Source of the DNA: Nannocystales bacterium
GTDB taxonomy: Bacteria; Myxococcota_A; Polyangia; Nannocystales; Nannocystaceae
Assembly (NCBI GenBank): GCA_050633305.1
Contig: JBOEGF010000014.1
Location: forward strand, 331,436 to 395,435
Reading direction: 5' to 3'
Length of the DNA stretch: 64,000 bases
The notes below the pieces were generated by a model that did no database searches, was not told where the DNA came from, and was given only the letters and a program-made list of their open reading frames with translations. This document shows positions 1 through 64,000 of this stretch, piece after piece (positions within the stretch are counted from its first letter, which is position 1; each line of letters starts with the position of its first letter). Both the position numbers and the translations under genes were made by a program.

Positions 1-230
1 GTGCGAACCCGAAGGTCTCGAAACCGGAGCGTGCGAACCCGAAAGCGACCCAGCCTTCGCGCACGAACCCGAAGACCAACCCTTCTCGCACGAACCCGAA
101 GACCAAGCCTTCGCGTACGAACCCGAAGACCAAGCCCTCACGTACGAACTCGAAGACCCAGCCTTCGCGTACGAATCCGAAGACCAAGCCCACCGTCGCG
201 GAGTCAAAGGCCAGCCGGTCTCGGCGCTAG
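1..230 (+). CDS. 3' end of a protein (start outside window) with a basic low-complexity (TNPKTKPSR)n tail
   Basis: Frame 3 reads ANPKVSKPERANPKATQPSRTNPKTNPSRTNPKTKPSR...ASRSRR and stops at TAG 228-230, just before a strong hairpin. The other two + frames run antisense into murB. Confidence 0.5.
   Translation, partial: ANPKVSKPERANPKATQPSRTNPKTNPSRTNPKTKPSRTNPKTKPSRTNSKTQPSRTNPKTKPTVAESKASRSRR
31..195 (+). repeat. Tandem 27-bp repeat, 5 clear copies (61-195) plus degenerate copies upstream
   Basis: Units G(C/T)ACGAACCCGAAGACCAAGCCTTCGC start at 61, 88, 115, 142 and 169 with no unique spacers. Confidence 0.9.
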
Positions 231-250
231 CAGTCACCAACTTCGTCCCT

Positions 251-297
251 CGAAGCGCCACGCGGACCGTCCCCGCCGTGTGGCGCTTCGCCTTTGG
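251..297. terminator. Hairpin between convergent genes, probable intrinsic terminator
   Basis: CGAAGCGCCACGCGG (251-265) pairs with CCGTGTGGCGCTTCG (276-290), followed by CCTTTGG. Confidence 0.65.
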
Positions 298-1350
298 TTA
301 CAGAGACACGCCGACCAGGGTCGGCTCGGGCTCCAGCTGGACATCGAACACGTCCCGTACCCGGTCTCGGACCTCGCGGGCGAGCGAGACGAGCTGGGCG
401 GTCGAGCCCCCGCCCAGGTGTACGAGCGCAAGCGTGTGTTTGCTCGAGACTGCGACGTTGCCGCGGCGCATCCCTTTGGACACCCCCGAGCGTTCGATGA
501 GCCACGCGGCGGGAAACTTCGTCAGACCCTCTCCCGCGGCGTAAGTTGGGACCTCGGACGCTTCGGCGACAACGCCGGCTTCAATTGCACGGGCGCGGAC
601 CCGGTCCGCCGTTGCGGCGTCGACAATGGGGTTGGTGAAGAATGACCCGACGCTCCGGGTATCGGGGTCGCTGGGGTCGAGCACCATCGACTTGTTCTTC
701 CGCAGCGTGAGGACCATGTCACGAACAGTCGTGAGACTCACATCATGTCCCTGAAGGGCATTGCTGAGTTCACGGTATGCGACCGTGGGCGTCCCGCCCG
801 GGCGGAGCTGGAAGTGAACTCGCGTCACGACCCAGCGTCCGCGTTCGCGTTTGAATCGGCTACTGCGATACGCGAACTGGCACTGCGAGGACGTGAGTCG
901 AACGGACTCGCCACGTGCGAGGTCGAGGGCTTCGACACAGTCGATGACCTGGGAAACCTCTTGTCCGTAGGCCCCGACGTTCTGGATCGGTGTCGACCCC
1001 GCACAACCGGGAATCCCCGAGAGGCACTCGATTCCGGCCCATCCTCGTGAAACCGCGTACTCCACGACCTTTTCCCAGGGTTCGCCAGCCTCGACGACAA
1101 TCCGCCCAGAACCTTGTTCCACTATCCCTTTGAGCCCCAAGTGGATGGTCAACCCGTCGAAGCCACTGTCTGCGATCACCAGGTTCGAACCTCCGCCCAG
1201 GAGCAGCACAGGCCCTTGGGCCTCCTGCGAGGCGAGGGCTTCTCGGAGACTCTCGGAGGTCTCGGTCCGGATGAAGCGCCGCGATGGTCCACCCAGGCCG
1301 AGGCTGGTGAAGTCGGCGAGTTGCACGTCGGATTCGAAGGGGAGGGTCAC
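298..1350 (-). CDS. murB: UDP-N-acetylenolpyruvoylglucosamine reductase
   Basis: Motifs LGGGSNLV, GIECLSGIPG..GSTPIQNVGAYGQEV, FAYRSSRFK, SVGSFFTNP, AAWLIE, KHTLAL and LEPEP. Confidence 0.96.
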   Translation of the reverse strand: MTLPFESDVQLADFTSLGLGGPSRRFIRTETSESLREALASQEAQGPVLLLGGGSNLVIADSGFDGLTIHLGLKGIVEQGSGRIVVEAGEPWEKVVEYAVSRGWAGIECLSGIPGCAGSTPIQNVGAYGQEVSQVIDCVEALDLARGESVRLTSSQCQFAYRSSRFKRERGRWVVTRVHFQLRPGGTPTVAYRELSNALQGHDVSLTTVRDMVLTLRKNKSMVLDPSDPDTRSVGSFFTNPIVDAATADRVRARAIEAGVVAEASEVPTYAAGEGLTKFPAAWLIERSGVSKGMRRGNVAVSSKHTLALVHLGGGSTAQLVSLAREVRDRVRDVFDVQLEPEPTLVGVSL

Positions 1351-1391
1351 GGGCGCGGGGGTGAAGGGTCGTGATAGGGTTTTGGCCGAAA

Positions 1392-1991
1392 ATGGATCAC
1401 GCGGACATCAAGCGCGCGATCTTGGACGTGAGTCTCAAACTTGGCACTGAGCTCGGTGAAGAGGGGCTCACCATGAGAGCGATCGCCCGAGGGATGGGGG
1501 TCAGCGCCACGGCGTTGTACCAGTACTATGAGAGTAAGGCCGCGATCCTCCGCGAGCTTCGAACCAAGGGCGTCGAGAAGCTCAACGCCTTCCTCGCCCC
1601 CGCGTTCGCAGAACCCGACCCCATCGATCAGCTGAGACGCAACGCCGAACTCTATCTGCGGTTCTCGCGCGAGCACCCGTGGATGTACCAGCTGATCAAC
1701 GAGACCCCCGAGGACTGGGGTGCCCACAACGACGACCGACGCGCCGCAGCGATGAACTCGGTCGAGCGCACCTTCGAGGCGCTGCGTCTGTGTGAGCAGC
1801 GGGGACTGCTGCTCGAGGGAGTGCGGCTCGAGGCCGCTCCGCTCTCGATCTGGGCGGCCCTGCACGGGATGGCGCTGCTCATGTCCACAGAGCGCGTCAG
1901 TCCCAATCACAGCCAGTATCCCAGCCCGCCCCTCGAAGTGGTCATCGAACGCTTCGCGGACTACATCCTGCGCGGTTTCCTGCGCGTGTGA
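1392..1991 (+). CDS. TetR/AcrR family regulator with WHG-type C-terminal domain
   Basis: HTH GLTMRAIARGMGVSATALYQYYESK and C-terminal WAALHG. Confidence 0.92.
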   Translation: MDHADIKRAILDVSLKLGTELGEEGLTMRAIARGMGVSATALYQYYESKAAILRELRTKGVEKLNAFLAPAFAEPDPIDQLRRNAELYLRFSREHPWMYQLINETPEDWGAHNDDRRAAAMNSVERTFEALRLCEQRGLLLEGVRLEAAPLSIWAALHGMALLMSTERVSPNHSQYPSPPLEVVIERFADYILRGFLRV

Positions 1992-2058
1992 CCTCCCCGC
2001 CGATCGGGCGGGAGTCGTGGCAACAGAAACCGGCGGTTCGCGGCTATGCTACGCGGCC

Positions 2059-3198
2059 GTGGGAACGTCCCAATCCGCATCGCGCTACCAGGTCATGGAG
2101 TCTCTCGGCCACGGCGGCCAAGGCTCCACATTCCGTGGTGTCGATCGTGACAGCGGCGAAAACGTTGCGATCAAGGTGCTCTCGCTCAAGGGCGCGAAGA
2201 GTTGGAAGGCGTTCGACCGGTTTGAGCGCGAGATGGATACCCTCGCCAAGCTCACCCACCCCGGTATTCCGAAGTATCTCGACCGCTACGCGTACGAGGC
2301 GAGCGGTGACTACTTCCTGGTGATGGAGTTGATCGAGGGGGTGCCGCTGTCGAAGCACCTCAGCGAGCCTGGGTTGAGCGAGCGCAAGCTCAGGAGCGTT
2401 CTCGACCAGATTCTCGAGGTGCTGGCGTACCTTCATGAACAACGCCCGCCACTCATCCACCGGGACATCAAGCCCGCCAATGTGATCATGCGACCCGATG
2501 GCACGATCTCGCTGGTCGACTTTGGTGGTGTTCGACAGCGCGGGGGTGGAGAGACGGAGGCGACGACGACGATCGGAACCTTCGGCTACATGGCCCCGGA
2601 GCAGCTGCATGGCACCGCGACTTCGGCTTCCGACATCTACGCCTTGGGCGCGACGATCCTGACGCTGCTCGCTCGGAAGAGCCCGGGCGCGTTGCCTCAT
2701 CGTGGGCTCCGCTTCGACTTCGAAGCCCTAAAGCTTCCACAGCCCTTCGCGCGGGTCTTGCCGGCGATGCTGGAGCCTGATCCGGAACTTCGGCTGACCG
2801 ACGTTGCGGCGGTGCGCGCTGCCCTGGCAGCCAAGCCCAAGCCCACGCCTCAGGCTCCCCCGCGAGCTGAGCCGAGCGCTGGGTCGACCCCCAAGCCGGG
2901 TTCGCAATCGAAGGCGCTGGTTCGGTTGCCCGAGGAAGCGCTCGCGCTCGCCAACACACCCGCACCCTTCTCGGTGGTCGTGTGGATCTTGGCGGCGCTC
3001 AGCTCCGGGGTGTTGCTGGTGTTCGAAGCGGTCTTCCTCCCGTTCTTCTTCCAGCTCGCCACGGCGCTGCGCAACAAGCCTTCCAACGACCCCAAAGCGG
3101 TCGCGTTTCGAGCCGACTACGAGCGCTTCAAGACGCGGGTTGGCGAGATGCGCAACGCCGCGACGCATGTGGCCGACGGTACTCGGCCCAACACCTGA
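2059..3198 (+). CDS. Hanks-type Ser/Thr protein kinase with C-terminal TM segment
   Basis: LGHGGQG, VAIK, HRDIKPAN, DFG, GTFGYMAPE; hydrophobic stretch FSVVVWILAALSSGVLLVFEAVFLPFFF. Start chosen at GTG 2059. Confidence 0.92.
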   Translation: MGTSQSASRYQVMESLGHGGQGSTFRGVDRDSGENVAIKVLSLKGAKSWKAFDRFEREMDTLAKLTHPGIPKYLDRYAYEASGDYFLVMELIEGVPLSKHLSEPGLSERKLRSVLDQILEVLAYLHEQRPPLIHRDIKPANVIMRPDGTISLVDFGGVRQRGGGETEATTTIGTFGYMAPEQLHGTATSASDIYALGATILTLLARKSPGALPHRGLRFDFEALKLPQPFARVLPAMLEPDPELRLTDVAAVRAALAAKPKPTPQAPPRAEPSAGSTPKPGSQSKALVRLPEEALALANTPAPFSVVVWILAALSSGVLLVFEAVFLPFFFQLATALRNKPSNDPKAVAFRADYERFKTRVGEMRNAATHVADGTRPNT

Positions 3199-3423
3199 TC
3201 ACTTCCACTCGACTTCGGTCTTGCGGGTCGCCGAGCGCCCGATGAGACCGATGACGATGAGGCCCAGCCCGCCGAACGACAGGATCTGCTGCAGCCGTTC
3301 GTAGCTTCCGACCGCGGCGGCGGCTTGCTTGACGAGGTCTTCGTTCTGGAACGAACTCAGCGCGAAGCCGGCCAGGCCGACGGCGACCCCCAGATAGAGC
3401 AGGAACTTGAACACGGCAGACAT
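3199..3423 (-). CDS. Small two-TM membrane protein
   Basis: 74 aa with two hydrophobic segments; co-directional and downstream of hrpB. Confidence 0.7.
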   Translation of the reverse strand: MSAVFKFLLYLGVAVGLAGFALSSFQNEDLVKQAAAAVGSYERLQQILSFGGLGLIVIGLIGRSATRKTEVEWK

Positions 3424-3478
3424 GGTCGCTGCCCGAGGCTACGCGTTTCCTGGGGCGGGGTGAACCCGCATGGGGTGC

Positions 3479-6022
3479 TCATTTCTTTCGACGCGTTCGG
3501 CGAGGCCGGGGAGCGGGTGGCTTGGCCTCCAGAGGGCGCTCGGGCCAGTCGTGCCTGGGGTAGCGCCTCCCCAGGACCTTTCGTTGGTCCGGGTAGTGCC
3601 GCTCCCAAAAACCGGCGAGGTCGGTCGTGACTTGGACGGCTCGCATGTTGGGGGCGAGCAAATGCAGGACCAGCGGGGTCCGCCCATCGCCGACCGTGGG
3701 GCCCTGCGCGCTGCCAAAGAAGTCCTGCAAACGCGACTCGGCCCAGGGATCGCGGTCGAGTTCGTAGTGCACACGGAGCCTCCGTCCCCCGGGGATCGAG
3801 ACGTGCGAAGGGGCGAGCCGTTCGAGTGCCGCCCGGGCCTCGGACGGGAGCATGTCGAGCGCGCGTCCCAAGACTCGCGCTTTACGAAGCTGGGCGAAGC
3901 TGCTGCGTCCCTCGCAGGCCGAACGCAGCATCTCCAGCATTCGTTGGTCGTCGACGATCGGGACACGTGGGTCGTGGCGATGCGCGAAGCGAGTCCGCGC
4001 CTCCAAAGCCCTCGCGGCGTCGCGGTCGTCGACGAAGGCTTCGAGGCCCTTGCCGCGCGCCGCCTCAAACAGGACCTCGGCCGCTTCGGGGGGGAGCTCG
4101 CGCAGGTGGGTGGTATCGACGACGAGCGCGCCCAGGCGAACCTCTTCGAGGGCGGTGACACGCTCCCGGGTGGCATCGAAGGTCACGACGCGGTGCTCTT
4201 CGAGGTCGTCGACGAACAGCTCGAGCAAACCCTCGAGTTCGACTCCAGCGGCGCTCCTCACGAGTACGGTTGGCTGCCCTCGAGGACCCTTTCGCTCCTC
4301 GATGGCCAGGGCGACGGCGAGCTCGGTGTCGCGGACCGCGGAATGCTCGCTCAAGGCGGCACTGCCTCCTTCGGCAAACACGATCTCGAGGCCACCGCCG
4401 GCGCCCTCCCGTAGTCGGCCGATGCGGTCGGGGAAGCCGGCCAACAGTGCGAGTCCCAAGTCATCTTCCTCGGCGGGGGTCGGCCGCGCCGAGTGTCCTT
4501 GTACTCGCATGGACTTGCGCAGCTGGGACTGGACTCGCTGCACCATCTTGCATGCACCGATGTCGAGTCCGAGTCGATGTGCCGCCGATGCGCCGTCGCG
4601 TTCGAACGCCCGTAGGTCTTCGGTTTCGACGATGACGTCGGAGTGCGCGGTTCGGATGTCGCGGCGGGCGTCACGTCGGTGAATCGCGCGTTCCGAGAGC
4701 AGCGCGACCGCGGTCGTCCCCAGCCCTTCAACGCCACGGGTCCGCGCCTCTTCGAGCACGCGCGCGAGCCGGGGGTGCACGGGATGGCGGAGCATGGAGG
4801 TGCCGACCTTGGTGAGCGAGCCGTCCTTCTTCACAGCGCCGAGGCGTTGCAGGAGGGTCTCTGCCGCGTCGACAGCCGCGTCGGGGGGCGGCTCGAACCA
4901 CCGCAGGTCTCTGGGTCCCGCCAACCCGGCCGCGCGTAGGTCCAGCATGGCTGCGGCGAGGTCGAGGCGGCACAGCTCCGGGGCGTCAAACGCGGGCCGA
5001 CGGTCGAAGTCGTGTTTGGAGTACAGCCGCAGGCAGCGTCCGGCCTGGACGCGACCGGCCCGGCCAGCGCGTTGCTCTGCGGACGCCCTGGAGATCTTGG
5101 CCAGCGTGAGCGTGGGGATGCCCGTCCACGGGTTGTGGCTGGGCTTGCGCGCAAGCCCGCTGTCGATCACTGCCACCACATGGTCGATCGTCACGGAGGT
5201 CTCGGCGACGTTCGTGCTGAGGATCAGCTTGGGGCGGTCGCCGGCTGACACGGCGCGATCCTGTTCGCGAGCCGGGAGGTCGCCGTGTAGCTGCACCAGT
5301 TCGAGTCCCAGATGCTGGGCTTGCCCGGCCAAGGTCTTGGCGCAGCCGCGGATCTCACGAGCGCCAGGAAGGAACACGAGGACGCTGCCGTTTAGACCGT
5401 CATCGGCGAGTTGCCGAAGCGCGACGCTGACTTGCCCGGGGAGCGGACGGTCGCTCGCCTTGGTGGCATGGGTCACGTCCACAGGGAAGGTGCGACCCTC
5501 GCAGTGCAACGCTTGGCAGTCGAGGTAACGCGCGATCGGTTCCGGTGCGAGCGTTGCCGACATGACGCCGATGCGCAGGTCGCTTCGTGTCTCGGAGAGA
5601 CGGCGTAGGAGGGCCAAGGCGACATCGGTGTGGATGTGTCGCTCGTGGAACTCGTCGAGGATGACCGTGGACACGCCTTGCAAACTCGGATCATCGCGAA
5701 GCCGCCGGAGCAGCAGTCCCTCGGTGACGAAGCGAATCCGGGTCTTCCTGCTGACCTTGCTGTCGAAGCGGACCTGATAGCCGCACGTCTCGCCGACGGG
5801 TTCGCCCAAGGTCGAGGCAACGCGAAGCGCGGCCATTCGGGCGGCGATCCTTCGCGGTTGTGCGACCAGAACCTCACCACCGTCGGTGATACCGGACTCG
5901 TGTAGCATCACCGGGACGCGGGTGGTCTTGCCGGCGCCAGGCTCGGCCTGAAGGACGAAGTGGCGGGTGCGTTCGAGACCCTCGAGGAGGGCCGCGCGAA
6001 TCGTCTCGATCGGAAGGGTCAT
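3479..6022 (-). CDS. hrpB: ATP-dependent RNA helicase HrpB
   Basis: AEPGAGKTT, QPRRIAAR, DEFHER, MSATL, STNVAETSVTI, QRAGRAGR and the HrpB C-terminal LLAPNMRAVQVTTDLAGFW...RYPRHDWPE. Confidence 0.96.
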   Translation of the reverse strand: MTLPIETIRAALLEGLERTRHFVLQAEPGAGKTTRVPVMLHESGITDGGEVLVAQPRRIAARMAALRVASTLGEPVGETCGYQVRFDSKVSRKTRIRFVTEGLLLRRLRDDPSLQGVSTVILDEFHERHIHTDVALALLRRLSETRSDLRIGVMSATLAPEPIARYLDCQALHCEGRTFPVDVTHATKASDRPLPGQVSVALRQLADDGLNGSVLVFLPGAREIRGCAKTLAGQAQHLGLELVQLHGDLPAREQDRAVSAGDRPKLILSTNVAETSVTIDHVVAVIDSGLARKPSHNPWTGIPTLTLAKISRASAEQRAGRAGRVQAGRCLRLYSKHDFDRRPAFDAPELCRLDLAAAMLDLRAAGLAGPRDLRWFEPPPDAAVDAAETLLQRLGAVKKDGSLTKVGTSMLRHPVHPRLARVLEEARTRGVEGLGTTAVALLSERAIHRRDARRDIRTAHSDVIVETEDLRAFERDGASAAHRLGLDIGACKMVQRVQSQLRKSMRVQGHSARPTPAEEDDLGLALLAGFPDRIGRLREGAGGGLEIVFAEGGSAALSEHSAVRDTELAVALAIEERKGPRGQPTVLVRSAAGVELEGLLELFVDDLEEHRVVTFDATRERVTALEEVRLGALVVDTTHLRELPPEAAEVLFEAARGKGLEAFVDDRDAARALEARTRFAHRHDPRVPIVDDQRMLEMLRSACEGRSSFAQLRKARVLGRALDMLPSEARAALERLAPSHVSIPGGRRLRVHYELDRDPWAESRLQDFFGSAQGPTVGDGRTPLVLHLLAPNMRAVQVTTDLAGFWERHYPDQRKVLGRRYPRHDWPERPLEAKPPAPRPRRTRRKK

Positions 6023-9000
6023 CCGGGATGCTTGGCGAGCCAGTCGCGAGTCTCTTGCGCTTCGACCTCGCCGTCGAGGCCGGCCTTCACAAACATCTGC
6101 AGGGCCTCTTCTGCCAGTTTTCGGGCCTTTTTTCGGCCCGTTGCGCTGGAATCGGTTGCGAGCGTCGCTTCGCTCAGCGTCATCGTCAAGCGACCGTGCT
6201 CCGCTGAAGCCAGGCCACTCTTTCGTACGTCTTCGAGGGCGGCTCGAGCGACGGCCAGCGCCTCATCGTTTTCGTCGTTGAGGAGCAGGGCGCGAGACAA
6301 ACCATGGCGATTGAGAGCGATGCGGGGTGCGTCCGAGTCGAGCTTGGGCTCGAGGACGCTGGCGATGGCGCGTCTCTGCGCGATGGCGGCGTCGTACTCC
6401 CCGAGTTCGGTGAGCGCTTCGGCCAGGTTGCCCCGTGTCTCCAACAGCGCGGGGTCGTCGGGCTCGAGGGAGGAACGCTTGATCTCGATGGCCCGCTCAC
6501 TCTCGGCCTTGGATTCCTCGTACCGCTTCATGTCCAGGAACAGGACGGCGAGGTTGTTGTGGACGTTTGCGAGGTCGGGGTGGGTGGAACCGTAGGCCTT
6601 CGTCCAGATTCGTCCGGCTTCGCGGTACACGGTCTCCGCCTCTTCCAGGCGATTCTGACGGCGCAGCGTCACCGCGATGTTGAGACTGATCCCCGCCACA
6701 CTCGGGTCGTCCGGGCCGTTGAGTTCGGTTCGGATCTCCAAGGCTTCTCGAAATGCTCGCTCGCCCTCCGCCGCTTTGCCCTGCATGGTCAAGATACGTC
6801 CAAGCGAGTTGACGGCGTTGGCGGTCTTGCCGTGGATTTGTCCTGCTGCCGCTCGAACGATCTCGAGGGCTTGCTTCGCCTCGTCCTCCGCTTCGTCGAA
6901 CCGGCGGGCATCGGTCAGGATGTCGGCCAGAATCGTCTTTCCTGAGCCGTACAGGACATGCTTCGGACCGAGGGAGCGCAAGCGGGATGCGTCGGCAGCT
7001 CGGGCTTCGGCCTCGGCCTCGTCGAGCTGGCCCCGCAGTCGCAGCAGCGTGGCCAGGTTCCCGCGGACGATCGAGATTTTGGGGTGGTCGGCCCCAAGTG
7101 ACGATGTCAGCACGTCGATCGCTGTGCGGAATTCGGCCTCCGCCTCGGGGAGCTTTCCTTGAACTCGAAGGACGCCGGCCAAGCTGTTGTGCGCTCCGCC
7201 GACGCGTTGGTCGTCGGGGCCCAGGGTTTCAGTCAACACTGCGAGCGCGTCGCGAAGTTCGCGTTCGCCAGCCTTGAGCTGGCCGCTCTTGGATAGCACC
7301 AGCCCCAGCGCCAGCGCGACTTGGCTCTCCCGCAGGGGGTCCCCCTTGGCTGCAGCCTCCGCAACTTCGCGCAACGACATCACGTCGCCGGGTTGCTCGA
7401 GGCGGTAGCCTACGGTGTGGAGCAGCTCGGCGGCGGCATCCGCCGTTCGGTCGAAATCGCGGGACTCGATCGACAAGCGCAGCGCCTGGCGGAAGGCGGT
7501 CGCCGCATCTGCCTGTCGACCCTGTGCGAGCAGCAGCTTGGCTCGCTCGAGCTGGAATTCTCCGCGGACGGGGACGTAGTCGACCTGGTCGATCTGTCCT
7601 TTGGCGCGGTTGAGTTCGGTGTCTGCGTCCTCGAACCGCGCCCCGAGGCGGTCGACCTTCGCCAACTCGAGGGCTTCTCGAATGGACGCGACGGCCTCGG
7701 CCTCGTCGGTCGCAGGGGGATCTGTGCCCTCTTGCAGCGCTGCGATGTCGCCACACCGAGCCACCTCGGGAAGCTCGTCGAGCATCGTGTCGACATTGCG
7801 GAGCACGTCGACGTCGGATCGGATCAAGAGGTCGACGATCGCTCCGAAGGCGATGCGGCCACGATCGAGACATCCGACGCGGAGGTCGCGAAGCGCAGCG
7901 GAATGCTCCTTGCGGACCGTCGCTTCGCACGCAGCGCGATGTCCTGCGACCCAATCCTGCGCGTAGCTGTCGAGCCGCTTGTCGACTCGTCCCCACAACG
8001 CGCGCGCATAGACAACGTCGACCGAGGTCACCCCGGACTTCACCGCGGCCCGGGCGTCGGCGCCCCACTCGTTGGTCAACTGCAGTTCGGACCCGCTGCA
8101 GGGGGTCGGCGTGTCGGAGCGAGCCGCGTACGCTGCACCCCCGGCTGCGGTCATGAGACCCAAGACGGCGGTTCCGCGGATGAGCATCGACCGGCGGCCG
8201 CTGGGGTCGCGCGACAAGGCCGTGAGAAGCGCGTCCATCGACGGCCAGCGGTCCTCCGGTTTCGGAGCGAGACCGCGGGAGAGGGCGTCACCAAGCCAGC
8301 GAGGACCACATGCGGTGGGCCACTCGGGGGGACCTTTGGCTTTGCGTCGCGCGAGCTTGTGCCCGCTGTAGGGCGGAGCTTGAGTCAGGGCCTCCCACAG
8401 TGCGACGCAGAACGCGAACTGGTCGACTGCATGCGACAGCTCCTTCCCCTGGTGCTGCTCGGGAGCCATGTACCGCGGCGTGCCCATCACTTCACCAGCA
8501 CGGGTGAGGTCGTCGTCGCCCACCTCTTCCCAGTTGTCGTTGCTGGCGGAAAGAGAGGAACCGGAGAGGTCCTTCGCCCGCTTGGCGAGTCCGAAGTCGG
8601 TAACTTTGGCGATCTCGGGGGTGACCAGGACGTTGGCCGGCTTGAAGTCGCGGTGGAGAATGCCGGCTGCGTGCGCGGCCGAGAGCCCCCGGCCGGCTTC
8701 GACGAACGGCCTCAGCACGTCTTGCCATGGGCGGGTGGTTTGCTTGGACCAGGCGCGGAGCGTGGGGCCATCCACGTATTCCATGACGAGGACGATCTGC
8801 CCGTCGTCCAAGGCCTCGACGTCGTACACACTCACGACGTTGGGGTGAGAGAGGCTGGCCATGGCGCGTGCCTCTTGCTCGAAGCGAGCGCGCCCCTCTT
8901 CTCCCAGAGACCGGGCCCGAAGCTGTTTCAGTGCGACCTCGCGCTGCAGCTTGGGGTCGTAGGCGCGGTAGACCGAGCCCATCCCGCCGCGACCAACTTC

Positions 9001-9168
9001 TTCGAGCACGACATGCCGGCCGATCCTCTGCGCCATCTCCGGCTCGTCGATCGCGGCATCCTCGCTGCTCACGAGCGCGACGGTTGCCGAGTCCGCGTTG
9101 GCCTCGCTGTCGTCGTCAGCGCGGGGATCGTGGCCCTCGTGTGGCCCTTTGGAAGATCGGTGGCTCAA
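6019..9168 (-). CDS. Membrane Ser/Thr kinase with C-terminal TPR array
   Basis: GRGGMG, VALK, HRDFKPANV, DFG, GTPRYMAPE, a TM, a Cys-containing helical region and HP..A...NNLA repeats. Start uncertain; TTG 9168 has GGAG upstream. Confidence 0.93.
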   Translation of the reverse strand: MSHRSSKGPHEGHDPRADDDSEANADSATVALVSSEDAAIDEPEMAQRIGRHVVLEEVGRGGMGSVYRAYDPKLQREVALKQLRARSLGEEGRARFEQEARAMASLSHPNVVSVYDVEALDDGQIVLVMEYVDGPTLRAWSKQTTRPWQDVLRPFVEAGRGLSAAHAAGILHRDFKPANVLVTPEIAKVTDFGLAKRAKDLSGSSLSASNDNWEEVGDDDLTRAGEVMGTPRYMAPEQHQGKELSHAVDQFAFCVALWEALTQAPPYSGHKLARRKAKGPPEWPTACGPRWLGDALSRGLAPKPEDRWPSMDALLTALSRDPSGRRSMLIRGTAVLGLMTAAGGAAYAARSDTPTPCSGSELQLTNEWGADARAAVKSGVTSVDVVYARALWGRVDKRLDSYAQDWVAGHRAACEATVRKEHSAALRDLRVGCLDRGRIAFGAIVDLLIRSDVDVLRNVDTMLDELPEVARCGDIAALQEGTDPPATDEAEAVASIREALELAKVDRLGARFEDADTELNRAKGQIDQVDYVPVRGEFQLERAKLLLAQGRQADAATAFRQALRLSIESRDFDRTADAAAELLHTVGYRLEQPGDVMSLREVAEAAAKGDPLRESQVALALGLVLSKSGQLKAGERELRDALAVLTETLGPDDQRVGGAHNSLAGVLRVQGKLPEAEAEFRTAIDVLTSSLGADHPKISIVRGNLATLLRLRGQLDEAEAEARAADASRLRSLGPKHVLYGSGKTILADILTDARRFDEAEDEAKQALEIVRAAAGQIHGKTANAVNSLGRILTMQGKAAEGERAFREALEIRTELNGPDDPSVAGISLNIAVTLRRQNRLEEAETVYREAGRIWTKAYGSTHPDLANVHNNLAVLFLDMKRYEESKAESERAIEIKRSSLEPDDPALLETRGNLAEALTELGEYDAAIAQRRAIASVLEPKLDSDAPRIALNRHGLSRALLLNDENDEALAVARAALEDVRKSGLASAEHGRLTMTLSEATLATDSSATGRKKARKLAEEALQMFVKAGLDGEVEAQETRDWLAKHPG

Positions 9169-9407
9169 CGGGTGACTCGCTCCATAATACGGCCACCGGC
9201 GGGATTGCCGAACGCTGAACCGTACATCGAGCAGTTCCGAGGGAACGAGGAACGGGCCCGTTTGAGGACGAATCTGGCCACAGACCGGCATTTCAGACCC
9301 CGAGCAGGGCGGACCTGCAGCACCCGGGCGCGGGACGCTCCGCAAAGGGATGCGCCGCGACGAACGGGCAGTCGGTGCCTCTTGTTGGTTGGCGCGGGAT
9401 TCCCCGC

Positions 9408-9436
9408 TTGACGGTCTACACACCCGGCCGGATGCT
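9408..9436 (+). promoter_or_regulatory. Putative sigma70-type promoter of feoAB, possibly leaderless
   Basis: TTGACG (9408-9413), 17-bp spacer, GATGCT (9431-9436), then ATG 7 nt later at 9444. Confidence 0.5.
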
Positions 9437-9443
9437 CGCCGCC

Positions 9444-9677
9444 ATGCTGAGCGCGGAGTCGTTGCAAGTCGGAGAGTCCGGTGTCGTGGAAGACGTGGGC
9501 GGCACCGACACGACCGCGCTCCGGCTGCTCGAGATGGGACTGGTCTGTGGCACTGTGGTCACACTCCTCAAGCGGGCGCCGACCGGCGATCCGCTGCAGT
9601 TTCGCGTGCGCGGTTTCCATCTCTCGTTGCGCCGCGCAGAGGCTGCTCGGATTCAACTCGCGGGGTCCGGCGAATGA
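9444..9677 (+). CDS. feoA: Ferrous iron transport protein A
   Basis: RLLEMGLVCG...KRAPTGDPLQFRVRGFHLSLRRAEA; ATGA overlap with feoB. Confidence 0.93.
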   Translation: MLSAESLQVGESGVVEDVGGTDTTALRLLEMGLVCGTVVTLLKRAPTGDPLQFRVRGFHLSLRRAEAARIQLAGSGE

Positions 9678-11737
9678 ACATCGCGGTCGCAGGCAATCCC
9701 AACGTCGGCAAGACAAGCCTGTTCAACGTCCTCACGGGCTCACGCCACAGCGTGGGCAACTATCCTGGGATGACGGTTGAGCGACGCGAGGGGGAACTCG
9801 CGAATCGCTGGGGCTCTGGAGAGCGTCGGTTTGTCGACCTCCCTGGGACGTACTCCCTGTCCGCCGTGTCCGAGGATGAGGCGGTCGCTTTTCGGTGCCT
9901 CCGGGGGCTGGACGCGGCGCCGCCGGATGCTGTCCTGCTGGTGCTCGACGGGACGAACCTCGCGCGAAACCTCTACTTCGCGCTGCAGGTCCTCGAACTC
10001 GAGCTGCCGACTGTTGTCGCCCTGAACATGGTCGACGCTGCCCGGGAGGCCGGCATCGCAGTGGAAGCGTCGGCGCTCGAGGCCGCGCTCGGCGTGAAGG
10101 TGGTCGAGACCAACGGCCGAACGGGGGATGGTGTCGATGCTCTGGTTCGCGCGTTTGATGATGTTCGAGCCGCGCCGGCGCGCGAGTACGTCGAGGAGAC
10201 CGAGCCCGCGGTTGGCCCCGCCCTCGCCAAGCTCGAAGACACCGGGGCTGGACGTGCACAGGCTCGTTGGCTGCTGTGCTGTGCGGCGGCGGGTACCGTG
10301 GAACTCACGGGCGCAACCGAAGAACTGAGGGCTGCACTCTCGGCGTTGGGTCAGGATGGTTGCTGGGCCGCGGCCCGGCGTCTTGTCGCGGCCCGGTACG
10401 CCACGGTCGATTCGATTCTGGGCACGCTCGGCGTCGACGAACGGATTCACGACGCACCGGCGATGAAAACATCCGAGCGCGTCGACGCCGTCCTGACCCA
10501 TCCGGTGTTGGGGTTGCTCGGCTTCGTGGCGACGATGGCCCTGGTCTTCGTCTCGATCTATTGGTGGGCCGACCCGTTGGTGGGCCTGATCGAGGATGGC
10601 TTCGGCGCGCTGAGTGAGGCCATCGCGGGGGCACTGGGCCCCGGCTTGCTCACCGATCTGATCACCGAAGGCCTCATCGCCGGGGTGGGCAACGTCTTGG
10701 TGTTCGTCCCGCAGATCGCGATGCTCTTCCTCTTCTTGGGGTTGCTCGAGGACTCCGGGTACCTCGCACGTGCTGCGTTCCTGCTCGACAAGTTGATGTC
10801 GAATCTCGGGCTCCACGGGCGTGCCTTTATCCCACTGCTCAGCGGCTACGCCTGCGCAATCCCGGCGATCATGGGAACGCGAACGATCTCCAGCTGGAAG
10901 GACCGGGTCGTCACCATGCTGATGATCCCGTACATGAGCTGCTCGGCTCGTCTGCCGATCTACGCGCTCGTGATCGGGGCCCTGTTCGTCAGCACCCCCG
11001 AGGAGGCCGTCATCAGTCCCTCGGTGGATCGCGGACTTCTTCTCCTCTCGATGTACCTGCTCTCGACCGTGTCGGCGTTGGCGGTCGGGTACCTCTACAA
11101 GCGCACGATCCTCGCCAGTCCGACCCCGCCATTGGTGCTGGAGCTTCCGCCGTACCGACTCCCACGGGTCGCCAACACGTTGGCCGTGGTGTGGGACAAG
11201 ACGCTCGCCTTCATCAAGGGGGCGGGCACGGTGATCCTGGCGTTCACGATCGTGCTCTGGGCGATCTTGTCCTTCCCTCGCGAAGCCACGGGGGCGGGCG
11301 GAGATGGGCCGACCCGAATCGAGGCCAGCTACGGCGGCCGAGTCGCCAAGACGTTCGAGCCTCTGGTGGAGCCCATCGGGCAGGATTGGCGCGTGGGCAT
11401 CGGCATCCTCGGGAGCTTCGCCGCACGGGAAGTCTTGGTGAGCACGTTAGGTCTTGCGTACGGGATGGAGGCCGATGATGACGACCCCGTCCAGCTTCGC
11501 GAGGCGATGCGCACCGACGTCGACGAGGCTGGGAAGCCGGTCCACACCAAGCTCAGCGGGTTGGCGCTGATGGTGTTCTTCGTCTACGCGTGCCAGTGCA
11601 TGTCCACCGTCGCGGTTGTGAAGCGAGAGACTCGGGGGTGGAAGTGGCCGCTGTTCATGCTCGTGTCGATGACCGTGATCGCGTACGCCGCCGCGCTGCT
11701 CGTGTTTCAAGTCGGGCGGCTGCTCGGATACGGGTAG
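9674..11737 (+). CDS. feoB: Ferrous iron transport protein B
   Basis: GNPNVGKTSLFN, GNYPGMTVE, DLPGTYSL, LNMVD, LEDSGYLAR and CSARLPIY; multiple TMs. Confidence 0.97.
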   Translation: MNIAVAGNPNVGKTSLFNVLTGSRHSVGNYPGMTVERREGELANRWGSGERRFVDLPGTYSLSAVSEDEAVAFRCLRGLDAAPPDAVLLVLDGTNLARNLYFALQVLELELPTVVALNMVDAAREAGIAVEASALEAALGVKVVETNGRTGDGVDALVRAFDDVRAAPAREYVEETEPAVGPALAKLEDTGAGRAQARWLLCCAAAGTVELTGATEELRAALSALGQDGCWAAARRLVAARYATVDSILGTLGVDERIHDAPAMKTSERVDAVLTHPVLGLLGFVATMALVFVSIYWWADPLVGLIEDGFGALSEAIAGALGPGLLTDLITEGLIAGVGNVLVFVPQIAMLFLFLGLLEDSGYLARAAFLLDKLMSNLGLHGRAFIPLLSGYACAIPAIMGTRTISSWKDRVVTMLMIPYMSCSARLPIYALVIGALFVSTPEEAVISPSVDRGLLLLSMYLLSTVSALAVGYLYKRTILASPTPPLVLELPPYRLPRVANTLAVVWDKTLAFIKGAGTVILAFTIVLWAILSFPREATGAGGDGPTRIEASYGGRVAKTFEPLVEPIGQDWRVGIGILGSFAAREVLVSTLGLAYGMEADDDDPVQLREAMRTDVDEAGKPVHTKLSGLALMVFFVYACQCMSTVAVVKRETRGWKWPLFMLVSMTVIAYAAALLVFQVGRLLGYG

Positions 11738-11822
11738 GGGGGGCGATTTGAGGCTTCGGGGCCTCTGAGGGCAGGACTGGGCCCTCGGGAATGCGGGCCG
11801 CGCGGTGAAGCGTCAGCGGTAC

Positions 11823-12998
11823 ATGCAGACGAGACGCCCTCCTTCCCGCTCCCCGATGACGCTACGCGCGCTACGGCGCGATATCGCGATCCTGTCGGCA
11901 GCGGCGGCTGTCTCGATCTCGTTCAGCGCGTGGGTTCACGGGCAGACGTGTTCGCTCGAAGCCGAGCCCTCGGTGCCGTCGCGGTTGCACGCGTCCATGG
12001 TCGCGCCGCGCCCCGCCGAGCACCGTGAGGTGGTCGCTCCGCTCGAGGTCGCGCCGCTGAAGTACGGCGAGCATTTCGCCTTCGTCGTCGATCTCGAGGA
12101 GCCGTACATCGTGTTGGCAACCGATGTTGACGCGTCGTGGGAGGGCAGCATGGACACGCTCCTGGGTGTGGATACCGTGTTCCGAAGTGTTGATGGACCC
12201 GCGCTCCCGGAATCGCTGCAAGCCATGGAGGGTCGGTCGGTCGCGTTGTGGGCGAACGAGTCCGACGGGCACGCCACTTCGCTGGGGACCGCGCGCATCG
12301 GTGCGCCGCGCCTTGTCGCGCAGGCCTCCGGGTCACTCGGCCCCGACGCGCGACTCGATACCTGGGCGTTGTATGAGCGGCTGGAGCGTGACGGCGTGTT
12401 GCCGGGCCGCGTGCAGGGCCGCCTAAAGCAGGCAATCTGGGATGATGGGCAGCGTCTGCTCGTCGCGCCACTCGAGGGCGCTCGTGCTTCCGAAGCAACG
12501 TGGGCACGTTCCGCCGAACTCCCCGAGCCCACCTTCTTCGTCCCGAGGGAACTCGAGGCTGCGGAGCAAGGAGCCATGCGGCACGCGTTCCTCGCCAACC
12601 ACGAGGGTCGGGCCGCTGCCGATGAACACCTACGGATGGAGTTGGGAAGCTTGGCTCCCCACATCCGAACGCAGGGGTGGGCCGATACGGCCGGTGAACT
12701 CCAGTTCTCGACAGCGTTCGTCGACTCTCCGCACGTCGAGACCTGCGGCGGGTTCGATTGGTCGTTCGCACTCGCAACCCAGGTCCATCACGGTGAGTGG
12801 GCGGTGCCTGGTGCTGTGCCCTCGGCGCACACGATCGGTCCCACGTTTGTGGGGGACCTCAACGCGGACGGATTCGCCGATATGTTCCTCGAACCACGAC
12901 CCCTCGACGGTGGGACCATGCTGCTTCAGGGGTCGCCCGAAGGGCTCCGCGTGGTCGACACGCTCGACGAGGTTCCGTACTTCGGCTGCCGCTGCTGA
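11823..12998 (+). CDS. Exported hypothetical protein with a DxNxDG Ca-binding-like loop and terminal CxC
   Basis: N-terminal hydrophobic segment, GDLNADGFADMFL and terminal PYFGCRC. Start uncertain. Confidence 0.7.
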   Translation: MQTRRPPSRSPMTLRALRRDIAILSAAAAVSISFSAWVHGQTCSLEAEPSVPSRLHASMVAPRPAEHREVVAPLEVAPLKYGEHFAFVVDLEEPYIVLATDVDASWEGSMDTLLGVDTVFRSVDGPALPESLQAMEGRSVALWANESDGHATSLGTARIGAPRLVAQASGSLGPDARLDTWALYERLERDGVLPGRVQGRLKQAIWDDGQRLLVAPLEGARASEATWARSAELPEPTFFVPRELEAAEQGAMRHAFLANHEGRAAADEHLRMELGSLAPHIRTQGWADTAGELQFSTAFVDSPHVETCGGFDWSFALATQVHHGEWAVPGAVPSAHTIGPTFVGDLNADGFADMFLEPRPLDGGTMLLQGSPEGLRVVDTLDEVPYFGCRC

Positions 12999-13015
12999 CG
13001 CGCTGCCGAGGCCCG

Positions 13016-13864
13016 CTACTGGACCGATGCAGGAGTCGGCGGTGCGACATCGCCGCTCGCTGCGGCATCGTCGACCGGAGCGGGCTTGGGGACAGGAGCT
13101 TCCTCGGGGGCTGGGGCTTCTCGAGGGGCGGGCGCTTCTCGAGGGGCGGGCGCTTCTGCGGGGGCGGGTGCTTCGTCGGCGGCGTCAACCGCCGGATCCG
13201 GCAAGTCCTCCGCGTCTTCGTCGTCCGTTCCCTCCTCATCCTCGGAGGGGTCTTCGGCGAACGGGTTGTCGTCCTGCTCGAAGTTGGTCGGGACGGGTTC
13301 GTCGACCTCGTCGGCTGGGGTGTCCGCAACTGCGTCGTCTTCGGCCGCCGATATGGCAGGAAGGTTGGCGAAAGAACCCTCGGCCGGGTCGGCGACATCA
13401 GCGTGGCTGACGGGGGTGGCAACCGACCCTTGCGCGGGCTTGGCGGGGATCGCTAGCGTGACGGCGGGGGCGGTGGTCGGCACGGCTTGTTGAGGTTGTG
13501 CCTGTGGTGGTTTGGCCGACTGCCGCGCGATGCGTGGCTTGGACGGAACCCCGATAGGGTCTGCGGGAGCGTCGGTGTCCACGGCTGGGCCGAGCGTGGC
13601 GCTGCTCTGCAGGTGAGCGGAGACCGCGGAGAGCTCTCGCGCGGAACCTCGTAGGCTGGCTGAGAGCTTGTGCGGATCGGAGTTGCCGCCCAATGAGACC
13701 GCGGCGACGATTGCGGTCAACAGGGCGAGGGTCCCAGCGCCGCCGAGAATCATCCAACGACGCTCGTCACCGCGGCTCCCACCGATGCGAGCCTGTGATT
13801 CGTCGCGGACGAGGATGTCTTCTTCGAGCGTTCCCAGCTCGTATTCGTGCTCTTGCGTGTCCAT
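13016..13864 (-). CDS. Single-TM protein with acidic Pro/Ala-rich low-complexity C-terminus
   Basis: TM WMILGGAGTLALLTAIVAAV; EAPAPR repeats; AAGGGG SD-like site before the ATG. Confidence 0.7.
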   Translation of the reverse strand: MDTQEHEYELGTLEEDILVRDESQARIGGSRGDERRWMILGGAGTLALLTAIVAAVSLGGNSDPHKLSASLRGSARELSAVSAHLQSSATLGPAVDTDAPADPIGVPSKPRIARQSAKPPQAQPQQAVPTTAPAVTLAIPAKPAQGSVATPVSHADVADPAEGSFANLPAISAAEDDAVADTPADEVDEPVPTNFEQDDNPFAEDPSEDEEGTDDEDAEDLPDPAVDAADEAPAPAEAPAPREAPAPREAPAPEEAPVPKPAPVDDAAASGDVAPPTPASVQ

Positions 13865-14022
13865 GCGGACCCCTTGGGTTTCCGCACCATAGCCCGCGGA
13901 GGGGACCGGTCAAGGAATTGAGAAAACGGTGTTTTTGCGGACCGCCAGCTTGGTGATCCGCACGACGCTTCTCCCAAAACTTGCACCCGGGCCTCGAACG
14001 ACCTCGCGTTACTGTGATCCTC

Positions 14023-14946
14023 GTGCTGGGCCGGCTGACCCCGATTCTCCTCCTTGTTGCAGTGGGGTGCGACACCCCAGATCGGGTTGAGGGGCTTGAA
14101 CGGGTCGCCGCAACCCTGGAAGAGGGGGTCATCGGTGCGACCAAGGACGCGCAGTCGCTCCGGGAGGACATCGAGCTCCTCGAGACACGCGCGACCGAGT
14201 TGGAGGCCGACCGTCGTGCACTCGAGGAGCGGGTCGAGTCGCTGGAGACCGCGCTTGCGCGTGTCGAGGCCAAGCTCGACGCTCCGGTTGCGCTCCCCCC
14301 TGCGGCTCCTGCCGAACCCACCGTCAGGCCCGGTCGGCCAGACCCTGCGGAGCGCTACCGGGTTCCCGTGGGCGACTCCGCGGCCAAGGGGCCCGCGGAT
14401 GCCAAGATCACGTTGGTGATGATCACGGACTTTCAGTGTCCGTTCTGCAAGCGGTCGCAGGCGACGATTCAGGCGCTGGAGCGTCGATATGGTTCGGACC
14501 TGCGAATCGTTGTGAAACACAACCCGCTCGCGTTTCACAACCGAGCCCGAGCCGCTGCGCTGGCCGCAGAGGCTGCCAACGAGCAGGGCAAGTTCTGGCC
14601 CTTGCACGACCTGCTCTACGAAAACAACCGGTCGCTCTCCGACGCAGACCTCCGACGCTGGGCAAAGAAGGCCGGGTGCGAGATGTCGAGATTTCGGGCA
14701 GACCAGAACAAGGCTTCGCTCGCCCGACGGGTCGACGACGACATCGCCCTTGCCCGAAAGGTGGGTGCTCGTGGAACGCCAGCGTTCTTCATCAACGGTC
14801 GGTTCCTCTCCGGGGCGCAACCGGAGTCGGCGTTTGCCAAGGTGATCGACGAGGAGATCGCCGAGGCCGACCGGCGGATCGCCGCTGGCACACCTCAGGA
14901 CTTCCTTTATGCGACGCTGATGAAGGGCGCGAAGCCGGGCGTTTGA
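14023..14946 (+). CDS. DsbA/thioredoxin-fold lipoprotein with N-terminal coiled coil
   Basis: Lipobox-like AVGC, heptad region, DFQCPFC, GTPAFFINGR and GAQP. Confidence 0.92.
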   Translation: MLGRLTPILLLVAVGCDTPDRVEGLERVAATLEEGVIGATKDAQSLREDIELLETRATELEADRRALEERVESLETALARVEAKLDAPVALPPAAPAEPTVRPGRPDPAERYRVPVGDSAAKGPADAKITLVMITDFQCPFCKRSQATIQALERRYGSDLRIVVKHNPLAFHNRARAAALAAEAANEQGKFWPLHDLLYENNRSLSDADLRRWAKKAGCEMSRFRADQNKASLARRVDDDIALARKVGARGTPAFFINGRFLSGAQPESAFAKVIDEEIAEADRRIAAGTPQDFLYATLMKGAKPGV

Positions 14947-14992
14947 TCCCCCCTCCCCCAGATCCCGCCGCAGATCCCGACCCAGGGTTGTT
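14945..14992. repeat. Left flank of RAYT: GATCCC micro-repeats plus inverted copy of the right-flank core motif
   Basis: GACCCAGGGTTGTT (14979-14992) has reverse complement AACAACCCTGGGTC, 12/14 identical to each of the three right-flank cores. GATCCC occurs at 14945, 14961 and 14973. Confidence 0.6.
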
Positions 14993-15182
14993 GACGGGCC
15001 GGGCGAGAGATTGGCGCGCCGGTGGGTGACAGGCAGCCTGACGAGGCGAGAAAACCGCGGCTCGGGGCGGAATCCGGGCTGGGGCACTGCGTCTGGCGGG
15101 CGATACCGGGCCACGTCCGGCGAGGAACCAGCGCCCGCGGACGAGCACTGGGCTCGCCTTCTGCGCCTGAAACCGCGAGGGC

Positions 15183-16091
15183 TCAGTTTTTTGCGACGTC
15201 GATGGCGACGCCGAAGCGCTGGACCATCAGGTATGTACCGAGAGGAAAGACGACATTTCGCTTCCCGCTTTCGAACAGCAAGCGTGCTTGCTCGTGTGCC
15301 TTGAGGAAGGCCTCGTTGCGCTGTAGCGCTTCGATGCGGGCCCACTTGTTCTTGCCCGCAACGGTCGGCCGAATGCCGCGCCGCGGAGCCCGGGTGCTGG
15401 GCGAGCTTTCGGTAGGCTGCCGACGAACACGCGCCATGCCGACGAAGGACCCGCCGTTGTTCCGAAGCTTGTCCGCAATCAAGTGGCTTCGCTCGCGGGC
15501 CCGGTCTCGAAGCTGCTCGCGAGCGTCGGCATCGCTAAGGCCGGGGTAGAGGGCTTCGGGTCGCACAAGGGTGAGGACCTCTTCTTCGAGTGTCTTGTCG
15601 CTGGACTCGTCAAAGAACCCGGTGGGCCGCCGAATGGTCTTCGACTGCCCGTAGTTCATGCTCCAGCTGCAGACGCCATCCCAGTACTCGGGAAGCTTGA
15701 CGAGGCCAGCGTCGACGACGTTGCACAGGGTGTAGAGGCACTCGTCTTCGATAGCGTCGTCGTCGACGAGGGTGACGGCGTTGTAGGAGCCCGGAGCAAA
15801 GAAGCTCTCCCAGCGGCCGAGGCTGGCGTTGACGCCTCGAGCGACGAACTGGTTGAGCTCGCGAAAGAACAGCGGCCGCTGCCCACGAACATCGGTGAAG
15901 ACGACGTGATAGTGGTTGCTCAGGACCTGGAATTCGTGGAGGAGAACCCCGGAGAGCCGGACCGCGCGGGCGAGGCAGTAGAGGAAGAGGTGGTCGGTGG
16001 TGGGGCTGGGTCGTAGGAAGAAGCGACGCTCACTGCAACGACGGGTCCCCATGACGACCTCTCCGGCCTTGACGAAGCGAGGGCGAGTCAT
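15183..16091 (-). mobile_element. HUH/Y1 REP-associated tyrosine transposase (RAYT-like, IS200 superfamily)
   Basis: TRRCSERRFFL, LHEFQVLSNHYHVV (HUH motif), RWESFF..GSY and YTLCNVVDAGLV (catalytic Tyr region); GGAGG 8 nt before the ATG at 16091. Confidence 0.9.
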
Positions 16092-16305
16092 CGGGATGGC
16101 CTCCACGTGCGTCCTGCCAAGCGCGTGCAGGAAATGCTGCATGCTCGGTCAAGGCAAGATGGGTTCGCGGGACACACCGGTGTCGGAGAGAGCAAGGAGT
16201 TGGCCAGTTTCGCCGCAGCGAAGAAACCGGGTGATTTCAGGCGTGCTGACGGGAGCGTTGGGCGAAGGCGGCCAGCGCTTGGGCCAGTGGGTGGGCCACT
16301 GGGCC

Positions 16306-16490
16306 AGCGGCGGTACCTCCGCTGAAACAACCCCGGGACTAGACAGCGGGACGGACAGCGGGACAGAGTCCGGACAGCGGGCGCGGGCGCCAGCGGCGGT
16401 AGCTCCGCAGAAATAACCCTGAGTCCGGACAGAGAGCGCGGACAGCGAGCGGCGGTAGCTCCGCAGGAATAACCCTGAGTCCGGAGAGCG
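16306..16490 (+). repeat. Three copies of a ~38-bp hairpin-forming REP-like repeat separated by GGACAG(CGG) micro-repeats
   Basis: AGCGGCGGTAGCTCCGCAG(A/G)AATAACCCTGAGTCCGGA at 16392-16429 and 16448-16485 (37/38 identical); degenerate copy at 16306-16340; partial tail at 16366-16377. Confidence 0.9.
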
Positions 16491-16500
16491 GCAAGGGTCG

Positions 16501-19284
16501 GTGTTGTTCACCACGTCCGAGGGGCGCGAGACGGCCTATGCGTTTCAACGTCAAGGGACGGACTACGAACGCTCGGTGACCTTCCCGGATGGGACGGTGA
16601 CGGCGAGTGTTCTGACGCCCGAGCAGGACCAGGTGACGTACGCGGACGGGACCGTCGTGACCACCCAGTGGGAGGCGAACGAACGTCTGGGCGCGAACAC
16701 GCGGGCTCCGGCATCGATTCGCACTCAGACGCCGGGTGCAGGGGACCGAGTGGTCACGTTCGTGCGCGAGTTCGAGCCGCGTTGTACGGTCTACACCGAG
16801 GACGCTGAGTGCGGGGATCCGCCTGTGGAGTTGCCCAATCTGCGCGCCGACCGGATCTCGGAGACCGCGCAGTCGGGCTCGGAGACCTGGACGCGAGTCT
16901 ACGACCGCGCCCACATTGACGGTGGAAGCTCGGTCGCCGCAACGATCGTGAGCACGGCTCCGTCTGGTCGCGTGACCACGACGACGCTCAACGGCGACGG
17001 CCAGGTGGCGTCGCTGCAGGTCGGCACGTTGGCACCGGTGATCTACAGCTACGATGCTCGTGGCAGGGTTTCGGGCATTTCGCAGACCGACGGATTGGAG
17101 GTTCGCGGGGTGACGTTCGGGTACCACGCAACCGAGGGGTGGCTGGAGACGGTCACGGATTCTGAGAACCGGACCACGACATACCAGCGCGATGAAGTCG
17201 GACGGGTTCTGCAGCAGATCGCTCCCAACACGGAGGTCGTCAGCTTCACCTACGATGAAGACGGAAATGTCGAGTCGGTGACGCCGCCGTCGCGCCCTGC
17301 GCACGACTTCTTCTACGACTCGGCCGACCGGCTTCGGGAGTACGCGCCGCCTGCGGTCAGCGGAGTCCCGGACCCCGAAACGCAATACACGTACACGCCG
17401 GACCACCAGCCGGCTGTCACGTCCCTACCGCAGTCCTCCGACATCACGTACACGCACGACGTCAGCACAGGCAAGCTGAGCACGATCGCAACGCCCGAAG
17501 CGCTCTACACGTTTGTCCATGACGACGACGGTGGAGTGGACGATACGGGCCAGCTGCAGTCGGCTTCGATCGACCCCGACGCGATGGGAATGGCGACGAA
17601 CACGCTGACCTACACCTACGACGGTGACCTGCTCACCGGCGAGGCGATGACCGGTGACGTGACCGGCTCGGTGAGCTGGGGCTACGACAGCCAGCGGCGG
17701 CTGGACTCGGAGACGGCGGCCGGGGACACTGTGGCGTATGGCTACGACAGCCAGGGGCGGATGACCTCGATGGGTGCCATGACCGCGACGTACGTGCCGA
17801 CGACTGGCCAGCTGGACACGACCACGGTGAGTGGGGTGTTGGCGACGTACAGCTACGATCCATTCGGCGACTTGGCGGGGATCCTCTACGAGGACGGAGC
17901 TACGGCGGTCTACGAGGTCACGTACACGCGGGACAGCTACGGCCGCATCGAGACCAAGACGGAGACCCACAGCGGCTCGACGAGCCTGCGTTGCTACGAA
18001 TACGACGACGCAGATCGGTTGGCGGACGTCTATGACGCCGCGGACTCGATGGGCTGCACCGGGACGAACTTGGAGTCGTACAGCTACGATTCCAACGGCA
18101 ACCGGAGCACGGTGACGAATAGCGCGGGCACGATCGGCGCAGGGGGAGTGGTGACGGACAACCAGGACCGCCTGCTGACGCATGGCGACTGGACGTACAC
18201 GTACAACGATGATGGGCAGATGGATTCGCGGACCGATACGTCCAGCGGGGACGTCTGGCTGTACACGTACGATGCTGTCGGCAACCTGCTGGAGGTGGAC
18301 CCGCCGGGGACAACCGCCGGCACCATCACGTACATCATCGATGCGCGGAACAGGCGTGTGGGCAGGGAGGTGGACGGAGTGGAGCAGCATTTCCTGTACG
18401 GAGACCAGCTCAACCCGGTCGCCGAACTCGACGGGGCAGGCGCGTTGGTCTCGCGGTTCGTGTACGGGGCCAGTGACCACGTGCCGGACTACATGGTTCG
18501 CGGCGGGACGACGTACCGGTTCCTGACGGACCAGAATGGCAACGTGGTCGGCGTGTTCAACACAACGACGAACACGATGGCGCAGACCCGGGAGTACGAT
18601 GCGTACGGGCGGGTTGTCGGAGGCGCGACGACGGAGGCCGGGTTCTCGCAGCCGTTTGGGTTCGCTGGCGGGTTGTACGACGAGGATACGGGGTTGGTGC
18701 GGTTCGGGGCGCGGGATTATCGGCCGGAGGTTGGGAGTTGGGCGGCGAAGGACCCGCTCCGGTTCGGTGGTGGCGCCGCATCTTTGATGCAGTACTGCCT
18801 AGGAGACCCCTTGAACTTCGTCGACCCGCATGGCCAAGCTCCGCTATTCCCATTGCCTGCAGGCGGTGCATCCCCTTTGTCCGGGGCGGGGCACATGTTG
18901 ATAGTCGGAAATACTACCTGGGGCGGGCTTCAAACGATTCTTGGAAGTATAGCGTCAATTGGCGGAGAATATGACCTTGAGCATGCACCGGACGGTGTTG
19001 TGATGGTCCGTGGCGGGTGGATCAATGCCTTCTTGCCCCCGCGAAGCGCAATGACGCTCGGGCCTTTCATCTTCTTGAACGAGTGTGATCCGAACGGCCT
19101 TGAGGGCTACTATGGGGAGGTCCCGCTCTGGGAACACGAACGGGGGCATACGGCGCAGTCTGCTTTGATGGGCCCTGCGTATATCCCGGCGGGGTTGCTC
19201 AACTACTTGTTCTATCTCCAAACCTATAAGGATGGAAGTCCTCTAGATCGGAACGCAAATGACTGGGCGAATAATCTCAGGTAG
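16501..19284 (+). CDS. 5'-truncated Rhs/YD-repeat protein with C-terminal HExxH putative toxin domain
   Basis: Many YD repeats; core QPFGFAGGLYD..TGLVRFGARDY...W..KDP; PLNFVDPHG ends at 18834; tip carries HERGH (19135-19149). Starts inside repeats with no signal or N-terminal domain. Confidence 0.92.
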   Translation: MLFTTSEGRETAYAFQRQGTDYERSVTFPDGTVTASVLTPEQDQVTYADGTVVTTQWEANERLGANTRAPASIRTQTPGAGDRVVTFVREFEPRCTVYTEDAECGDPPVELPNLRADRISETAQSGSETWTRVYDRAHIDGGSSVAATIVSTAPSGRVTTTTLNGDGQVASLQVGTLAPVIYSYDARGRVSGISQTDGLEVRGVTFGYHATEGWLETVTDSENRTTTYQRDEVGRVLQQIAPNTEVVSFTYDEDGNVESVTPPSRPAHDFFYDSADRLREYAPPAVSGVPDPETQYTYTPDHQPAVTSLPQSSDITYTHDVSTGKLSTIATPEALYTFVHDDDGGVDDTGQLQSASIDPDAMGMATNTLTYTYDGDLLTGEAMTGDVTGSVSWGYDSQRRLDSETAAGDTVAYGYDSQGRMTSMGAMTATYVPTTGQLDTTTVSGVLATYSYDPFGDLAGILYEDGATAVYEVTYTRDSYGRIETKTETHSGSTSLRCYEYDDADRLADVYDAADSMGCTGTNLESYSYDSNGNRSTVTNSAGTIGAGGVVTDNQDRLLTHGDWTYTYNDDGQMDSRTDTSSGDVWLYTYDAVGNLLEVDPPGTTAGTITYIIDARNRRVGREVDGVEQHFLYGDQLNPVAELDGAGALVSRFVYGASDHVPDYMVRGGTTYRFLTDQNGNVVGVFNTTTNTMAQTREYDAYGRVVGGATTEAGFSQPFGFAGGLYDEDTGLVRFGARDYRPEVGSWAAKDPLRFGGGAASLMQYCLGDPLNFVDPHGQAPLFPLPAGGASPLSGAGHMLIVGNTTWGGLQTILGSIASIGGEYDLEHAPDGVVMVRGGWINAFLPPRSAMTLGPFIFLNECDPNGLEGYYGEVPLWEHERGHTAQSALMGPAYIPAGLLNYLFYLQTYKDGSPLDRNANDWANNLR

Positions 19285-19294
19285 CCGGAATTCT

Positions 19295-19807
19295 ATGCTG
19301 CAGGTCCTGCTCGTTTCGGGCGTTGTGGGATGTAGCACCCCTCTCGACGCCGACCCGTCCGAAGGGGTGTTCGCAATTTCAGACTGCCGGCCGGACGCTC
19401 TCGAGCTTGGCGGTGTTGTTTGGGCTCGACCACGTGGGTTTGAGGTCGCGGATGTGGAGCGGTGGATGGCCTGGTGTCAGCAGCGACGCAAGGATGGGAG
19501 TGTGATCGTGGTTCACACGGAGGTCGACCACATTCTGGTCTACCGGGACGCGGAACTGAGGTCAGTCAGGTCCAGCTATTCTATTCAAGGCGCGGGTACC
19601 AGGCGATGGTCCGGGGTTGGAGATGATGGCCTGGCAGAGGGGATCTTGAAGATCTACTTCGGAGGAGTCTCAGGCATGTTCTACAACGGGGAGTGGGTCG
19701 GCTACGTCGCAGAGAAACAGGGGGCGTTGCGAGCTGGGCGACGTCCTCGGAGTACGACTTCGCATCGGGCCGTTGACACTCGGTCGGGGCCAACGGCGCA
19801 AGATTGA
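19295..19807 (+). CDS. Putative lipoprotein, candidate immunity protein of the Rhs tip
   Basis: ATG 10 nt after the Rhs stop; short hydrophobic leader ending in VVGC. Immunity role is inferred from position only. Confidence 0.55.
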   Translation: MLQVLLVSGVVGCSTPLDADPSEGVFAISDCRPDALELGGVVWARPRGFEVADVERWMAWCQQRRKDGSVIVVHTEVDHILVYRDAELRSVRSSYSIQGAGTRRWSGVGDDGLAEGILKIYFGGVSGMFYNGEWVGYVAEKQGALRAGRRPRSTTSHRAVDTRSGPTAQD

Positions 19808-20229
19808 TTCGAAGGTGTGTCCAGTCCCCGGCGCGGTCGTCGCCGGACCTTTCGAGCTGGAGGTTCGTTGTTAGCGGGCCGATTTGATGTCGTAGTCGGT
19901 TTCAAGTGTGACGTCGTATGCTCCGTGGCGGCTCGTACACTGACGTAGTGGAAACCGCCGCTGCGGTGCTGGAATGAAGGCCTCTCCCTCAGTGCGGGGG
20001 GAGGCGCTGAGCACCCTCGGAGAGCCCATGCGTGGGGAGGGGGAAGGAGCGTGGGCGAGGATTGTCGGTGTTGGGTGTTGGCCTTGGCTCAGAGTGTTCG
20101 ACGGCATCTTCGATCAAACCCGCGATGCTATTGCCGTACGCGACCGGTGGCCCGGTGACCCAGCCGCCGTCTTCGCTTCGACCTGTCGTGTGCATGTGTT
20201 ATTGAATGATGATGATGATGATTGGCAGG

Positions 20230-21645
20230 ATGTTTAGGTCGTCGATTCTGCCGACCTCCCGGGCCCTGATGACGACAGTCTTCATGTTCGCCGCCTGCAA
20301 CGGCGAAGAAGGAAGCGGTGATGGGGGCTCATCAGACACCGATGAGCCGTTTTCAGACCCGGATCCGGCGGGGTTGACGTGTAACGAACCTGGGGAAGGG
20401 GGGTGGGAGATTAGATGCGGGGTAGATGGAGTGAACGCCACCTATGGAGGCGAGATCCTCTTTCTTGCGAGTGGCCCCGCTTTTGGGGAGCCTCTGTGGC
20501 TCTTCGATGTGTTCCCCGGAGAGTCTGAGTGTTGTGGTGGGTGTCCTACGCTTCAAACCGTGCAGGAGAGTTGCCTTGCGAGCTGCAAAGAACAGCTGTG
20601 TAACATCCTGAAAACTCACCACGATGCCACGGCCTCCTCAGATGGGTTTTGTGGTGTTCCGAAGTTCAATATGGACGCGTGTCTGTCTTCGGGCTCCTAT
20701 ATCCAGCCGAGAAGGCGGGCGGTGGTAGGACTTTCAGGTTGTCAAATGACAAACGATGTGGCCGTCAACGCTCTGTGCGGGCCGGTCGAGGACGTTGTGC
20801 GGGATGAAACGTTTTTTCTGGGCGGCTCTTGTCTACCTAGCGAAGGATTACCTCCCTCTTGCGGCACCCCCGAGGCATCTGAGGTCGGGCGGACTGTGGT
20901 CGGGGGGCTCACTACCGACACTGCCACCGCGGGTGCGGGCTCCTTTGCTTCGATCTCCTGGACCTTCGGTGGCGAGAACGGGTTCTCGCGGACCGCGGAT
21001 GTCGATGTCGATGTCGCCTACGCCGACATGGAGTGTGGGGCCGAGCAGTGCTTCGCCCTCTCGCAGTTCGAGGCGTCCATTCCGACGAACTCGGTGGAGG
21101 GTCTTACAATCGAGAATGCACACTTCTACCTTTACAAGGCGAACGATGTTGTCCTCGGGCGGAAGGGTGACTTCAGGTACGAGGCGGGTGATGTCGAGGC
21201 GGTTCTCAGTGCGGACGTGAATGGGGTGCGGATCTCGGCCGTTGGCGCGTCGACACGCGCGGCGGTTGGTCACGTGTCTCCCTCGACGGGCGTCTTGTCT
21301 CTCCGCGAGCTGGAGTTCCAGTACACGTCCAAGGTCTTCGCGGCCACGCTCATGCTGTCAGTCGAGGGGGCATACACATCGAGGCGGCCGGTTGCGGACA
21401 TTGCGCTCGTCTCGGCGCCTGCGTCCTGCGCGGATCCTGTGGCGTTCACCGCCGCGAGTCGTGACTACGACGGCGATCCGTTGACCCATCATTGGGAGGT
21501 CGCGGGCGGCGGACAGCTGGGAGAGGGAGAGCTCTTCGAGGTTGCACTTTCTGAAGGAGAGCACCGAATTGTGCTTCGTAGCTCTGACGCAACGAGTCGG
21601 CACGGCTACACTTCGTTGGTCTATCGTCGCCGCTGCCAGCCATGA
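20230..21645 (+). CDS. Cys-rich lipoprotein with C-terminal PKD/Ig-like domain
   Basis: Lipobox FAAC, many Cys, and VAFTAASRDYDGDPLTHHW...LSEGEHRIVL. Confidence 0.75.
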   Translation: MFRSSILPTSRALMTTVFMFAACNGEEGSGDGGSSDTDEPFSDPDPAGLTCNEPGEGGWEIRCGVDGVNATYGGEILFLASGPAFGEPLWLFDVFPGESECCGGCPTLQTVQESCLASCKEQLCNILKTHHDATASSDGFCGVPKFNMDACLSSGSYIQPRRRAVVGLSGCQMTNDVAVNALCGPVEDVVRDETFFLGGSCLPSEGLPPSCGTPEASEVGRTVVGGLTTDTATAGAGSFASISWTFGGENGFSRTADVDVDVAYADMECGAEQCFALSQFEASIPTNSVEGLTIENAHFYLYKANDVVLGRKGDFRYEAGDVEAVLSADVNGVRISAVGASTRAAVGHVSPSTGVLSLRELEFQYTSKVFAATLMLSVEGAYTSRRPVADIALVSAPASCADPVAFTAASRDYDGDPLTHHWEVAGGGQLGEGELFEVALSEGEHRIVLRSSDATSRHGYTSLVYRRRCQP

Positions 21646-22796
21646 TGACCGACCGCGCGTTCTCGACATCTTGCGCTCATCCGCCGGGCTCCATCGCGTC
21701 GGCGGCCCGGCGCGGTCTGTTTGGGATCACGCTTTGCGGAATCCTCGGGGCGGGGTGCTCCGAGGACTCGCCCTGGGTCGAGACTCGGCACGCCCGGATC
21801 CAGGGAGAGCATGGGGTGTGCGCGGGCCTTGTGGCGTACGTCGACGAACGAATCGAGGTCACGGCGGACTGGTTCGAGCTCGAGCCTGGTCCGAAGATCG
21901 ACATCTACCTCGGCCAGAGCTACGTCGACGAGCAGCAGGAGAACTACGACTATCGGATTGGTGGAGTTGCGTACCGCCGAGACGGAGAGGTGAGTGTGTA
22001 CGCAAGAGGCGATACTCTCGGTCACGAAGTCGTTCACGCGGTTCGGTTTTCGAACGGACTGCTGCTGCCCAGGCTGATCGAGGAAGGGCTTGCGCTGCTC
22101 TACGACGGCGGAGAGTTCCACGCGAGCGGAGGCGGGGTTTCCTACAGGATCCCAGAGGGGGCCACGCTGCCCGACGATCCGCACTCCGCGTCGGTAGGGG
22201 TTGCAGCGACGTTTTCGGGGTGGTTGCACGAGACGTTGCCGCGTGAGGACTTTCTCCGCTTGGTCAACGATCCCGAGCTCAACCGCGGATACGGAGCGGC
22301 CAGCAACTGGGAGCGCATCGAAGCGGCCACAGGGATGAGCAAGGAGGTCCTGGAGGAGCGCTGGGCAAGCGAGGCGCAGCAGCACTACTCCGCGGTCCCA
22401 CGTTGCCGCCCGGAACGGACACACCGCCTCGAGGTCGGGGAACCGCTACTCATCGAGGACACAGTATCCTGCAGTGACTCGCCCACGACGTTCGGCCCCT
22501 ACCTCGTCTCGGACGCTCTCGTAGCCACGACGCAGCGGTGGCACTGCTTTCCGTTGGACGAACCCACGTCGGTGCGGATCACGGCATCGGGCCCGTCAGG
22601 GAGCGACCTCCTGTTCTACCGTGTCTACGACTCATGCCTGACGTCCTCTCCGCTCACCGAGGAGACCGCCGCCAAACAGATCGAACTTGGAACAACGGCC
22701 GAGTTCTCGTTCGGTGACTGCGAGTGGGTTGCGCGAGTTCGCAGCGATCCCGATACCGTCGGTGATGTCTCGATCACGATCGTCGCGGTGGAGTAG
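21642..22796 (+). CDS. Lipoprotein with gluzincin-like metallopeptidase motif
   Basis: Lipobox GAGC and GHEVVHAV...LIEEGLALLY; ATGA overlap with the upstream gene. Confidence 0.78.
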   Translation: MMTDRAFSTSCAHPPGSIASAARRGLFGITLCGILGAGCSEDSPWVETRHARIQGEHGVCAGLVAYVDERIEVTADWFELEPGPKIDIYLGQSYVDEQQENYDYRIGGVAYRRDGEVSVYARGDTLGHEVVHAVRFSNGLLLPRLIEEGLALLYDGGEFHASGGGVSYRIPEGATLPDDPHSASVGVAATFSGWLHETLPREDFLRLVNDPELNRGYGAASNWERIEAATGMSKEVLEERWASEAQQHYSAVPRCRPERTHRLEVGEPLLIEDTVSCSDSPTTFGPYLVSDALVATTQRWHCFPLDEPTSVRITASGPSGSDLLFYRVYDSCLTSSPLTEETAAKQIELGTTAEFSFGDCEWVARVRSDPDTVGDVSITIVAVE

Positions 22797-22908
22797 CGGC
22801 AGTGCCCTTCGCCGCGAAGGCCCTCAAGGGTCCGGCGGGTCGAGACCGACTTGGCGGCGCGTTTGCGCGAGCGGAGTCGGGTAAGGTGCGCGGCACTTGA
22901 GGGGAACG

Positions 22909-23129
22909 ATGAGACGGAGCTCGAGAGAGAAGGCCATCGCTGTGTGCACGGCCAAGATCGCAAAAAAGGCGAGGGCGTCGGGCTTTCGTTCTACGCGTTC
23001 TTCGCCAACAAGAACGACGACCCCGAGGCGCTGATGGAGGTCGCGCAGTGGTGGATCTCGACGCACCAGCTCGACCACTTCGAGAAGGCGGTGAAGATTC
23101 GAGACCTCCTGCTGTCGGAAGGGTCGTAG
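22909..23129 (+). CDS. Small protein (DUF6500-like from recall) split by a -1 frameshift at A_AAA_AAG
   Basis: GAGGGG then ATG 22909 gives MRRSSREKAIAVCTAKIAKK; the -1 frame continues GEGVGLSFYAFFANKNDDPEALMEVAQWWISTHQLDHFEKAVKI to TAG 23129. Confidence 0.65.
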
Positions 23130-23182
23130 GACTGTCGTCGGGTGGCCCGAGCTGGATCTACCCAAGACGCACCGCCGGTCCT

Positions 23183-23569
23183 ATGAAGAAACTCGGGATG
23201 CGGTGGATCTGGACGAGTTTCGGGGTGGTCTGTGTGGTTCTGGGTTCGGTTGGCGTGATCCTGCCGCTGTTGCCCACGACGCCGTTCCTGTTGCTCGCTG
23301 CCTACGCGTTCGGCAGGTCATCGCCCCGGATGCACGCGTGGATGATGAATCACCGGGTGTTTGGGCCGAGTCTGAGGCAGTGGTCCGAGTACGGTGCGGT
23401 CGGCCGCAAGGCAAAGGTGGCCGCGGTTTCGACGATGGTGGCGATGTTCGTCGCGGGGCTGATCCTCGGCGTCTCTGCCACGGTGGTCACGATTCAGGCG
23501 GTGGTGTTCGTCTTGTGTAGCCTCTACATCCTCACGCGACCGTCCCCTCCAAGCGAAGCCAGAGGGTGA
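23183..23569 (+). CDS. YbaN/DUF454 family membrane protein
   Basis: LGSVGVILPLLPTTPFLLLAAYAFGRSSPR...HRVFGP...W. Confidence 0.92.
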   Translation: MKKLGMRWIWTSFGVVCVVLGSVGVILPLLPTTPFLLLAAYAFGRSSPRMHAWMMNHRVFGPSLRQWSEYGAVGRKAKVAAVSTMVAMFVAGLILGVSATVVTIQAVVFVLCSLYILTRPSPPSEARG

Positions 23570-23614
23570 GGGCTGCGAGCGGCGGCGGCGGGTGGCGATG
23601 TGGGGCAGGGTCGC

Positions 23615-24001
23615 TCAGGGTGCGAGCCAGTCGCCGCTGGGGACGAGCTGCAAGTCGCTGACGTCACGCGCGAACTCGTAGACCCACGTGGGGATCGACG
23701 AGCCCGCAGCGTCGACGGTGATCTCGCGGCGTACGAACTCGTGCGGGGCGGGGTCCTCGGCGCTGCACCCTTCGTAGAAATCCAGGACGGGCCAGGCTGC
23801 GGCCGCCACGGAGGTCCACAGCTCGCCGACGACCCATCCGGCGTGCTGGTCGAGGACCAGGCCGGGGTACCCATCGACGACGTACAAGCGGCCGCGGACC
23901 CGAGCGGGGCCGGCGGGTGTGCCGTGCTCACGGAGGACGTCGTACATCTCGTGCGCGGCACCCTCGCGCAGGGAACCGTAGACGAACAGCGCGTCACTCA
24001 T
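23615..24001 (-). CDS. Gamma-glutamylcyclotransferase (AIG2-like) family protein
   Basis: LFVYGSLR, YPGLV, VVGEL, LDFYEG and WVY. Confidence 0.9.
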   Translation of the reverse strand: MSDALFVYGSLREGAAHEMYDVLREHGTPAGPARVRGRLYVVDGYPGLVLDQHAGWVVGELWTSVAAAAWPVLDFYEGCSAEDPAPHEFVRREITVDAAGSSIPTWVYEFARDVSDLQLVPSGDWLAP

Positions 24002-24032
24002 GTGGAGCGTCCGGGGGCGGCGCGTCCGGGGA

Positions 24033-24431
24033 CTAGAGGCGCTCGGAGGCGATGCCGACTTGCTCGATGCCGGCCTCGTGCGCGGCAGCCATCACGGTGA
24101 TGATGGCGCCGTACTTGGCTTTCTCGTCACCCTTGACCACGACCTTGTCGTCTTCTTGGGCCTTCTCGTTGTTCTTGAAGGCCTCGACCATCTGCTCGTA
24201 GCCGGGAGGGACGGGCGTCTTGCCGAGCTTGACCGAGCCGTCGGGCGCAACGGAGACAAGCAGCGATGCGTTGGGATCGGACGGGTTTTGCACGACCGAA
24301 TCCTGGGGAACGTTGAGCGGGATCTGCTCGTTCGCGGGCGTCGGCTGCGAGACCATGAAGATGATCAGCAGACTGAGCAAGACGTCCACCATCGGGGTGA
24401 CGTTGATCTCGGCGGACAGTCCATCGCTCAT
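24033..24431 (-). CDS. exbD: Biopolymer transporter ExbD/TolR
   Basis: AEINVTPMVDVLLSLLIIFMV and VVKGDEKAKYG...AAHEAGIEQVGI. Confidence 0.9.
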   Translation of the reverse strand: MSDGLSAEINVTPMVDVLLSLLIIFMVSQPTPANEQIPLNVPQDSVVQNPSDPNASLLVSVAPDGSVKLGKTPVPPGYEQMVEAFKNNEKAQEDDKVVVKGDEKAKYGAIITVMAAAHEAGIEQVGIASERL

Positions 24432-24593
24432 GGGCACGGCGAGCATACCCAAGGTGGGCAGACCTCGCCATGCCGGGCACAAGCAACCAGCGAGGAACGA
24501 GGAGACCCGGTCTGGGGGTGCCGCTATGGGCGTTCCGAGGGATCCCAGCGCAAAACCAACCCACGCTGCGGTGTTCGGGATAGACGGCCGCGC

Positions 24594-25580
24594 ATGCGCG
24601 CTCGCCGATTGTGGTCCTCGTTGCTCTCGCTCTCGCTGTATGGGTGCGCGGCTGCGTCCTCATCGCCCCCCGCGGTGGAGCCGGCGGGATCCTCGGTCGG
24701 CGGCTCGGTGGTGGTGCACGACTACACCGCAGAGCTTCTGGGGTTTTGGGGCGGGGACGCTTCGGCGCCGTTGGAGTCCCAGGTCGATGCGTTCGTGGCC
24801 GACGTGGCTGCGGCGCATCCAGAGCTCTACGGGGCGCAGGTGGTAGGGCTCGATTCCGGGGTTCCCGAGGCCGCGGCCCTTCGAGAGCGATTGCGCCTGT
24901 ACTTGCCCGCGGTCGAGCACGCGCGGCCGCGGATTCTCGAGGTTGCAGCGTCACTGCCCGTGGCAGTCGGGGGCGGCGTGCAGACGTTCGAGGAGCGCTT
25001 CCCGATCCCCGCAGGGGGTGCCCAGATCATCCTCACCGCGAGCTTGGGCTCCTTTGATGGGATGACCGCCGAACTGGAGGGGGTTCCGACGATCCTGCTC
25101 GCGGTCGATGGCATCGCTTTGTTCCACCCCGAGGACTACGACGTGCAGCCGCTCCTCCACCATGAGCTGTTCCATCTGCATCACGCCGAACGCTGGCAGG
25201 GGGCGCCAGCGGACTCGTTGGGTGCAGCGATGTGGCACGAGGGGCTCGCGACGTATGTCAGCGGTGTGCTCAACCCAGACGCGTCGGCGACCGAGATCTA
25301 CGGGACCCCGACATTGGTCCGCGAAGTGAAGGCTGAGCTTCCCAAGCTTGCGCTCGCGGCGGCAGATCAACTGGACTCGCAAGACCAGGCGGTCCTGGAT
25401 GTGTTCCTGACGGCGGGGACGGACGGCGAGTTTCCGCAGCGGTGCGGGTACGTTCTCGGGGCGCTTGTTGCCGAGGAGCTTGCGAAGACCATGACGCTCG
25501 ACGAACTCACGGAGTTGCGGGGAGAAGAGTTGACGGCGGCGCTGGGTGCCTCTCTGCGTGAACTCGCGCAGAGGGCATAG
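24594..25580 (+). CDS. Lipoprotein, putative Zn-dependent protease (DUF2268/DUF5700-like)
   Basis: Lipobox LYGC, HHELFH...WHEGLATY and GYVLG. Confidence 0.8.
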   Translation: MRARRLWSSLLSLSLYGCAAASSSPPAVEPAGSSVGGSVVVHDYTAELLGFWGGDASAPLESQVDAFVADVAAAHPELYGAQVVGLDSGVPEAAALRERLRLYLPAVEHARPRILEVAASLPVAVGGGVQTFEERFPIPAGGAQIILTASLGSFDGMTAELEGVPTILLAVDGIALFHPEDYDVQPLLHHELFHLHHAERWQGAPADSLGAAMWHEGLATYVSGVLNPDASATEIYGTPTLVREVKAELPKLALAAADQLDSQDQAVLDVFLTAGTDGEFPQRCGYVLGALVAEELAKTMTLDELTELRGEELTAALGASLRELAQRA

Positions 25581-25647
25581 CCCCAGGCGCGTTCCGAGGT
25601 GCACAACGCTGTGGCGAGGCTTCGCGCTGGCGCCTATCCTCTGCGCC

Positions 25648-26742
25648 GTGCCGCCCGCAGATCCCGTTGCGCTCAGTGCCACGCTGGAGGCCAAGCTTCT
25701 GGAACGCTTGGTCGGCGAGTGGGAGACCATCAACGTGGCATTCTTTCGCGAGGTGCTCCGGCGCCCCGTGTTTCGACTGAGCGACACACGGACGCAGCTG
25801 GGCCAGTGGAACCACAGCATGCGCGGACTCGAGATCTCGCGCCCGCTGGTGCTCGAGCACCCGTGGTCCGTGGTTGTCGAGGTGCTCAAGCATGAGGTCG
25901 CCCACCAGTTCGTCGACGAAGTGATGCGGGTCGACGAACCCCCGCACGGACCGACGTTCCGGCGGGTGTGCGAGCAGCTGGGGATCGCCGGGCATGCGCG
26001 GGCTGAGCTCCCGCCACCTCCGGTCGTTTCGGACGACCCGGAGAGTCGGGTGGTCCAGCGGATCCGCAAGCTGATGGCGCTGGCGGAGAGTCCCAATCAA
26101 CATGAAGCGGAGGCGGCTGCGATCGCTGCCCGGAAGCTGATGTTGCGCTTCAACATCGAGGTGGAGAAAGACGCTCCCGACGACGCCACCCGTTATGGGT
26201 TCCGCCATTTGGGACGACCCTCGGGGCGCATCCTCGAGCACGACCGCCGTCTGGCGATGATTCTCACCACGTACTTCTTCGTCGACGGACTCTGGGTTCC
26301 CGTCTACCGACCTCGAGAGGGCAAGCGTGGGAGCGTGCTCGAGATCTGTGGCTTGGAGGCCAACCTGGCGATGGCCGAGCACGTGCACACGTTCTTGTCT
26401 GCCACGGCGCTGCGTCTGTGGGACGCGTACCGAAAGACGACCGAGCAGACCTCCAATCGGGACCGGCAGGCGTTTCTCGCGGGGGTGATGGTGGGCTTCG
26501 AAGCCAAGCTCTCAACCCAGAATGAGCAGTTTCAGGAGCAGGGGCTGGTGTGGGTCCCGGGTGCTGAACGTGCGGCGTTCTTCAAGCGCCGCTACCCGAG
26601 GACCCAGACCGTTCGGCGAGGCGGGGCCACGCGCAACGATGCGTATGCGCAAGGGCAAGAAGCCGGGGGGAACATCGTGCTCTCGAAACCGGTGGAATCG
26701 AGCGGCACGTCGTCACGTCCCAAGGCGCTGCGGTCGGGCTGA
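25648..26742 (+). CDS. SprT-like metalloprotease plus DUF2786 domain protein
   Basis: LKHEVAHQ...HGPTFRRVC and RIRKLMALAESPNQHEAEAA. Confidence 0.85.
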   Translation: MPPADPVALSATLEAKLLERLVGEWETINVAFFREVLRRPVFRLSDTRTQLGQWNHSMRGLEISRPLVLEHPWSVVVEVLKHEVAHQFVDEVMRVDEPPHGPTFRRVCEQLGIAGHARAELPPPPVVSDDPESRVVQRIRKLMALAESPNQHEAEAAAIAARKLMLRFNIEVEKDAPDDATRYGFRHLGRPSGRILEHDRRLAMILTTYFFVDGLWVPVYRPREGKRGSVLEICGLEANLAMAEHVHTFLSATALRLWDAYRKTTEQTSNRDRQAFLAGVMVGFEAKLSTQNEQFQEQGLVWVPGAERAAFFKRRYPRTQTVRRGGATRNDAYAQGQEAGGNIVLSKPVESSGTSSRPKALRSG

Positions 26743-26775
26743 AGCCCAGACGCCAGGTGAAGTCCGCGAGTCGGA

Positions 26776-27345
26776 TCAGTAGCCGATCCGGAGCTGGTAG
26801 CGCGACGGACCGAGGCGTTCGAGCTCGAAGGCTTCAGGTTCGATCTCGCAGACGTCGAGGCCTCCACGCCAGATGCCGCAGGTGAACGGGAGCGGGTCCC
26901 AGACGTCGTCGAAGGATACGTGGACCAAGCCCGGCTGGACGCGGACGAGTTCGAGTGTCCCGTGTCCGTTGCAGATCGAGTAGGCCCGTGGGGCCAGGCG
27001 TGCCATCGAGGGGCAGTCGCGGCCCGCGACGGAGAAGATCGCTTTGCCGATCATCGTCCCCGTGAAGTGTGGGTAGAGGCCCCGTCCGAGTTCGAACAGT
27101 GCGGAGGCCAACGGGACACCTGGCGAAAGATCCGCGCAGGCTTGGATCAGGGCGGCGTTGTAGGCTCGACGTTCGACCTTCGCAAAGGGGACCGTGGGGA
27201 AGTCCGGGGCGGACTTTCCCACGCGTTGATACGCCCGAGAGATCAGGCCGTAGAACATGGCCCGCGTGTAGTCGTCGTTCGGACATTGAGAGACGTAGGG
27301 CCGCGCATCGAACTCGGCACGCACGTCGAAAGGCTCAAATGCCAC
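26776..27345 (-). CDS. DUF2378/TIGR02265-like myxobacterial protein
   Basis: YTRAMFY...ALFELGRGLYPHFTGTMIGKAIF...PRAYS pattern. Confidence 0.7.
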   Translation of the reverse strand: MAFEPFDVRAEFDARPYVSQCPNDDYTRAMFYGLISRAYQRVGKSAPDFPTVPFAKVERRAYNAALIQACADLSPGVPLASALFELGRGLYPHFTGTMIGKAIFSVAGRDCPSMARLAPRAYSICNGHGTLELVRVQPGLVHVSFDDVWDPLPFTCGIWRGGLDVCEIEPEAFELERLGPSRYQLRIGY

Positions 27346-27518
27346 GGCCGGACCATACCAGCCATTGGGCCGTTTGTCGGTTCTCGCCAGGGGCTAAATA
27401 ACGAAATCCTGCGCTTGAACCGCGTTTACTGGGCGGTTTCGGATCAGGCTATCGTTCCGCTCCGTGTTCGAAGTCGCGCCTGAGACGCTGGAGGGAGAGT
27501 AGTCTCGGCTCGTATTCC

Positions 27519-28550
27519 ATGCCGCAGTCCGACTCCACCAACCGTCAGCTCGTTCTCGCGCAACGTCCAAAGGGAGAGCCCAACGAGGACACGCTTCGTC
27601 TCGAAACAACCGCAGTCCCCACCGCGGGTGAAGGGCAGATGCTGCTTCGCAACGAATACCTCTCTCTGGATCCCTACATGCGTGGGCGAATGAGCGCGGC
27701 CAAGTCGTATGCCGAGCCCGTGAAGGTGGGCGCGGTGATGGTTGGGGGCACGGTCTCTCAGGTCGTGCACTCCAACCTGGATCGCTTTGAAGCGGGGGAC
27801 TGGGTCGTCGCATTCGGAGGGTGGCAGGACTACGCGCTGTCCGACGGGCGCGGGGTGGTGAGCCTCGGCAAGAACCCGGAGCACCCGACTTGGGGATTGG
27901 GGGTGTTGGGCATGCCCGGCTTGACCGCATATGCCGGCCTCACGCAGATTGGGCAACCCAAGGAAGGTGAGACGCTCGTTGTTGCCGCGGCGAGCGGACC
28001 GGTGGGGGCGACCGTTGGGCAGATCGGCAAGATCCTTGGGTGCCGGGTCGTGGGTATCGCGGGGGGTCCGAAGAAGTGCGCCCACGTCGTCGAGACACTC
28101 GGGTTCGACGCCTGCATTGACTACAAGGCGGAGGGGTTTCCAGACGCACTCAAGGATGCCGTTCCCGATGGCATCGACATCTACTTCGAGAACGTGGGTG
28201 GAGCGGTGTTCGACGCCGTGATGCCGTTGCTCAACACGTCCGCACGTATCCCCGTGTGCGGTGTGGTGTCGCAGTACAACGCCACGGCCTTGCCCGCGGC
28301 GCCCGACCGGATGAACTACCTGATGGGAACGCTGCTTCGGCTGCGGGCGACGATGCGCGGCTTCATCGTCTACGACGACTTCGGGCACTTGTACCCGGAG
28401 TTCGCGAAGGCGATGAGCGCTTGGGTGAAGGAGGGCAAGGTTCGCTACCGCGAAGAAGTGATCGAGGGTCTCGAGCAAGCCCCGGCCGCGCTCGTGGGAT
28501 TGCTGCGCGGCGAGGCGTTCGGCAAGCGTGTGATCCACGTTGGCGGGTGA
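27519..28550 (+). CDS. NADP-dependent oxidoreductase (CurA/YncB, prostaglandin reductase-like MDR)
   Basis: LSLDPYMRGRM, LGMPGLTAY, AASGPVG, YFENVGG and CGVVSQYN. Confidence 0.95.
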   Translation: MPQSDSTNRQLVLAQRPKGEPNEDTLRLETTAVPTAGEGQMLLRNEYLSLDPYMRGRMSAAKSYAEPVKVGAVMVGGTVSQVVHSNLDRFEAGDWVVAFGGWQDYALSDGRGVVSLGKNPEHPTWGLGVLGMPGLTAYAGLTQIGQPKEGETLVVAAASGPVGATVGQIGKILGCRVVGIAGGPKKCAHVVETLGFDACIDYKAEGFPDALKDAVPDGIDIYFENVGGAVFDAVMPLLNTSARIPVCGVVSQYNATALPAAPDRMNYLMGTLLRLRATMRGFIVYDDFGHLYPEFAKAMSAWVKEGKVRYREEVIEGLEQAPAALVGLLRGEAFGKRVIHVGG

Positions 28551-28768
28551 TACGCGACATTTTTGGGGATTTGGGCGGCCCTGCGTTGGCCCGCCGAGCT
28601 GAAGAGAGTACGCGGGCGACCACGGCGTTGCGACTCGCGTTGCCTTCCCGGGGGCGCGAGCCTCATCGCGAAGAGTCCGAAAGTCGGGCTGCGCTGTGAG
28701 CCGATCACGCGGCGACCGGACCATGGCGCAACGGGGCTGTGTGAGAAGGAGGTCACGTTTGGGGCCTC

Positions 28769-29872
28769 CTACGTCGGCTCGATCTCCACGGCACGACCCG
28801 TCGAGGCGCGGGCGCCGCGAAGCTCGTCCACAACCTCCCTTTTGGCCTGCGCTTGCGCAAGGTCGAGGGGGCGTACACCGGCACCCACGGTGACGCGACG
28901 GTGCTTCATCGGCTCGCCGCGGACCCACTCTCGAGTCGTCTCCCTATTCGGGTCGCACCCACGAGCCAGCAGCAAACGCACCGCGCTCAGCTCGCCTTTC
29001 CAAGCTGCCACATGCAGAAGCGTCCAACCTTGCGGGTCACAGAGACGGTCCGCGTGACTCACAGTGGCGAGCATCGACTCAAACGACGTTGTACCCATTG
29101 CCAGCTCGAGGGGACTTGTTCCGAGCCCATTTCGTAGGGTCACCTTGGCGCCCGCCTGTACGAGCCGCAAGACCACAGCGTCCACGGAGGCCCGGGCTCG
29201 CGGCTGCAAGCCTCGCGGGTACGAGAGCCAGTTCATGCCGAGCGCCATGTGTAGCGGAGTGGTGTTGCGGTCTTCTTCTCTTCCCCCGTGGACGTTCACG
29301 CGAGCACCCGAGGCCAGCAGCAGGTCGATCAGATCAATCAACCGAAATGATGCCGCGTAGTGAAGGGGGCGGCACCCGTCGTGGTCCCCTTCGTCGACAC
29401 CCGCTCCGCAGTCGATGAGTGCCCGCATGAGCTCACGATTCCCCATCGTCACGGCGTGGTGGAGGCCAGTTGCGCCGCTTTCGAGGTCTCGCGCGTTCAC
29501 ATTCGCTCCGTCAGAGACGAGCCGGCGAATCGTCTCGAGGTCCGCAAGGCACACCGCTCTCCACCACGTTTCCGCTGAGGGCTGTTGGTCAGGAGGTGTT
29601 GCGGTTGCGACTGCGCGTTCGAGATCCGCCCGGTTCGGGATCTCCTCTTCGTACCGAGTCATCGCCTGCCCCAGCCTGAAACCGTGAGGCTTCACTGCGC
29701 ATTTTGGGTGAAACCAGCGGACGATGTGGCGCCCCGAACGACTACGAGGATCGGGCTCTTTGATCCCAAAGCGTAGCTCGCCGTTGTCGATCTTTGTCTT
29801 GCAGCCCTGGCACTTCGAACGTCCCGAACGGGCGGACTCGATGTATTCCAAGACCTCCGACGTCGACCCCAC
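28769..29872 (-). CDS. PARP-type zinc finger fused to ankyrin repeats
   Basis: IESARSGRSKCQGCKTKI..GELRFG...WFHPKC (C-x2-C...H-x2-C), then ankyrin motifs TGLHHA, PLHYAA, TPLHMA and TLLHVAA. Confidence 0.88.
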   Translation of the reverse strand: MGSTSEVLEYIESARSGRSKCQGCKTKIDNGELRFGIKEPDPRSRSGRHIVRWFHPKCAVKPHGFRLGQAMTRYEEEIPNRADLERAVATATPPDQQPSAETWWRAVCLADLETIRRLVSDGANVNARDLESGATGLHHAVTMGNRELMRALIDCGAGVDEGDHDGCRPLHYAASFRLIDLIDLLLASGARVNVHGGREEDRNTTPLHMALGMNWLSYPRGLQPRARASVDAVVLRLVQAGAKVTLRNGLGTSPLELAMGTTSFESMLATVSHADRLCDPQGWTLLHVAAWKGELSAVRLLLARGCDPNRETTREWVRGEPMKHRRVTVGAGVRPLDLAQAQAKREVVDELRGARASTGRAVEIEPT

Positions 29873-30292
29873 GCGGCTTGCCTAACGTGGTTGATGTGTG
29901 CCCGCAACTGCCGGTCGCAGAGCATCCCGTTCAACGGGACCGAAGTGCAGGCCAATCGCTCCTCGCTCAGTGGGGATGCGCCGGTAGGCGGCACCCTAGG
30001 GCGAATTCAAGGTGGGCCGAAGACTGCGCGACTTACTGAGCCGATGATTGATCTCCTCGTTTCAAGCGAGGGGTGTTGTGGAACACCAGTGACTTGTCTG
30101 CTCCGAGAACTGACTGACAGGTCGAGTCTCGCGTCGATACGGCCGGGTTTCCGCGTGGAGTCTTGTGCCCCGTCGGATTCGCTGGCCCCCCAGGGAGCTT
30201 CCACGTCGTTCGCGGAGCTACGTCCGGACCCGGCACCGGGAGAAGGCCTTGCGAGTTGCTCGCGCCGCGCCCCGCCTGCATGATCGCTGACC

Positions 30293-30763
30293 ATGGGTCG
30301 ACTCGGGACACTCTTCTTCGGGCTGCTCGGCACCGCGGGTTGTGCAGGCCCAAGCGCGCCGGAAAAGCCGGCTCCCGTGCAGGACACTGCCAACGTTCGC
30401 GCCTCCCCGGATCCGATCGGTCCGCGTGGCGAGCCGAGTCCGGCGCGCGCCGCGGCGCCGGCTACCCCGTACTTGGAGCGCTGGGTCGAAGACGCCCGCG
30501 AGGCGGAGGCCAACTCGATGACGTGCTGGCGTCTCATCTACAAGGATGATTGCAGGCTCGTACGGGTTGGTGTCGTGCGGTTGGGCGTCGCACTGCGCGA
30601 CGATGGATCCGTCGAATCGGTGAAAACGCAGCACAACACGATTACGGTCGACCCCGAGCTCGTCGCCACCTGCCTCGAAGAGGCGCTTGCGGAATGGACG
30701 TTCCATCCGCCCGAGGAAACCGCCGTCTTTGAGATGGAGTTCCGGTTTGCCGACAGGTGTTGA
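30293..30763 (+). CDS. Lipoprotein with TonB-C/AgmX-PglI-like C-terminal domain
   Basis: Lipobox TAGC and DGSVESV...LVATCLEEALAEWTFHPP...EMEFRF. Confidence 0.7.
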   Translation: MGRLGTLFFGLLGTAGCAGPSAPEKPAPVQDTANVRASPDPIGPRGEPSPARAAAPATPYLERWVEDAREAEANSMTCWRLIYKDDCRLVRVGVVRLGVALRDDGSVESVKTQHNTITVDPELVATCLEEALAEWTFHPPEETAVFEMEFRFADRC

Positions 30764-30892
30764 GCGACAGGGGGCGGGATGGGCGGCTCGACATCGTCGG
30801 GACGGGCGCCGCAGGTCACCGAGCCCCAGACGCCCACTGTTGAACTCGAACGTGGTGACGGCGTTTCCCCGTGACCCCGGGGAGCTGGCACC

Positions 30893-31573
30893 ATGGACGG
30901 GATGACGCTGCGCGGCCCGCTCCTCGCTCTTTCGATTCTGGGACTGGCCTCGGGGTGTGCTGGCCATGACGACAAGGAGGGGAAGGCGCCGGCCCCTGTG
31001 GCTACGACACCGCCGACGGATCCTGAGCCGGCCGCGGTGAACGTGAAGGTCTCGGTCGCTTCGGTACAGCTGCAGGACGACTGCCCCTCTGCGAAACCTC
31101 CATCGTCTGCGGACTCCAAGCCGGATGAAGACGAGCCAAGGGAGGCGGCAATGGAGACCGAGAGTGCGGCGGCGGCCCGCTCCGCCAAGGGGTTCGCCCC
31201 GATGTGCACGCAGTCGCGGGTTCAGCTCTCGATCGAATCGGCTTCGGACACAGCGCAGTCGGTGGCGATCGTCGCGGTGCGGCTAAAGAAGGCGGACGGG
31301 GGCGAGGTGCTGGGGACGATGACCACACGCGAGCCGACGTTGTGGGAGAACTCCAAGTACAACCCGTGGGACGAATCGGTCGCGGCGGGCGCATCGATCA
31401 AGGTGGGCTACTCGTTGGGGGATCCCAACTGGGCTCAAGTCGGGAAGTCTCTCGGTGGCGACACTTGGGGGCCGATGTACATCGTGGAACTCGACGTCGA
31501 GGTCGGAGGGCAGCGACAGACCATCGCCTCGCCCAAGGTTCCGCGCGACGAGCCCGAAAACATCGTCACTTGA
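30893..31573 (+). CDS. Hypothetical lipoprotein (paralog 1)
   Basis: GGAG SD, lipobox ASGC; strong similarity to the next gene. Confidence 0.85.
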   Translation: MDGMTLRGPLLALSILGLASGCAGHDDKEGKAPAPVATTPPTDPEPAAVNVKVSVASVQLQDDCPSAKPPSSADSKPDEDEPREAAMETESAAAARSAKGFAPMCTQSRVQLSIESASDTAQSVAIVAVRLKKADGGEVLGTMTTREPTLWENSKYNPWDESVAAGASIKVGYSLGDPNWAQVGKSLGGDTWGPMYIVELDVEVGGQRQTIASPKVPRDEPENIVT

Positions 31574-31631
31574 GCACCGAAATCGGACACCGGTAGACCG
31601 AAGCTTTGATCTGTACGTTGAGGGAGCACCC

Positions 31632-32399
31632 ATGAAGACGCTGATGTTTCGCAGGCCGTTTCTGTCGCTCACGATCCTTGCGTTGGCGTCGGCCTGCACC
31701 CCGCATGAAGACGCCACGGACTTGCCAACGCCGCCCGAGGCAAAGGCCGTTGCGGGCGGCTCCTCGGGGACGCCGCAAGCCGAAGTCGAGCTCGAACCCG
31801 AGCCCGAGCCCGAGCACAAGCCGGAAACTGTGACCGTCGCGGTCGCCTCGGTGCAGCTGCAGGACGATTGCCCGACACCGGCGGCGGCACCGAAGCCTGC
31901 GATGCCACAGGAGCGATCGTTGGGGGCTCGTTCGATGCCGAAGCCGGGACCGCGCGAAGCTCCGGGCAACGTCGCGCATGGGGACCGAGCTGGAGACATG
32001 GAGGACGGATTCGCCGCGCGGTGTGTCCAGTCGGAGGTCCAGCTTTCGATCACGTCCAAGGACTCCGAGGTGCTTCCGTTCTCGATTCGTGCCGTACGGC
32101 TTCGCAAGAGTGAGGACTTGGAGCCGAGCGGAACCATCGAGACGATGCGAGCGCGAGCGCCTCGGATCTGGAAGGGCTCGACCTACGCCACGTGGGATGA
32201 GTCCATCGCCCCGGGCTCGACCCTGAACGTGCGCTATGCACTGGGAGCGCCCGACTGGGCCGCAGTGGAGAAGGTGATCGACGGCAGCAGTTGGGGGCCT
32301 TTGTACGTCGTTGAACTCGAAGTCGAGGTCGCGGGCCGCCTGCAGACCATCAGTTCACCGCTGGCTCCCCGCGAGGCTATCGAGGAAATGGTGACGTGA
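31632..32399 (+). CDS. Hypothetical lipoprotein (paralog 2)
   Basis: GGGAG SD, lipobox ASAC; shares VASVQLQDDCP, QS.VQLSI, WDES.A.G, WGP.Y.VEL.VEV.G and QTI.SP with paralog 1. Confidence 0.85.
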   Translation: MKTLMFRRPFLSLTILALASACTPHEDATDLPTPPEAKAVAGGSSGTPQAEVELEPEPEPEHKPETVTVAVASVQLQDDCPTPAAAPKPAMPQERSLGARSMPKPGPREAPGNVAHGDRAGDMEDGFAARCVQSEVQLSITSKDSEVLPFSIRAVRLRKSEDLEPSGTIETMRARAPRIWKGSTYATWDESIAPGSTLNVRYALGAPDWAAVEKVIDGSSWGPLYVVELEVEVAGRLQTISSPLAPREAIEEMVT

Positions 32400-33751
32400 A
32401 ATCCTGGCTCGTCGGGCTGGCCTTTGTGTTGGGTTGCGGCGAAGGCTCGCCCACCCCCGTGCCGGCTCCGGTCGAGCGCCCCGTGCCGACGGCCAAGGCC
32501 ACGCCGTGGTCCGACGCTTGGATCCTGGCGGAGGGAAGCCGATACCTCGACGACCCTGTGTTTCGGCGAGAGGCGCTCGAGCACTCCATGACCGACGGGT
32601 CCAACGTGTATTCGGCCACCCGGTTGAGCGCGTATGGACAGGGAACCCGAGGTTGGGATGTGCTTCCCGTGTGGTCTCCGCGCGTGCATCCCGTCACGGC
32701 GGGCGTGGCGGAAGAGCTGCGCTCGACCGCCCGTTTCGAGCTGCCGGCCGAAGCCGCGCCGATGTGGGACGAGGTTCGACCATCGACGTTCGAGGGGTGG
32801 GCGGCATTGGGGCGCGAGGTGTTCTTCTCCTATCCGCTGCGTCCCGAGGCTCAGGCTGCACACGCCGTGGCGGACCCGCGTGTTGCGAAGCGCGTGGGGT
32901 TCGAGCCCACCTCAGAGGGCTCCTGGCCAGGTGTCGTGGCCTTCGAGGACATCGACGGCCGCGCCAAGATCGGGATCACGTGCGCTCTGTGTCACGTGTC
33001 GATCGAGGATGGCCAGGCCGTCGTCGGTCGGGCGCGTCGGGACTTGGACTACGGGCAGATGCGGCTCGCCTGGCACGCGGACACGGGCGCGGCGTTGTCG
33101 AAGACGCTCGCCCAGCGGATGGCGAACTGGGGGCCAGGCCGCGCCGACATCACGGCCGACGACGACGAAGACCCGGTCGCAATCGTCGACCTGTGGGGGT
33201 TACGCGAACTCCGGCACCTCACGCAGGCTGCCACCGTCACGCACGATCATCCGGCAGCCCTGGCGATCCGGCAGGAGACCCAGATCCTTCATGCCAACCG
33301 TGAACGCACCCGGCCACCCCGAGAACTCGCGTGGGCGCTCGCGGTCTACCTCTACACCCTCGAACCTCCCCCGGCAGGGGATGCCGATGCGCCGGCGGTG
33401 GGCCGAGGTGCTTCCCTTTTTGAGGCTGAGTGCTCGGGGTGTCACAGCGAACCCAGCGGCGCAGGTTCACCGATCGCCGCCGTACGCGTGGGAACGGATC
33501 GCAACCTCGCCCAAGGAACAGCGCGCGGGACCGGCTTGTACCGCCCCGCACCGTTGATTCGGGTGGGTGACGCAGCGCCGTATCTTCACGACGGAACCGT
33601 TGCCACGCTCGAGGCGTTGTTCGGTCGCGAGCGCCTTCGCGATGGGTACGTTGGACCCCGGGGGCGGGGAGCCGTGAAGGGGCACGCGTACGGCGTGGAC
33701 CTGCCGCAGGCTTCGAAGCGGGACCTGATCGCGTACCTACGCTCGCGTTGA
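32396..33751 (+). CDS. Di-heme c-type cytochrome lipoprotein (peroxidase/RoxA-like superfamily)
   Basis: Lipobox VLGC, CALCH, CSGCH and APYLHDGTVATL...DLIAYL. Confidence 0.85.
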   Translation: MKSWLVGLAFVLGCGEGSPTPVPAPVERPVPTAKATPWSDAWILAEGSRYLDDPVFRREALEHSMTDGSNVYSATRLSAYGQGTRGWDVLPVWSPRVHPVTAGVAEELRSTARFELPAEAAPMWDEVRPSTFEGWAALGREVFFSYPLRPEAQAAHAVADPRVAKRVGFEPTSEGSWPGVVAFEDIDGRAKIGITCALCHVSIEDGQAVVGRARRDLDYGQMRLAWHADTGAALSKTLAQRMANWGPGRADITADDDEDPVAIVDLWGLRELRHLTQAATVTHDHPAALAIRQETQILHANRERTRPPRELAWALAVYLYTLEPPPAGDADAPAVGRGASLFEAECSGCHSEPSGAGSPIAAVRVGTDRNLAQGTARGTGLYRPAPLIRVGDAAPYLHDGTVATLEALFGRERLRDGYVGPRGRGAVKGHAYGVDLPQASKRDLIAYLRSR

Positions 33752-33765
33752 GGAGCGCGGGGGGT

Positions 33766-36525
33766 TCACCGCAGGGGTGGCTCCACCTCAGCGGCGGCGA
33801 GGCAGAACCGTTCGAGGTGGCGGCCGCCGTTGACCAGCGTGGCGACGGCGGGGCCGTCGTGGGTTTCGGCTCGGACGAAGAAGTCGAGGTTGTCGGAGGC
33901 GAGCTTTCTGGGGGCCCTGCCGACGCCGAACTTGAGCTTGCGGCCCGGCGCTCCGAGGAGGCGGCGGGTGAGTCGGCCCAGGACGTCGTGATGGCCGTTG
34001 CCCAGCTCGATTTCGACGACGCCGCCGGGCGGGATGCCGAACTCGAGGCAGCGGAACAGGTACGGAGCACGGTAGGTGGTGGCGCGAACGGGGCGATGCT
34101 CCGCTTCGCTGCACCCAGACAAGACGTCCTTCCCGGTGAGACCGTTGCAGACGCGGCCGGGGGTGCGCTTGAACACGACAGCGCCCTCGTCGATGAGGTC
34201 TCGAGTCAGGCGGGGTCGCTCGTCGTCACTCGCATCGCGGTCTTCGGGCTTCGGGGCGCCACGGTAGGCCCGATCGGCAGCGAAGTGTTGCCAGGTCCGC
34301 TCGAGGTTCGAGGCCTGAAGTCGCTCCACGGCCATGGTGGCGACGAGGGCGAGCACCACTGCGACCGGCCACAAACTCCGTGGCAGGGTCGAGCGAGGTC
34401 GGAATCGAAGCGGCCGGCCGAGGGCGAGTGCCCCGAGTCCGAGCAGCCACGCGAACACGGAGACCCAGCCGGCGAGTTGCTCGAGCGGGGTCCGGCGGTA
34501 GCGGAGTTCGAGTCGGCCTGAGCCGGGGACGTCCACCGAGAGGAGGTTGAGTCCGGGGACGCGCTTGGATGTTTTGATGTCGAGCGAAGCGCCTTCGAAG
34601 GTGGCCTCCCATCGCAGGTGCGGTGCCTGGCGGAGGATGACGGTGGAGGGCTCGGCGGTGTCGACGTCGATGACGATGTGCTCGTCTTCGTCGGTCTCGA
34701 GGGCGGCGACCCCGTGGTCGATGTGGACCCGCGGCGTGGTGCTCTCGGGGACATAGCGTGCGACGTGGTACCGGCCGAACGTCTCGAGCTCGGTCAGGCG
34801 GTCCGCGAAACTCTGCTCACGTTCGCCCAGGGGGCGATCGTGAATGACGTGGGTGATGCCCAATGCATCGTAGGCCGCGGGGTCACGACGGATGCGGTGC
34901 TTGAAGTTGACCGCGGCAATGTGGCCGTCGAGCACCAGCTCGGCATTCGCATCCGCGATCGCGTAGATCGGAAACATACCGCCACCCATGCCGTGGCGTA
35001 GGTAGGCGACCTTCAACGGTCCCTCGACAGCGACGGACTCTTCGCGGAGCAGCGCCAACATTCCCGCTTCATCGATGCCTTCGGGGTGGGCTTCGAGCGT
35101 GTCCAATGCGCCGACGGGGCGGGTCTTGAGCCGCCCGAGGTCGGGAGCAAAGGTGGCGAGGAACGGGGCGGCGAGGGCAGCGAACACCCACGCGCGAGGT
35201 CGTGAGGGGTGCAGGCTGGGGGCGATGGAGCGGACCGCAGCCGGGAGGAGCACCGCACCGACGCCGGCGACGGCGAACATGAGGGGCTTGAGCTCGATCG
35301 TGTAGCGCGGGAACTGAAGGTTCTTGAACCCGGAGACGACCAAGTCCAGGCGCAGGACGGTCATCGACTCGTGAGAGCCCAGGACCACGAGGGCTGCGCA
35401 CAGCAGCAGCGCGGACACTCCGAGGGCGGAGGGGCGTCGAACGATGGCGAGGACGCCGAGGACGAACAGCGGTCCGAGCCAGGCCCAGTGGGTGGGGAAC
35501 AACGCGCCGGTCAACGTCTCGTAAGAGAGTTGGCCGAGCGGAGACCACTGAACGGGGCTGCGGGCCATCCCCGCGGCGCTGCCGAAGAACACCAACACAA
35601 CACTCCCGGCCACGGCGGCGGCTCCGATGTGCACGAGAAGCCAGGTACGCAGGGGGGCGGGCATTTTGCTCGGCGAGAGGAACACTGCCACGAGAAGCAG
35701 CCCGGCTGAGGCGGCGGCCGCGAGCATGCCAAAGGGGTGTGCGGCCACGCTGGCGCCGAGAACAAGTGCGGCAGCGGCGATGCGACGGGGGGAGGGGCGC
35801 TCGAGCGCACGCATCGTGAGCGTCAGCGAAAGCGCCCACAGCACGGCGGAGAACATCTGAGGCCAGACCCCATGAAACAGCAGGTAGTTCCACCCGCCCT
35901 GGCGACTCGCCCCCGCATCGAACAACCACAGCAAGCCGCCTGCACAAAACGCCCAGCGTGCAGCCAACGGATCGCCTCGCCGCACCGTGGATACGATCGT
36001 GTGTGCCAGCCAGCCCACCGCGATCGTGCCCAGCGCCCACGTGATCGCGATGCCCCATGCATAGCTGGCACGCGGGCTCACCAGGCCGAACGTCGCGGCG
36101 TTGGAGACCCCACCCAGCAAGTACCCGACGACGGGGTAGCTCTCTCCGTAGGGGTAGCCGGCACCGAGGGTGTCGGTCCAGCCCCAGAGGCGCCCGCTGG
36201 GGATCAGCTCGTCCCACAGCAGCCGCGTCTGGAAGTAGTGGATCGCGTGGTCCCGGGATGCGGGCGGGCGACCGAGGAGCAGCTCCCAGAACAACCCGAC
36301 GTAGGCCGCGACGAGAACGACGACGGGCGCGGCGAGACGAAGCCGTGGCACAGGTCGTTGCACGAGGAACCGGAGCTCCCAGAGGCCACCGAGCAGCATG
36401 GTCGTCCCGAGCCAACGCGCGAGACCGGGCCCCGATGAGGAGAGCGCGGTGCCGCACGCGAGCAGTAGACCGACCATGAGGCGGTCGGTACTCGTCCGGA
36501 TCGCAGGGGGCCGGGAGGCGTTCAA
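33766..36525 (-). CDS. Polytopic membrane protein, GT-C glycosyltransferase-like (PTPS-related/YfhO-type)
   Basis: DHAIH...GWTDTLGAGYPYGESYP, more than 10 TMs, and a YfhO-like C-terminal region (RWEAT...LELRYR). Confidence 0.75.
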   Translation of the reverse strand: MNASRPPAIRTSTDRLMVGLLLACGTALSSSGPGLARWLGTTMLLGGLWELRFLVQRPVPRLRLAAPVVVLVAAYVGLFWELLLGRPPASRDHAIHYFQTRLLWDELIPSGRLWGWTDTLGAGYPYGESYPVVGYLLGGVSNAATFGLVSPRASYAWGIAITWALGTIAVGWLAHTIVSTVRRGDPLAARWAFCAGGLLWLFDAGASRQGGWNYLLFHGVWPQMFSAVLWALSLTLTMRALERPSPRRIAAAALVLGASVAAHPFGMLAAAASAGLLLVAVFLSPSKMPAPLRTWLLVHIGAAAVAGSVVLVFFGSAAGMARSPVQWSPLGQLSYETLTGALFPTHWAWLGPLFVLGVLAIVRRPSALGVSALLLCAALVVLGSHESMTVLRLDLVVSGFKNLQFPRYTIELKPLMFAVAGVGAVLLPAAVRSIAPSLHPSRPRAWVFAALAAPFLATFAPDLGRLKTRPVGALDTLEAHPEGIDEAGMLALLREESVAVEGPLKVAYLRHGMGGGMFPIYAIADANAELVLDGHIAAVNFKHRIRRDPAAYDALGITHVIHDRPLGEREQSFADRLTELETFGRYHVARYVPESTTPRVHIDHGVAALETDEDEHIVIDVDTAEPSTVILRQAPHLRWEATFEGASLDIKTSKRVPGLNLLSVDVPGSGRLELRYRRTPLEQLAGWVSVFAWLLGLGALALGRPLRFRPRSTLPRSLWPVAVVLALVATMAVERLQASNLERTWQHFAADRAYRGAPKPEDRDASDDERPRLTRDLIDEGAVVFKRTPGRVCNGLTGKDVLSGCSEAEHRPVRATTYRAPYLFRCLEFGIPPGGVVEIELGNGHHDVLGRLTRRLLGAPGRKLKFGVGRAPRKLASDNLDFFVRAETHDGPAVATLVNGGRHLERFCLAAAEVEPPLR

Positions 36526-36701
36526 CGCCGCGAATCTACCAAACGCGGCGGTCGGCGCGGGAGCGGCTTGCGCGGCCCCTTGTCCGTCCGTTTCTCCGAG
36601 CTCGGCGGCGTGAAGAAGGGCGTCCGGGAGGGGGAAAGCGTGCAGGAGGAAAAACTCATCCGGCTTTTGAACCGTTTGGATGACCTGCTCACCACCGGGA
36701 C

Positions 36702-37892
36702 ATGAACGTCAAGACACCCCAGTCCGCTGCTCCTGCGCTTCTCGCTTGCCTGCTCGTTGCCCCTGGCTGCTTTTCTGCGGATGACCCGTTGATGCCTGCC
36801 GCGGAGGGGTCGACCGGGGATGTGGATCCGACGGATGACGAGGTCCCCAATCCCACGGGGACGGGCGAGGGCAGCACGACGGGCCAAGACCCGAGGGCGA
36901 GTGAGGGAACGACAGGGGGCATGGGCACCAGCGAGGACGGTGAAACGACCGAGGGAGAGACCGGCGAGGGAGGGGAGAGCAGCGGTGGCGAGACGTCTGG
37001 CGGGGAAGGGGAGAGCACGGGGGCAGCCGTCGCCCCCACGATCCTCGACGTTCTGCCTGAGGATGGGGCAGTTGGGGTGGCGGCTGGAGATCCCATTGTG
37101 GTCCGGTTCAGCGAGCCGATGGACAAGGCCGCCACGCAGGCGGCGTATCAGTCGGCCGACATCCCCGCGGGGAGCGTGACGTTCGCGTGGAACGACGCGG
37201 GGGACGAGCTGACGATCGTTCCCAACGACCCGCTCGAGTACGCGGAGGGAACCAACCCAAACACCACCGACGCGCTGAGCTATTCCTTCACCATCTCGAG
37301 CGCGGGCGAGTCCGAGGCGGGTGTCGCGTTGGTAGACGACACCGAAGCCTCCTTCTCGACCCTTCGTCGACTGTCCCTGAGCTACAGCCAGGACACGGAG
37401 TTGTCCGGCCGAGTTCGAGACCTTGGAGGCTCCGCAATGCTCGCGGGCTCGTACAGTCTCGGCGACAACAGCATCAACGACACAGGACGGGGGTTCGTCT
37501 CGTTTGACATCTCGAGCCTTCCGGACGGCCCGGTGACGGTCGAGAGCGGAAACCTGCACGCCCGCTTCACGACCATTCAGGGCAACCCGTTCATCGACCT
37601 GGGGGCGGTGGTCTACCAGCATGTCAGCTACGACACGTTCAACGACCCCCTGTTCGACGTCGAGGCCTTGAGCACCGCTTCGGGCCTGTTTGCGACGATG
37701 AACGATGACGAGGTTGACCGAGATGTCACCGATATCGCGGCGGCAACGGTCGCCGACCCCGGGACGTTCGAGCAGCGTGTGCAGTTCAGGTTTCGGTGGG
37801 TTTTCAACGAAACCGACAACGATGGCCAGACCGACGGCGTGACTGTGATTGGGGGAGACCTCGGCCTCGACCTCCAAGTGCTGGTCCCCTGA
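36702..37892 (+). CDS. Lipoprotein with Gly/Thr/Glu linker and bacterial Ig-like (Big_5) domain
   Basis: Lipobox APGC and APTILDVLPEDGAVGV...IVVRFSEPMD. Confidence 0.85.
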   Translation: MNVKTPQSAAPALLACLLVAPGCFSADDPLMPAAEGSTGDVDPTDDEVPNPTGTGEGSTTGQDPRASEGTTGGMGTSEDGETTEGETGEGGESSGGETSGGEGESTGAAVAPTILDVLPEDGAVGVAAGDPIVVRFSEPMDKAATQAAYQSADIPAGSVTFAWNDAGDELTIVPNDPLEYAEGTNPNTTDALSYSFTISSAGESEAGVALVDDTEASFSTLRRLSLSYSQDTELSGRVRDLGGSAMLAGSYSLGDNSINDTGRGFVSFDISSLPDGPVTVESGNLHARFTTIQGNPFIDLGAVVYQHVSYDTFNDPLFDVEALSTASGLFATMNDDEVDRDVTDIAAATVADPGTFEQRVQFRFRWVFNETDNDGQTDGVTVIGGDLGLDLQVLVP

Positions 37893-37893
37893 A

Positions 37894-40776
37894 ATGGGGG
37901 ATGTTCGCTATCGTCTCGGTCCCTCGATGGTGAGCCGAGACCCATCCCCGACTGCGGAGACGTTCGATGATTCGATGCCGGCGCCTCGTTCGCCCGAGTC
38001 GGGGCTCGAACTCGCCGACCGTCGCCGGGTGTCGCGGCTGGTGGCGTCCATGACTGGGCAGAAGGACCGACCCGAGCGGTTGGGGCGGTTCGAGGTCGAG
38101 GCGCTGCTTGGTGAAGGGGCGTTCGGGGAGGTCTACCTCGCGATCGACCCCGACCTCCGCCGTCCTCTCGCGCTCAAGTTGCTCAAGCAGAGCGCCAACG
38201 CGGACGCACTGGTCCGGTTGCGCAAAGAGGCGCAGGCCATGGCCGCGCTCGAACACGCCGACCTGATGACGGTCTACGAGATCGGCACGATCGGCGAGCG
38301 AGGCTTCATCGCGATGGAGCTGGCCGAGGGGGGCACCTTGGACGCGTGGGCGAGGGCCGAGCCGCGGTCGTTCTCCGAGATCGCGGGACAGGTCGAGATC
38401 GCGGCGCGGGGGTTGGCCGCTGCCCATGAGGCGGGCTTCGTGCATCGCGATGTGAAGCCTTCGAACATCCTCGTCGGTGCCGACGGTCGGGCGAAAGTGG
38501 CCGACTTCGGGTTGGTGCACGTGCAGCCAGTCGGTGGCGAGTTGGATGCGCGGGACTTGAAGACGACCCTGGCGGGGACCCCCGCATACATGGCACCAGA
38601 GCAGTTCGACGGGGCCGAGCCCACGGCGAAGGCCGACCAGTATGCGTTGGGCGTCACGCTGTTCGAGATGGTCTACGGGCGTCGCCCGGCGAAGCGGGCA
38701 CCCGCGCTCGAGGACATCGATGTCCCGAGCCACCGCGAACAGGTGCCGCGACGGGTCCCGGGTTGGCTGCGAGAAGCGCTGTACCGGGCACTCCGGTTCG
38801 ACGCTGGGCAACGCTTTGCGTCGATGGATGCATTCGCGGACGCGCTGGCATCCGGCGCGAGCCAAAAGCGGCGTCGCCTGCGAGGGGTTGCAGGGGTGGC
38901 TGCGCTGGCCGCGGCCGTGAGTACGGGATGGCTCATGCGCCCCGAGGCCGAAGCGGCCGTGCCCTGCGCGGACCAAGCCCGTGAGGTGATTGCCCGGAGC
39001 TGGACCGCGGTTCGCGGAGACACCCTGGCGGCTTCGATACGGGGGACCAACACCTCGTACGCGGGCGCTTTGGCGGATGCCACGCGTGCGCGGATCGACG
39101 CTCGGGCGACCGCGTGGGCCGAGGCATGGTCCGAGAACTGCGCGGATGAGCCGACCGCGGCCCGGACCGAAGAGGCCGCGTGCCTGCAGGGGCAACGACG
39201 GACCCTGGCGGCGTTGCTGGAGGCGCCGCTCAGCGCGGATTCTGTCGATACGTTGTCTGCGGCGCTGAGTGATGCCCTGGATCCGGATGCGTGTGTGCAG
39301 ACGGGCACTCGCCCCAACACGACCACCACCACGGACTCGGACAACCCACTGCGTACGCAGCTTCGGGAGGCCGAGGTGAGCCTGGCACGAGGCAATTTCT
39401 CCGAAGCCCGGTCCAGTGCTGATGCGGTGCTGCTCGCAGCGCAGGAGGCTGGACAAGCCCGGTTGATGGTGGACGCCGGGATGCTTGCGGCCCGGGCCTC
39501 CCTCGAGCAGGAGGATCCGGGCGAGGCCGAGACTCCTGCGAAGGATGCCCTCAACGCGGCGCTTTCGGTTGGACTCGACGTGCAGGCCAGCGATGCCGCC
39601 CTGTTGCTCGCTCGGGCGATGGCACAGCGCACCGAGCCACAGGAGGCGTTGCGCTGGGCGGAGCTCGCCGTGTCTTTGTCTGCACGTTCGGGTCGTTCGG
39701 TCCGCGCGCGGGCGGAGGCCCTCACGGTTCTGGCGCGCACCCTGGCCCTCGCGCGCAACATCCCAGAGGCGGCATCACGCTGCGACGAAGCGATGGCGTT
39801 GGCCGAGTCCGCCCCCGAAGGGCCGACGTCCCAATCGCGACTCGACTGCGGCCGGACCTGGGTGTCTGCAGGCCGTTTCGACGATGCCAAACCTCAGCTG
39901 GAAAAGGCGATCGATGGGTTGAAGATCCGGTTTGGTCCCGCGCACCCCGAGGTGGCGCTCGCGCTGCAAGTGTTGGCTGGCGTCTTCGACCAAGCGAGCC
40001 GGCCCCAAGAAGCGCTCGCGGCTGCGGACGAGGCGCTCGAGATTGTTCGCAACGCCTACGGCAACAAAGACCATCGCATCCTAACCGGGCTTGGCACCGC
40101 CTCGGGGATGTCGAATCGAGCTGGCGACTACGACCGGGCGCTTGCACTGGCCCTCGAAGCCGCGGGGGTCGCTCGACAGACGCTCCATCCTGGTGACCGC
40201 AAGTACAACTATGCGGTGTGCATGGCGGCAGGGTTCGCGATGGGGTTCGAGTGCGGAGACCAGACGCGGTCGCTGGCTGACGATTGTGTCGGTGGGGTCC
40301 GAAAGGCGGAGGGCGACACCCCCGTCGTTGAATTCTCGTCTCCGGTTGCCTCGGCGAACGCCCAGGGGTGGGTGTTCGCGGTGCTCGTCTACCAGTGCTT
40401 GGAGGACGCCGAGGCAGAGGCCGATGCTCGTGCGGGACTGACCCGCTATGTCGATGCCGACAACGTCTCCTTCGAGCTGCAAACCATGTCGCTCGCGATT
40501 CTTGCCAACGCCGATCTCGCCGCGGGAGACCCCGTGGGCGCGGAAAGCAAGATTCGCGATCTGCTGCTGCGGACCCGCGACACCCACGTGATCAAGCTCC
40601 GCGAGGGCATGTGGCGGACCACGTTGGTGCAGGCGCTGGCCGAGCAGGGGCGCCACAGCGAGGCCCGCGACGAGGTCACGCGCGCGATGGAGCTTCTGCG
40701 AGACGGGGACGAGGACGAGGAGAGCACGGGTCCGGAGCTGGAATGGTTGACCGAGTATCTGGCCGAAGAGCACTGA
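37894..40776 (+). CDS. Membrane Ser/Thr kinase with TPR array
   Basis: LGEGAFG, LALK, HRDVKPSN, DFG, GTPAYMAPE, a TM and TPRs. Start at 37894 or 37927. Confidence 0.93.
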   Translation: MGDVRYRLGPSMVSRDPSPTAETFDDSMPAPRSPESGLELADRRRVSRLVASMTGQKDRPERLGRFEVEALLGEGAFGEVYLAIDPDLRRPLALKLLKQSANADALVRLRKEAQAMAALEHADLMTVYEIGTIGERGFIAMELAEGGTLDAWARAEPRSFSEIAGQVEIAARGLAAAHEAGFVHRDVKPSNILVGADGRAKVADFGLVHVQPVGGELDARDLKTTLAGTPAYMAPEQFDGAEPTAKADQYALGVTLFEMVYGRRPAKRAPALEDIDVPSHREQVPRRVPGWLREALYRALRFDAGQRFASMDAFADALASGASQKRRRLRGVAGVAALAAAVSTGWLMRPEAEAAVPCADQAREVIARSWTAVRGDTLAASIRGTNTSYAGALADATRARIDARATAWAEAWSENCADEPTAARTEEAACLQGQRRTLAALLEAPLSADSVDTLSAALSDALDPDACVQTGTRPNTTTTTDSDNPLRTQLREAEVSLARGNFSEARSSADAVLLAAQEAGQARLMVDAGMLAARASLEQEDPGEAETPAKDALNAALSVGLDVQASDAALLLARAMAQRTEPQEALRWAELAVSLSARSGRSVRARAEALTVLARTLALARNIPEAASRCDEAMALAESAPEGPTSQSRLDCGRTWVSAGRFDDAKPQLEKAIDGLKIRFGPAHPEVALALQVLAGVFDQASRPQEALAAADEALEIVRNAYGNKDHRILTGLGTASGMSNRAGDYDRALALALEAAGVARQTLHPGDRKYNYAVCMAAGFAMGFECGDQTRSLADDCVGGVRKAEGDTPVVEFSSPVASANAQGWVFAVLVYQCLEDAEAEADARAGLTRYVDADNVSFELQTMSLAILANADLAAGDPVGAESKIRDLLLRTRDTHVIKLREGMWRTTLVQALAEQGRHSEARDEVTRAMELLRDGDEDEESTGPELEWLTEYLAEEH

Positions 40777-40792
40777 TGTACCCTCGCTCTCG

Positions 40793-41377
40793 GTGGAGGA
40801 CGCGGAACTGCTCGCAGCGTGGCGTGAGGGGGACACCTTGGCGGCGGATCAGCTCATTCGGAAACACTTCGCCGCCGTCCAGCGATTCTTCCGCAACAAG
40901 GCGTGGGGAGACTGCGAGGATCTGACGCAGACCACGTTCGAGCGATGTGTCGCGGGCCGGGACCGTTTCGAAGGCCGGAGCTCGTTCCGGACGTACCTCT
41001 TTTCGGTCGCGCGTTATGTGCTCTTCGAGCACTACCGCGGAAAGAAGGCCGGCGCGTTCGACCCCGCGCACAGCAGCGTCGTCGACCTCGATGCGAGCCC
41101 CAGCCAGATCGTTGCGGGCATTCAGTGGCAGCAGAGTTTTCTTGGGATGCTTCGCGAGATCCCAGTCGAGATGCAGGTGGTGCTCGAGCTGTACTACTGG
41201 GAGGGGCTGAGAACGCACGAGATCGCGGAGGTTGTCGATGCACCTCGCGGCACGGTGAAGAGCCGTCTGCACCATGCTCGATTGCAGCTCAAGAAGCGCT
41301 GTGAGCAGAGCGGGCTCGATGTGCAGCAGCCGTTGTCCCTGCCAGGGTGGGCGCGGGACCTCGAGTTTGCGGCCTGA
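40793..41377 (+). CDS. ECF sigma-70 factor
   Basis: DCEDLTQTTF, SSFRTYLFSVAR and LELYYWEGL...EIAEV...GTVKSRLHHAR. Confidence 0.95.
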   Translation: MEDAELLAAWREGDTLAADQLIRKHFAAVQRFFRNKAWGDCEDLTQTTFERCVAGRDRFEGRSSFRTYLFSVARYVLFEHYRGKKAGAFDPAHSSVVDLDASPSQIVAGIQWQQSFLGMLREIPVEMQVVLELYYWEGLRTHEIAEVVDAPRGTVKSRLHHARLQLKKRCEQSGLDVQQPLSLPGWARDLEFAA

Positions 41378-41461
41378 CCGTACCCGCGACATGAAGAACG
41401 CTCATGATGGCAGGAAGAGTCCACATTGGATTCATGCCGGCCGGGGCGACACGCTGATCGC

Positions 41462-41935
41462 ATGCAGATGACGATCTGGGTCACGGCCTTTGCTTGCGCG
41501 ATCATGGCAGGGACCTACTTCGCGTTCTCGAGCTTTGTCATGAACTCATTGGCCGTCCTCCCGCGAGCGCAGGGCATCGCGGCGATGCAGTCGATCAACC
41601 GGGTGATCCTTTCATCGAGTTTCATGGTGTTGTTCTTTGGCTCTGCGGCGGCGAGCCTGGGACTCGGGGTCTGGGGCATCCGCGGTTGGGGAGACCCGGG
41701 CTCGATGTACCTCGTCGGCGGGAGTCTGCTGTACGTGGTGGGGATGGTCGTGTGCACCGCGGCGTTCAACGTTCCCCTCAACGACGGCCTGGAGGCGCTG
41801 GACCCTGCAGGGACCGCCGCGGTCGAGGTCTGGGCCACCTATTTGCGCGACTGGACGCGCTACAACCACGTGCGGACGTTCTTCTCGGCAGCCGCGAGCG
41901 CGGTGTTTGTGACCGCTGCATGGGTGGCTCGTTGA
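41462..41935 (+). CDS. DUF1772/anthrone oxygenase family membrane protein
   Basis: AGTYFAFSSFVM, GIAAMQSIN, NVPLN and WTRYNHVRT. Confidence 0.9.
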   Translation: MQMTIWVTAFACAIMAGTYFAFSSFVMNSLAVLPRAQGIAAMQSINRVILSSSFMVLFFGSAAASLGLGVWGIRGWGDPGSMYLVGGSLLYVVGMVVCTAAFNVPLNDGLEALDPAGTAAVEVWATYLRDWTRYNHVRTFFSAAASAVFVTAAWVAR

Positions 41936-41963
41936 GGCGGCGGCGAGTTGCTACTGTGCGGCC

Positions 41964-43868
41964 GTGATTCGCTCCTCCCTCTCGAAGATGGTCTGCGGTG
42001 CGATTGCGATCGCGCTTGCGATCCCGGCCTGCAAGTCACCCGAGCCCTCCGCGCCCTCCAAAGAGAAGGCGCGGGACGGTGAGCCCGAAGTCATCGCGAA
42101 ACCGGTGCTGATGGAGGCAGCGAAAGCCCTGCCGCAGGCCCCCGCGGCGAAGGGGGGGGAGCCCAGTGTCGAGTATGCCGCGGCGCTCGAACCCCTGTTG
42201 GACTTGGTCCCGGGCGCGGACGACCATTACGTTGCGCTGAGAGATCCGGCGGCGGTGTTGCGCCTGTTCGACGCCTTCGTAGGCACGGCGGCACCGTCCG
42301 TCCTCAAGCGCTTCGAAGGAGAGGCAAGTGTGGACGAGGCGCAGGTGGTCTTGGAGGAAATCTCCAAGCTCCGCGACGCCTTGATCGAGGCCAAGGTCGA
42401 CATGGACAAGGGGGTTCTGTTCCTCGAGGGTCCGGGGGTTTTGGTGTACGGGATCGCGTCCGAGGACCCCAGCGCGATCAAGGTGGCGTTGAAGGCCGTG
42501 GGCGTCGAGGACACGGACCTCCCGCCGACGTGCGTAGCGCCGGCCGCGATGCCCGGTTTCGCCGCGTGCGGGGAAGATGAAGCCGTGCTGAAAGCCCTGA
42601 CGCCTGGCAAGCATGGCGCGGCTTACACAGAAGCCTTTCGCGATCGCTTGAAGGGGTTCGACGTCGAACACGGCAATGCGTTGTTTCGTCTGGAGGGGCC
42701 GAAGGGCGCGGTCCTGGCCGCGGCCTCCACCCCGCCCGGGCGCATGCACATCGTGGTCAGCTTGGCCGACGTCGCCGAGGAACTCGGCAAGTACCTCGTC
42801 GCTGCCAAGCCGGACGCGCTCGGGATGTTGAGCCCCGGGGCCGCGTTCATCTGGGGCAAGGTGTCTCTGGACGCGTTTGCGGAGCAGCTCGGTCAGGTGC
42901 CAGGTCCGGTCAAGAACGTGGCCGAGACGCTCACCGGGGAGATGCTCGTGGGTGGTGCGAAGGGGACAGCTGGTGCGGTGTTGGTCGGTGTCAACGACCC
43001 GTTCCCGGCCTCCGGCCTGGTCTCCCTCGCCGCACTTCAGGCGGACACGCTGAAGGCCGAGCTTCCCCCGGGTTCCACGGTGAAGGTGGAGCCCGTCGAC
43101 GTGGGCGGGAGCACCACGCAGGCGCTTCACATCAAGGTTGCCATCGACGAATCCGGCCAGAAGATGGTCGATGCGCTCAAGCTCGAGCCCAGCGCGTACG
43201 GGTTCTCGGCGGGGCAGTATGCGGGCGCGGTCCTCGGAGCAGGCGAGGATGCGGTCAAGACGGTCGCGAACTACAAGCCCGGGGTCGCCTCGATGGACGG
43301 TGTCCCCGGAAACCTTGCGGCAGCCCTTCGCTCTGGCGAGACCGCCGTCGCGTTCTATCTTCCCTTCGATGCGCTGCAAGCATCCGTGGTGCGCGAGACC
43401 CTTCAGGCGGCGGTCGCTTCGGCACCCGGGGCGGAGATCGCCGACCCGAAGCTCATCTCCGCGGCCTATGACGCGGTCAGTCCTCTGTCGTCTTTGTCGA
43501 TGTGGCTGACGCATCCGGAGAAGGAGCGCGTGCTTCACGTCTCGGTTGAGTCCTTTGCAGATGCCACCACGGACGAAGGGAAGGCTGCGTTGCTTGCCTT
43601 GGGCAAGGTCATCGCCGGGGCCGACTCCGCTGAGACCTATGGGGCGCTTGTTTCGAGCTATCCGTCCTCATCGCGTGCACTCCGGTACAAGGTCCGCGCG
43701 GGCCAAGTCGAAGGGGGAGTGGGTCCGGTCGCGATGTCGGCGAGCTTCCTCCTGGGATTGGTCGCTGGGGTTACGGTCCCTGCGTTCATCAAGTACGTCG
43801 AGCGCAGTCGTGCCGCCGGGGAGGAAGCCGCGGCGGTCCGAGAAGCGATGCGCCCACCAGCCGAGTAG
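41964..43868 (+). CDS. Hypothetical lipoprotein with C-terminal pilin-like hydrophobic helix
   Basis: Lipobox IPAC; C-terminal FLLGLVAGVTVPAFIKYVERSR. Confidence 0.8.
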   Translation: MIRSSLSKMVCGAIAIALAIPACKSPEPSAPSKEKARDGEPEVIAKPVLMEAAKALPQAPAAKGGEPSVEYAAALEPLLDLVPGADDHYVALRDPAAVLRLFDAFVGTAAPSVLKRFEGEASVDEAQVVLEEISKLRDALIEAKVDMDKGVLFLEGPGVLVYGIASEDPSAIKVALKAVGVEDTDLPPTCVAPAAMPGFAACGEDEAVLKALTPGKHGAAYTEAFRDRLKGFDVEHGNALFRLEGPKGAVLAAASTPPGRMHIVVSLADVAEELGKYLVAAKPDALGMLSPGAAFIWGKVSLDAFAEQLGQVPGPVKNVAETLTGEMLVGGAKGTAGAVLVGVNDPFPASGLVSLAALQADTLKAELPPGSTVKVEPVDVGGSTTQALHIKVAIDESGQKMVDALKLEPSAYGFSAGQYAGAVLGAGEDAVKTVANYKPGVASMDGVPGNLAAALRSGETAVAFYLPFDALQASVVRETLQAAVASAPGAEIADPKLISAAYDAVSPLSSLSMWLTHPEKERVLHVSVESFADATTDEGKAALLALGKVIAGADSAETYGALVSSYPSSSRALRYKVRAGQVEGGVGPVAMSASFLLGLVAGVTVPAFIKYVERSRAAGEEAAAVREAMRPPAE

Positions 43869-43874
43869 TTCGCC

Positions 43875-45026
43875 ATGTCCGATCGTCAGTTCGACACTCA
43901 GTTGATTCACGCAGGTGAGCCCGAGCCCCGGATCGAGGGCGCGGTCTCCATGCCGATCTTTCAAACCTCCACGTTCGAGAGCGGGGAGGCTGGGGCGGAA
44001 CATGAGCTTCGCTACTTGCGCCTGAACAACTCGCCCAACCATCTGGCTCTACACGCCAAGCTCGCGGCAATCGAAGGAGCCGAGGCCGCTGTGGTCACGG
44101 CCAGCGGCATGGCAGCGATCTCGACAGCACTGCTTTCGGTGCTCAGGCCAGGCGACCATGTCGTCGCTCAGTCCACGCTCTATGGCGGGACACATTCGTT
44201 GTTCATGGAGGACTTGGCGGCGCTCGGCATCGAGGTCTCACTCTTCGCGTGCGACTCGGCCGCACAGGCAGAGGCGGCGATTCGCCCGAACACGAAGGTG
44301 CTGTACTGCGAGTCTCTCGCCAACCCCCTGGTTCAGCTTGCCACGCTCCCAGAGCTCGCAGCGTTGGCGGCAAAACACGGCTTGGTCTCGATGGTGGACA
44401 ACACTTTTGCGAGCCCGGTCAATCTTCGTCCGGTCGAGTTCGGGTTCGACCTGGTGTTGCATTCTGCAACGAAGTACCTCAACGGGCATTCAGACTTGGT
44501 CGCGGGAGCCATCGCGGGTCGTGGCGCTCTCGTCGACCTCGCGCATCGAAAACTCGATCATCTGGGCGCATGTCTCGACCCCCACGCGTGCTTCTTGCTG
44601 CATCGCGGGTTGAAGACACTCGGCGTTCGTGTGCGCCACCAAAATGCGTCCGCGCTGGTGCTCGCTGAGGCCCTCGAGGAGCACCCGAATGTGGCCCGTG
44701 TGCACTATCCGGGGCTGAAGTCGCATCCGCACCACGTTCGCGCCTGCGAGCAGCTACAGGGGTTTGGCGGCATGCTCAGCTTCGAGGTCGAGGGTGGTGG
44801 TGAGGCCGCGACACGGCTGGTCCGAGGGCTCTCGCTGGCCGTCAACGCGCCCAGCCTTGGGGGACCGGAGACGCTGGTGACGAGGCCTTGCGAGACGTCG
44901 CACAAGGGAATGACGGCGCGTGATCGGGAAGCCGCCGGCGTTGGCGAGGCGCTCATTCGAGTGTCGGTCGGGCTCGAAGATCCTCAGGACATTGTGTCCG
45001 ATTTTGTCGCGACCCTGGGAGCGTGA
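43875..45026 (+). CDS. Cys/Met metabolism PLP enzyme (cystathionine gamma-synthase/lyase or methionine gamma-lyase family)
   Basis: PIFQTSTF, ASGMAAI, VDNTFASP, HSATKYLNGHSD, SLGG.ETL and RVSVGLED. Confidence 0.95.
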   Translation: MSDRQFDTQLIHAGEPEPRIEGAVSMPIFQTSTFESGEAGAEHELRYLRLNNSPNHLALHAKLAAIEGAEAAVVTASGMAAISTALLSVLRPGDHVVAQSTLYGGTHSLFMEDLAALGIEVSLFACDSAAQAEAAIRPNTKVLYCESLANPLVQLATLPELAALAAKHGLVSMVDNTFASPVNLRPVEFGFDLVLHSATKYLNGHSDLVAGAIAGRGALVDLAHRKLDHLGACLDPHACFLLHRGLKTLGVRVRHQNASALVLAEALEEHPNVARVHYPGLKSHPHHVRACEQLQGFGGMLSFEVEGGGEAATRLVRGLSLAVNAPSLGGPETLVTRPCETSHKGMTARDREAAGVGEALIRVSVGLEDPQDIVSDFVATLGA

Positions 45027-45122
45027 CGGGAATCTCAGCTGTGTCCGCGCCGATGGTGCGCCGTGACACAGGACCCCTCGTTGGGTGCTTGGACTTCGGT
45101 CAGTCCCGGCCTAAAAAGCCGC

Positions 45123-45650
45123 ATGCGATCTCGACGACTGGTTCTCGGCACCCTGGTCTCACTTCTTGCGTTGCCAGCTCCGGGCTGTGGCTTGTTCCGC
45201 GGGCGTCGGGGCAAGGGGGAGACGAGCGTCTCTACCAGTGTGTCGGTGGCGCAGACGGGGCGGGACATCAACACGCTGACCCGAGATGAATACGAAGTCC
45301 TCGGCAGCACCGCCGGAGAATCGAAGGCCACGCGATGGTTCTTCTTGTCGCTGCCCGTGGGCGGGCAGACCAGCGCCGCTGAAGTCGAGGAAAACGCGTA
45401 CTACAACGCCGTTGGCAAGGTCACCGGATGCGACGCACTGCTGATGGCGCACCCGAAGCATCGGCGCGTGATCGTGCCGCTGCTGATCATCAACGTGGTC
45501 CGCTACGAGGCGTCGGTCCGCGGGCGTTGTGTCTCGCTCAAGAACGACCCCCAGATCGCTGGTGACGCGCCACCGACCCGTGAGGTGTCGAAGGTGGAGG
45601 CGGCGGCACCCGTGCAGCCAGCGGCACCCGTGCAACCGGCCGAGCCCTAG
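45123..45650 (+). CDS. Hypothetical lipoprotein
   Basis: Lipobox APGC; YEVLG...GESKA...AYYNAV...DAL pattern. Confidence 0.75.
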   Translation: MRSRRLVLGTLVSLLALPAPGCGLFRGRRGKGETSVSTSVSVAQTGRDINTLTRDEYEVLGSTAGESKATRWFFLSLPVGGQTSAAEVEENAYYNAVGKVTGCDALLMAHPKHRRVIVPLLIINVVRYEASVRGRCVSLKNDPQIAGDAPPTREVSKVEAAAPVQPAAPVQPAEP

Positions 45651-45701
45651 ACTGGGGGCTGAGCGTGGAATGAGCGGCTTGCTCGGTGCGTCATCTTGTC
45701 G

Positions 45702-46625
45702 ATGCGACGAACCGCTCTCATCTTGGCTGTCCTTGGATGCGGGTGTACGGAAGCTCTGACGGCCGAAGAACTCGCGTTCCACGAGGCTGAGGCGGACTAC
45801 GGCGCGGTGGAGTTCGTGCCCGATGTCGCCGTCGAACTCGAAGCCGGCCCGCCTGCGCCACGGGTGCTCGAGCGCGGGCCTGTCCATATCGAGATCTCGT
45901 CGTACCGGTTTGATGAGGACCCCACGTGGGCTGATGGAACCGCGCGCTGTCCATTCGATGTCCGCGCCGTGGGCTTGCCCGCGATCCGTGAAGATGGACA
46001 GTCGATCGCAACCCTCAGCAGTGAGACCTCCGGGCCGTCCGAGGGGGAGGACGAACTCGTCTCGTTCCGGGTGTTCGACATTGAGACTGAGGAATTCTCC
46101 GAGGACCAATCGCTCGTCGAGGGATCAGGGGACCGCAAACCCTACGACTGTTGGCGTTGGTACAAAGCTGCCAAGGCGAGCGCCGCGGAGGTCAACGACA
46201 CGCTGGCACAGGGGTGGCGACCCATGCATCCGCTCCCTGTGGAGGTCGATCCTCGTCTTGCGCCGTATGGGGACGATGGCCGCACCTCGCAGCGCCCATC
46301 GCCCCACTCGCGCCCCGTGCAGTTGACAGTGTTGCAGGGCCAGGCCGTCTTCCGGGTGCCGGGTGTGAAGGTGCTCTCCCGGAACGAGGATAGATGGCCG
46401 CGGCCGCAGGATGACGCTCCGGACGAGGGAATGTGCTGGTACCACGGCCCCAACCCCGAGGAGATTTTCGCGGATGCCGAGACCGGCGTTGCACTCGTCT
46501 CGGTTCGCTACGAGTCGGGTCCCTGCATGTGCGACTCGCCGGTCTACAGCGAGGTCATTCACATCGATGCGGCGACGCTCTCCGAGATCGATTCGCGGGC
46601 CCAGTGGGTGTCGAGCGAAGGCTGA
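45702..46625 (+). CDS. Hypothetical lipoprotein
   Basis: MRRTALILAVLGCGC leader and a long ORF filling the gap between neighbours. Confidence 0.75.
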   Translation: MRRTALILAVLGCGCTEALTAEELAFHEAEADYGAVEFVPDVAVELEAGPPAPRVLERGPVHIEISSYRFDEDPTWADGTARCPFDVRAVGLPAIREDGQSIATLSSETSGPSEGEDELVSFRVFDIETEEFSEDQSLVEGSGDRKPYDCWRWYKAAKASAAEVNDTLAQGWRPMHPLPVEVDPRLAPYGDDGRTSQRPSPHSRPVQLTVLQGQAVFRVPGVKVLSRNEDRWPRPQDDAPDEGMCWYHGPNPEEIFADAETGVALVSVRYESGPCMCDSPVYSEVIHIDAATLSEIDSRAQWVSSEG

Positions 46626-46628
46626 GCG

Positions 46629-47276
46629 TCACGGGTCGGGGGTCGTGCAGGCATCGTCGGTTTGCGACCCAAAGAGTCCCGAGCGGAGGAAGAGGTCGAG
46701 ACGGTCGACCGTCGAGAGTCCCAGGAGCTTGGCGTCGTTCCTCGATACGAGACACGGGATACGGTTGAACTGTGCCGCCCGCCATTCGGCGGTCCATCCC
46801 GATGCGTGTGCCGCGTAGGCCGAGCCGTTCAGCGTCTCTCGAATCCCACACGCGGACGCGAGCCCACCGAGGACTGCGCCGTCGGCGATGTTGCGACCCT
46901 CGAGCCACAGCGCACGGAAAACAGCGAGGCGCAACTGGTCGGCAGCGGCGGGAGCGATGTGGCTTGCTGCGATGCACGCCCGAATCGCGGGTCCGCTTTG
47001 CGGGCGAAACGGTGGTTTCCGAATCGGGACGTCGGGCGCCCGTACGACCAGCGCTGCGAGTTCCTGCGCGAGTTCTTGCTGCTCCTGTTCTGTCGCCTCT
47101 TCGAGCGTTGCCGGGAGTTCAGGTGCGTGTTCCACGAGGCGCCACTCCACGCGGGCATCGGCCGTACGCGTGGTCAGCCGCTCTTCGAGCGCGTAGCAGA
47201 AAGGACAGTTGAAGTCTCCGTACGCCACCAGCGGCCGAACATCGGCGGCAGGGAAGGGGCTCGGAGGTTCTTCCAT
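46629..47276 (-). CDS. DsbA/FrnE-like dithiol oxidoreductase
   Basis: YGDFNCPFCY and FRALWLEGRNIAD. Confidence 0.85.
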   Translation of the reverse strand: MEEPPSPFPAADVRPLVAYGDFNCPFCYALEERLTTRTADARVEWRLVEHAPELPATLEEATEQEQQELAQELAALVVRAPDVPIRKPPFRPQSGPAIRACIAASHIAPAAADQLRLAVFRALWLEGRNIADGAVLGGLASACGIRETLNGSAYAAHASGWTAEWRAAQFNRIPCLVSRNDAKLLGLSTVDRLDLFLRSGLFGSQTDDACTTPDP

Positions 47277-47324
47277 CCCGCGAGCTTAGCTGAGAACGTT
47301 CGGGACCGACAGGCGAACAGGTGC

Positions 47325-48041
47325 TCAAGATGCCGAGGCGAGCACGCGTTGCCGCATCATCGGGGCGAGGGCTTCTGCGAGCCGCGCTTTCGCGTCGCGG
47401 TCGACCACGCGTCCGTGGGCCATGATGACGCGCTCGATCGGCCACTGCAGCATCTGTTCAACACTGTTCGACGCAGCGTCCGCATCCTTGATCGCGCGGC
47501 GAAGCAGACGGCTCTGGGCGAAGCGACGGTAGGCGCCGGCCATTCGGAAAACCCACGGCGAGATCCAGCCGCGGACATCATGAACGTTGAACACGAGGTC
47601 GGTGACCACCAGGCTCTTCGTGGCGGCGTGGAAGAACACGGTCTCGGTCGCCCACGGGATCCCCTGGATCTGAAGGGGCGCGAATTCCGTTGCCCACGGA
47701 GGCGTCGTGTCGCCGAGCGTGCGCTCGAAGCGGACGTCTGTTCGCTTCTTTGCGAGGCCCCGGACGCCCCAGACAGTTGCCATCGGGTACCGTTCGATGA
47801 CAGGTCCGAGATGCGTGTGGTGCAGGAGGTTGGGCGCGACGATGTGCTCGACGGGGCCGAGCGCCGCGAGTTCGGCAGCGAGTGTGTCGTCGATTGGAAC
47901 GACGGAGTGTAGGAGCAGCCCTCCCGACTCCAGCCGCACCACGGTCATCCGTCCCCGAAAGTGAACGACGCCGTTCATGAAGTGGTCGTGCTCGGCTCCC
48001 CAGAGACCCTCCGCCAGCGGTTCTAGACCTGTCTTGTCCAT
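47325..48041 (-). CDS. DUF4336 family protein (metallo-beta-lactamase-like)
   Basis: RMTVVRL..GGLLLHS, IVAPNLLHH, ETVFFH..TKSLVVTDL and IMAHG. Confidence 0.88.
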   Translation of the reverse strand: MDKTGLEPLAEGLWGAEHDHFMNGVVHFRGRMTVVRLESGGLLLHSVVPIDDTLAAELAALGPVEHIVAPNLLHHTHLGPVIERYPMATVWGVRGLAKKRTDVRFERTLGDTTPPWATEFAPLQIQGIPWATETVFFHAATKSLVVTDLVFNVHDVRGWISPWVFRMAGAYRRFAQSRLLRRAIKDADAASNSVEQMLQWPIERVIMAHGRVVDRDAKARLAEALAPMMRQRVLASAS

Positions 48042-48050
48042 CTCGAGAGG

Positions 48051-48092
48051 TAGTCAAGCATGCTTGACTAAATAGTCAAGTCTGGTTGACCA
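48051..48092. promoter_or_regulatory. Tandem palindromic operators GTCAA-N6-TTGAC between divergent DUF4336 and MarR genes
   Basis: Perfect 20-bp palindrome TAGTCAAGCATGCTTGACTA (48051-48070) and a second copy TAGTCAAGTCTGGTTGACCA (48073-48092). Confidence 0.85.
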
Positions 48093-48099
48093 TGTTGTT

Positions 48100-48570
48100 G
48101 TGCCGGTCGATCCGAAGGACATCGCGGAACTCGAGGCCCAGAAGCGGGCGAGTCTTGGGCAGGTGTTGATCAAGGCTGCGCGACTCCTCAACGAGCAGGC
48201 GATGGCCCGTGTTCGGGAGCTGACCTGGCAGGACGTTCGACCGGCACACACGACGTTGTTTCCCCACATCGACCTCGAGGGCACCCGGATCACCGATATC
48301 GCGCAGCGGATGGGGCTGAGCAAGCAGGCGGTCGGACAACTCGTCACTGAACTCGAGTCGATGGACATCTTGGAGCGGGTTCCGGATCCGACGGATGGCC
48401 GCGCCAAGCTGGTGCGTTTTGCTCAACGCAATGGTCGCCTGATCCTGCTCGACGGTCTGGCGGTGCTCGCCGAGTTCGAAGCGGGGCTGGTCAAGGAACT
48501 CGGATCGAAACGCATCGACTCGTTGCGGGAGAACCTTGGCGCGCTGCTCGATGTGCTCGAGGCGCGCTGA
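48100..48570 (+). CDS. MarR family transcriptional regulator
   Basis: TDIAQRMGLSKQAVGQLVTELE...ERVPDPTDGRAKLV. Confidence 0.93.
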   Translation: MPVDPKDIAELEAQKRASLGQVLIKAARLLNEQAMARVRELTWQDVRPAHTTLFPHIDLEGTRITDIAQRMGLSKQAVGQLVTELESMDILERVPDPTDGRAKLVRFAQRNGRLILLDGLAVLAEFEAGLVKELGSKRIDSLRENLGALLDVLEAR

Positions 48571-48580
48571 GCTGTGGCCC

Positions 48581-51500
48581 CTACGGGAGATCCGCGAGCT
48601 CGCGCGCCAACGTACGGTCGTCGTCATACGAGGCGTCGGTGTTCTGGAGCGCGGAGAGCGCTCGCTGGGCCCACTGTTTTGAGGCCTCGGCGTCCCCTGC
48701 GATCTCGGCCTCGGCGAGTGCGAGATAGAGGTCTGCGGTCAGGGCAGGCACGAGCTGGTTCGCAACGTCGGGCTCGTCGATCAGCGCATGCGCCTCGAGG
48801 GCTGTAGCCTTTGCCTCCGCTGGGGCTCCGACCGCGACCAGGACGCGGGCGGCTTCTCCCCATTCCTCCGCCCGGAGCGCAGGGGACACGGGCGCGTCTC
48901 GAACGAGGACCACGGATGCTCGAGCATGCTGCAACGCGTTGGCGAGGTCGCTCTGGTCGAGGGCGAGCCACGCCTTCACCGTCAGAGCTTTGGCGCGGGT
49001 GAGGGGGTCGGAGGTCTCTTCGTCGAGCAAGGTGAGCGCGCGACCGACTGCCTCGCGCCCTTGTTGCACGGCTCCCGCGGCCCGATGCATGCGCGCGAGT
49101 TCGATGAGGACGCCGGCCTCTTCGTTCGGGTGTCCCTCGAACGCCGCGAGCGCGGCGTGGAGTGGTTCGGCAGCGGCATCGAGGAGACCGAGCCGCACCT
49201 GGCATGCTCCGAGCATCCAGCGAGCGATGCCGACGCGCGGGTCCTGCTCGGAGCGCCTTGCGAGCGCACTCTGGACGGTGGTGAGCAAGGGGAGGGCTTC
49301 GGCGCAGCGCCCGTTGGAGACACGCGAACGGCCCAGGTTCATGCGGGCGGTCAGGGCAAGCGTGTCGTCGGGGCTGACCACCTTGGCAAAGATCTCGACG
49401 GCTTCCGCGTAGAATCGCTCCGCCGCAGCTTCGTCGCCAAGGGCCTGGTTCGCTTGTCCAAGCGACGTGAGGGAGGACGCGACGTCTCGATGCTCGCGGC
49501 CGTAGGTCTCGGTGAAAATGTCCGCGGCGCGCTCGAAGTGCTTCGCGGCCTCGGCGGGTCGTTGGTGCATCCCCTGCGCGATGCCAAGCGAGGAGTGCAC
49601 ATGCGCGACGTCGGGGTGCCAGGGTCCGAAATGCTCGAGGCGCACACGCAACGAGTGCTCGATGAGTTCGATGGCGCGATCGAGCTCTCCCTGGCGGATG
49701 AGGACCCGAGCGAGGTGTTGCTCGGATGCGACGGTTTGCGGGTGCTCGGGTCCCCACGTGGCGACCGCGAGACGGTGGCTCTCCGTGAAGTGGACCTGCG
49801 CGGTATCGAAGTCGCCCCGAGCGAACGCGACCCTTGCCCTCGCGCCCTCGAGTTCGGAACGCTCGTCGCCGCTCAGCCGGGCGCGGGAGCTCAACACGGT
49901 GGCGGGTTTGAGCCACCGCTCGGCCTCCTCGAGTTCCCCCGTGCTCGCCAAACCGAACGCGAGTGAACTTGCGACCTGAGCGGCGAGCGCATCGTCCCCG
50001 TGCTCGAGCGCCATCCAGTACGCCTTCGAGAGGGTTGCGGTGGAGTGCTCCGGGCCCTCGAGTTGGCGTTGCGTTTTGCCGATCGCAGCGAGTGCCTGCA
50101 TCTCGACGAGGGGGAGTTCTTGGGCCTGTGCCTCTTTCAGCACTTGCTGGAAGGTCTCCGCAGCTTTTGCTGGTTGCCCGGCCCTCAACACACCCAGCGC
50201 GCGTCCGAGCTTTTTCATCAGGGGTCGGGAGTCCAGGGCGACGGTCTGAGGACGGTCGACGCAGACCTCGAGTGGTCCGAGGGCCCGGGCTAACGAAAAC
50301 GGCGAGACCACGAGATCGCGGGTGGTTTCGGAGTAGACATCCAGCACCCCCGCAAAGCGGGCGAGACGGTCCTCGAAACACGCCGACTGTGCTTCGTAGA
50401 TTTGGCTGTCGAGCGTCCGGTCGACACGAGCGGCGCGGCAACTGGCCACGGCGGCCGTCTTCCAGTCCCGCACGTAGGCATCCGCATCCCGGGAGAAGCG
50501 TTGCCAGCTTTGCTCCGCCCCGGCCCAGTCCACGGCGAGAAACCCCCGCGCCAGGGTCTGGCGCCGGGCGTCGTCCCAAACATCGTCGGCCGGCGCGACG
50601 ACATCGTCACATCGCGAGGCGCGTTCGAGGCCGTACGCGGCGAACATTGCCCCTGCACCGACGAGTGCGAGGGCTCCGACCGCGAGTCGCCGTCGGCGTT
50701 GGACGGGGTTGCGGGCCAGGGTGTCGACGAGTGTCGCCATGTCCGCAAATCGAGCGGTGCGCTCCGAGTTCAGCCCGCGCTTCAGTGCGGCGGCCACGGA
50801 TCGCATCTGCGATGTCGCCCCCGCGGGAACGGCCATGTCGGCCTCGGGCTCCGGGCGAGCGCCGAACAGGGCCTCCCAGGCGGTCACACAGAACGCGTAC
50901 TGGTCGGCGAGCGCATCCGCGGCTTGGCCGTCTCGCTGTTCGGGGGCCATGTACGCGGGGGTGCCAAGCACGGCGCCGGTTTGGGTGACCGACGCGGACG
51001 CTTCGGGCTCAGCTTCGCGTGACTCGAGCAGGTCGGGCGACACGCCAATCCGCGCCAGTCCGAAGTCCGCCACGCGAACTCGTCCGTCGTTTCCGACGAG
51101 AACGTTGGCGGGTTTGAAGTCGCGGTGCACCACGCCTGCCCGGTGTGCGGCGGACAGACCTCGGCCGGCTTGGAACAGGAGCTCGAGTGTTTCGGAGAAC
51201 CGGGAAGTGGCGTCGGGTCGCTGCGTCAACCAGGCCGCGAGGTCCGCTCCGTCGACCATCTCCATCGCGACGAACATCTGTCCGTGGGCTTCTCCGACCT
51301 CATGGACCGACACCACGTTGGGATGGTTGAGCTTGGCGAGGGTCTTTGCCTCGCGATCGAAACGGGCCCGTGCTCGGGGGTCACGCTCGTTGGCCTGGGT
51401 CCGCAGGACCTTGATGGCGACGCTCCGGTCGAGCTGCGGGTCGTACGCGCGTACGACCGTCCCCATCGCCCCGGAGCCCATTCGGTCGAGGACGACGAAT

Positions 51501-51631
51501 CTTCCCAGCTGCGCAGGTTGCGACTCTTCTTCGAACAACCCTCTGGAGATCCGGGCCAACTGAAGGTCGGTCTCGAGACCGTCAGCGGGCTCACTCGGCG
51601 AAGCGTCGCCACGCTCGTCGAACTCAGACAC
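48581..51631 (-). CDS. Membrane Ser/Thr kinase with TPR array
   Basis: MGSGAMG, VAIK, HRDFKPANV, DFG, GTPAYMAPE, a TM and HP.(T/V)A TPR repeats. Confidence 0.94.
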   Translation of the reverse strand: MSEFDERGDASPSEPADGLETDLQLARISRGLFEEESQPAQLGRFVVLDRMGSGAMGTVVRAYDPQLDRSVAIKVLRTQANERDPRARARFDREAKTLAKLNHPNVVSVHEVGEAHGQMFVAMEMVDGADLAAWLTQRPDATSRFSETLELLFQAGRGLSAAHRAGVVHRDFKPANVLVGNDGRVRVADFGLARIGVSPDLLESREAEPEASASVTQTGAVLGTPAYMAPEQRDGQAADALADQYAFCVTAWEALFGARPEPEADMAVPAGATSQMRSVAAALKRGLNSERTARFADMATLVDTLARNPVQRRRRLAVGALALVGAGAMFAAYGLERASRCDDVVAPADDVWDDARRQTLARGFLAVDWAGAEQSWQRFSRDADAYVRDWKTAAVASCRAARVDRTLDSQIYEAQSACFEDRLARFAGVLDVYSETTRDLVVSPFSLARALGPLEVCVDRPQTVALDSRPLMKKLGRALGVLRAGQPAKAAETFQQVLKEAQAQELPLVEMQALAAIGKTQRQLEGPEHSTATLSKAYWMALEHGDDALAAQVASSLAFGLASTGELEEAERWLKPATVLSSRARLSGDERSELEGARARVAFARGDFDTAQVHFTESHRLAVATWGPEHPQTVASEQHLARVLIRQGELDRAIELIEHSLRVRLEHFGPWHPDVAHVHSSLGIAQGMHQRPAEAAKHFERAADIFTETYGREHRDVASSLTSLGQANQALGDEAAAERFYAEAVEIFAKVVSPDDTLALTARMNLGRSRVSNGRCAEALPLLTTVQSALARRSEQDPRVGIARWMLGACQVRLGLLDAAAEPLHAALAAFEGHPNEEAGVLIELARMHRAAGAVQQGREAVGRALTLLDEETSDPLTRAKALTVKAWLALDQSDLANALQHARASVVLVRDAPVSPALRAEEWGEAARVLVAVGAPAEAKATALEAHALIDEPDVANQLVPALTADLYLALAEAEIAGDAEASKQWAQRALSALQNTDASYDDDRTLARELADLP

Positions 51632-51725
51632 ATTTCTGCGGTAGCACCGGGATGGACGAACTCCAAGCTAGACCCGACGATTGCCGTGCTGTACGGCACC
51701 CGCTACGTTCCCTGTCTCTTCGAAG

Positions 51726-52325
51726 ATGGACGACGACGACAACGCGCTGCTCAACCGATGGCGCGAGGGCGACAAAGCCTCCGGCGATATCCTCTTTCGG
51801 CGACACTTCCGCCCGGTCCGCCGGTTCTTCCGCAACAAGATCAACGAAGACGACGTCGACGATCTCATTCAGCGCACGTTTATGGGGTGCGTCGAAGGAA
51901 GGGACCGCTTCCGGGGGGACTCGAGTTTTCGAACGTATCTGTTCGCAACGGCCCGTCGGCAGCTCTATCAATTCCTTCGCACCCGCGGACGGATGATGCG
52001 CAAGGTTGACGCGGAACTTGGGGTGACCTCGGTCGCCGCACTCGGCATGACGCCGAGCTCCGTTGCGGCCGCGCGACAGGAGCACGACATTCTCCTACGG
52101 GCCCTGCAGAGGGTTCCGGTCGAACAGCAGACGCTGCTCGAGCTGTCGTACTGGGAGGGTCTCAGCGGGCCCCAGATCGCGGAGATCTTCGACATCTCCC
52201 CGGTGACCGCCCGCACTCGGTTGTTCCGCGCCCGAGCGGTGCTGCAAGAGGTGATCGAAACCTTGCTCCAGCCCGACGCGACGTTCGACGTCGATGCTGT
52301 CGCGGCGACCCTTCCCAAGCGCTGA
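51726..52325 (+). CDS. ECF sigma-70 factor
   Basis: DVDDLIQRTF, SSFRTYLFATAR and LELSYWEGLS..QIAEI...TARTRLFRAR. Confidence 0.95.
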   Translation: MDDDDNALLNRWREGDKASGDILFRRHFRPVRRFFRNKINEDDVDDLIQRTFMGCVEGRDRFRGDSSFRTYLFATARRQLYQFLRTRGRMMRKVDAELGVTSVAALGMTPSSVAAARQEHDILLRALQRVPVEQQTLLELSYWEGLSGPQIAEIFDISPVTARTRLFRARAVLQEVIETLLQPDATFDVDAVAATLPKR

Positions 52326-52443
52326 ACGTCACGGCTCACCCGTCGGCCAAGGTGGAAACATCCCCCGCGTTTGGCCCCAGGCAGTTCGCGACTGACCGCG
52401 GCCGAGGTGATGAGCCCCGTGCAAGCTGCTACGTTGGATTCAA

Positions 52444-54324
52444 GTGCGGATTCCCGAGTTGATCGTAACGGCGTTTCTCTCGGGGCTCACGGGCTGCCCT
52501 TCGGCCACGACGAGGCCGGAGGAGGAATCGAGACCCGCAGACGGGGGGATGCGCGAGAACACGGAGACCGAGCGCCGCGCTGGGGAGGCCGAGCCCGACG
52601 ATGGTGTTGTAGTCCTTGGGACGAGCCGGGCCCGCGGCCTGCAGCTAACCATCGAGGCCAGCAAGCGTCGGTGGCGGCTGGGTGAGCACATTGTCGTGCA
52701 TTACGTCGCGAAGAATGTTGGCGGGAGTCCAACGAGCGTCAGCCAAGGCGGCGACTATCGGGGCGGCCCACGGGCTACACGGATCAACGTGGTCGCCACG
52801 GATGCTTCAGGCGCTTCTGTGGTCGACCCTCACCCCAAATTCCCAACCTTTGGTGGCTTGGGGGGAGACTTCGTCCTCGAACCAGGCGAGGAGTTCGCGT
52901 TTACGGTTTCGTTGGGACGTTACAGGAGGTTTGAGAACCCCGGGCGGCACCAGATCGCCATCGCGCACGACCTCGGGTGGTCGTCGGAAGCAGAGCGCAT
53001 CCCGGCGGACGACGAGCGCTGGGTCCACGGCGAAATCGAGATCGTCGAGCCCTCTGTGTCCGAAGCCACGGAGGTGCTCGACAACATGCAGGCGCTCTCT
53101 TCAGATGCGAACAAGACTGTGGGCAAGCGTGCGCGCCCGTTCGCAGACTTCACCGCTGTGGGGTACCCGGTGTATCTCCCGTTGCTCGCTTCCAGGGTCG
53201 AGACCGAGCCGCGAGCGCTCGAGGGAATCTCCAGCATCCCCACGGTTGAAGCGACGAAGGTCTTGTTGGAACTCGCCGGCCACGCCGACCCCAAAGTCTC
53301 AGGGCAGGCACTTGCCGCGGTCGAGCACCGGTTGCCGCTGCCTGCGTCGACCCAGCGTTTCGACAAGGTCGAGCATGCGGCCTGGGTGGCGCGGACCTGG
53401 GATCCTCGGGCGCTTGGGTCCGACGTCCGGACGCTTGCCGAGTCCCTCCTGAGTTCGAAGGACCAAGTCGCGGTGATGAGTGGCGCCCGCCTGCTCGCTG
53501 CCGTTGCGACGGTCGACGATGCCGACCGCGTTGTCGAAGCGCTCGATCGCAGCCTCGAGGCAACCCGGCGGGATCCCATCCCCTACCCAGAGCCGCGCAC
53601 TGCCGTGTCTGAGCTCGTCAGCGCCGCCGAGGCGCTGTTGGCCGCAGGAGTCTCGGCCGACGCTTCACCGACGTCCCCGGGGGAGGTCGTCTTGTACATC
53701 CTCGAGCACGGCGGCAAGTCACGGCGGCCATCGGAGTACGAAGCGCTCGCCGTCGGCTGGCTCGGTCATGACATCCCGCAGCTCGGTGCACTGGCACTTC
53801 AACGGACGGCGTCGCCACTGGAGCCCAAGCTGCGTGCCGAGCTTCCTCGTCTCCTTGGTGAGCCTCACCTGGGCCGTGCGAACGCAGCGTGCGCGGCACT
53901 GGGAAAAGCCGGGACAAACTCAGATGCCCACGGCGCGCTGCTCAGCGCCATGAAGAGCGCGACTGATTCGTGGTTGGTCGGGTGTCTTCACTCGACCGCG
54001 ATCGCCGCGGGCATCTCGCGCGACACGGTTGCCAAGACCTGGGCGGCGCGGCTTGACGAAGCTGGCCTGACGCTATTGATGCTGCAGCAGCTGGTCTCTG
54101 TGTTCGAGACCAACGGCCACGGGTCGGCTGGCGAGCCCGGGAAGACTGAACGTGTGCGCCTGAAAAAGGCCTGGGTGGCCTGGTTGCGTGAGCATGCGGC
54201 GGTCGTACGGGCGGGAAAACGCATCGAGCTTGGGGATCCCACCCTCACTCCAGACCTATTTCCACCCGGCTTCACGCTGAGCAACAGGGCCGGCGAGCGC
54301 TGGCCTGTCGCCGAACAAGGTTGA
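52444..54324 (+). CDS. Lipoprotein with N-terminal beta-sandwich and HEAT-like helical repeats
   Basis: Lipobox LTGC; Ala/Leu-rich helical repeats such as LLELAGHADPKVSGQALAAV. Confidence 0.75.
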   Translation: MRIPELIVTAFLSGLTGCPSATTRPEEESRPADGGMRENTETERRAGEAEPDDGVVVLGTSRARGLQLTIEASKRRWRLGEHIVVHYVAKNVGGSPTSVSQGGDYRGGPRATRINVVATDASGASVVDPHPKFPTFGGLGGDFVLEPGEEFAFTVSLGRYRRFENPGRHQIAIAHDLGWSSEAERIPADDERWVHGEIEIVEPSVSEATEVLDNMQALSSDANKTVGKRARPFADFTAVGYPVYLPLLASRVETEPRALEGISSIPTVEATKVLLELAGHADPKVSGQALAAVEHRLPLPASTQRFDKVEHAAWVARTWDPRALGSDVRTLAESLLSSKDQVAVMSGARLLAAVATVDDADRVVEALDRSLEATRRDPIPYPEPRTAVSELVSAAEALLAAGVSADASPTSPGEVVLYILEHGGKSRRPSEYEALAVGWLGHDIPQLGALALQRTASPLEPKLRAELPRLLGEPHLGRANAACAALGKAGTNSDAHGALLSAMKSATDSWLVGCLHSTAIAAGISRDTVAKTWAARLDEAGLTLLMLQQLVSVFETNGHGSAGEPGKTERVRLKKAWVAWLREHAAVVRAGKRIELGDPTLTPDLFPPGFTLSNRAGERWPVAEQG

Positions 54325-54569
54325 GATCTTTAGAGAAAGCGATTCGGTGGGGCGGTGGCGCCCATACGCGTCCGGACCTGGGGTCCGAGTCACTGGGCCG
54401 GCCGCCTTCGCGCAGTCAACGCGCGTTCCTTGTGCGAGGACCTCAGTGGCCTCGCAGAATGAAAAAGAGGAAACCCCCAGACACCTGATGACGGACGTGC
54501 TAGATGCTCCGCTAGCCTCAATTGAGAGGCCTTCCGCTCCTAGGGAGCGGTAATCGAAAGCACAAGAAA

Positions 54570-54767
54570 ATGGCTGAAGGTACGATCAAGCGTCTCACGG
54601 ACAAGGGTTTTGGATTCATCGACACCGGTGGTGGCCAGGACATGTTCTTCCACATGTCGAGCGTCGAAGGCACGAGCTACGACCAACTTCGCGAAGGCCA
54701 GAAGGTCTCGTTCACGGAAGGCGAAGGTCCCAAAGGCCCACGCGCCGAAAACGTCCGCCCTGTCTAA
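54570..54767 (+). CDS. Cold-shock domain protein
   Basis: RNP1 KGFGFI, RNP2 MFFH and GPKGPRAENV; 65 aa. Confidence 0.96.
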   Translation: MAEGTIKRLTDKGFGFIDTGGGQDMFFHMSSVEGTSYDQLREGQKVSFTEGEGPKGPRAENVRPV

Positions 54768-54806
54768 AGCAGACCTCGGGTAGACCCGTCATTTGACGGT
54801 GAGAAG

Positions 54807-54835
54807 GAGCCGGCTTTATCGCCGGCTCTTTTTTT
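54807..54835 (+). terminator. Rho-independent terminator of the csp gene
   Basis: GAGCCGGC-TTTATC-GCCGGCTC followed by T7. Confidence 0.92.
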
Positions 54836-54880
54836 GTTCGCAGTGCGGCAGCGGGATGGGACGCGCGAAGGCGGGTCTGC

Positions 54881-55465
54881 TCAAAACCGAATCAGGAAGC
54901 AGACCCCGTCGGAGGTCCGGCGATGGCTGAGCCGAGCATCGGGGCTCCCGGAGATTCGGAGTGCGGCTCGAGTCGCCGCACTGATACCCAGGATCCGGTT
55001 GCGGGTGATCCCCGGCCAGTGCGTCAGATCGAGTTCGACCCCGCCCGGGACATCGCGTGGTGTCATGACGCCGTGCGTGTAGCTCTTGCGGTACACCGCC
55101 GCGGCACGACGTACGATCATCCGGCCCGGGGCGAGTCGCATGAGCGCTTTCCAGACCGTGTTGAAGACCTGTTCGTTGGCGGTCTCGATCACCGTTGGAA
55201 ACAGCTCCTCCAACGCCCGGCCTGCCTCGGCGGCGATCGTCCCGTAGATGACGTCGATCTTGCCGACGTCCAGCCACGCCCCGGCCACGAGGGCTTCAAC
55301 CTCGTCACGCAGCTCTGGCGGGAGCGCCTCGAGGGCTCGGCCAACGGTATCGATTCCCAGCTCGGCCCGAAAACCGCTGAGGTGCCGAAGGACGAGCGTG
55401 GCCGACATCTGGACCGTGTCCTCGGCCGTCGCGCGTCGTGACGCGTCTGCTTCGCCCGTCTTCAC
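54881..55465 (-). CDS. Hypothetical protein (distantly DUF2378-like)
   Basis: 194-aa ORF directly downstream of the IgGFc gene; LEALPPELR...AGAW pattern. Confidence 0.65.
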   Translation of the reverse strand: MKTGEADASRRATAEDTVQMSATLVLRHLSGFRAELGIDTVGRALEALPPELRDEVEALVAGAWLDVGKIDVIYGTIAAEAGRALEELFPTVIETANEQVFNTVWKALMRLAPGRMIVRRAAAVYRKSYTHGVMTPRDVPGGVELDLTHWPGITRNRILGISAATRAALRISGSPDARLSHRRTSDGVCFLIRF

Positions 55466-55474
55466 GGCTGCCGG

Positions 55475-57118
55475 CTACCCTTCGGGGTTCGGGTTGATGA
55501 TTCCGGTCCCGGTTCCGCCGATGTACGCGTAGCTGTCGTGTTGGTCGTAGCCGACCACGACCACGCCAAACTTCTCGTCCCCACCATCGAGGACATGCAC
55601 ACCATCGGGCACCGTGACGCGGGCGACCTCGTAGGTTCCCGCGCCTACGGGCGCGAACAAGGTGTCGTCGACCGCAACCCCGTCGATGGTGATGGGCGCC
55701 CCCGCCGGGCGGGTGAGGACGAAGACGTCGTTGACCCACGTCCCGGGCACGAGGACAACGTAGCGCGGGAGGAACTGCTCCACCGATACGTACTGCGCCA
55801 TGGCAGGGTCGCCGATGTCTGAGCCCAGGGCTTCGGCACCCACCATGTAGCCGACGACGCCGATCGGCTTCGTGGCGCTGATGCCGAAGTCGGCCTCGGT
55901 ACCGACGGGCGCCGTGACCATGAACTCACCCACCATGCCCGCATCGAGGTTGATTGAGGGCCCGGGTAGGCCGGAGAGCGCGGGGTCGAAGTCGAACGAA
56001 ATGGTAGTCCCGTCTTCGGAGGCGTAGACCTGCCAGAAGGTGGCCTCGGGGTTGCCCGCCGAGCGTACGGGCATGTGCGCGGCGACGAAGTTCTGGCCCC
56101 ACTGACGGACGCCCGAGAGCTGCTCCTCGAGGTGGTCGCAGCAGCAGACGTTGCTGGGGATGTTGATGCAGCTGTGCCCGGGCAAGACCGCGACCGGGTG
56201 GTCTTCGTCGGTCACGATGCGTGAGCCGGTCATGGAGTTGGCCTGGTTGGCCGCGACGATCTGGGCCACGTCGCCATCCTGCAGTGAGATGGTGATGGTC
56301 TGCCCGGGCGCGGCGGCCTGAATGCCTCCACCTGCCGTCGTAGCGTTGGTGGCGGTGAACTGCACGCTGGTGCCGTCGGCGGTGCCGACGATGGTCACGT
56401 AGGGGTAGCCCGCGCCTGGTGACGAAGAGATGAACTGGGTACTGATGACGTGGTTGATCGAGTCCAGCGTGGGGACTGGATAGAGCATCGAGGCGTCGGA
56501 CAAGAACGACGAGGCACCATCGATGGGGCTGAACTGGTACGCGACGATCGGAATGTCGGACACGATGCGGTAGGCGCCTGCGGCTCGAATCCCGGTGTTC
56601 TCCTGGTGCCGGTCCGGAACCATGAACTCGTGGAGTGACAGTGGCGCGATCGTGACCGGCGCCTGGATGTCGGTCCAGATTCCGCCTTCCCGGGTTTGCA
56701 CCGAAACGTTGGCCGGGACATCCGTCTGCACGTTGGCCGTGACGATGGCGTAGGGAAGGCCGTCGCTCGCACTGTCCATATCGACCGCGTAGAACAGACA
56801 GCCCACCGATGACTCCCCTGCGTCTGCCTGCTCACAGGTCTCGGGGATGACAGGCCCCGATGGTCCCGGGCCGCCTGCATCGGGGAGCGTGCCGATGTCG
56901 AAGAGCGCCCCACTGCCGGTGTCATCCGCACTGGTCACGCCTTGGGAGTCGCCGGTCGTGGGCCCGCTTGTGTTGGTGCCCTGCGTTGCGGAGTCGGTCG
57001 CCGTAGCCGTAGCGGTTACCGGACCGAGGGTGGTGAGGCTGGTGGCCTCTCTGGAGTTGCCCTCATCGTTACAGCCGACAACCAGCACCAAACCCGCAAC
57101 GACCGCGCAAACTCTCAC
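55475..57118 (-). CDS. IgGFc-binding-protein N-terminal-domain lipoprotein
   Basis: Lipobox VVGC, Thr-rich linker, SVGCLFYAVD, AYRIVSDIPIVAYQF, SDASMLYP, CDHLEEQL, GDPAM and SYAYIGG. Confidence 0.88.
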   Translation of the reverse strand: MRVCAVVAGLVLVVGCNDEGNSREATSLTTLGPVTATATATDSATQGTNTSGPTTGDSQGVTSADDTGSGALFDIGTLPDAGGPGPSGPVIPETCEQADAGESSVGCLFYAVDMDSASDGLPYAIVTANVQTDVPANVSVQTREGGIWTDIQAPVTIAPLSLHEFMVPDRHQENTGIRAAGAYRIVSDIPIVAYQFSPIDGASSFLSDASMLYPVPTLDSINHVISTQFISSSPGAGYPYVTIVGTADGTSVQFTATNATTAGGGIQAAAPGQTITISLQDGDVAQIVAANQANSMTGSRIVTDEDHPVAVLPGHSCINIPSNVCCCDHLEEQLSGVRQWGQNFVAAHMPVRSAGNPEATFWQVYASEDGTTISFDFDPALSGLPGPSINLDAGMVGEFMVTAPVGTEADFGISATKPIGVVGYMVGAEALGSDIGDPAMAQYVSVEQFLPRYVVLVPGTWVNDVFVLTRPAGAPITIDGVAVDDTLFAPVGAGTYEVARVTVPDGVHVLDGGDEKFGVVVVGYDQHDSYAYIGGTGTGIINPNPEG

Positions 57119-57152
57119 ACCGGAAAGGTTGCCACGATCCGGCGCGAGTGGG

Positions 57153-58271
57153 TCACGCCGATGGTGGATTCTCGAGGAGCTTGAGCAAGGTTGGCCGAAC
57201 ACCCACCTCTGCGCAGCGCTTCTGCAGCTGGCTCAGCGCTTCGGGAGTGGGAGCCTTCGCGGATCCTGGCTTGCGATGCGCTCGGAGCAGGAGGTTCTTT
57301 GCGGAGTGCGTGCTTTCGACGAACTCGACGACGTCGACCTTGTAGCCGCAGGCGGTCAGCATCTCCACGCGCAGAGCATCGGTGAGCACCGCGCCATACT
57401 CTCGGCGCAGCAGGCCGTGTTTTGTCATCGCTCCCTGGGCGCTGCTTTCAAGTTGTGCCGCGAGCTCGCGCTGGCAGCACGGTGCGACGAGCAGAACCGG
57501 GGCCTCGGAGCGGATGCCCAGCGCCAACGCCTCGTCGGTCGCGGTGTCGCAGGCGTGCAACGCCAGCAAGATGTCGGGCGCCTCGGTCGGCCGGACATCG
57601 GCGATCCGACCCACGGTGAACTTGGTGTTCGTCCAGCCCATCGTCTCGGCGCGCTGGCGGCAGTTGGAGACCACGTCGTCTCGGATGTCGACACCCCACA
57701 GCGTGCTCGGGATCTCGGCGAGTCGCAGCGCCTCCGCCAAGACGAACGTTAGGTAGCCGTTTCCGCAAGCGACATCCACGATGCGCAGCGGTTTTTCGGC
57801 GGTGGCTTTGCGGTGGGCGAGCAGTCGCTCCCAGCCCGGTCGGCACAGCTCGACGAAGTGGTTGACCTGCTTGTATTTCTTTGCCGACTTGGTGGAGATG
57901 GTGCCGTCGGCATTCATGATGCCGATGACACGGAGAAGGTCGGCGCTGCCATCGGGCTGGAGCACCCGGTCCTTGCCGCCCATGACCTTGGATTTTCGCT
58001 CCTCGCTCATCTTGAGGACCTTGGCCTTGCCGTATCGCGCATCGACCCGGACCCGGGTGCGCTCGTCGACCACCAGCATCTGCTTGACGCGTCCTTCGGT
58101 CGCGGCACGGGTGGCGGCTTCGATCATGGCGTCGGTGTCGTCGCCCTCGAAGACCTCGGGGGCCTCGTCATCTGCGCCAGGGCGCGAGAAGACCGCGCGT
58201 TGCCAACCGTCCCTCGCGTGACGACGTAGGGTCTTGGCCAATCGTCCCAGGTTTGGGCCCCTTGGAGACAT
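57153..58271 (-). CDS. SAM-dependent methyltransferase (Methyltransf_32-like)
   Basis: KYKQVNHF, VDVACGNGYLTF, ALHACDTATD, APCCQ and EFV...HSAKN. Confidence 0.9.
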   Translation of the reverse strand: MSPRGPNLGRLAKTLRRHARDGWQRAVFSRPGADDEAPEVFEGDDTDAMIEAATRAATEGRVKQMLVVDERTRVRVDARYGKAKVLKMSEERKSKVMGGKDRVLQPDGSADLLRVIGIMNADGTISTKSAKKYKQVNHFVELCRPGWERLLAHRKATAEKPLRIVDVACGNGYLTFVLAEALRLAEIPSTLWGVDIRDDVVSNCRQRAETMGWTNTKFTVGRIADVRPTEAPDILLALHACDTATDEALALGIRSEAPVLLVAPCCQRELAAQLESSAQGAMTKHGLLRREYGAVLTDALRVEMLTACGYKVDVVEFVESTHSAKNLLLRAHRKPGSAKAPTPEALSQLQKRCAEVGVRPTLLKLLENPPSA

Positions 58272-58352
58272 CGGCGGGACCATAGTCCCCAGCAGCTGCG
58301 GCCTGCAAATGCGGCGGTGGCCCTCACCACGGGGTTGGTCCACAATCCGGCT

Positions 58353-59594
58353 GTGACCGCATCTGCGCTCCTGCTCGAGAAAGTCCACGCCACGGCGGAA
58401 AAATCGCTGGTGGACGACGGCTACGCCGTCACCCGTATCAACAAGGGGCTCACCGAAGATGAGCTCATCGAGGCGTTGAATGCCCTTCCAGCGGGTCCCG
58501 TGATGGTCGGGATCCGCAGCAAGACGCACATCACCGCCAAGGTGCTCGACGCGGTGCCGCGGCTCGACGCCATCGGCTGCTTCTGCATCGGTACCGACCA
58601 GGTCGCGTTGGGGCATGCCCGGGCCAGCGGTGTCACCGTCTTCAACGCCCCGTTCTCCAGCACCCGAAGTGTTGCCGAGTTGGTCATGGCAGACATCGTC
58701 ATGCTGGCGCGGCGGATCTTCCCCCGCAATGCAGCCGCGCACGTGGGCTCGTGGGAGAAGGGCGCCACGGGTGCACATGAGGTGCGTGGCAAGACGCTGG
58801 GCATCATCGGCTACGGCCACATCGGCAGCCAGCTGGGCATCCTTGCCGAGGCGTTCGGCATGAACGTCCAGTACTTCGACATCGAGAAGAAACTTCCGCT
58901 GGGCAATACGAACTCGGTCGGCACCATGGATGGCCTGCTCGAGTCTTCGGACTTCGTCTCGCTGCACGTGCCCGACACCGAGACCACGCGCAACATGATG
59001 ACGGCGGCCGAGCTCGGGAAGATGAAGAGGGGCGCGTACCTCATCAACCTCAGCCGGGGGAAGGTGGTCGATATCGATGCCCTGCACGCTGCGCTCGAAT
59101 CCAAGGCGCTCGCGGGCGCTGCAGTGGACGTCTACCCGACCGAGCCCGCCAGCAACGCCGAGCCGTTCGAGAGCCCGCTGCGAGGGCTCGACAACGTGAT
59201 TCTGACCCCGCACATCGGCGGCAGCACGCAGGAGGCTCAGGCCAATATCGGTCTCGAGGTCGCACAGGCGCTCGACCGCTTTCGAAGATCCGGCAGCACC
59301 ATGGGGTCGGTCACGCTGCCCAACCTCGACGTGCCCTCCCCCAAGGTCGGCGGTGCCGTCAGTCGCATCATCAACTTGCACCGCAACGTTCCAGGCGTGC
59401 TCTCGGAGACGAACCGCGTGGTCGCGGAGTCTGGCGTGAACATCGTCGGGCAGTCTCTAGGGACGAACGAAGATGTCGGACTGTTGTACGTCGACATCCC
59501 GGTGGCCGCGGATGATGCGAAGGCAGAGAACTTGCGGGCTGGGATCGCGGCGCTGGGGACTTCGCTGCGGACGCGCATCGAGCCGCTGGGGTAG
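58353..59594 (+). CDS. serA: D-3-phosphoglycerate dehydrogenase
   Basis: GIRSKT, GCFCIGTDQV, NAPFSSTRSVAE, GYGHIG, TPHIGGSTQEAQ and ACT domain HRNVPGVL. Confidence 0.96.
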   Translation: MTASALLLEKVHATAEKSLVDDGYAVTRINKGLTEDELIEALNALPAGPVMVGIRSKTHITAKVLDAVPRLDAIGCFCIGTDQVALGHARASGVTVFNAPFSSTRSVAELVMADIVMLARRIFPRNAAAHVGSWEKGATGAHEVRGKTLGIIGYGHIGSQLGILAEAFGMNVQYFDIEKKLPLGNTNSVGTMDGLLESSDFVSLHVPDTETTRNMMTAAELGKMKRGAYLINLSRGKVVDIDALHAALESKALAGAAVDVYPTEPASNAEPFESPLRGLDNVILTPHIGGSTQEAQANIGLEVAQALDRFRRSGSTMGSVTLPNLDVPSPKVGGAVSRIINLHRNVPGVLSETNRVVAESGVNIVGQSLGTNEDVGLLYVDIPVAADDAKAENLRAGIAALGTSLRTRIEPLG

Positions 59595-59935
59595 CAGTCG
59601 GCTGAGCTTTGGCGTCGTCACAGGTGACTGCGACATGTGGTCTCTCGACCGAACGTTAATTGTGTATCGCTCGCGACAAGGCGGTCTCATGATTTCGGAC
59701 GACATCACGAGAGACGCTCACACAGTGTGCGACAGGGACCCATGGACCGCTGGCGTTTCCGTGGCGATGTGCCGATGCCAGCATTCCTTCCCTTGCGGTT
59801 TTCGGGCCATCTTCTGGTTCCATGCTGGGGACATGCGCGGGCTCTGTCGTGTGTCTACGCGCCCCCGAGGGCGGGGTCTGATGCACCCGACTTGTTTCTT
59901 TTTCTCGGCGCCTGGTTCACGATGTCGCCGGGTTG

Positions 59936-61921
59936 ATGGAGAGTAAACAGGGTTCCAGAGCCATCCTTTTCCTCTCTCTTGCGGCCTTCTCGATGGGGTG
60001 TTCGCTCGGTCTGGATTTCGAGGACTGTGCGTCCGACCAACAGTGTCCGGTCGAAGGAGAGGTCTGTCGCGAGGGTCGATGCGAAGCCGTCGACGCTGGA
60101 TCGACGACGGGTTCGCAGTGCACGGAGGGGGAAGTTCTGGCCTGCTTCTGTCCCGACGGGTCGACCAGTACCCAGGTGTGCACCGCTGGGCTCCTGGGCT
60201 CCTGCGACTGCCCGGTGGAGACGAGTACGGGCAGCGAGAGCAGCAGTGGCCCCAGCGGTGAGGCCGAATGCACGCAGAATTCAGACTGCGTCGCCGAGTC
60301 AGAGTGCGGCGAGGCCATCTGTTCCTCAGGTGTATGCGAGGCGGTCGACTTCCCCGCCGGCACGCCGTGTGGGGACTCGGCGGTGTCGTCCTGCAATGCT
60401 GCCGACACCTGCGATGGCGCAGGTGCTTGCGTTTCGAATCTGTCGGCGGATGGGTCGGCGTGTGCGGACTGCCCTCTGGGTGAAGGCTATTGTTCGTGCG
60501 ACGAGGGTGCATGTGTCGGCTGCGACGGCTTCGCATCCGTGAACGGTTTCGCTGGCTCCGCGGCGCTGGAGGGGTGGACACTCTCGGGAGATTGGGCGTT
60601 GTTCTACCGAGCCCCCGAGACGGCTACCAAGGCGCCGGTCGAGTTCTCGAGCCTCGTCGTCGGAACCAATGGAAACCGTGCTGAGCCTTATCCCGGGGCA
60701 GAGGTGGAGACGTCATCGATCCGCTCGCCTGTCTCGGTGTTGCCCGAGTTCCTGGAGTTCCGGTCCTGGCACGTCGACGAAGCGGGGAACCCGAGCAACG
60801 GTGATGTTGCCGCCGACAACCGAATCGTGCGGGTTTCGACCGACGGCGGCGAGCGATGGACCGTTCTGGTGGATTGTTCGACGACCCGTCCGGCCCCTGC
60901 CTTCTGTGTCGAGGAGTTGGGTCCACGTTCTCCGAGTGACTGGGATGAGGTCTTCATTCCGGTGCCCAAAGACCTCGTCGGCAGCCCGGCGATTGTCGAG
61001 ATCCTTTACGACACACTGGACGACTGCTGCGGAGAGGAGCAAGGCTGGTACATCGACGACGTCAACTTCGGCACCCGATGTGGATGCGAGGACTCGACGG
61101 AGTGTGCCGGATTTGATGAGGCTTGCGGTGAGGGGACCTGCGCGTCCAATGGCGACTGCCGTGTCGTTGCGACGCGCGTGGGCTCCGCATGCGGAGACGA
61201 GGAATCCAGCGAGTGCAATGTTGCTGATAGCTGCAGCGAGCTTGGCGTGTGCGTCTCCAACGACCCTCCCAACTGGCAGCAAACCTGCTCCGCGTGTCCC
61301 GACGAGCTGGGTGGGTGTGGGTACTGCGTGGCAGGGGGATGCCTCGACTGCCAGGCTCAGGCTCCCACGTCGACCTTTGCCGAAGACAACTCTTTGTCCG
61401 GTTGGGTGCTCACTGGGGACTGGGGCCGCTACGACGCCGCTCCGCCGAACGCCTCTGGTGATCCCGCGATCGCCTTTTCATTCGGTGAGGCGCTCGGGAC
61501 CGACGGTAACCTCGTCGCGCCCTATGGCGCGGGTAGTCATCAGGAAACATCGTCTGCGGTCAGCCCCTTCTTCGTGGTGCCGAGCATGATGACGTTCGAC
61601 TCGTGGCACCTCGATGAGGGCGGATTTGTTGCGAGGGGAAACCCCGCCTACGACAGCAAGACGATCGAGATCTCTGTCGATGGGGGTGGGAAGTGGACCA
61701 CGCTCGTCGATTGCAGCGAGACGGACGCTTTCCCGTTCTGCCTGCCGGTCACCGATCGAGCGGGCGACGCATGGGATCCAATCGTCCTCGATACCAGCGC
61801 CTTCGAGGGCCAGAGCGGGCAACTCCGGTTCGGCTACGACACGATCGACGGGAACTCGGGCGAGGACCGCGGCTGGTACGTCGACAACCTCTCGTTGCCT
61901 TGGTGTCTCGACACGCCTTGA
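59936..61921 (+). CDS. Cys-rich lipoprotein with two duplicated Cys-repeat/beta-sandwich modules
   Basis: Lipobox SMGC; both modules carry GW.L.GDW, GT.GN...PY, SWH.DE, DGG..WT.LVDCS and YDT.D...GWY.D. Confidence 0.88.
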   Translation: MESKQGSRAILFLSLAAFSMGCSLGLDFEDCASDQQCPVEGEVCREGRCEAVDAGSTTGSQCTEGEVLACFCPDGSTSTQVCTAGLLGSCDCPVETSTGSESSSGPSGEAECTQNSDCVAESECGEAICSSGVCEAVDFPAGTPCGDSAVSSCNAADTCDGAGACVSNLSADGSACADCPLGEGYCSCDEGACVGCDGFASVNGFAGSAALEGWTLSGDWALFYRAPETATKAPVEFSSLVVGTNGNRAEPYPGAEVETSSIRSPVSVLPEFLEFRSWHVDEAGNPSNGDVAADNRIVRVSTDGGERWTVLVDCSTTRPAPAFCVEELGPRSPSDWDEVFIPVPKDLVGSPAIVEILYDTLDDCCGEEQGWYIDDVNFGTRCGCEDSTECAGFDEACGEGTCASNGDCRVVATRVGSACGDEESSECNVADSCSELGVCVSNDPPNWQQTCSACPDELGGCGYCVAGGCLDCQAQAPTSTFAEDNSLSGWVLTGDWGRYDAAPPNASGDPAIAFSFGEALGTDGNLVAPYGAGSHQETSSAVSPFFVVPSMMTFDSWHLDEGGFVARGNPAYDSKTIEISVDGGGKWTTLVDCSETDAFPFCLPVTDRAGDAWDPIVLDTSAFEGQSGQLRFGYDTIDGNSGEDRGWYVDNLSLPWCLDTP

Positions 61922-61988
61922 GTCCGGAGTTCGGCTGCGCCCCAAGCGGGGCAGGCGGCGCGAGGCCTCGCGTGGTACTGACGGGAAC

Positions 61989-62615
61989 GTGGCGACAGAT
62001 GAGCAGCTGCTGCGCCGTTGGCGGGAAGGCGATCAGCGTGCGGGCGAGCAGCTGTTCGACCGCCACTTCGACTCTCTGTTTCGCTTCTTCTTCTCGAAGG
62101 CGGAGGACGTCGCCGAGGACCTCACGCAGGAGACCTTGCTTGCGTGTGTCGGGAGCCGTGATCGGATTCGCGAGGACCACCGATTTCGCGCGTTCATGTT
62201 CACCATCGCGCGCCGGGTCTTGTACGCCCACTACGGAAAGAAACGTCGCAGGGTCGACGTGCCGTTGGGCTCGCTCTCGGCGGTCGACCTCTCGCCGGGC
62301 GTCACGGGGCTGATCGCTGAGAAACAGGACTCGCGGATCTTCCTCGAGGCGCTCCGCAGTCTCCCCCTCGACTATCAGATCGCGCTCGAGCTGCACGTCT
62401 GGGAATCGCTGACTGGGCCCGAGATCGCCGCCGTCGTCGAGGCCCCCGAAGGGACGATTCGCAGCCGGATTCGCCGCGCCCGCCTGCAGCTGGAGGAGAA
62501 GATTCACGAGCTTTCGGGCTCTTCGAAGGCCTTACAGTCGACCAGTACCCAAATCGACACGTGGGCGGAGAACGTCCGTGAGCTGCTCTCCAAACAGCGG
62601 GGTGCCGGGGATTGA
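61989..62615 (+). CDS. ECF sigma-70 factor
   Basis: VAEDLTQETL, FRAFMFTIAR and LELHVWESLT..EIAAV...GTIRSRIRRAR. Confidence 0.94.
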   Translation: MATDEQLLRRWREGDQRAGEQLFDRHFDSLFRFFFSKAEDVAEDLTQETLLACVGSRDRIREDHRFRAFMFTIARRVLYAHYGKKRRRVDVPLGSLSAVDLSPGVTGLIAEKQDSRIFLEALRSLPLDYQIALELHVWESLTGPEIAAVVEAPEGTIRSRIRRARLQLEEKIHELSGSSKALQSTSTQIDTWAENVRELLSKQRGAGD

Positions 62616-62776
62616 GCACATTGCCGGGCAGTCGGGCTGCGCGACTCGCACCCCTGGGGAGAGAAAAGAAGGGCGCGACGTGCCTTCGGTGGGAATCGAT
62701 TCGACCGCGGTGCCCCACTTCAGGAGCGGAGCACCGTACGCGACGTCCAGCAACTGCGCGCGCCCAGTGAACAGCC

Positions 62777-64000
62777 ATGTCCGACTCCCCACTCGACGGC
62801 ACGTTCCCGGACATCCTGCGGCCTGGGCCCCACACCGTCAGGGTGGACGCAGCGAAGGCCCGCCTGCGCGCACGCTTGTTTGGCCGGGCCGAGCAGGCCC
62901 CAAAGATCGGGCGCTTCGTGGTGCTTCGGCAGCTCGGTGCCGGTGCGATGGGGACGGTGTTCGCCGCCTACGATGAGCGACTCGAACGCAAGGTCGCCGT
63001 CAAAGTTCTCTCGAGCCCGACGGAAGGGTCATCGCGGGAACGTCTCCTGCGGGAGGCCAAGTCCATGGCGCGGCTTCGTCACCCAAACATCGTGCAGGTG
63101 TACGAGGTGGGTGAGCACGACGCCGAGTTCTACATCGCGATGGAGTTCGTCGACGGAGAGTCGCTGAGCACATGGCAGTCCGAGAAGGAGCACCCGTGGA
63201 AGGTGCTGGTCGAAGCCTACGTCCAAGCTGGAAGAGGGCTTGCGGCGGCGCACACGGTCGGAGTCGTTCATCGAGACTTCAAGCCTGACAACGTGATGGT
63301 CGGGTTCGACTCGGCCGGAGCGCCCGAGGTTCGGGTCCTGGACTTTGGGCTGGCGCGGTCGAACCCGGCAGAGCAATCGTCTGTCGATGCGGACGGCCCG
63401 CGGCCGGCCGAGTTGCTCTCGACGGTAGATGTGTCGCTCACGAGGACCGGCAAATCCGTCGGGACTCCGGCCTACATGGCTCCCGAGCAGATCCGCGGGC
63501 TCCCTGCGGGGGCGGCTTCGGATCAGTTTGCGCTGTGTGTTGGGCTCTGGGAGGCCTTGCATGGTGAGCACCCCTTCGCGGCAGAGACGATCGACGGGTT
63601 GTTCGAACGTGTGACCTCGGGGCGACGCGGAGCTCCGCGAAACCCGACGGTCCCGCGACGCGTGACCACAGCCCTCGAGCGTGGACTCGAGCTCGACCCC
63701 GAGGCTCGATGGCCGAGTGTGGAGGCGCTGGTGGAGGCGCTGTCGGCCAGCCTAAAACCGTGGTCGTCTCGGAGGACGTTGATGCTCATCGGTGTTGGTG
63801 CGACCTTCATCGCTGTCGGTGCAGCGTCTGTCGTGAGCACGCGCGACGAACGTTGTGCCGGGGCCCACGACCAGCTCGTTGGGATCTGGGACGACGCGAG
63901 GGCACTCGAGCTGGAGCGCTCCATGCTCGGCACCGATCTCTCGTACGCCGAGACGACATGGGCCCGGACACGCGCCGCGCTGCAGACCTACGCTGCGGAC
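62777..64000 (+). CDS. Membrane Ser/Thr kinase, runs off the window end (absent from the ORF track because it has no stop)
   Basis: Manual translation from ATG 62777: KIGRFVVLRQLGAGAMG, VAVK, HPNIV, HRDFKPDNV, DFGLAR, GTPAYMAPE and a TM. Confidence 0.93.
   Translation, partial: MSDSPLDGTFPDILRPGPHTVRVDAAKARLRARLFGRAEQAPKIGRFVVLRQLGAGAMGTVFAAYDERLERKVAVKVLSSPTEGSSRERLLREAKSMARLRHPNIVQVYEVGEHDAEFYIAMEFVDGESLSTWQSEKEHPWKVLVEAYVQAGRGLAAAHTVGVVHRDFKPDNVMVGFDSAGAPEVRVLDFGLARSNPAEQSSVDADGPRPAELLSTVDVSLTRTGKSVGTPAYMAPEQIRGLPAGAASDQFALCVGLWEALHGEHPFAAETIDGLFERVTSGRRGAPRNPTVPRRVTTALERGLELDPEARWPSVEALVEALSASLKPWSSRRTLMLIGVGATFIAVGAASVVSTRDERCAGAHDQLVGIWDDARALELERSMLGTDLSYAETTWARTRAALQTYAAD

Follow-up and report, generated by a model that had tools for sequence, protein, structure and literature searches.

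TIRtrons and their TIRYT transposases were described by Di Nocera (2013; PMC3733652) and probably correspond to subclass 2.1 among the TnpA-Y1 subclasses described by Quentin (2018; PMC6006769). In the accessible text of these papers, such elements carry a RAYT-like Y1 gene between terminal inverted repeats (TIRs), have no REPs, and encode a protein with an NHYH motif and a core of ~110 aa followed by a C-terminal tail. Subclass 2.3 is presented in the accessible text as multi-copy (~75–85% identity), with proteins of ~320 aa, NHYH and WE motifs, and no REPs (PMC6006769). RAYTs are typically single copy and non-duplicating, according to the accessible part of a paper on the copy numbers of their groups (PMC5581495). 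The E. coli TnpA-REP of the REPtron-BIME system (structure 4ER8) is described, in the text accessible to us, as amplifying short flanking units locally in tandem (PMC3333891). It has also been reported that insertion sequences (IS) commonly cause adjacent deletions, and duplications as well (PMC11708052, accessible text). Rhs orphan modules are described by Jackson (2009; PMC2935791) as a core fragment, a variable tip and a downstream gene; the accessible account of the C-terminal displacement model leaves the origin of its circles open.

We analyzed a window of 64,000 nucleotides (the whole stretch of DNA under study) from a Nannocystales bacterium, in which a Y1 transposase gene lies beside a truncated Rhs gene. 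The locus is designated G000:C14, where G000 is the 11.0-Mb, 92%-complete assembly and other G numbers denote further genomes. Judged by their descriptions in the accessible text, TIRYT/TIRtrons and subclasses 2.1 and 2.3 are closest to the C14 element (PMC3733652; PMC6006769). TIR-ended Y1 elements are already known; what seems new here is a family-wide re-duplication of their ends, hereafter called stutter.

The Y1 element and its island

The gene at 23615–24001 comes directly after dsbA in three genomes (G003, G004, and G005), so the DNA from 14947 to ~23614 constitutes an island of ~8.7 kb (Table 1). Different DNA occupies the dsbA site in G001, G002, and G006. The site is a convergent gene junction, and the outermost repeat of the Y1 element adjoins the TGA stop of dsbA. 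An Rfam search of 14000–24000 gave no match and a sigma-70 promoter scan found nothing. Copies of the unrelated end-like remnant at 19869 were found eight times in four genomes. The labels SpvB-type Rhs, Tn7/IS21-like end, and gamma-glutamylcyclotransferase, where we applied them, are presumptive.

Table 1. Features of the dsbA island in the window.
Feature	Position	Strand	Basis or remark
dsbA-like thioredoxin gene	13981..14946	+	Pfam DSBA; left boundary of island
Left-end stutter, GGGATC-type unit, three times	14947..14975	-	
Left (3') terminal inverted repeat, ACAACCCTGGGTCGGG read outward	14976..14991	-	common to all close copies
7-bp hairpin followed by YTGGTT, candidate TnpA binding site	15139..15158	-	conservation
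Y1/HUH transposase (P0001), 319 aa, likely start M18 at ~16091	15183..16142	-	alignment, fold match
Right (5') terminal inverted repeat, variant 1	16327..16342	+	
Right-end stutter: short units and two 44-nt copies of a divergent end variant (variant 2)	16343..16488	+	
Headless teneurin-like Rhs: YD shell, core to residue ~781, HExxH tip (18841–19281)	16489..19284	+	
Candidate immunity lipoprotein	19295..19807	+	position and lipobox-like N-terminus only
Second transposon-end-like remnant, unrelated: TGTT start, three spaced TGAYGTCGTA-type sites	19869..19966	+	
Rest of island, ORFs of 479, 384, 92, and 173 aa	20206..23614	+	right boundary approximate

Residues N76-H77-Y-H79 and Y137 of the transposase are invariant in an alignment of 21 sequences, N141 also belongs to the motif set, and homologs start at M18. 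The best solved match to the predicted model of P0001 (pLDDT 88.8) is TnpA-REP 4ER8 (Foldseek E 1.7e-6, Z 15.1, rmsd 3.0, 157 aligned). With its HuH motif, catalytic Tyr, and predicted TnpA fold, P0001 belongs to the TnpA-Y1 (HUH/Y1) superfamily. Pfam Y1_Tnp was matched in five of the 21 members, P0001 not among them, and a PDB sequence search returned only matches at E 0.04–0.1, to IS200/REP transposases. P0001 scored 17.9 bits against NCBIfam REP_Tyr_transpos (cut-off 80), too low for a RAYT, and the locus shows neither the single non-duplicating copy nor the abundant genome-wide REP hairpin family of RAYTs and REPtrons. Nor is P0001 a short core-only protein with the Y---Q motif of IS200/IS605; it reads Y---NV in a family with consensus Y---NP, the motif of TnpA-Y1 class 2. 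Its core (E28–N141, ~114 aa, motif YTLCNV) is accompanied by a C-terminal tail of ~150 aa without a Pfam match. A C-terminal HTH (Bac_DnaA_C, HTH_23, HTH_28) is a feature of TIRtrons and subclass 2.1; none was matched by Pfam in the 21 members, searched as whole proteins. P0001 differs from subclass 2.3, as presented in the accessible text, in lacking the 10- and 55-aa core insertions and YVDLNP, and in its taxa (PMC6006769). Where the accessible descriptions of TIRtrons and subclass 2.1 give GGGGWSAS, the C14 end motif is ACAACCCYGGGWC (PMC3733652; PMC6006769). Ends of the C14 family read GGGTCGG, GGGACTAG or GAGTCCGG, which only partly resemble the majority GGGG[AT][CG]A[CG] of subclass 2.1.

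The element is ~1.37 kb long with 16-bp inverted ends, the 16-mer ACAACCCYGGGWCNRG standing inverted at both. Close copies in the genome comprise four full ones at 80–84% aa identity and contig-end fragments at 79–94%. The presence of several copies per genome is a further difference from TIRtrons and subclass 2.1 as described in the accessible text (PMC3733652; PMC6006769). The Y1 family was matched 22 times in G000 and in 23 of 40 relatives, G000 counted. Homology among the copies extends from ~14976 to 16342; beyond these points their flanks are unrelated. Inverted end alignments outscored direct ones (62 elements, p=0.0008). Target-site duplications (TSDs) were not seen by eye in the four complete own copies, and no clean pair of empty and filled sites was found for the element. 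A tblastn search of plasmids gave no match, and a contig search with a single protein gave one locus. Element ends carry copy-specific tails of 5–10 nt.

The end motif was matched 27 times in 11 Mb, against three expected by chance, and ~23 of the matches lie at element ends; there is consequently no dispersed REP family. The picture of a RAYT that spreads REPs does not suit an element that is itself multi-copy and lacks such a family. In the same two respects the C14 element differs from E. coli TnpA-REP as described in the accessible text, although the fold is alike and both show tandem amplification of short units at their flanks (PMC3333891).

A 7-bp hairpin followed by YTGGTT was found 25–65 nt past the tnp stop, and is kept between Y1 subfamilies that are only ~30% alike. 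Over 24 sequences 83% of its cells are paired, against 33–47% in slid controls, when the seven pairs of a structure derived from the same sequences are counted (RNAalifold itself gave only three pairs). The motif YTGGTK is present in 44 of 103 3' ends and in 10 of 103 5' ends. By its conservation, this hairpin may be where TnpA binds.

Nested re-duplication of element ends

Three direct repeats stand before the Rhs gene (16303–16346, 16389–16432, and 16445–16488). Out of 44 bases, three differ between copies 2 and 3 and eight between copies 1 and 2. A 13-mer was matched five times, against a shuffle mean of 1.5; none of 100 shuffles reached five, so the repeats exceed chance. Copy 1 is the right inverted end of the element, with its inverted partner at the left end, and the repeats by Rhs are nested re-duplications of the element's own end. 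The original prediction had a RAYT gene diverging from the repeat block. A Y1 gene does diverge there, but the block is not separate from its element, whose end it forms.

In G000, most close ends have copies of the terminus nested behind them (C24, C26, C50, C38, and C10), and the same was observed for another Y1 subfamily at C13. Stutter was scored as at least 28 bases in exact repeats of at least 14 nt within 600 nt. By this rule it follows 33 of 91 5' ends and 49 of 94 3' ends (82/185 in total), compared with 13/157 and 11/85 windows further out and 73/2000 random windows. A second set gave 24 of 33 ends and 2 of 32 controls. Periods have a median of 60 nt and reach 225 within the parser limit, and the re-duplicated stretches are the terminal 10–225 bases. 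A fixed outer point with a variable inner point is clear by eye in C24, C26, C50, C13, L041, and L042; an automatic test of the fixed outer endpoint only leans the same way (35 vs 22, p=0.096). Unmatched bases, 1–8 in number, stand at 43 of 83 junctions and could be templated pieces too short for the parser (limit 11 nt), and 27 of the other 40 have 0–2 nt of microhomology. Among 145 jump-back points no dinucleotide dominates (best CG, 1.5-fold; CT, 0.7-fold), so the C|T rule of E. coli TnpA-REP, as given in the accessible text, does not hold at C14-family junctions (PMC3333891).

Larger duplications were also found. At L199 the element and ~370 bp of flank are duplicated at 99.8%, with a 220-bp end copy, and at L200 elements stand head to tail at 97%. 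End variants 1 and 2 of the C14 locus share the outer tail ACAG. In run X1 (share 0.15; a near-identical strain at depth 2–5), a contig of 465 nt with three other letters bridges dsbA and the left end and has 15 fewer stutter bases, a single low-depth observation.

Elements tend 2:1 to face the 3' ends of genes. Flanking genes run toward the element at 59 ends and away from it at 29, with 43 unclear, against 150:155 at random, as called by a simple hexamer model trained on G000. An automatic test of stop-codon distance, which called a converging stop within 30 nt at only two of 14 close ends, was discarded, as it had missed at least one case visible by eye.

IS91 and ISCR elements have a HUH enzyme and move by one-ended rolling-circle transposition, with tandem copies and element-plus-flank duplications. 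The C14 element differs from them in its single catalytic Tyr, its symmetric inverted ends, and the new junctions at both ends. IS1272 is presumably a member of the IS1182 family with a DDE transposase, and its chemistry would be unrelated to that of Y1. As described in the accessible text, IS1272 resembles the C14 family in lacking TSDs and in having tandem duplications of sequence from the side of one end, whereas the C14-family duplications are nested, family-wide, and at both ends (PMC5678879). Nested end re-duplications are not mentioned in the accessible description of TIRtrons (PMC3733652). A literature search, with most subscription journals and ISfinder outside its scope, found no description of nested end re-duplication in Y1 elements or of a RAYT-Rhs system.

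The headless Rhs and the proposed link between Y1 and Rhs

The Rhs ORF (16501–19284, 927 aa) matched RHS_repeat, TEN_YD-shell, and the Rhs core (residues 699–779), with no N-terminal family among its domain matches. From ~residue 1 it aligns to residues ~1496–2256 of a 2409-aa frame in G020, and four further long relatives align from the same starting point. It follows that ~1,480 residues are missing and that the break lies at most ~15 nt from the last end motif. In these respects the original prediction was borne out: the Rhs is truncated at the repeats, its GTG at 16501 is separated by 14 nt from the 38-bp repeat ending at 16486, and the TAG at 16456–16458 lies in the Rhs frame. The missing 5' part, which a simple insertion would have left across the element, is not there, where dsbA stands, nor was it found in the rest of the assembly. 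In tblastn searches of the assembly with five long relatives, the Rhs family was matched only at C14.

The remnant has a core fragment up to the DPxG core motif, a variable tip, and a small downstream gene, as do the orphan modules described in the accessible text (PMC2935791). It differs from those orphans in its ~780 core residues and in the mobile-element end at its break, and it does not lie downstream of a same-clade parent, as no intact parent was found in the 92%-complete assembly. Sequence related to the tip was found in one of 59 other genomes (G008), at the end of a 2818-aa frame (40% over 70 aa). The downstream ORF of 170 aa had no family match and no homolog in the fetched loci; from its place behind the tip it is a candidate immunity gene. 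Atlas scores of the tip and of this gene are below 0.9 and serve as leads only (nearest named cluster eCIS_core, 0.82, 29% of members). The whole is probably a silent orphan core-tip-immunity module.

A check proposed with the original prediction was to score how often its motif abuts truncated Rhs genes. Among the motif's clusters in the genome and all fetched loci, one of 20 exact ones and one of 97 with a single mismatch lie against an Rhs, in both counts the C14 locus itself. Rhs was present within 1 kb of none of 68 and none of 15 5' ends that had not been chosen for Rhs. In five genomes of the genus with 49 Rhs cores (G001 and G005 left out), 11 of 89 Y1 genes lie within 5 kb of a core, compared with 10 of 119 other IS (rve, IS66, IstB, and IS110; Fisher p=0.36), both being about ten times the 1% background. 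At the family level, a core is found within 5 kb of 2 of 85 and 1 of 83 Y1 matches, pairs counted by eye in fragmented assemblies and without the other-IS control. Two genomes in which no Y1 was matched, G007 (5 cores) and G015 (12 cores), have orphan Rhs arrays, and these orphans start at similar residues (1467–1530 of a 2521-aa parent). Several headless Rhs frames are alike in length, at ~1,000 aa, but we did not accept this as a mark of Y1, since it recurs in genomes without a Y1 match. The rare abutment, the lack of a Y1 excess near Rhs, and the orphan arrays without Y1 leave the integron-like reading unsupported.

A Y1 5' end facing a headless Rhs was nevertheless found in three other lineages: G002/G004:C9, G003:C108, and G004:C12. 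Contigs C13 and C22 of G002 overlap over 3408 bp at 99.85%, and the merged order is parent Rhs, tip, immunity gene, Y1, headless core (95% to the parent), second tip, immunity gene, Y1. G004:C9 has the junction of G002 with different tips, and G003:C108 has a different breakpoint. In G004:C12 the headless Rhs lies between two 96%-identical elements and begins where element homology ends. The transposases of these cases belong to a ~30%-identical subfamily with other end sequences, and their Rhs genes to other families. A break within ~25 nt of an end-like motif was seen only in G003:C108; in G002/G004:C9, ~190 nt and an unrelated palindrome separate the Y1 end from the Rhs break. An 8-bp triplication at the G002 junction was considered as end stutter and rejected, as it sits in Rhs sequence and is absent in G004.

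Other arrangements were also found. A convergent Y1 gene lies behind Rhs in G019 (two cases), G041, L128, and our own C22 and C33. A remnant of the P0001 subfamily follows an 86%-identical fragment of the C14 Rhs family in G002:C36, and in G019:C229 a Y1 3' end lies inside the YD-repeat region, the state of a simple insertion. Of 13 close pairs of Y1 and Rhs genes, which are not independent, 11 have the two genes on opposite strands, and the bias toward gene 3' ends accounts for part of this. Frames other than Rhs also begin at an element end without a start codon, one between the C24 copies, which we take to be sigma-factor-like, and one at C40.

Origin of the stutter and of the Rhs remnant

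The C14 element is a multi-copy, inverted-repeat-ended Y1/HUH element. It seems fairly probable that its headless Rhs neighbor, in an island rich in mobile DNA, is what was left either by a deletion driven by an element end or by recombination of two such elements, with the stutter made by slipping re-extension. In this mechanism TnpA would nick single strands close to both ends of the element. Each 3' end so released would be extended and slip back to a varying position within the element end, with hardly any microhomology or none, and would be re-extended several times before being joined to the target, so that repeated slipping and re-extension would leave stutter and no TSD. A join made further back would give tandem duplications of the whole element or of element plus flank. 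At C14, one element would have inserted at the dsbA stop, and the 5' end of a second variant would have been joined inside Rhs with loss of the intervening DNA. The 8/44 difference between repeats 1 and 2 fits two elements; the shared tail ACAG fits one diverged end too. The frames other than Rhs that begin at element ends, the Y1 3' end within a YD region in G019:C229, and adjacent deletions as a usual result of IS activity (PMC11708052) are in keeping with this account.

The stutter step has a rival, for which the Rhs history would be the same: precise cutting and rejoining by TnpA, a nick-primed amplification as for BIMEs, in place of polymerase slippage. The predicted TnpA-REP fold and the 12 of 83 junctions that are blunt and without microhomology are consistent with it. 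According to the accessible text, TnpA-REP builds tandem units in vitro, and model B would yield direct duplications between two nicks (PMC3333891). Jump-back points without a preferred dinucleotide and extra bases at about half of the junctions argue against precise cutting, and we give it a modest chance. Repeats or junction could also be an artefact of assembly, as many element copies break contigs and the junction is known from the assembly alone. In run X1, almost all of 16000–22680 lacked cover at ≥93% and no contig joined it, a low-depth gap that proves nothing. Stutter recurs, however, across numerous genomes assembled independently of one another, one of them in 10 contigs, and in metagenome contigs; the repeat units differ by point changes, end variant 2 is unique to this place in the assembly, and dsbA and the 23615 gene keep the order of relatives on either side of the island. 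An artefact is thus very unlikely.

For the Rhs neighbor, a general mobilizer of flanks in the manner of ISCR or Helitrons, with Rhs as one cargo among others, has to be weighed. An element convergent behind an Rhs immunity gene would excise or copy a stretch that starts at its 5' end and runs past its 3' end into neighboring DNA, and the resulting circle of partial core, tip, immunity gene, and element would have been inserted at dsbA; elsewhere such circles would recombine into resident Rhs cores. The parent-tip-immunity-Y1-headless order shared by G002 C13/C22, G004:C9, and G003:C108, the headless Rhs between elements in G004:C12, the convergent Y1 genes behind Rhs, the remnant in G002:C36, and the element-plus-flank duplication in L199 speak for this reading, and the displacement model, in its accessible account, needs such circles (PMC2935791). 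It likewise predicts opposite-strand Y1-Rhs pairs (11/13). On the other side, Y1 near Rhs is not enriched over other IS, breaks lie close to an end-like motif in G003:C108 only, orphans with similar starts are present in G007 and G015 despite the lack of any Y1 match there, and neither a second element nor a 3'-end remnant was found in the C14 island; we regard flank capture as unlikely. A dedicated integron-like RAYT that shuffles Rhs core-tip-immunity cassettes, with the repeats as recombination sites, would explain the Rhs break at the repeats, and similar geometry recurs in three other lineages. Those cases involve the ~30%-identical subfamily with different end sequences, and motif clusters (1/20 and 1/97) and unselected other 5' ends (0/83) hardly ever abut Rhs. 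The locus holds a single module and no cassette array bounded by a recombinase site; as there is no dispersed REP family either, it can be called neither an integron-like system nor a REP-spreading RAYT. The repeats are indeed where Rhs is broken, as predicted; but about every second end in the family has such nested repeats behind it, so they are generic, not Rhs-specific junction sites. The shuffler is largely refuted and extremely unlikely.

Since the stutter forms whatever the neighbor, ordinary end-mediated rearrangement is likelier than a dedicated toxin-cassette shuffler. The Rhs beside the C14 element is best regarded as an incidental orphan, and a claim of an Rhs-specific shuffler is not warranted. 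A broader reading, to which we give a rather low chance, is that TIR-ended Y1 elements, as a widespread class, would transpose by a route not recognized so far, in which an end is repeatedly rejoined back on its own strand, with stutter of 10–200 nt, whole-element tandems, and element-plus-flank duplications forming one continuum by which Rhs duplicates and circles would also be made.

For REP-less TnpA-Y1 subclasses the accessible text reports no established mechanism (PMC6006769), and here they are seen as mobile elements with defined ends. About half of the element ends keep a readable record of joining, and the ends, the conserved hairpin, and the junction spectrum provide exact substrates to reproduce in vitro. 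End repeats of this kind could fool scans into calling cassette or CRISPR-like arrays. As Y1 elements duplicate themselves together with the DNA beside them, Rhs orphan modules may now and then originate from them; that the same joining process as in the stutter helps in this is put forward only tentatively, as unlikely. If the larger duplications share the mechanism, it would be a route to the duplication of gene fragments and to orphan polymorphic-toxin modules. An element behind an Rhs immunity gene would then, if this is true, give the core-tip-immunity duplicates and circles that the C-terminal displacement model needs and does not itself account for.

The insertion site and Rhs relatives

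The junction beside dsbA, into which the island that holds the Y1/HUH transposase element (Y1) and the headless teneurin-like Rhs is set, is an insertion hot spot. In a comparison of loci L189-L194, this junction was empty in the related genomes G003, G004, and G005; in G001, G002, and G006 it was occupied by other DNA. Close members of the Rhs family were identified within the genus, all of them short frames or fragments (one of them sits at a contig end); long frames came mainly from other genera.

Coordinates of the features described
Feature	Location	Strand	Description
dsbA junction	window 14946/14947 and 23614
Short or fragmentary Rhs family members	G001:C45, G001:C642, G002:C36, G002:C12, G006:C67
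Transposon-end-like remnant, ~100 bp	window 19869-19966	+	TGTT start, three spaced TGAYGTCGTA-type sites
GAT/ATG triplet run	window 20199-20225
Sigma-factor-like frame with flanking Y1 copies	G000:C24:172600-176300
Near-perfect palindrome, ~26 bp	L081 ~10270-10300; L083 ~4740-4780		between Y1 5' end and headless Rhs

A second transposon-end-like remnant

The remnant, which resembles Tn7/IS21-like ends, was found in eight copies in 4 of the 10 genomes searched (loci L234-L240 besides the window). Six of the eight lie no more than ~5 kb downstream of a same-strand Rhs core, the cores belong to different Rhs families, and the association with Rhs is tighter than that of the Y1 ends. The GAT/ATG triplet run lies where a 479-aa cysteine-rich ORF begins, making the start codon of this ORF ambiguous; one paralog of the ORF lies on contig C2.

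Y1 copies and possible replacement of Rhs tips

On contig C24 of the source assembly, a sigma-factor-like frame was identified between two Y1 copies in direct orientation; it begins, without a start codon, at the 3' end of one element, and its stop lies 5 nt from the 5' end of the other. Extreme stutter, a 200-400 bp mosaic of end copies, was observed at some Y1 elements (L034, L110, L231, L223, L208), and such arrays could be confused with CRISPR-like or low-complexity arrays. The palindrome was detected in G002 and G004. Integrase-like fragments were observed near other Y1-Rhs loci (L080, L200).

Tip-immunity DNA varies between genomes at the ends of G002 contigs C13 and C22 (L082, L081) and at L083 and L084, while both of its flanks, the Rhs core to one side and the 3' end of Y1 to the other, are conserved. 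Based on this arrangement, the Y1 element could serve as a downstream homology arm in tip replacement.
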